From: Candidatus Bathyarchaeota archaeon
Lineage (GTDB): Archaea > Thermoproteota > Bathyarchaeia > Bathyarchaeales > Bathyarchaeaceae
Direction: 5' to 3'
DNA length: 23,890 bases
NCBI GenBank assembly: GCA_963697165.1
Contig: CAVOMX010000004.1
Coordinates: 1-23,890, forward strand
Part shown: piece after piece, positions 1 through 23,890 of the stretch
Layout of the letters: each line of letters opens with the position of its first letter
Position numbering within the stretch: the first letter of the stretch is position 1
Notes under the pieces: model-generated
What the model was told of the DNA's origin: nothing
The model's database searches: none
The model's input: only the letters and a program-made list of their open reading frames with translations
Made by a program: the position numbers and the translations under genes

Positions 1-8
1 CTGGTTAC

Positions 9-194
9 CTACCTTACTCTAAGCGCATAGTGACCTTTCTTCTTCACCTTCATGGCACGGGCAATCGCCGAGTCCTCAGGATCAATGATTACAACTACAC
101 CCGAGAAGTCGTCGCTCAGATTAGACGCATTACAATTAGGACAAATAGACCCATGAGATATGAAGTGGCAATCTCGACACGCTTTATCCGTCAT
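9..194 (-). CDS. spt4: Transcription elongation factor Spt4 (RpoE'')
   Basis: 61 aa, KACRDC...CPNC zinc ribbon, FSGVVVIIDPEDS.IA and G.YALRV motifs; overlaps the end of rpoE'. Confidence 0.95.
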   Translation of the reverse strand: MTDKACRDCHFISHGSICPNCNASNLSDDFSGVVVIIDPEDSAIARAMKVKKKGHYALRVR

Positions 195-796
195 TTCGCA
201 GATTCTCCTGCTGATGCCTTAGCATCGCCTGAAGCTTCACTCTCTGTATCCATCTTCTTCACATCCTTCTGTATCCACTCAAGCTTCCCAAGGAACGGCT
301 GCCGAGCAGTTACACCTATCTTGCCAGAACTGCCGCTGCGACCCAAAGAGACAGCTGTTATTCGAACCCGCACACGGTCTCCAGTGTTAAGTTTCCTTTT
401 TGTTTCTTTGCCCATTAGAACTCCTTGTCTTTCGTCATAGGAGATGTAATCATCCATTAGTTGAGATACGTGCAGGAGCGCGTCAACAGGTCCGATACGG
501 ATAAAGGCTCCGAATTCTGCTATTTCTACAACTTCTCCCTCTATGACTTCCTGAATCTTTGGGAAGAACGTAATTAGCGAAAACTGGACTTTGTGGAATG
601 TGGCACCGTCTCCGGGGATAATTTTTCCGAAGGGATTAACCTTGATTTGTGTAACGCCTATGACATAGCCAAGATCTTCGTCTACCATGCCGTCATACTT
701 CATTTTTAGTTGTTCATAACCTACAGTATCGATGTCTTCTCCAAACCTTTCTGGTGGTATCCGAATTGCATCCTCTAAAGTTACAAGTTTGAACAT
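191..796 (-). CDS. rpoE1: DNA-directed RNA polymerase subunit E' (Rpo7)
   Basis: IRIPPERFG N-terminus, IIPGDGA, S1 domain (EFGAFIRIGPVDALLHVSQLMDD), RQPFLGKLEW; AGGTGA SD at 802-807. Confidence 0.97.
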   Translation of the reverse strand: MFKLVTLEDAIRIPPERFGEDIDTVGYEQLKMKYDGMVDEDLGYVIGVTQIKVNPFGKIIPGDGATFHKVQFSLITFFPKIQEVIEGEVVEIAEFGAFIRIGPVDALLHVSQLMDDYISYDERQGVLMGKETKRKLNTGDRVRVRITAVSLGRSGSSGKIGVTARQPFLGKLEWIQKDVKKMDTESEASGDAKASAGESAK

Positions 797-831
797 TCAT
801 CTCACCTATCTTAAACTGACAATATTTACAT

Positions 832-886
832 GAAAGCACCACGTGGGGGCTTTCGTTTCCAAATAAAAGACAGCCCCATTTATAAG
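832..886 (-). promoter_or_regulatory. Internal promoter and 5'-UTR hairpin of rpoE'-spt4
   Basis: CTTATAAA (- strand, 886-879) lies about 25 nt upstream of a GAAAGC/GCTTTC-closed hairpin (832-854), followed by the SD. Confidence 0.5.
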
Positions 887-887
887 C

Positions 888-1304
888 CTATACTGCGCCC
901 TCCATCTCTAAAAGCCGTTTTTGCCTCAAGAAAATGACTGGTGCTCCAATTTTCCGTAACCTTTTTCTAAGTTCTCTGTCGTTTGTGCCAACAGGAGACT
1001 TCCAATCTGACGCAACCCTCACAATCACGTCATCATACGATTCATTCAAACTTTTTTCAACACTAACAAAATGACATTTCTCAGCCAACCTAATAGCCAA
1101 CAATGCCTGTTTACGGATCTTTAGAGAAGTCGATTCGGCGAGTCCCTGAAGCTCCTTCATTGTTGAAGAAAGAAGAATAGGTTCAAACCGTCGATTTAGC
1201 AGGTTGGACAGTTCTTCAAAAATGTCGACACTAAACTGTGAAGGAACAAAAAGAAAGTTTGCGTCTAAAATAATTTTTACTTTCTCTTTTTTTGAAGCTG
1301 CCAA
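888..1304 (-). CDS. Fcf1/Utp24-like PIN-domain protein
   Basis: IILDANFL, DDVIV, TNDRELRKRL and VIFLRQK motifs; conserved position between eIF2-gamma and rpoE'; TTG start. Confidence 0.9.
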   Translation of the reverse strand: MAASKKEKVKIILDANFLFVPSQFSVDIFEELSNLLNRRFEPILLSSTMKELQGLAESTSLKIRKQALLAIRLAEKCHFVSVEKSLNESYDDVIVRVASDWKSPVGTNDRELRKRLRKIGAPVIFLRQKRLLEMEGAV

Positions 1305-1503
1305 TTTTGTGTTCTCCCTAAACTGTTCTTTTATTCTGAATTTAATATTTGGCAGTCGCGGACTTCTCCTGTGTCAGCCCAATATTCAATTTTCAAACCA
1401 ATTCGAGTTTCCAGCGTTTCTCACTGAGATATTGTTCCTAATTAACACTATTTACTCGTTTCATATGAAGAAACTAATTACGTCTACACGCCTAATAAGA
1501 CGG

Positions 1504-2763
1504 CTAGCTTTGGATTATTCCGTATCCTATAAGACGCCATCGGCTCGCAATTTTTCTGCTTATAGCCGCTCTTGCTCCATCCTCAGCACAGATGGGCCTA
1601 ACCACCTTGAAGGTAGCAGTATCCTTAGTTGAGGATAGAACCGTTCCAAGAGTTATAGTCGTTCCAACATCAAGAAGCAGTCGTTCACCCTTTATTATGT
1701 TGTCAACCTGCACAAGCTCCTTAGTTCCGATAGCACGCTTCAGAAGCTTAGTTCCCAAAACGATTTCAGAGCGGGTTGGAGGAAGCAAGTCTGGTTTTCC
1801 CACCTGATTCCCTGTAAGACCATCCGCTTTGGTTAACGACGGATCCAAATATGTTCCAATGCCAACCAAGCCTCCACTCTGGGCTTCTTCAACATCCTTT
1901 CCCCCAGCACTCAAACTTGTAATCTCGGTAAAGATAGCTTCGTAAAATGTTTTTCCATGTTTTTCAACTTTGATTCCGGGACGAATCTCGATTTCGTCTC
2001 CCACCTTGAATTTTCCTTGGGAGATGCTTCCGCCGATGACTCCTCCTGTTAGTTCATCAATCGAAGCGCCGGGCTTGTTCACGTCAAAAGAGCGTACAAC
2101 AAACATTCTAGGAGGCTTGTTTGGGTCACGTTCTGGAGTGGGAATGTTCTGTTCTATGGCTTGAATGACTGCATCAATGTTTGCCATGTGCTGCGCTGAG
2201 ACCGGAATAACGGGTTTTCCCTCTGCCACAGTTCCTTTCACAAAAGTCTCAATTTCCCTGTAGCTTTCTAATGCCCGTTTTTCGTCAACGATATCGATTT
2301 TGTTCTGGACAATAATGATGTTCGTTATTCCAGCAAGCTCAATGGCTGCGAGATGTTCCCGAGTTTGGGGCTGCGGGCACGGCTCGTTTGCGGCAATTAT
2401 CAGGATGGCTCCATCCATAACTGTTGCTCCAGAGAGCATTGTAGCCATGAGGGCTTCGTGACCAGGAGCGTCAACGAAACTGACTGCTCTGACAAACTCT
2501 TCCTCAGAACCGCAAATTGGGCATGTATTGCTTGAAGAGTAGCATTGTGGGGCTTCACAGTTTGGACACTTGAATATTGGGGCATCAGCATAACCAAGTT
2601 TTATGGTGATGCCTCGTCTTAGTTCTTCACTGTGTTTTGCTGCCCAAACTCCTGTTATGGCTTCAACTAATGTTGTTTTTCCGTGATCTACATGCCCTAT
2701 GGTTCCTATGTTGACTTCTGGCTGTTTAGGAAGAGGTACAGGATTCTTCAGTTTTCGTGACAT
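1504..2763 (-). CDS. eif2g: Translation initiation factor 2 subunit gamma
   Basis: QPEVNIG, GHVDHGKT, RGITIKLGYA, zinc knuckle, DAPGHE, NKID, RSFDVNKPG, WRLIGYG. Confidence 0.98.
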   Translation of the reverse strand: MSRKLKNPVPLPKQPEVNIGTIGHVDHGKTTLVEAITGVWAAKHSEELRRGITIKLGYADAPIFKCPNCEAPQCYSSSNTCPICGSEEEFVRAVSFVDAPGHEALMATMLSGATVMDGAILIIAANEPCPQPQTREHLAAIELAGITNIIIVQNKIDIVDEKRALESYREIETFVKGTVAEGKPVIPVSAQHMANIDAVIQAIEQNIPTPERDPNKPPRMFVVRSFDVNKPGASIDELTGGVIGGSISQGKFKVGDEIEIRPGIKVEKHGKTFYEAIFTEITSLSAGGKDVEEAQSGGLVGIGTYLDPSLTKADGLTGNQVGKPDLLPPTRSEIVLGTKLLKRAIGTKELVQVDNIIKGERLLLDVGTTITLGTVLSSTKDTATFKVVRPICAEDGARAAISRKIASRWRLIGYGIIQS

Positions 2764-2866
2764 TATAATCTCCTAGATTTAGTGTAATGCTATGCAACTA
2801 GATTCTAAACAGTTTATATTAAGCATTCTCCTAAAAGACATCAGCTAGTTTCGGGAATGGAAAAAA

Positions 2867-3265
2867 TTGCCTATAAAATATCTAGAAGCTCCAGACGTCA
2901 AAATTTTGGTCGACCAGATTATACAGAGGCTGTGCCTATCTTATGTTGTTCCAAAGTCTGTTCATTGTTATCGAAGTAAAGGCTCAAAATCTAAACGGAT
3001 AATTGCTCGGATTCACGGATTTGGAAAGATATGGCAACTGGCGCTTGAGATTCCGCCAGCATACGTCATCGAAGTGCTCTCTGAACAGTACGATAAACTA
3101 AGCCAAGAAGACAAAGAGAAAACGTTGATTCACGAACTGCTGCATGTTCCTAAAGGCTTCAAAGGAGGATTTCTTCCCCATAAAGGAAACATCAGCAGAC
3201 AAAAAGTGGACCATCTACATAAAGAATACACAAAAAAGAGACCAACATCTTCATGGTCAACCTGA
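2867..3265 (+). CDS. Putative zincin metallopeptidase (phage metallopeptidase-like family)
   Basis: LIHELLHVP (HExxH); RSKGSKS..IARIHG and YVIEVLSE motifs; TTG start. Confidence 0.8.
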   Translation: MPIKYLEAPDVKILVDQIIQRLCLSYVVPKSVHCYRSKGSKSKRIIARIHGFGKIWQLALEIPPAYVIEVLSEQYDKLSQEDKEKTLIHELLHVPKGFKGGFLPHKGNISRQKVDHLHKEYTKKRPTSSWST

Positions 3266-3406
3266 GTCCTAAATAACAACTTTAACACGAATTGCTAAGC
3301 AAATATTAATTTGCTGCTTTATTCTCTACAATGCCCCACATTCACGGACTGTTGGCTGTAGAGCGCCCAAACCAGCACTTAACCAAAAACTGTGTTTACT
3401 TCAGGT

Positions 3407-3832
3407 TTATTGTGAAGCTTTCACGGGCGCAACGCCAACTACTTGCGCTTCTTCTATAGGCTTTTCTTCCTTTTTGCTCTTCTTTGGCTTCTCGACCATC
3501 TTCATGTTTAGTTGAACAATTGAGTCTGTTATGACGTTACCGCGGAGGGTTTTCCGTTTTCTCTCTCCCTTATTTGATGAATGAAAGCCCACGCCCTCAC
3601 TTAAGATGGCACCCACACGAACTCCTCCATGAATGTTTGGTCTCATAGGGAAGCCATCCTTGTCCGATCCGCCAGTTATCTTCAGTTTATAACCAGACAA
3701 CTTAACGACGGCTCCATCAATAACCTCTCCAAGTTTCCTACCAATCAGAGGACTAGCTTGAGTTTCCTCCAATTCTATAGACTGTGATTTTCCTGTTTCA
3801 GGGTCTGAAACTATTATCTTGAATTTAGCCAT
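3407..3832 (-). CDS. rps6e: 30S ribosomal protein S6e
   Basis: FKIIVSDPETGKS, LKITGGSDKDGFPMR, GERKRKTLRGN. Confidence 0.97.
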   Translation of the reverse strand: MAKFKIIVSDPETGKSQSIELEETQASPLIGRKLGEVIDGAVVKLSGYKLKITGGSDKDGFPMRPNIHGGVRVGAILSEGVGFHSSNKGERKRKTLRGNVITDSIVQLNMKMVEKPKKSKKEEKPIEEAQVVGVAPVKASQ

Positions 3833-3940
3833 GAGCGATTTTTACTCTCCTGACGATTTCTCGTGACGTTAACTGAATTAGGAACAGCTATTTATATGTC
3901 TAGTGGCGATGTCACCACATCTCCCTTCCTTCCCCTTTTT

Positions 3941-4114
3941 TCAAGGGTTAATTAGCAATAACATTTTTTTGTTCCATGTAAAAGTTGAACCGCAATTTGG
4001 ACACGCAACTTTGTTATTAATAATAGATGCAGTTTTGAATGATTTAAAATCCATCGATATACATGTTCCTATTATGTGATTACAGTTTTGCCATTTGACT
4101 TTTAACTGTCCCAT
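3941..4114 (-). CDS. Small zinc-ribbon-like protein, possibly degenerating
   Basis: 57 aa from ATG at 4114 with a GGGGTG SD; CPNCG knuckle intact, first knuckle reads WQNC rather than CxxC. Confidence 0.55.
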   Translation of the reverse strand: MGQLKVKWQNCNHIIGTCISMDFKSFKTASIINNKVACPNCGSTFTWNKKMLLLINP

Positions 4115-4557
4115 TTTAACACCCCCTGATTTGATTTCTTCGCTCTGTTTAGTTGAAAATGTTTTCGCACAATTCATATTTAAGCTGTTTTTTTCAAAAT
4201 AAGGAAAAATAGTGGAGTCCTAGTGAAACTAAACGAACAAGAATACTCTTAGAAAACCCCCTTTTTTAAATGCCTAAGCGTTATATTGAGTAATAGAAAG
4301 GTAATCTGTTATGACCTACTAATTTTTTTGAGTAGCTTTTGTTCAATTGTTGTATTTACCGCCTTCAAGATGCCCCCGCATAAATGCCCAACTTAACCAA
4401 GTTACCCAAAGTCTGAAGCGAAAGAACCACATATTCGTTAATACAGCCCACTTTTTTGGTGAAACTGAACCTCACGAACAAGCATGTTTTGCCCGTTTTT
4501 ACGGCTCTAACGACTTTTTCGGTCTCATAAAATGCCACATTCTTTAAACTCTTTTCT

Positions 4558-5262
4558 TTGGGTTTAAAAAAACGGAAATTGGAAAACCTCAAATACCGCC
4601 AAAAAAGGAGAGTACGTACTCCTTTAAGGAGGTTCAAGCAAATATCCAGCGCCAAACTTCGAACCTCAAGTACTCCGATGATTATGTCTTGTTTAGCTAG
4701 GGAGCTGGAAGAAGAAATTCCTGACTTAGACATTCACGGCTCAGAGAGGAGACTTTTAGACTTCGCTTATAAAGACCTAGAAACCTGCTTGATCGAGAAA
4801 CTAAGCGACACAGACTTCATTGACCTCGAAGAAGCATTAGCCGATGAAAGCAACCAAGAAGAAATCAAGGCATTTTTGAAAATCTGGACAAAAAAGTGGC
4901 TAGAAAAATGGAGAGAACGAGTTACACTCTGCCAGAAGCTACCCCAGTTTTCGCTAGAGCACATTAAAACTAAAAAGAAAGCCGCAAAGATTTTCAAACG
5001 CATGAAAAACGGGCAGGAATTAAAGAATATGGTTGTGCAGCGGCTGATTAACAAAGGCGAGCTCTGCATGGCTGATTTGATAGCGGAGAACCTGATAATC
5101 GAGGAGATAGCGTTTCGGCTGAAAATGAACGGCGGAATGACGCCAACCGACAAGACTCTTTTGGATCCATGGACCATTCTCCAGGAAGTGTCGCCGCGAG
5201 TAAAGAGTCTGGCAGAAAGAAAGACTCCGCTCATTCACCTGAAGATCATGACTGACATGTAA
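4558..5262 (+). CDS. Hypothetical alpha-helical protein
   Basis: Long ORF with protein-like composition. The true start may be ATG 4678 or 4684; no family recognised. Confidence 0.75.
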   Translation: MGLKKRKLENLKYRQKRRVRTPLRRFKQISSAKLRTSSTPMIMSCLARELEEEIPDLDIHGSERRLLDFAYKDLETCLIEKLSDTDFIDLEEALADESNQEEIKAFLKIWTKKWLEKWRERVTLCQKLPQFSLEHIKTKKKAAKIFKRMKNGQELKNMVVQRLINKGELCMADLIAENLIIEEIAFRLKMNGGMTPTDKTLLDPWTILQEVSPRVKSLAERKTPLIHLKIMTDM

Positions 5263-5308
5263 TCTTTTAATAATATTCGCCTCTGAAAGAAAACAGAAGA
5301 ACAGCCCG

Positions 5309-6166
5309 TCACATCATTTCTTTCATTGCGGCTGTTATGTCAATGTTTTCTTTTGGCACGTTTGTAAGTTGTGTATCCTTTAATTGTGGAAGGTTATCGT
5401 GGTATGTGGGTCTCTCTTTCTTGTAGAATATTCCTATGGGGATTCTATCGTCCCATTCAAACGCCTTCTCTAAAGCTTTTTTGTGGTCTGTTATGTCGTG
5501 TTCTTCGGCTTCTAGCTTGTATATTCTTTGGCGGAACCAATCGTAGGTGTTCAGGTAGTTGAAGCTGACGCAGGGCTGGAAAACGTCTATGAATGCGAAA
5601 CCCCTATGCTTGATTGCCTCAACCATCAACCCCTTTAGATGTATCATATCTCCAGCGAAGCCTCTTGCAACAAAGCTTCCGTTACTAACCAATGCATGAG
5701 CCAAAGGATTCAGCATGGGAGGTATAACGCCGAAGGGGGTCGATTTGGATTTGAATCCGGGCTGGCTCGTGGATGTTGCCTGACCTGTGGTTAAGCCGAG
5801 AACCATGTTGTCATGCACTATCAATGTCATGTCTATGTTCTGTCTTATGGCTTGGACGAAGTGCCCCCAGCCTTCACTGTATTGGTCTGAGTCTCCCGCA
5901 AAACCGACCACTGTTAAGTTGGGATTAGCTAGTTTGATGCCCTGTGCCGTTGGTAGTACTCTGCCGTGGATGCCGTGGAATCCGTTTATGTTTACGCTGT
6001 TGATTATTTTGCCGTGGCAGCCTATGCCAGACACAAGAACGGTTTCTTCTCTCTCAAGTTCCAATTCGGTAAGGGCTTTTTTGAATGCCATTAAGATTCC
6101 GAAGTTTCCACATCCGGGGCACCAAGTATTCTTTTCTGTGGTCTTCAGGTCGTCGAGGGTCACCAT
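5309..6166 (-). CDS. korB: 2-oxoacid:ferredoxin oxidoreductase beta subunit
   Basis: WCPGCGNFG, SGIGCHG, HGR, TPP-binding GDxD...N region, TGQATST, QPCVSFN. Substrate not determinable. Confidence 0.93.
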   Translation of the reverse strand: MVTLDDLKTTEKNTWCPGCGNFGILMAFKKALTELELEREETVLVSGIGCHGKIINSVNINGFHGIHGRVLPTAQGIKLANPNLTVVGFAGDSDQYSEGWGHFVQAIRQNIDMTLIVHDNMVLGLTTGQATSTSQPGFKSKSTPFGVIPPMLNPLAHALVSNGSFVARGFAGDMIHLKGLMVEAIKHRGFAFIDVFQPCVSFNYLNTYDWFRQRIYKLEAEEHDITDHKKALEKAFEWDDRIPIGIFYKKERPTYHDNLPQLKDTQLTNVPKENIDITAAMKEMM

Positions 6167-6168
6167 TT

Positions 6169-7911
6169 TTAGAGCACCTCCTTTATGCTTCGGGCGAGAG
6201 CTTCTGGGTTGAAGGGTCTCCCATTATACTTCAAAATTTTGTGGTCAACATCTATGAGGAGATGTTCCCGTATCAGGCTGGACAGCTGAGATGTCATGTT
6301 GTTCTCTACAATGATTGTATTCTTGGCTGACTGCAGTATTTCCTGAACTTTGGCTACTGGAAAAGGATGAAGATACACTATCTGCAGATAATTTAGTTTG
6401 ACGCCTTCGTTGCTAAGAAGTTTAATTGCTTCTCTTATAGGTCCCTTCGTGGAGCCCCACCCAATAATCGTCGTATCCGCCTCTTTTGAGCCATAAACCT
6501 TGACCGTTTCATATTTTTGCAGTTCCTTGGTGAGAGCATCCAGCTTCTTGAAGCGTTTGTCAGCCATTTTTATGGCCAATACGGGATCTTCACTGGTGTA
6601 TCCAAGTTCGTTATGTTCATCTGCATTGGTTCGTACTATGGCGCCTTTTGTTCCGGGCATGGCTCTGGGCGAGATTCCGTTTTCAGTGAACCTGTGCCGT
6701 ATATACTCTTCTTCTGTGTATTCTTTTGTGATTATGAGTTGTCCCCGGTCGATTCTGATTCTGTTCTGGTCGAAGGGCTCTGTGGTTCCGTTGCTTTCTG
6801 CCAGATACTTGTCTGAGATGATTATTGCTGGTATCTGAAATTTTTCTGCCAAATTGAAGGCTTCCAATGTACTGTAGAAGCATTCCTCCACATCTCCCGG
6901 CGCGATTATGACTCTGGGGAATTCTCCTTGGGATGCGTGGATGGCAAATCTGAGGTCTCCCTGCGCCGTGTATGTGGGAAGACCTGTGCTTGGTCCCGGT
7001 CTCTGCACTAGGACTATAACTGGTGAGGTTTCGGTCATGCCAATCATCCCTAACCCCTCCGTCATTAGGCAGAAGCCTCCTCCAGATGTGGCTGTCATGG
7101 ACCTTACTCCAGCAAATGATGCACCTGCGACCATGTTGACTGCAGCTATTTCGCTTTCCACCTGTATGACAACCATTTTGTATTCTCGGTCTAGGGGTGC
7201 TAGAAAATGAAGTATTGATGTGGCTGGCGTCATTGGATATGCTGCGTAGAATTTGCAGCCTGCGTTGAGGGCTCCTAGTCCTATTGCCTCGTTTCCTGCG
7301 AGGAAAATCTTGTTTTTTCCTGTGGAATCTGTTTTCTTTAGTTGATATCCAAAATCGTTCCCGTAGTTTTCTTTGGCGTAGCTGTATCCCTGTTTTGCGG
7401 CTTCTGTGTTCTGTTCAGCAGTTTTTGGATTGAAGGTGTCTCTGAGTACGCTGTTTAGGAATTCTGGGTCGTAATCTAGGAGGGCGCATGCTGCGCCTAA
7501 AGCCACGGTATTCTCCATTATTTCTGGTCCTTCAAGCTCCTTGACTATCTTTCGCATGGGCACATGGTAGAGTTTTATGTCGTCTCTTCCCAACTCCTCC
7601 TTGGTTACGTTGAATTGGTCTTGGTCGTAGATTACTCCAGCGCTTGAAACAAGCTCATCCTTGTGGAATAGAATTGTTTCCTTGTTTAGAGCTATAAGAA
7701 TGTCAACTGTGTCTGCTTGGGAGTAAACCTCTTCGTCGCATACTCTGACAGTGTAGAAGTTGTGTCCTCCCCGTATGAGAGATTGGTAATCGTTGGCGCC
7801 GAAGGCGTAGAGTCCTCCTCTCAGGCAGGCTTTGGCAAAAAGAAAGCCAGAACGGCTTATTCCTGCTCCTGCTTCTCCTCCAACCAGCAAAGAAAGCTTG
7901 TTAACAATCAA
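6169..7911 (-). CDS. korA: 2-oxoacid:ferredoxin oxidoreductase alpha subunit (gamma-alpha fusion)
   Basis: GGEAGAG, SLIRGGHN, YPMTPAT, QVESEIAA, ATSGGGF, QRPGPSTGLPT, GWGSTKG. Confidence 0.95.
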   Translation of the reverse strand: MIVNKLSLLVGGEAGAGISRSGFLFAKACLRGGLYAFGANDYQSLIRGGHNFYTVRVCDEEVYSQADTVDILIALNKETILFHKDELVSSAGVIYDQDQFNVTKEELGRDDIKLYHVPMRKIVKELEGPEIMENTVALGAACALLDYDPEFLNSVLRDTFNPKTAEQNTEAAKQGYSYAKENYGNDFGYQLKKTDSTGKNKIFLAGNEAIGLGALNAGCKFYAAYPMTPATSILHFLAPLDREYKMVVIQVESEIAAVNMVAGASFAGVRSMTATSGGGFCLMTEGLGMIGMTETSPVIVLVQRPGPSTGLPTYTAQGDLRFAIHASQGEFPRVIIAPGDVEECFYSTLEAFNLAEKFQIPAIIISDKYLAESNGTTEPFDQNRIRIDRGQLIITKEYTEEEYIRHRFTENGISPRAMPGTKGAIVRTNADEHNELGYTSEDPVLAIKMADKRFKKLDALTKELQKYETVKVYGSKEADTTIIGWGSTKGPIREAIKLLSNEGVKLNYLQIVYLHPFPVAKVQEILQSAKNTIIVENNMTSQLSSLIREHLLIDVDHKILKYNGRPFNPEALARSIKEVL

Positions 7912-7927
7912 GACGATTCACCAGTGG

Positions 7928-8173
7928 TTAGATGAGTTTCTCGTTTGTTTCCAAGTTAATGATGTGAATAGCATTGAAGGGACAAGCTTCGGCTGCTTGT
8001 TTGTGACAACTTAATTCGTCTAGTTCTACGGCTTCTCCGTGAGAGACATTTTTTGCACCTTCAACATGAGATTTTCCGTCTTCATCGGAAAGTTCGAATT
8101 TGGAGCATAATTCAACACATGCACCGAAACCCTGACAGACAGCATAATCTATTTCTATTCTATATTTAGCCAT
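7928..8173 (-). CDS. Monocluster ferredoxin, likely [3Fe-4S]
   Basis: CQGFGAC...AAEACPFNAI; the second cluster Cys is replaced by Phe; first gene of the oxidoreductase operon. Confidence 0.88.
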   Translation of the reverse strand: MAKYRIEIDYAVCQGFGACVELCSKFELSDEDGKSHVEGAKNVSHGEAVELDELSCHKQAAEACPFNAIHIINLETNEKLI

Positions 8174-8302
8174 AAAATCACCCTAACACCATACACTTGG
8201 CCGTTCTCAAGCTATATCATTTGCTACTTCAACCTGTTAGCTCTTAGTCTTTGAAAGTTTAAGTGTGCTGTTTTCCTTTTGTATTATTTGAGGAGGGCTT
8301 CT

Positions 8303-9319
8303 GTGTTGAGGGAAGCAATGTTTTACGAAAAACTTGACGATAAATTGGTAAACTGTAATTTGTGTAGTCACCGCTGCTCCCGAATCGCTGATTCTAAGCC
8401 GGGAATATGTAGGGTCAGGGAGAACAGGGACGGCAAACTTTACAGTCTCGTGTACGGCAAAATCGTATCATGCGCCATCGATCCCATCGAGAAGAAGCCA
8501 TTATTCAATTTTCTTCCAGGCTCCAAATCATATAGCATAGCAACTGTGGGATGCAACTTCAGATGTGATAACTGCCAAAACTATGACATTTCTCAGCTAC
8601 CAAAAGAGCGCAACATAATAGTTGGGCAGGAAACGTCGCCTGAAGAAATTGTTTCTGCAGCTAAACGAAGCAACTGCGCGAGCATAGCCTACACCTACAG
8701 TGAACCCACAATCTTCTTCGAGTATGCCTACGACATAGCCAAGCTCGCAAAAAAAGAGGGACTCAAGAATGTATTCGTGACGAACGGCTACATCACCCCT
8801 GAAGCATTAAAGGAGATTAGCCCGTACTTGGATGCCGCCAACGTTGACCTGAAGAGCTTCAGCGACGACTTTTACAGGAAGAGATGCGGAGCCCGCCTAC
8901 AACCCGTGCTGGACTCCATCCGACTATACAAGAGTCTAGGAATCTGGACCGAAATAACAACCCTGATAATTCCCTCATTAAACGACTCAGAAGAGGAACT
9001 GCGGAAGATTGCAGAGTTCATCAAGAAGATGGGTGAGGATACGCCTTGGCACATCACCCAGTTCCATCCAACATACAAACTCATGGACCTGCCCAGAACT
9101 CCCGTTATCACTCTGCGAAAAGCAAGAGATATCGGATTAGAGGCGGGACTAAGATACGTCTACGAAGGAAACGTGCTCGGCGAAACAGGAGAAAACACCT
9201 ACTGCCACAACTGCAAAAAAACATTGATTCGCAGATTCGGCTACCAAATCCAAGAAAACAAAATCAAAAACTCAACATGTTCATACTGCGGAGCAAAAAT
9301 TGATGGTGTATACACGTAA
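8303..9319 (+). CDS. amrS: AmmeMemoRadiSam system radical SAM enzyme
   Basis: CNLCSHRC..GICRVREN, DPIEKKPLFNF, CNFRCDNC (CxxxCxxC), AYTYSEP, YVYEGNV, terminal Cys pairs; GGAGG at 8292-8296 favours a start at 8303 or 8306. Confidence 0.92.
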   Translation: MLREAMFYEKLDDKLVNCNLCSHRCSRIADSKPGICRVRENRDGKLYSLVYGKIVSCAIDPIEKKPLFNFLPGSKSYSIATVGCNFRCDNCQNYDISQLPKERNIIVGQETSPEEIVSAAKRSNCASIAYTYSEPTIFFEYAYDIAKLAKKEGLKNVFVTNGYITPEALKEISPYLDAANVDLKSFSDDFYRKRCGARLQPVLDSIRLYKSLGIWTEITTLIIPSLNDSEEELRKIAEFIKKMGEDTPWHITQFHPTYKLMDLPRTPVITLRKARDIGLEAGLRYVYEGNVLGETGENTYCHNCKKTLIRRFGYQIQENKIKNSTCSYCGAKIDGVYT

Positions 9320-9587
9320 CTAGTTGTTATACGTACCAGAATAAGACACATAACAACATAAACCCTACATAAACTGTATTTTTTGTGGGAATAGTGCACA
9401 CAAAAGAATAAAGGGTAAAACGCCTGTCTTGGAGAAATGCCCTTACTTCTTGTTAGCGGGTTGGAACAGTGTGCGCTCTTCAAGTTTACGTTTATGTGCC
9501 GCAAATTTAATGGTTCAGAAGCTACAATCTGAATTAAACCATTCTTTGTGTGAGCCAATTTTAGCGTGTGGAACAAAGATTTTGTTT

Positions 9588-10214
9588 CTAGAATCCTAGA
9601 GCATTACTTAAAAATGTTAATCCAAAGTAGATCAGGACTCCCCCAAAAGCTGCCATCAATACGCGGTACCATTTGAGTTGTAGAATCTTGGCGCCCTTCT
9701 TCGCGAAGCCAGCAACTAATATTAGCCATGCGTAGTCCACCCAAACGTGGCAGACATACATGAAAATGACGCCGCCCAAGCCTGCAAACTCGAGGGAAAG
9801 AAGAATCAGGTTCGCGCCGATGGTGAGCCACCATATAATAAAGTAGGGATTCAATCCCGTTAACGCCAAGCCAATCAAAAACAGGTTTCTGGTAGCTGCA
9901 CTGCCAGAGCCCTTTTCTTTAGATTCATGCATGGAACCACGTATCTGCAAGGCGCCGAAAACTATGAGTGCTGCTCCTCCTGTAATTCCCACTGCGAGCT
10001 TGACTCCGGGTTCATTTGTGACGCTTAGGAGTCCTAAGGCTAATAGCATGACAAGGGTGAACTCGATTATGCTGTGGGCTATTGAGAATGTTATTCCGCT
10101 TTTGGTTCCCGTTTTGATGCCGTGAAAGATTGTTACAACGAATAGTGGTCCGGGAGCTAGGGCGCCCGAGGCAGTTAGAATGATGACTGTGGCTGCGAAA
10201 TTGAGTGGGTCCAT
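9588..10214 (-). CDS. LysE-family translocator
   Basis: SGALAPGPL, HSIIE, LNPYFIIWW motifs; about 6 hydrophobic segments. Confidence 0.9.
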   Translation of the reverse strand: MDPLNFAATVIILTASGALAPGPLFVVTIFHGIKTGTKSGITFSIAHSIIEFTLVMLLALGLLSVTNEPGVKLAVGITGGAALIVFGALQIRGSMHESKEKGSGSAATRNLFLIGLALTGLNPYFIIWWLTIGANLILLSLEFAGLGGVIFMYVCHVWVDYAWLILVAGFAKKGAKILQLKWYRVLMAAFGGVLIYFGLTFLSNALGF

Positions 10215-10374
10215 GAATGTAGAGGCTGGTGTAGTGTATAATGAATTTTCTGTATAATTTTGGTTTGTTTGGTGTATTTGTGTTGAACAGAAATACGAAA
10301 ATGTTTATCGCATATTAAGATTTAATATATTAAGTGGGAGTTACAAAACAAAAAACAAAACCCGAGGCAAAAAT

Positions 10375-10617
10375 GTGAGAGCAAAACCAATCTTCTTTGT
10401 ATTCTTCATACTATTCACCGCAGCATCAGTAGCAGTCCCAATTCCCCTGTTCCCCGGAAACATGATCACTGCGCTCTTTAGACTACCCTTCTCTAGCTAC
10501 ATGCCATATATTGAAGCCATAACAAACGGGTTAACTTACGGCTTCTTCACTTGGCTAGTACTTTTCATAGTTGACAAAAAACTAGAAAAATCAATGTCAA
10601 TAACTCCAAAAAGATAA
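10375..10617 (+). CDS. Small membrane protein
   Basis: 80 aa with two hydrophobic segments and a PIPLFPG turn; GAGG upstream of a GTG start. Confidence 0.7.
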   Translation: MRAKPIFFVFFILFTAASVAVPIPLFPGNMITALFRLPFSSYMPYIEAITNGLTYGFFTWLVLFIVDKKLEKSMSITPKR

Positions 10618-10670
10618 CCCGTTAACAAACCCACAAAAACAGGCAACACTGTTTTCTCATTTTTGCATAA

Positions 10671-10737
10671 AGGGGTCTGCCAGCCTTATAGTCTTCATTC
10701 CGGTTAAGGTCGGTCTGGGACGGCTACATCATCCCCT
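10671..10737 (-). ncRNA. Box C/D guide sRNA
   Basis: Minus strand reads AGGGG-ATGATGT(C)-12 nt-CCGA(D')-11 nt-ATGAAGA(C')-12 nt-CAGA(D)-CCCCT: terminal stem and two 12-nt guides in canonical archaeal spacing. BRE/TATA-like GAAAAGCTTAAAA lies about 25 nt upstream. Confidence 0.85.
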
Positions 10738-10823
10738 AGTTTCTCGGGGGCATCTCCACTTTTAAGCTTTTCATACCTACACAATAGAAATGCGTGCTGC
10801 GTAGCCTGCACGTAAATCTTGAT

Positions 10824-11207
10824 TTAAATCCAAGAAATTTTGATTATGTTGCGCTTCTCAAGCCGCCTAATTGCCTCAAGAAACTCGCTCTTTTGTTTCC
10901 CACTCAACTCAAAATGTTGCATAATATCCTCCACGGGTGTTTGAGCAGCTCCGGACCTTTGATGTCGACGCTGCAAATAATTCACGACAAGCCGCTCAAT
11001 TTTTCCACACTTCCAAGTCGTGTTTCGAAGGAGCGTAGCAATAGACCTGAAAGTTTTCTGGGCTTCTAGCCCTCTACCTTTAACCAGAATCCTTCCCCCT
11101 AAGCTCTTGACATAATTCGATAATCTTGTCTTAATTAATTGTTTTGTTCTTTTGCCTAAACCTTTATATGCACGGCTGGACCCATGCAGAAAATTCTCTC
11201 CAAACAA
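10824..11207 (-). CDS. Hypothetical protein with probable C-terminal winged helix
   Basis: C-terminus VEDIMQHFEL...FLEAIRRLEKRNIIKI fits a wHTH pattern. The start is probably further downstream than 11207. Confidence 0.65.
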   Translation of the reverse strand: MFGENFLHGSSRAYKGLGKRTKQLIKTRLSNYVKSLGGRILVKGRGLEAQKTFRSIATLLRNTTWKCGKIERLVVNYLQRRHQRSGAAQTPVEDIMQHFELSGKQKSEFLEAIRRLEKRNIIKISWI

Positions 11208-11222
11208 GGTGTTTAGCAGAAA

Positions 11223-11747
11223 ATGGATGAAGCCTTAGCAGTAATCACGTTGGATTCACAAAACAGGACAATCATAGACTTGACACTTGCACAGAAACAG
11301 TTTCGATTCAAATGCAAAAGATGCGCCTCCTTATGCTGTAAACTTGGAGGACCCGTAATTACACAAAAGGATGCTGAGCTGATAGAGTCTGCCAGTTATT
11401 GTGTGACTAACTTTCTTGAACCCATAAACAGAAACGCAGACTATTCGCCTCTTGTGTATGGGAGTCTAAAAACTAGAAAAGACGGATCATGCATCTTTCT
11501 CAAATTTGACGCTGAACAGAAATGTCATAACTGCAGTATCTACGATTTCAGACCCACACTCTGTAGGCTCTATCCTTTTAGCTTCGAACGTATAGGTTAT
11601 AACAAAATCGCCTTGAAAATTATTCCCTGCTGCATGGGATTAAACAGCCCCGAGGACAAAGTAATGGATGAAAAGTATGTTTCTAGTCGTCTTCTTGAGC
11701 CATTACTTGAAGCTATGGAGCTGCTCCAAAAAGACACGCTACATTAA
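11223..11747 (+). CDS. YkgJ-family cysteine-cluster protein
   Basis: FKCKRCASLCC, CIFL, CSIYDFRPTLCRLYPF. Confidence 0.9.
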   Translation: MDEALAVITLDSQNRTIIDLTLAQKQFRFKCKRCASLCCKLGGPVITQKDAELIESASYCVTNFLEPINRNADYSPLVYGSLKTRKDGSCIFLKFDAEQKCHNCSIYDFRPTLCRLYPFSFERIGYNKIALKIIPCCMGLNSPEDKVMDEKYVSSRLLEPLLEAMELLQKDTLH

Positions 11748-11778
11748 GCTGTTAACTCTGGAAAGCGCATTAACTGGG

Positions 11779-12156
11779 CTATTCCAGTTTTCCGTGTTTT
11801 GCATCAAAGCTGGCGTTACATGTCATTTTGCCTTTTTCATTGGTTACACATTTGATTCCTTCATTGAAATTGACTCCAGTTAATCGCCTGAATGCCTTGG
11901 CAAAATCATCTTCTCTGTCATCAAACCAGCACAGGACATAGCTGTCAGCTCTTCCCTCTTTAGTGGACACACATTCAATATCGCCAATTATTGGAAAGAA
12001 GTCCTCGAGGACACACTTGAATCCGGTGCCATCTTTTTTTGAGACAACAAGTTTCCGAGCTTTAACAGCAACAAACGCTTCTTTTTCCTGCTTCCCAAAC
12101 CGTTCCCTATATCCTGTTATCACAGGTTTCTCCCAAACATACTGCAAAACTCTCAC
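11779..12156 (-). CDS. Hypothetical protein
   Basis: 125-aa ORF with a GTG start, fills the intergenic gap; no family recognised. Confidence 0.75.
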   Translation of the reverse strand: MRVLQYVWEKPVITGYRERFGKQEKEAFVAVKARKLVVSKKDGTGFKCVLEDFFPIIGDIECVSTKEGRADSYVLCWFDDREDDFAKAFRRLTGVNFNEGIKCVTNEKGKMTCNASFDAKHGKLE

Positions 12157-12216
12157 CTCTTAAACAAAAACCGTCACTAAAATGATGTTACCACCGATAA
12201 TTTAAGAGTTGCCCGT

Positions 12217-12559
12217 TTATTTTTCCTTGTATGGTATAAAGCAGAGAAACCTACAAGCTTTTTTACTACTGCTTTTTAGTTGATGCTTCTCGTTTGGATG
12301 AATGAAAATGGCATCTCCGGCTTTTAACTTCTTTTCTTCTTGTCCACCAATCACAAGCCCCTTACCTTCCAATATGAAAATTTTATGCTCCCCGTTGTGA
12401 CTGTGAATAGGGTTCTGTACCTCCAGAATCCATTTCGAAAAGTCTCATGGCAAAGTTTTCGGCTCCAGTCTCTTTGGTTATGAGTCATCTGACTTTCATT
12501 TTCGTGCTTCTTTCTCCAGAATCTTTTGCTTCAACATCTGGGTAATGAAAAATGTTCAT
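12217..12559 (-). pseudogene. Disrupted cupin-domain protein
   Basis: Manual translation: MNIFHYPDVEAK...KVR*LITKETGAENFAMRLFEMDSGG, then a +1 frameshift into PIHSHNGEHKIFILEGKG...KAGDAIFIHPNEKHQL...FLCFIPYKEK. In-frame TGA at 12485-12487; length 343 = 3n+1. Confidence 0.88.
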
Positions 12560-12624
12560 TAATTTCGTCTCTTCAAAAATACTGGTGCATCAAAGATATT
12601 GTTAGTGTTTGTTGTAGGCTAAAC

Positions 12625-12654
12625 GTAAACGTTTTTAGTAAACGTTTTTATATA
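12625..12654 (+). promoter_or_regulatory. Helicase promoter with tandem operator-like repeat
   Basis: GTAAACGTTTTTA twice (12625-12637, 12638-12650), each containing the palindrome AAACGTTT, running into TTTATATA (12647-12654). Confidence 0.6.
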
Positions 12655-12782
12655 CGCGATGCTTGTTGATTGGTATCGTCACATAGATTCATGCTTACTC
12701 GAGAAGCTTTAGAAGGCTTTTGAAACTTTTGAAGACTTTTGATTACCGCGTGTAAAATTTTGTGACAGGAGGAATAAAACAG

Positions 12783-13913
12783 ATGCAAATAAGAAACTTT
12801 GAAGACTTACCATTATGTCCAGAAGTCATGAAAGGGATAGAGGAGCTTGGATTTACTGAACTTTTTCCAATACAAGCTCAAGCGATAATGCCCCTACTTG
12901 AAGGAAAAGACGTTATTGGGCAAGCACAAACAGGAACGGGAAAAACAGCAGCCTTCGGAATACCGATGGTTGAACGCGTAGACCCGAAAAACAAAAGAGT
13001 ACAAGGCCTAGTTCTAGCGCCAACACGCGAACTTGCAATACAGGTTGCGGAGCGCATAAGCCGATTCAGCCGATATACACAGCTGAAAGTTCTGCCAGTT
13101 TACGGCGGAGAATCAATCAACAAACAAATCCGTGCACTAGACAGAGGCGTACACATTGTTGTTGGTACGCCTGGTCGAGTAATTGACCATCTGAAACGAG
13201 GAACACTAAATCTTTCATCAACGAAAGTTGTTGTTCTTGATGAAGCTGACAGAATGCTTGACATGGGATTCATAGACGACATAAAGTTTATACTCTCAAA
13301 AGTGCCCCAAGACAGACAACTGAGCCTATTCTCTGCAACAATAGACAAATCAGTAATGAATGTGTGCCACCGCTACATGAAGAACCCCGAAAAAATACTG
13401 GTAAGCAAAGACGAGATAGCTCTTGAACAACTAAACCAGTACTACGTGGTAGTGAATCCAAGAAACAAACTTGAGTACCTTCTTACAATGATGAACAAAA
13501 ACAAGATAGACAAGGCAATCATATTCTGCAACACCCGAAGAGGAACAGACTGGCTAGCACGCAAACTAAGAGCAAGCAGATACTCCGCGGAGCCGATGCA
13601 TGCTGGTTTCACTCAGGCACAAAGAGAACGTGTTACTAACGCTTTCAGAAACGGACAATTCGACTTTCTTATCGCAACCGACGTTGCCGCAAGAGGCTTA
13701 GACATACAAGGAATAACCCACATCATAAACTATGACGTCCCAATGGAAGCGCCAGTGTATTTCCACCGAGTCGGAAGAACCGCCAGAATGGGAGGCGAAG
13801 GAACCGCCATAACACTTGTCGGCTACGGAGAAATCGGAGAACTGAGCAAAATAAAAACTCTAACAAAAACCAACATCGAAGAACTAGAAGCAGTGAATCC
13901 ACAATACTGCTAA
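12783..13913 (+). CDS. DEAD-box RNA helicase (core only)
   Basis: Q motif, AQTGTGKT, PTRELA, TPGR, LDEADRM, SAT, ARGLD, HRVGRTAR; GGAGG at 12768-12772 supports ATG 12783. Confidence 0.96.
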   Translation: MQIRNFEDLPLCPEVMKGIEELGFTELFPIQAQAIMPLLEGKDVIGQAQTGTGKTAAFGIPMVERVDPKNKRVQGLVLAPTRELAIQVAERISRFSRYTQLKVLPVYGGESINKQIRALDRGVHIVVGTPGRVIDHLKRGTLNLSSTKVVVLDEADRMLDMGFIDDIKFILSKVPQDRQLSLFSATIDKSVMNVCHRYMKNPEKILVSKDEIALEQLNQYYVVVNPRNKLEYLLTMMNKNKIDKAIIFCNTRRGTDWLARKLRASRYSAEPMHAGFTQAQRERVTNAFRNGQFDFLIATDVAARGLDIQGITHIINYDVPMEAPVYFHRVGRTARMGGEGTAITLVGYGEIGELSKIKTLTKTNIEELEAVNPQYC

Positions 13914-13927
13914 AACATACGATGCCA

Positions 13928-13958
13928 GATACGCCTAGAAGGCGTATCCACATTTTTT
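13928..13958 (+). terminator. Perfect hairpin plus T-run downstream of the helicase
   Basis: GATACGCCT-AGA-AGGCGTATC (9 bp) followed by CACATTTTTT. Confidence 0.55.
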
Positions 13959-14123
13959 CTCAGCTACAAATGACAACGGCGGATTGGGATTCTTGATGAG
14001 AACCCTGTAAGCGCCTGTCTACTTGTTTTTTGAAAACACCCACATGCACGAGCGTTTAATTCTAACAACACATAAAAAAACAGGAGACAACAGAATACTA
14101 CATCCAGACTATGCGAGGAACTC

Positions 14124-14723
14124 TTGATGGATTTTTTAGCATTATTACCTGATCTGGTGAAGATGACCGTTGCAATGTTTATTGTAGTTAATCCCCTCGG
14201 GAGTGTCCCAATTTTTGTAGGTCTGACCAAGGATATGGATGAATCACAAAGAAAAAAAACTTACCAGCTGGCCACCATCACAGGATTAATGCTTTTAGCA
14301 TTCTTCTCATTAGTTGGACAAAACGTTCTTGTTTTGTTTGGAATATCATGGGGCAGTTTCATGATTGCCGGCGGAATACTGCTACTGATAGTAGCTATCA
14401 GGCTTCTAATCATAGGAGGTTGGAGCGAACATCAATTAGCATCTGAATCTGTGGGAGCAGTTCCTATAGGCTGTCCCCTTCTTGTTGGTCCCGGAGCAAT
14501 AACAACGTCAATTTTGAATATTCAATCCTTCGGAATATTTGCTACGTTACTGTCGGTGTTTCTGACGTTCGTTATTGTGTGGCTGATTCTGAGGTTCATC
14601 GATCCAATATACCGAGTTTTAGGTAAGAACGGCTCGTTAGTGATTACTCGGGTTATGGCTTTACTGATAGCCGCAATTTCTGTCCAGTATATTCTCGATG
14701 GAATAAAAAGTGGTCTGCTGTAA
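14124..14723 (+). CDS. MarC-family membrane protein
   Basis: VNPLGSVPIF, SFMIAGGILL, VPIGCPLLVGPGAIT, TRVMALLIAAISVQ. Confidence 0.93.
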   Translation: MMDFLALLPDLVKMTVAMFIVVNPLGSVPIFVGLTKDMDESQRKKTYQLATITGLMLLAFFSLVGQNVLVLFGISWGSFMIAGGILLLIVAIRLLIIGGWSEHQLASESVGAVPIGCPLLVGPGAITTSILNIQSFGIFATLLSVFLTFVIVWLILRFIDPIYRVLGKNGSLVITRVMALLIAAISVQYILDGIKSGLL

Positions 14724-14866
14724 AAAAAGATAAGACTGTCGATCCTGAATCAGTTATTGAACCCTGAAGATTGACAAATCTGAGCAACAAACAAGTCCAT
14801 TATTTTCCAGATTTGTTTCACATGTTTTCTGGTAAGCTGTGAAAGAGGGGTTTGAGTCTATTCTGT

Positions 14867-15064
14867 CTAGACTGCTTTCACAAATGCTTGTTTCTTTGAT
14901 GCCCACTGAGTCACAGGTTTCCTGAAGGTTTCAATGAGTCCCACGTTTTTGAGGTTAGGAATTGCACCTTTCATGTTCTTTGGAACTTCTGAAATAATTA
15001 GTTCGCCGCGTTCTTTGATGTAGTCGTAGACTTCCTGTTCTAGGATACTTATTTTTTTAGCCAA
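14867..15064 (-). CDS. Small basic protein, probable winged-helix DNA-binding
   Basis: LEQEVYDYIKERGE...GAIPNLKNVGLIETF; GGAGGG SD before TTG; candidate TATA TTTAAA at 15117-15122. Confidence 0.7.
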   Translation of the reverse strand: MAKKISILEQEVYDYIKERGELIISEVPKNMKGAIPNLKNVGLIETFRKPVTQWASKKQAFVKAV

Positions 15065-15154
15065 ACTTTTCCCTCCTGTTTAGTTCGTGGAAATGCACGC
15101 GAGACTATGACCCCTGTTTAAATGCATAATTCAATTTTTGAATAATGTTTAGGG

Positions 15155-15360
15155 ACGGCAAGGTTATACGGGTTTGCGTGCTTCTACACCGTAAAGCAGC
15201 TTTCTGGTTCGGTGTTGAAAGGGTAACACGCTCGCTTTCTGTTTCAGTCAGCACGCCGCTAGCAAATGTTTCTGTGGCAGCTGGCCCAAGCCAACCGTTT
15301 CTGTTTCAAGCTTAGCCGCCAACTCTACTTCCGTGACCAGCAGCTCTCGTTCCTTGCCGC
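15155..15360 (-). ncRNA. Unclassified ~205-nt structured RNA with two RNase P S-domain-like modules
   Basis: 9-bp terminal stem GCGGCAAGG/CCUUGCCGU, several internal helices with G-U pairs only on the minus strand, repeated UGAAACAGAAA, TATAA 24-28 nt upstream, GC-richer than its flanks, no credible ORF. Confidence 0.75.
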
Positions 15361-15709
15361 AATAACATTGTTGTGTTGCTTGCTTATAGCGATTCTGGAC
15401 AAATAATTTAGCGGGTAAACTAAAAAATTTAGATTCTTTAATTATTTTAAAGTCAAAACTTTATTTGTTCATAACTGCAATACAATAAATGACATGAAAT
15501 TTCGGAGATTATCTTTAGAAGTCTCAACTCAAAATTGGTAATTTCACGATTGATATATAAGCTATCTTTAAACACGTTGCTTTTAACATGTATTCTGCAT
15601 CACTGTTTCTTGGAGGATTAAATTTTAATTCCCAAACCCATTATGTAGAAATCAACTTATCCTAATCTTATGCATTATAGTAAGAGTTCTCAAATCTTCT
15701 CAAAGCTCG

Positions 15710-16333
15710 TTAACCTAACGGATAAAGCACGGTGTACTCTACAAGTCCAACTGCAATTGGGATTAGTGTTCCTACGAGAGTTTGTCTGAACGTGTGCTTT
15801 TTCAATTTTATTCTAGACCAACTTACTAGCACTATAACCAAGGATAAAGGTATGACTATAATGCCAAATACAAAAATAAGCGCAAAAATGGGTCCTGTTA
15901 CACCAGCAGAATGAACACTGACCTTCCAGTACCTATTAACAACCAAAAGGATTATTGTGACAAACGTGTAACCTAAAGCCAGCAGAAACATTATTTTGGT
16001 GTTTGTAACAAAGAAAATTATTGCTGCAAAAGAATAAAGGGTTAAGGCTATTAAGAAAAATGGTGTTCGGGTTTCTTTTTGTGAAACGTATAAATCAACA
16101 ACATTCTTTCTATAAAAATAGAGTACTGGTAAGAAGGGCAAGAAAGCAAACAACGAAAAACAGAGCAGAATGCTCAAAGGAGGATAAAGTGAACCTAGAC
16201 CAATAGGTGACCAAAGAGAAAAAGAAACCGTTGCCACTATAGCAATGGTTGGAGGAGAAACAAATTTTGAGATAAAATCTGCTAAACCATGGCCAGTTTC
16301 TGCTTGTAAATTATTTTCATTGTTAAATGCCAT
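15710..16333 (-). CDS. PAP2-superfamily-like membrane protein
   Basis: Multiple TM segments; WKVSVHS and WSRIKLKKHT..Q motifs. Confidence 0.8.
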   Translation of the reverse strand: MAFNNENNLQAETGHGLADFISKFVSPPTIAIVATVSFSLWSPIGLGSLYPPLSILLCFSLFAFLPFLPVLYFYRKNVVDLYVSQKETRTPFFLIALTLYSFAAIIFFVTNTKIMFLLALGYTFVTIILLVVNRYWKVSVHSAGVTGPIFALIFVFGIIVIPLSLVIVLVSWSRIKLKKHTFRQTLVGTLIPIAVGLVEYTVLYPLG

Positions 16334-16496
16334 GGGTAGCTAAACAACATTACGGGGTTAATAAGGTTATACATTTTAAAATAACGAGTCTGGTATCAAT
16401 GTCAAATGTATCTATGTGTGTTTTTTTGTGTTTGTGCGTGTGTTTTTGTTGAGAGAGAATTTAGTGGGAGAGATGTAGAGAGTAGGAGTTGGAGAG

Positions 16497-16513
16497 TTTG
16501 GGTTTGGGGTTAA
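16497..16513. repeat. 17-bp direct repeat, copy 1 (copy 2 at 22591-22607)
   Basis: Exact TTTGGGTTTGGGGTTAA at both sites. Confidence 0.7.
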
Positions 16514-16647
16514 TTTTTAACCCAACCAACCAACGGGACGACGACGAATGACGGTTAACCGTTTCCTATACCCTGTTTATGGTAGGTACCTGATAGTATA
16601 GGAGTAAGAAAAGATGGAATAAATAGAATAATGGATTGAGAGGGGCA

Positions 16648-17076
16648 TTACGATTTGGAGACAACAGAGTACAAAAGTTCCAAAAGTTCCAAGATTTCAT
16701 CTCGTAGTTTTTCTTGAGAAACCGTCCACTTGTCTAGTTCATCCCAGCTTTCGTCTGTCGCCTCTGTATAATCTTCTGTGGAAAGTCTGCGTTTTTCTTT
16801 GTGCTCGGAATTCCATCCAGTAGCATAATTCTTAGTTTGGTGAAATAATTCAGCAATTCGTTTACTATATGCACCTATCGTCTCAGTTGCGGAAGGATCA
16901 TGTTTTTTTGCATAGTCTGCAACCATGAAAAGGCGTTCCAGATTAGTCCAGTACGCTTCTGCGGTTCCAAACCAATCTTGAATGGAAGCAAAACAGTCTT
17001 TGTCCCCATAAAGCATCTCTAACTCTTCGAGAATCTTTGCGTCTATCGCTCTCATGGAATACTTTTTTGGGCTCAC
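16648..17076 (-). CDS. Hypothetical helical protein
   Basis: 142-aa acidic ORF with amphipathic helices; GTG start. Confidence 0.7.
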   Translation of the reverse strand: MSPKKYSMRAIDAKILEELEMLYGDKDCFASIQDWFGTAEAYWTNLERLFMVADYAKKHDPSATETIGAYSKRIAELFHQTKNYATGWNSEHKEKRRLSTEDYTEATDESWDELDKWTVSQEKLRDEILELLELLYSVVSKS

Positions 17077-17328
17077 CAGAGTAAAAACCTTTTGCGTACA
17101 CTAGATTCGCGTATACAATCTTTTGGTCTCTGCACACTTTCATTGTCTATCTTTTTCAAGAATTAATTAAGAATTTTCCCTTTTGTTCTCAATTCTTGTT
17201 CTGAAATTGTCTGTCCCATTGGGGATAATTCATCAACTATGGTGCCTTCGTTTGCCAGACACACAAAAGGATAGATGAAATAATATGTGTTGATCTATTT
17301 TGCAGTCCCCACTTTTGGTCTGCTAATT

Positions 17329-18306
17329 TTATCCGCCGCTAACGCTAGTGACCAAAAATAGGCAGTATATAAATAGGAGAATCGCCCCTTCTTGCCACCC
17401 GATTTTCTCGTTTGATAAGAAATACGACAAGAAAAGGTTAGCAATTAACGAAAAAATGATTAATTTAGAAAAAATCTCTATGTTAACACTGAAAGGCGCG
17501 GCTACTAATGTTACGCCTAAAATTAAGGTTATATTCATAAAACAGCTCCCCACAATATTTCCTAGCGCAAGGTCTGCGTGGCCTTTTTTGATGGCATCAA
17601 GGCTAGTGACTAATTCCGGTAAGCTTGTTCCAATAGCAACGATAGTTGCACCGATAACAACTTTGGGAATACCCACACTTATTGCTAGATATGGAGCAGT
17701 CTCAACAATAAAATAGGAACTTGCAACAACCCCTGCTGCACCTAAAACCGCCATTATTATGTATTTTTTTAGTTTGTGTTTATCCCCTTCAAGAGCTGGT
17801 CCCTTTATACCGTTTCTTGTCTTAGATAGTCGATATATGTTGTAGATGAAAACCAGTAATAGACTAACGCCGATCACTTGTCTTGCAGACCCTACATAGA
17901 GCAAAGCCAAGGGAATAACTGAAGCAACCAGTAATGCGAAATGTAATCCTCTTGTTTCCTCTTTTACCATCGCTGGGAGAAATTTGGCGTTGTCTGAGTA
18001 TTTCACTGCTATAAGTACAAAGATTATTCCAAGCACTAGACATATGTTTGCTATGTTTGAGCCTAGAACGTTTCCTATGGATATGCCTACATTTTCTGGT
18101 TCCATTATTGCGAATATAGCGACAAATAGTTCAGGTAATGAGGTTGAAAAAGCAACAAGAATAAACCCCACAGTTGCTTTTCCCAAGCCTGTAGCTCCGG
18201 CTATTTTTACGGAGTGTTTAATCGTCAAGTTGCTAGCTTGGTTTAGGGCAAATAAGGCAGCTATAAGAATTAGCAGATTGCCTATTAACCCTATTTCCTC
18301 AAACAT
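17329..18306 (-). CDS. Calcium/sodium antiporter (CaCA, YrbG-like)
   Basis: Two alpha-repeats: STSLPEL...GNVLGSNIAN and GTSLPEL...GNIVGSCFMN. Confidence 0.93.
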   Translation of the reverse strand: MFEEIGLIGNLLILIAALFALNQASNLTIKHSVKIAGATGLGKATVGFILVAFSTSLPELFVAIFAIMEPENVGISIGNVLGSNIANICLVLGIIFVLIAVKYSDNAKFLPAMVKEETRGLHFALLVASVIPLALLYVGSARQVIGVSLLLVFIYNIYRLSKTRNGIKGPALEGDKHKLKKYIIMAVLGAAGVVASSYFIVETAPYLAISVGIPKVVIGATIVAIGTSLPELVTSLDAIKKGHADLALGNIVGSCFMNITLILGVTLVAAPFSVNIEIFSKLIIFSLIANLFLSYFLSNEKIGWQEGAILLFIYCLFLVTSVSGG

Positions 18307-18421
18307 AGTCTGCTCCTCACTTTACACAATGCCTCAGTTTAGTTGTCCTTGCTTAATGTAAAGGGCTACTAATATTGTTGATTTTTTTGACTGGACGTCT
18401 ACCGTTTTTTTGGCAATTTTT

Positions 18422-18760
18422 TCCAGATCACATCTTTAACGCTTAAACGCTTAAACCAATAAAATTATAAGAGCGTAAGCACCATATATCTTATGGTAAT
18501 AAGCAAAGTAAGGTGAATAAAAAATGATGACAAAAACAAAAGCAACACTTGACATGAGACAATTTGCTTATTGGAAAATAATGCCCGCGTCGCTTATGTC
18601 TCCAGATTATATCTTTAGAGATTAAAAGCTTAATACAATAACATTATAAGCAAGTAAGCACATAATAGTATATGGGAATGAGCAAATTAAGGTGAATAAA
18701 CAATGATGATAAAAATAAAACTAACAGTCAGCATAAGACGATTTGCTTATTGGAAAAACA
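18422..18760 (+). repeat. Diverged tandem duplication, period 179 bp
   Basis: Both units carry TCCAGAT, ATTATAAG, GTAAGCAC, AGCAAA, TAAGGTGAATAAA, ATGATGA and ATTTGCTTATTGGAAAA at a constant offset of 179. Confidence 0.9.
18524..18625 (+). CDS. Mini-ORF in repeat unit 1 (33 aa, MMTKTKATLDMRQFAYWKIMPASLMSPDYIFRD)
   Basis: AGGTGA SD at 18511-18516 and an upstream TATA; paralogous to the unit 2 ORF. Confidence 0.4.
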   Translation: MMTKTKATLDMRQFAYWKIMPASLMSPDYIFRD

Positions 18761-18765
18761 TCTAG
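18703..18765 (+). CDS. Mini-ORF in repeat unit 2 (20 aa, MMIKIKLTVSIRRFAYWKNI)
   Basis: AGGTGA SD and an upstream TATA; frame conserved with unit 1. Confidence 0.4.
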   Translation: MMIKIKLTVSIRRFAYWKNI

Positions 18766-18822
18766 CCTTTGGGGCTTGCAAAAATTAAAAAATAACAAAA
18801 ATTGGTGTGGTTGGTAATTTAA

Positions 18823-18966
18823 ATGGGTAGAATAAGCGTAGCGATCTCTGATGAACTGGAAAAGTCGCTCAGGTTCAAGACAATCGAGATATTTGGCGGA
18901 AAAAAGGGGGACCTATCAAAAGCTGTCGAAGAAGCCATAAAAACATGGGTAGACAAAGAAAAATAG
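18823..18966 (+). CDS. Ribbon-helix-helix (CopG-like) protein, 47 aa
   Basis: MGRISVAISDELEKSLRFKTIEIFGGKKGDLSKAVEEAIKTWVDKEK: alternating beta strand, helix, G-turn, LSxAVEEAI helix. Below the ORF-track cutoff. Confidence 0.85.
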   Translation: MGRISVAISDELEKSLRFKTIEIFGGKKGDLSKAVEEAIKTWVDKEK

Positions 18967-19076
18967 ATGCTTACTCAAAAGAGGCACAAATAACATATTC
19001 CCCCTTTCTCAACGAGATGCGCGCGCACCACACTACAACTTAGCGTTAGGTTTAGTTTATTCGGGGGTTATATTCC

Positions 19077-19214
19077 TTGTATGTCAGAAACAAGTATAGA
19101 ATGAGTATGTCAAATCAATTTAGCGGGGTTGAATGCGGATGCTGTATTTACAAGTCTACCAATTACTGTTGGCGGCAATGTTCACTTAATCGATGGAAAA
19201 CAAATGTTTACTAA
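19077..19214 (+). CDS. Cys-rich microprotein, 45 aa
   Basis: MYVRNKYRMSMSNQFSGVECGCCIYKSTNYCWRQCSLNRWKTNVY; GGGGGT SD before TTG; alternative ATG at 19101. Confidence 0.55.
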   Translation: MYVRNKYRMSMSNQFSGVECGCCIYKSTNYCWRQCSLNRWKTNVY

Positions 19215-19302
19215 AAGCAGACAGCAAATTATATTGCAGTGTTTAAATGCTCTTTCGGTAAACCGAAAATGTAGATGCACTGAAGATTAGGGAGGTGAGA
19301 AG

Positions 19303-19485
19303 TTGCCTTTGAAACATAACAATTTACAAATAGAGAAATTACCAGAAACTAGTGACGCAGAAACATGGGCAAAGTTCAATGAAAGATTAAACGATTTAGC
19401 AGATCAAGGATACCGAGTATCATTTACAACAGACACCTACATTATAATGAGCAGAAAGACCGACGCAATTAGACGTGAAGAGTAA
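19303..19485 (+). CDS. Small hypothetical protein (LNxLxxxGY motif, DUF4177-like)
   Basis: Strong GGAGGTGA SD before TTG; ERLNDLADQGYRV. Confidence 0.75.
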   Translation: MPLKHNNLQIEKLPETSDAETWAKFNERLNDLADQGYRVSFTTDTYIIMSRKTDAIRREE

Positions 19486-19533
19486 TCTCAAAGATTGATA
19501 TTGAAAGCGTAATGCATGCGCGTTTTTTGTTGT

Positions 19534-19644
19534 TTGCAGCCTCGAAGCTAGCTCAGGATGATGTTCTGCGGAGACCGCTCCGCCTACTGAACCTGACCAC
19601 ACGTGAAGGGTTGGGTACGCTCTTTTTCGCTTGCTCGAGTGCAA
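19534..19644 (+). ncRNA. Candidate structured RNA element with a C/D-type K-turn
   Basis: Long closing stem, ATGATG/CTGA pair around a perfect GCGGAG/CTCCGC hairpin, downstream T7 run. Confidence 0.45.
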
Positions 19645-19801
19645 GTTTTTTTGGTTTATATAATGGAGTCTGTATGTCTCCGTCTCTCAGTCAGTAGTAA
19701 GACAGACAATGAATTGCGAGCTAGGAAGAATAGTGAGGAAGAAGAAGAGAGAAGATTATTTTATTATCTTAAACTCAACTTTGAAAATCTATGAGTTGAA
19801 G

Positions 19802-20044
19802 CTACTGCACTTTTTTTATTAAAAAGTGGAACTGATTATCTTTTTTCCATGTTTGAACCAGTTCATAAGATTTTAGGCGAGTAAAAATTTGGATATCCTC
19901 TTCAGTGGATGGACATGTTGATATAACCTCTAAGGTTTGCCCAACTTCCATATTGTCTAGTTTCACCCTTGCTTCAACAAGAGGCATTGAACAGCAAAGT
20001 CTGGAGCAATCCAAAATTTTCTCAGGTTTATTATTATCTGCCAT
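19802..20044 (-). CDS. TusA/SirA-family sulfur carrier protein
   Basis: LDCSRLCCSMPLV, MEVGQTLEVIST, FHFLIKK. Confidence 0.88.
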   Translation of the reverse strand: MADNNKPEKILDCSRLCCSMPLVEARVKLDNMEVGQTLEVISTCPSTEEDIQIFTRLKSYELVQTWKKDNQFHFLIKKVQ

Positions 20045-20194
20045 CTTTGAATCTCAACAAACTTGATGCATTTACATCTTTTAATAATTTTGATGTTGTT
20101 GCATTAATCAGACAAAAAAGGAAATTTGTGGGGGGGAATGTCACCATTTTTTGGTATTAGACTTTAGATCATGAATTCCCAGGTTATTTTAAAC

Positions 20195-20404
20195 TTATAA
20201 ACTAATTTTTTTAGCTAATCCAGAAACTATCCATAGAATGATCAAAATTCCACCTATAGCAAAAAGAAGTATTGCATTATTTTTCAGGTCACCAAACAAA
20301 AAGAAATTTGGTGCTTCAGTAGATACGAACAATAAATATCCACCATAGGCAAGAGCCACAAAGGCTGAAAACAAAATTATTTTTCTGATAAATCCCATGC
20401 GCAC
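20195..20404 (-). CDS. Small two-TM membrane protein
   Basis: 69 aa with two hydrophobic helices. Confidence 0.65.
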   Translation of the reverse strand: MRMGFIRKIILFSAFVALAYGGYLLFVSTEAPNFFLFGDLKNNAILLFAIGGILIILWIVSGLAKKISL

Positions 20405-20796
20405 AAATCAACTCAATATATGTATGATTTTTTACTCTTAAATAATAAAATTATGAATTTCAACTAAAAATTAATGTTCAAAAATGGGATTTATGGATAG
20501 TCATCATATGAAAAAATAAATTAGTCTTCAGGTAAACCATCATGCGTTTAGTTGATATTTCATATTATACATTGATTATTACAATGTTGAAATATTCAAT
20601 TCTAGACTAGTTATTTAAAAAGATAGTTAAGGGATAAAAACGACATTTTTACCTTAATCATTAATCATTTTCTTAGAATCATGATTACTTTTAAATGCAT
20701 TATTACTGATATTTTTAGGTTAGTTCTAATACGTATCTTACTTTCATATATTTTATATGACAACTTAACCATTTAGGTCTCAAGGATTGTGGTATA

Positions 20797-21006
20797 ATGA
20801 CCACTGATGTTTCTGTAGAAAGCTTACTTGAGAAATTTAATGATTCAATTTCTAATCAATCATCAATAGAATCAGAGAATGAAGAAGACAGTCACAAAAA
20901 ATGTCCTCACCATTTTGGGTATTTGGCTAACTTGACCAAGAATGCTTCAATTCCGGAAGAATGTCTTCTTTGCTCAAGAGTGGTGGAATGTGTCGTGGGT
21001 TCCTAA
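20797..21006 (+). CDS. Small Cys/His-rich hypothetical protein
   Basis: CPHHFGYL-x8-IPEECLLCxxxxxC motif after an acidic low-complexity N-terminus. Confidence 0.75.
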   Translation: MTTDVSVESLLEKFNDSISNQSSIESENEEDSHKKCPHHFGYLANLTKNASIPEECLLCSRVVECVVGS

Positions 21007-21095
21007 GTCGCCTTTTTATATCTAAAGTATTGATCATGGATTCTGAAATATTTTATTAAACCTGTTATTAGACCTAATACACAGAGGGAAATTAA

Positions 21096-21287
21096 TTGTC
21101 ATCTGATACTCCTAATAGAACTTTCACTAGTTTGAATCATTCCATTAAAGAAAGAGAAGGAAAATTACTCAAGTTTGCTAAATGCACAAATTGTGGACGT
21201 GTGACGCCATATAGACTTCAGTCCTTGAAAGGAAAGAGGCTGGAATGTAAAGTTTGTAAAAAACCCATTTCATTAACCCTCATGTAA
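21096..21287 (+). CDS. Small zinc-ribbon protein
   Basis: CTNC...CKVC pair; GAGGG SD before TTG. Confidence 0.7.
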   Translation: MSSDTPNRTFTSLNHSIKEREGKLLKFAKCTNCGRVTPYRLQSLKGKRLECKVCKKPISLTLM

Positions 21288-21528
21288 AATTGTTTGAGCA
21301 TTTGTTTAGACCTTGGTATTCTCATAAATAGCAAAACAACTAATACACGGAATCCATCAATTCTATATTTTGCAATAATAATTGCAAACTAATGATGATT
21401 TATTGCTTTTAAGAGATTTTCTTTTTTTTGAGCTATGAATTCAAAATGCAACTATTAGTAGCGCGGACAATCTAGAAAAATACTCTAAACCAAATCAACA
21501 TGATTTTTAAATCTAAACGCGTATATAT

Positions 21529-22527
21529 TTGGAATGCCCAAATCGCAATGTGAGTGTTATTCAAGTGTCGGATGAAAGTCGGTGCGTTAGGTCCAATGGT
21601 TCTTTGGAAAATAAAACTGTCAAAGCAAGGTGTTCTGCTAAAATTGTAATTGTTATTCCTACCTTAAACGAGTGTAAAGCTGTTGGAAAAGTGTTGAGCG
21701 GCATAAAAGATGTCATGGTTAGCTATGATTATCGAATGTTGGTTGTGGATGGTCATTCCATCGATGGCACAGATAAGATTGCTAAGGATATGGGCGCCGA
21801 AGTAATTTATCAGAGGGGCAGAGGTTATGGGGATGCTTTGAAAACTGGTTTTTTTAATGCCAGAACAAAGCTAGATGCTGAAGTGATTGTAATGATGGAT
21901 GCCGATCTAACTTATGACCCTAAGTATATACCAAAATTGGTAGCGCCTATTTTGGAGGATAAGGCTGACATGGTTGTGGGTAATAGGTTTGCGGGAATGC
22001 AGAAGGGAGCAATGCCTTTAGTTAACAGGATTGGAAATAGTATACTTTCTCTAGTAGCAAAGTTAGCTATTGGACTAAAGGTATATGACACTCAAAGCGG
22101 CATGAGAGCCTTCAAATCTGAACTCCTAGACAATATGCATTTAATGGCTGTGGGTATGCCCCTTGCTATGGAAATGCTGGCAGAAGCTCATTCCAATGAT
22201 GCTAGAATACTTGAAGTACCCATAAGTTATAGGTCAAGGGTGGGGAAGACTAAACTTAATCCCATAAAAGACGGTGGTAAAATCCTTGGTGTCTCCCTGA
22301 GGTTAATGTTTGATATTCGACCTCTACTTTTTTTCGGGAGCATCGGAACAGTTTTGGGGATAGTGGGTTTAATTCTTCATTACCTAATGCTTCCCATCGA
22401 ACTAGGGCATATTGTATTTCCGTTTATTTTCATAATTGGCGGCATTTTGTTGTTTTGGTTTGGTTTTGTGGTAGTCTTAATCAGAAAGCTTAGAAAACGA
22501 AATGAAAAAGTGCGATATAGTCATTAG
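21529..22527 (+). CDS. Glycosyltransferase family 2 (Dol-P-Man synthase-like)
   Basis: VIPTLNE, VVDGHSIDGT, GYGDAL, MDADLTY, DTQSGMRA, two C-terminal TM helices. The true start is probably further downstream. Confidence 0.92.
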   Translation: MECPNRNVSVIQVSDESRCVRSNGSLENKTVKARCSAKIVIVIPTLNECKAVGKVLSGIKDVMVSYDYRMLVVDGHSIDGTDKIAKDMGAEVIYQRGRGYGDALKTGFFNARTKLDAEVIVMMDADLTYDPKYIPKLVAPILEDKADMVVGNRFAGMQKGAMPLVNRIGNSILSLVAKLAIGLKVYDTQSGMRAFKSELLDNMHLMAVGMPLAMEMLAEAHSNDARILEVPISYRSRVGKTKLNPIKDGGKILGVSLRLMFDIRPLLFFGSIGTVLGIVGLILHYLMLPIELGHIVFPFIFIIGGILLFWFGFVVVLIRKLRKRNEKVRYSH

Positions 22528-22590
22528 TAATTATTACTCGAATCAATTCACCTCATTTCTCCAAAAATTTCATTTATGGGAGAAGCTTTT

Positions 22591-22607
22591 TTTGGGTTTG
22601 GGGTTAA
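22591..22607. repeat. 17-bp direct repeat, copy 2
   Basis: Exact TTTGGGTTTGGGGTTAA, matching 16497-16513. Confidence 0.7.
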
Positions 22608-22632
22608 AATTTTTACCTCATAGAAAAATTTC

Positions 22633-23812
22633 TTAATTCTCGTCTATGGTTGCATTCCAAAGATAAATTTCGTTATAATTTTCATAGTTGAATCTTTGAT
22701 CATCATAAACGATATCCAATTCTAAATCGTATTTTTCTATTAACTTGTTCATGTTACTCCATATCAACGGAGAACGCTCATCTGGACCCCAGTCAGGAAG
22801 CCATATATTATCATCGGGTCGTCGCATGCCCCAACCATAATCTTTAGGAAGAACGAAAGCTACGTTTCCATTTGTTTTTCCGTAATCTTCTGGATGTTTG
22901 GAGGTGTATTCCCAGAATTGTTCCATTGCCGAAAAATGTTCTTCAGTTAAAATACCAAATGGGTTATCTTCTGGAAATCGGGGGAAATTAAAGACAACAA
23001 CATATTTTGCACCTGCCTCAAAAGATATGAACATATCTTCTAGCATCTCGGGGCCAGTCTTAATTGAGGTGGGATCTTCCCTTTGACTTTTCCATGTTAT
23101 TATTGTGCCCCAGTCTTTGTTTTGTGCTTTGGCAGCTCCTCTGCATAGACCAATTTGTTGGGTTGTGCTGTGGTTCCATCCAAGTTCCGCAAAAACTGTG
23201 TCGTATCCCGCTAGGTAGTCAAACCAGTAAAGGGCATAGTCGGAAACAAACTTTGTAGAATTGATGCTTTGAAGAAAGCTGAAACTAAGACCCATTGGCA
23301 GTTGGTTCACATATATTTGTGCTGCCTCTGTGTATGTTGTAACGTTTTCGTACATCTTTGCTCGTTCATCATGAAATTCATCAAATAGACCTGTGTCGAT
23401 TTGTTTTCCTCCGGGTTCCTCGTAGATGTATATTCCTGCAAATTTGTCTCTCCACCAGTCTTTGCCTGAAAATACCCATTGGTGATGCCAGGGATATCCA
23501 TGTGAAGATACGTCGATATAATCGAAGAATATTATGAAAGTTAAGCCAGCTTGTACCTGCGTAATCACAAATTTCAGTTAGTGCAGTTTCATTGGTGCTT
23601 ATGTCCCAGTTGTTTACAATGAAAAAGTTTGTGTAATCTTTTACTTTGTCTATCAAAAGTTTTGCTTCGTCAACTGTGCTTAAACCGTAGGAAACTCCGA
23701 AAAAGAATCCTTCGGGGGGTTTTTCTTCAATGTTAAGAACATAAAGTATTGGAATGGAAATGAGTGAAAGTAGTAGTATTGTTACTAATATGATCCAAAT
23801 TCTATTTGGCAT
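22633..23812 (-). pseudogene. Membrane-anchored exported hypothetical protein split by a +1 frameshift
   Basis: N-terminal TM anchor through ...EICDYA in one frame continues as VQAGLTFIIFF... in another; extra base at 23556-23557. Removing one base gives 392 aa. Confidence 0.8.
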
Positions 23813-23890
23813 TTATACTATTTAGCTCCTCGTTATGTTTAAATACTTTTTTTATAATTGTAAAATTATCCACTTTTTATCTAGATTCGC

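What the first reader, a model, noticed from the sequence alone, without database searches (positions are those of the whole stretch)
15155..15360. Unclassified ncRNA with two tandem RNase P-like double T-loop modules but no catalytic domain
Seen in the sequence (minus strand): a 9-bp terminal stem (15360-15352 with 15163-15155) and TATAA at 15388-15384, positioned for a start at the stem. Two modules share one layout: CUG-[GUCACGGAAG or CCACAGAAA]-short hairpin-linker-UGAAA-CAG-AAA (15345-15293 and 15280-15236). The CUG/CAG closing pairs and the 11-mer UGAAACAGAAA are identical while the inner hairpins differ. A third domain is formed by GCGUGUU/AGCACGC and ACACCG/CGGUGU. G-U pairs favour the minus strand. 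Established: GCCACAGAAA-P12-UGAAAC is the CR-II/CR-III signature of the RNase P specificity domain, whose interdigitated T-loops stack on the tRNA elbow, as do T-box Stem I and the L1 stalk. Inference: this may be a stand-alone RNA with two tRNA-elbow-binding platforms (tRNA sponge, scaffold or sensor, or an RNase P-derived paralogue). I do not recognise it as a described family. The downstream wHTH gene has its own candidate TATA, which favours an independent transcript over a leader.
Basis: partly seen in the sequence, partly recalled or inferred. Interest (0 to 1): 0.88.

Follow-up and report, generated by a model that had tools for sequence, protein, structure and literature searches.

The report
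New abundant folded RNA in Bathyarchaeia
This stretch is a real gene for a roughly 206-base, intricately folded RNA of no catalogued family, found patchily in one group of sediment archaea and seen as a discrete transcript in environmental RNA, but the proposed pair of tRNA-gripping modules is not kept by its relatives and its job is untested.

Summary
No Rfam match; the host has a separate RNase P RNA. I collected 33 distinct full-length homologues; genome copies are in 12 genomes of one Bathyarchaeia order, 1-3 copies each, with unrelated neighbours and a conserved own promoter. Metatranscriptome contigs from four studies cover 15152-15360 and not the flanks. The family fold is a terminal stem, two three-way junctions, one long nested arm, and two hairpins whose loops (GCGUGU/GCACGC, invariant) can kiss: 95% of cells paired, 21-24 co-changes on the tree against a null mean of 5.8; no single pair is significant alone. 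The two tandem modules fail: module 1 has the required AGNNA in 0 of 33, module 2 has both motifs in 10 of 33, and the repeated 11-mer occurs twice in 1 of 33. The invariant junction strands fit an AGUA/GAA loop-E motif better. A decayed copy at the same site in a relative shows it is dispensable. Best reading: an accessory, trans-acting scaffold or decoy RNA; tRNA binding is a minority possibility.

The parts
15155..15360 (-). ncRNA gene, 206 nt, new family
   Evidence: Model R2 212 bits (this copy is in the training set); RNA contigs confined to 15152-15360 in four runs of four studies
15384..15388 (-). TATA box, 28 nt before the first base of P1
   Evidence: Sequence; a TATA-like box at similar spacing upstream of the homologues; a contig ends at 15360 followed by CCC and adapter in run X4
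15400..15432 (-). Two imperfect CTAA-N4/5-TT(A/T)G palindromes 21 bp apart, upstream of the TATA box; candidate regulator sites (inferred)
   Evidence: Repeat D5; a profile of the upstream block from 31 homologues, these two loci included, hits them at E 9e-11 and 6e-7, next best in the genome 1.2
15352..15360 (-). P1 5' strand (pairs with 15163-15155)
   Evidence: 96% paired, 5 of 9 pairs with a change on both sides
15331..15345 (-). P2, P3a, P3b 5' strands (pair with 15201-15198, 15208-15206, 15212-15210)
   Evidence: P2 88%, P3 94% paired; P3b CGG/CCG is nearly invariant, so covariation cannot test it
15325..15330 (-). Junction strand AAGUA-N; faces GAAA at 15245-15242; candidate loop-E (AGUA/GAA) motif
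   Evidence: AGUA 32 of 33, GAA 33 of 33; motif definition in PMC1865062; one extra variable base does not fit the textbook motif
15246..15324 (-). Long nested arm: P4 (15324-15318/15252-15246), P5 (15316-15310/15263-15258), purine-rich internal loops, P6 hairpin (15297-15290/15285-15278) with UUNG tetraloop
   Evidence: P4 96%, P5 95%, P6 95% paired; found unprompted by RNAalifold on 8 sequences
15275..15302 (-). Inner RNase P-like register AGNNA-NN-helix-UGNNA (AGAAA 15302-15298; UGCCA 15279-15275); not family-wide
   Evidence: Both motifs in 8 of 33, 12 of 33 if GGNNA is allowed
15240..15246 (-). Junction strand UGAAA-NN (single T-loop candidate or loop-E partner)
   Evidence: GAAA 33 of 33, U 30 of 33, last two bases variable
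15217..15239 (-). P7 hairpin; its loop carries GCGUGU (15231-15226)
   Evidence: 94.5% paired, 2 of 5 pairs with double changes
15167..15193 (-). P8 hairpin; its loop carries GCACGC (15181-15176), complementary to the P7 loop (kissing loop, inferred)
   Evidence: P8 98.8% paired, 4 of 5 pairs with double changes; the six loop-loop pairs never vary, so they are untested by covariation
14867..15064 (-). Downstream 65-aa ORF; not part of the system
   Evidence: Next to the RNA only here and in loci L132, L140; 28 other homologue loci in the genus have no intact RNA within 1.5 kb

Best explanation
A dispensable, trans-acting structural RNA. Shown or strongly supported: it has its own promoter, exists as a discrete RNA of about 206 nt, codes for nothing, has no fixed neighbour gene, and keeps one fold across the family. 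Inferred fold: the P2-P3 stack links two three-way junctions; hairpins P7 and P8 leave those junctions and lock together through a 6-bp kissing loop, giving a compact core; a loop-E-like motif at the upper junction sets the angle of a long P4-P6 arm. Inferred function: the shape and its invariant unpaired purines, not base-pairing to targets, form a binding surface for a protein partner, as a scaffold or a decoy, made in quantity when a regulator at the upstream palindromes allows. That it is a real stand-alone ncRNA family I put at about 0.93; the confidence below is for the scaffold/decoy mechanism.
For: Fold: 58 pairs, 95.4% of 1886 cells paired, 24 pairs with double changes, 0 of 500 shuffles as high; slid registers 26-41%; 21-24 same-branch co-changes against null mean 5.8, maximum 16 in 4000 draws. 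Transcript: 18 RNA runs hold it; contigs stop at 15152-15159 and 15345-15360 in 4 of 4 runs laid. Trans: neighbours recur only among close loci; the nearest substantial downstream ORF is convergent in at least 10 loci. No antisense match better than E 1.2 in the listed hits, and no shared tRNA complementarity among 29 tRNAs. Non-coding: 32 of 33 have stops in all six frames. Dispensable: 8 of 25 genus genomes, 4 of 13 near-complete ones; decayed copy at the orthologous site in G004 (score 50 against null maximum 30-34 in 500 shuffles).
Against: No partner identified: TROVE 0 of 5 genomes, reverse transcriptase only in an RNA-negative genome, TnpB-type none over cut-off; only these three were tried. 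No single base pair is significant in the all-against-all tree-aware test (best E about 1.1). The kissing helix and P3b are invariant, and GCGUGU was required by the patterns that found the metagenome copies. The expression data are contigs from runs chosen for holding the gene, with no DNA control; they show neither strand nor true level. The mechanism is reached largely by exclusion.
Confidence: 0.42

Rival explanations
1. tRNA-binding RNA: one elbow platform on the P4-P6 arm, possibly with the triplet after the loop-E strand acting like a T-box specifier.
For: UGAAA-NN before P7 matches the RNase P J12/11 strand UGAAAC; the inner AGNNA-NN-helix-UGNNA register occurs in 8 of 33 across several clades; G and A at 15272-15271 are invariant. 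That T-box Stem I has a loop-E motif next to the specifier is recalled, not from a call.
Against: Six-residue core not conserved: outer junction AGNNA 0 of 33, inner register 8 of 33, and in one clade the inner strands pair as a plain helix. One homologue changes the would-be fifth T-loop base G to U (L021). The triplet's first base is invariant A and no aminoacyl-tRNA synthetase family appears among 88 neighbours. No tRNA gene in 29 loci.
Confidence: 0.14
2. RNA-only oligomer: the invariant GCGUGU and GCACGC loops pair between molecules and build rings or cages, as kissing loops do in ROOL and GOLLD; paralogues could co-assemble because the loops are identical.
For: Six loop-loop pairs never vary in 33 sequences whose identity goes down to about 60%; 2-3 diverged copies per genome; precedent in 10.1101/2024.12.08.627333 (passages).
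Against: Helix lengths allow an intramolecular contact (about 14 bp of P2-P3 against about 17 bp of P7-kiss-P8; my estimate); the RNA is much smaller than ROOL or GOLLD; invariance is partly imposed by the search patterns.
Confidence: 0.14
3. Selfish or mobile unit: a small DNA cassette (promoter plus RNA) that is copied to new sites and decays, with the RNA serving its own spread.
For: Different site in almost every lineage, several subfamilies per genome, scattered presence in three families, the upstream block of about 70 bp travels with it, decayed copies.
Against: No transposase, integrase or reverse transcriptase family among 88 neighbour ORFs; no shared terminal repeats or target duplications at 5 loci; the two host copies share 164 of 204 aligned bases, so no recent burst; no viral or plasmid copy.
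Confidence: 0.12
4. Trans-acting ribozyme or small-ligand-binding RNA with an unknown substrate; the pseudoknotted core holds an active site.
For: 46 invariant columns in the 33-sequence alignment, many unpaired and clustered at the junctions.
Against: No Rfam ribozyme or riboswitch similarity; RNA ends coincide with the promoter-predicted start and P1, with no sign of self-cleavage.
Confidence: 0.12
5. Cis-regulatory leader (riboswitch-like) for the downstream gene.
For: A co-oriented gene follows closely at some loci, for example this one and L030.
Against: Convergent downstream genes in at least 10 loci, no common gene function; 5' and 3' ends pair in P1; contigs end at P1.
Confidence: 0.04

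Closest known systems
[quoted passage not shown]
   Same: A UGAAA(C) strand after a long helix; AC(A/G)GAA before it; in 8 of 33 members an AGNNA-NN-helix-UGNNA register
   Different: No model hit in either direction; no catalytic-domain motifs; 5' junction strand is GGAAG, and CGG is complementary to an invariant CCG; kissing-loop hairpins have no counterpart; host has its own RNase P RNA
Orphan ornate stand-alone RNAs raiA, OLE, ROOL, GOLLD (10.1101/2024.12.08.627333, passages read)
   Same: Own transcription unit, many helices, kissing loops, unknown function, patchy spread
   Different: No Rfam match; archaeal host; 206 nt; no phage or tRNA-cluster link found; oligomer state untested
Sarcin-ricin / loop E motif (AGUA/GAA; PMC1865062, passages read) and RNAs that combine it with a kissing loop, such as the lysine riboswitch (recalled)
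   Same: AGUA facing GAA at the base of a long arm; a 6-bp loop-loop helix
   Different: One extra variable base beside AGUA; three-way junction context; no Rfam Lysine hit; not a leader
T-box Stem I (PMC4919913, PMC4810234, passages read)
   Same: Long irregular arm with purine-rich loops and, as recalled, a loop-E motif at its base
   Different: No antiterminator or T-box match, no synthetase genes downstream, platform residues not conserved, terminal tetraloop instead of an apical T-loop

Membership tests
RNase P RNA | Match to the RNase P covariance models | tested here: not met
   no hit; the host's RNase P RNA lies elsewhere, 207.7 bits
RNase P RNA | Catalytic-domain strands (GAGGAA.UCC and the 3' ACA.AA..GG..UUA strand seen) | tested here: not met
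   Absent from the sequence and the 33-sequence consensus
[quoted passage not shown] | 5' AGNNA on one strand, conserved | tested here: not met
[quoted passage not shown] | 3' UGNNA on the facing strand, conserved | tested here: inconclusive
[quoted passage not shown] | Two copies in tandem, each closed by CUG/CAG | tested here: not met
   Closing pairs 60% and 79% paired; conflict with P3-P7 of the covarying fold
[quoted passage not shown] | Stacks on the tRNA elbow | not testable with these tools
   Needs binding assay or structure
Sarcin-ricin / loop E motif | AGUA facing GAA beside a helix | tested here: met
   AGUA 32 of 33, GAA 33 of 33; sequence level only, with one extra base; non-canonical pairs not shown
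T-box leader | 5' leader of amino-acid genes with T-box antiterminator | tested here: not met
   No Rfam hit; neighbours unrelated and often convergent
raiA / OLE / ROOL / GOLLD | Match to their Rfam models | tested here: not met
raiA / OLE / ROOL / GOLLD | RNA-only higher-order assembly (OLE, ROOL, GOLLD) | not testable with these tools
   Needs mass photometry or cryo-EM
BHB-circularised archaeal RNA | Bulge-helix-bulge at the terminal stem and an end-to-end joint | tested here: not met
   No BHB for this copy; 11 of 33 formal matches look like wobble re-registers of a continuous stem; no 15360-15155 joint listed, adapter-bounded ends
MITE / IS-derived element | Terminal repeats, target duplication, linked transposase | tested here: not met
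   88 ORFs; 5 loci; clean empty sites not available

The most novel reading that the evidence does not exclude
A free-standing archaeal tRNA-binding RNA: the P4-P6 arm works like a T-box Stem I or RNase P specificity domain cut loose from any mRNA or catalytic core, with the loop-E junction at one end, an elbow platform about 15 bp away in the subfamilies that keep AGNNA/UGNNA, and the invariant kissing loops possibly joining copies into a multivalent sponge.
Probability: 0.12. Interest if true: 0.9.

Novelty: new variant of a known kind. Interest (0 to 1): 0.63.

Why it matters
Few stand-alone, highly structured RNAs of unknown function are described for archaea. This family is small enough to transcribe, probe and image in days, has natural variants and a decayed copy as built-in controls, and one copy lies in a record titled Candidatus Bathyarchaeum tardum (L030), a lineage I recall as having been grown in enrichment. 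It is a new family with no homologue in Rfam; I class it as a variant of the broad kind 'orphan ornate ncRNA' because no new mechanism is shown. If it binds tRNA it would be a fourth RNA context for elbow recognition and a free one; if it self-assembles it would extend RNA-only assemblies to archaea.

Tried and rejected
Rfam at loose thresholds: two lncRNA models overlap the feature at 12.2 and 4 bits, far under their cut-offs; rejected as chance. All-against-all covariation with a tree null: first run listed nothing under E 1; a second null gave best E 1.1-1.2 on both alignments; the set is too small and related for pair-level significance. Viral contigs: strict pattern 0 hits; loose pattern 63 hits, 0 confirmed by the model. 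Annotated phages and plasmids: no match. GTDB-wide pattern: 28 hits, 12 confirmed, all titled Bathyarchaeia/Bathyarchaeota or Thermoproteota, 16 bacterial hits rejected. Class sample 3 of 150, phylum sample 1 of 150 (the host only). One weak hit in G026 (17 bits, inside an ORF) rejected. The order-wide pattern had too long a minimum gap and missed known genus copies, so 5 of 401 is a lower bound. Partner guesses TROVE, reverse transcriptase, TnpB gave nothing. The upstream palindrome plus TATA pattern gave 8 scattered genome hits and no clear regulon. The model does not detect the decayed G004 copy convincingly (3.6 bits; nhmmer E 0.049); only the pairwise test against its closest intact relative does. 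The G017 remnant is 21 bases and marginal (2 of 500 shuffles as high). Lack of contig cover on flanking genes is not proof of silence. Four related runs held next to none of the words. Literature: 0 papers for Bathyarchae + noncoding RNA + covariation, Bathyarchaeia + ncRNA, Bathyarchaeota + metatranscriptom + non-coding RNA; listings showed no matching family (listings only). Subscription papers, and supplements of large candidate-RNA surveys such as PMC10690425 and PMC8040213, were not examined and could hold this motif.

Full report
Setting. The window is contig C4 of an archaeal genome (G000, 81% complete). Titled records that hold homologues are Bathyarchaeia. The feature lies in a 645-bp intergenic gap between a PAP2-like membrane protein and a 65-aa ORF.

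Observation.

Not a known family. Rfam 15 gave no hit over the feature in the whole window, only sub-threshold chance hits in a 451-nt stretch, and nothing on the RNA in 12 homologous loci. The host has a full RNase P RNA on another contig (207.7 bits), and neither of my models hits it.

Family. BLAST found 8 copies in 6 of 25 genus genomes. A covariance model raised this to 11 copies in 8 of 25 (4 of 13 near-complete), with two in the host and three in G008. Further genomes: G136 and G144 in two other families, G393, and G428 with two pattern matches: 12 genomes in three families of one order. Class and phylum samples added none outside the order (3 of 150, 1 of 150). A metagenome pattern scan gave 28 hits, 24 confirmed. 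True hits score above 140 bits when full length, with nothing intermediate. Of 39 aligned matches, 35 were distinct; I dropped 2 truncated ones, leaving 33, 60-100% identical. No viral or plasmid copy was found.

Structure. RNAalifold on the first 8 sequences gave the nested architecture without guidance. On a structure-blind MAFFT alignment of 33, my 58-pair model has 95.4% of cells paired and 24 pairs with changes on both sides; 0 of 500 shuffles reach this and slid registers give 26-41%. Because relatives inflate such counts I ran two tree-aware tests. No single pair was significant against all pairs (best E about 1.1). At the level of the whole structure, 21-24 same-branch co-changes were seen against a rate-matched null of 5.8 +/- 2.1, maximum 16; about 17 of them keep a standard pair, spread over P1, P3a, P5, P6, P7 and P8. 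The fold: P1 closes the ends; P1, P2 and P8 meet at a lower junction; P3, P4 and P7 at an upper one; P4-P5-P6 form one long arm capped by a UUNG loop; the loops of P7 and P8 carry GCGUGU and GCACGC. Those six pairs and P3b do not vary, so they rest on complementarity and conservation only; GCGUGU was also required by the pattern scans, though GCACGC was not required.

Across 33 homologues the CUG/CAG closing pairs are 60% and 79% paired, ACACCG/CGGUGU 73%, and the 11-mer occurs twice only in this copy. PMC3664808 (sections 8 and 9 read) defines the double T-loop by AGNNA...UGNNA with six near-invariant residues. Module 1 has AGNNA in 0 of 33; module 2 has both motifs in 10 of 33. At the one invariant junction the 3' strand is UGAAA (30 of 33) but the 5' strand is GGAAG, its CGG is complementary to an invariant CC(G), and one member has G to U at the would-be fifth position. 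The same strands read AGUA (32 of 33) and GAA (33 of 33), the sarcin-ricin/loop E pair of PMC1865062 (passages), with one extra base. My odds for this junction: loop E about 0.55, a lone T-loop docked on the facing strand about 0.25, an interdigitated pair about 0.1, other 0.1 (judgement). In one clade these strands instead pair as a plain helix.

Transcription. A TATA-like box lies about 28-32 nt before P1 in the homologues, after a block of about 60 bp with CTAA..TTAG-like palindromes whose profile picks out only the two RNA loci in the host (they were in the training set). 20 of 24 listed runs hold at least half of the query words, 18 of them on record as RNA (10 studies). In 4 of 4 runs laid, contigs nearly identical to the window lie within 15152-15360; elsewhere only short or divergent pieces were listed (27 of 41 pieces shown). 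In X4 a contig ends at 15360 followed by CCC and adapter, which I read as a template-switch mark of the 5' end (recalled library chemistry). X3 contigs end at 15156-15157 against adapter. X4 depth is 3280 in the RNA bin and 0 in the flanking upstream bins. These are contigs from runs picked for this gene, without a DNA control, so they show presence and likely ends, not strand or true level.

Context and evolution. Neighbours recur only among close loci. Among 88 neighbour ORFs from 27 loci there is no recurring family and no transposase or integrase family; 29 loci hold no tRNA. The nearest substantial downstream ORF is convergent in at least 10 loci (L048, L029, L051, L053, L037, L038, L144, L122, L180, L145). 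At the orthologous site beside the DEAD-box helicase, G004 keeps a decayed copy (52-column match, score 50 against null maximum 30-34) and G017 a marginal 21-base 3' remnant. The RNA is therefore accessory and can be lost.

Mechanism. Coding, cis-regulation, antisense action, RNase P membership and a classical mobile element are each disfavoured by tests above. What remains is a shape-based function in trans. I favour a protein-binding scaffold or decoy (0.42) over tRNA binding (0.14), RNA-only oligomer (0.14), selfish cassette (0.12), ribozyme or ligand sensor (0.12) and leader (0.04). None is demonstrated, and the first three are not exclusive.

Novelty. No paper was found in the searches, and the listings showed no such family; the library is partial. 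PMC4810234 and PMC4919913 (passages) name only three RNA contexts for interdigitated T-loops. Earlier notes of this scan describe other new Bathyarchaeia RNAs, including circles of 203-206 nt; sequence look-ups found no look-alike of this RNA, and it shows linear ends and no BHB, so I treat it as a separate family.

Verdict. A real, undescribed, expressed archaeal ncRNA family with a well-supported fold; the headline tandem double T-loop reading is not supported. Interest 0.63.

Noticed in passing
window 15397-15471 (+): Rfam tRNA model hit of 32 bits (over its cut-off of 29) when only 451 nt were searched; 21% GC, not seen by ARAGORN or in the whole-window scan. It overlaps the promoter block and an imperfect inverted repeat 15385-15406/15461-15482; most likely an AT-rich artefact.
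   Followed up: partly
window 15156-15274: One low-depth contig in run X4 joins 15274 back to 15156 with one extra base (depth 4 against about 3000); probably a library chimera, possibly a rare partial circle.
   Followed up: no
window 15246-15254 and 15278-15286 (-): The stems P4 and P6 and the bases after them resemble each other (repeats of 14-15 nt spaced 33-35 nt in three loci), suggesting that the arm arose by internal duplication.
   Followed up: partly
window 15206-15211 (-): CGAACC in the P3 3' strand is complementary to the tRNA T-arm GGUUCG (recalled), but it pairs within the RNA, varies among homologues, and was not the dominant tRNA match.
   Followed up: partly
L181:6365-6573 (G000:C17:82364-82572, -): Second host copy, 164 of 204 aligned bases identical, about 530 bases upstream of a thermosome gene.
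   Followed up: yes
window 14867-15064 (-): The 65-aa ORF belongs to an unnamed small family with 1-3 copies in 19 of 25 genus genomes and no clear Pfam match.
   Followed up: partly
G000:C12:202282-202317 and C14:106565-106600: Two near-identical stretches of at least 200 bases on different host contigs appeared as weak promoter-profile hits; a repeat or duplicated segment.
   Followed up: no
L177 (G001:C22:2303-2920): A 459-aa reverse transcriptase ORF in a genome that lacks this RNA.
   Followed up: no
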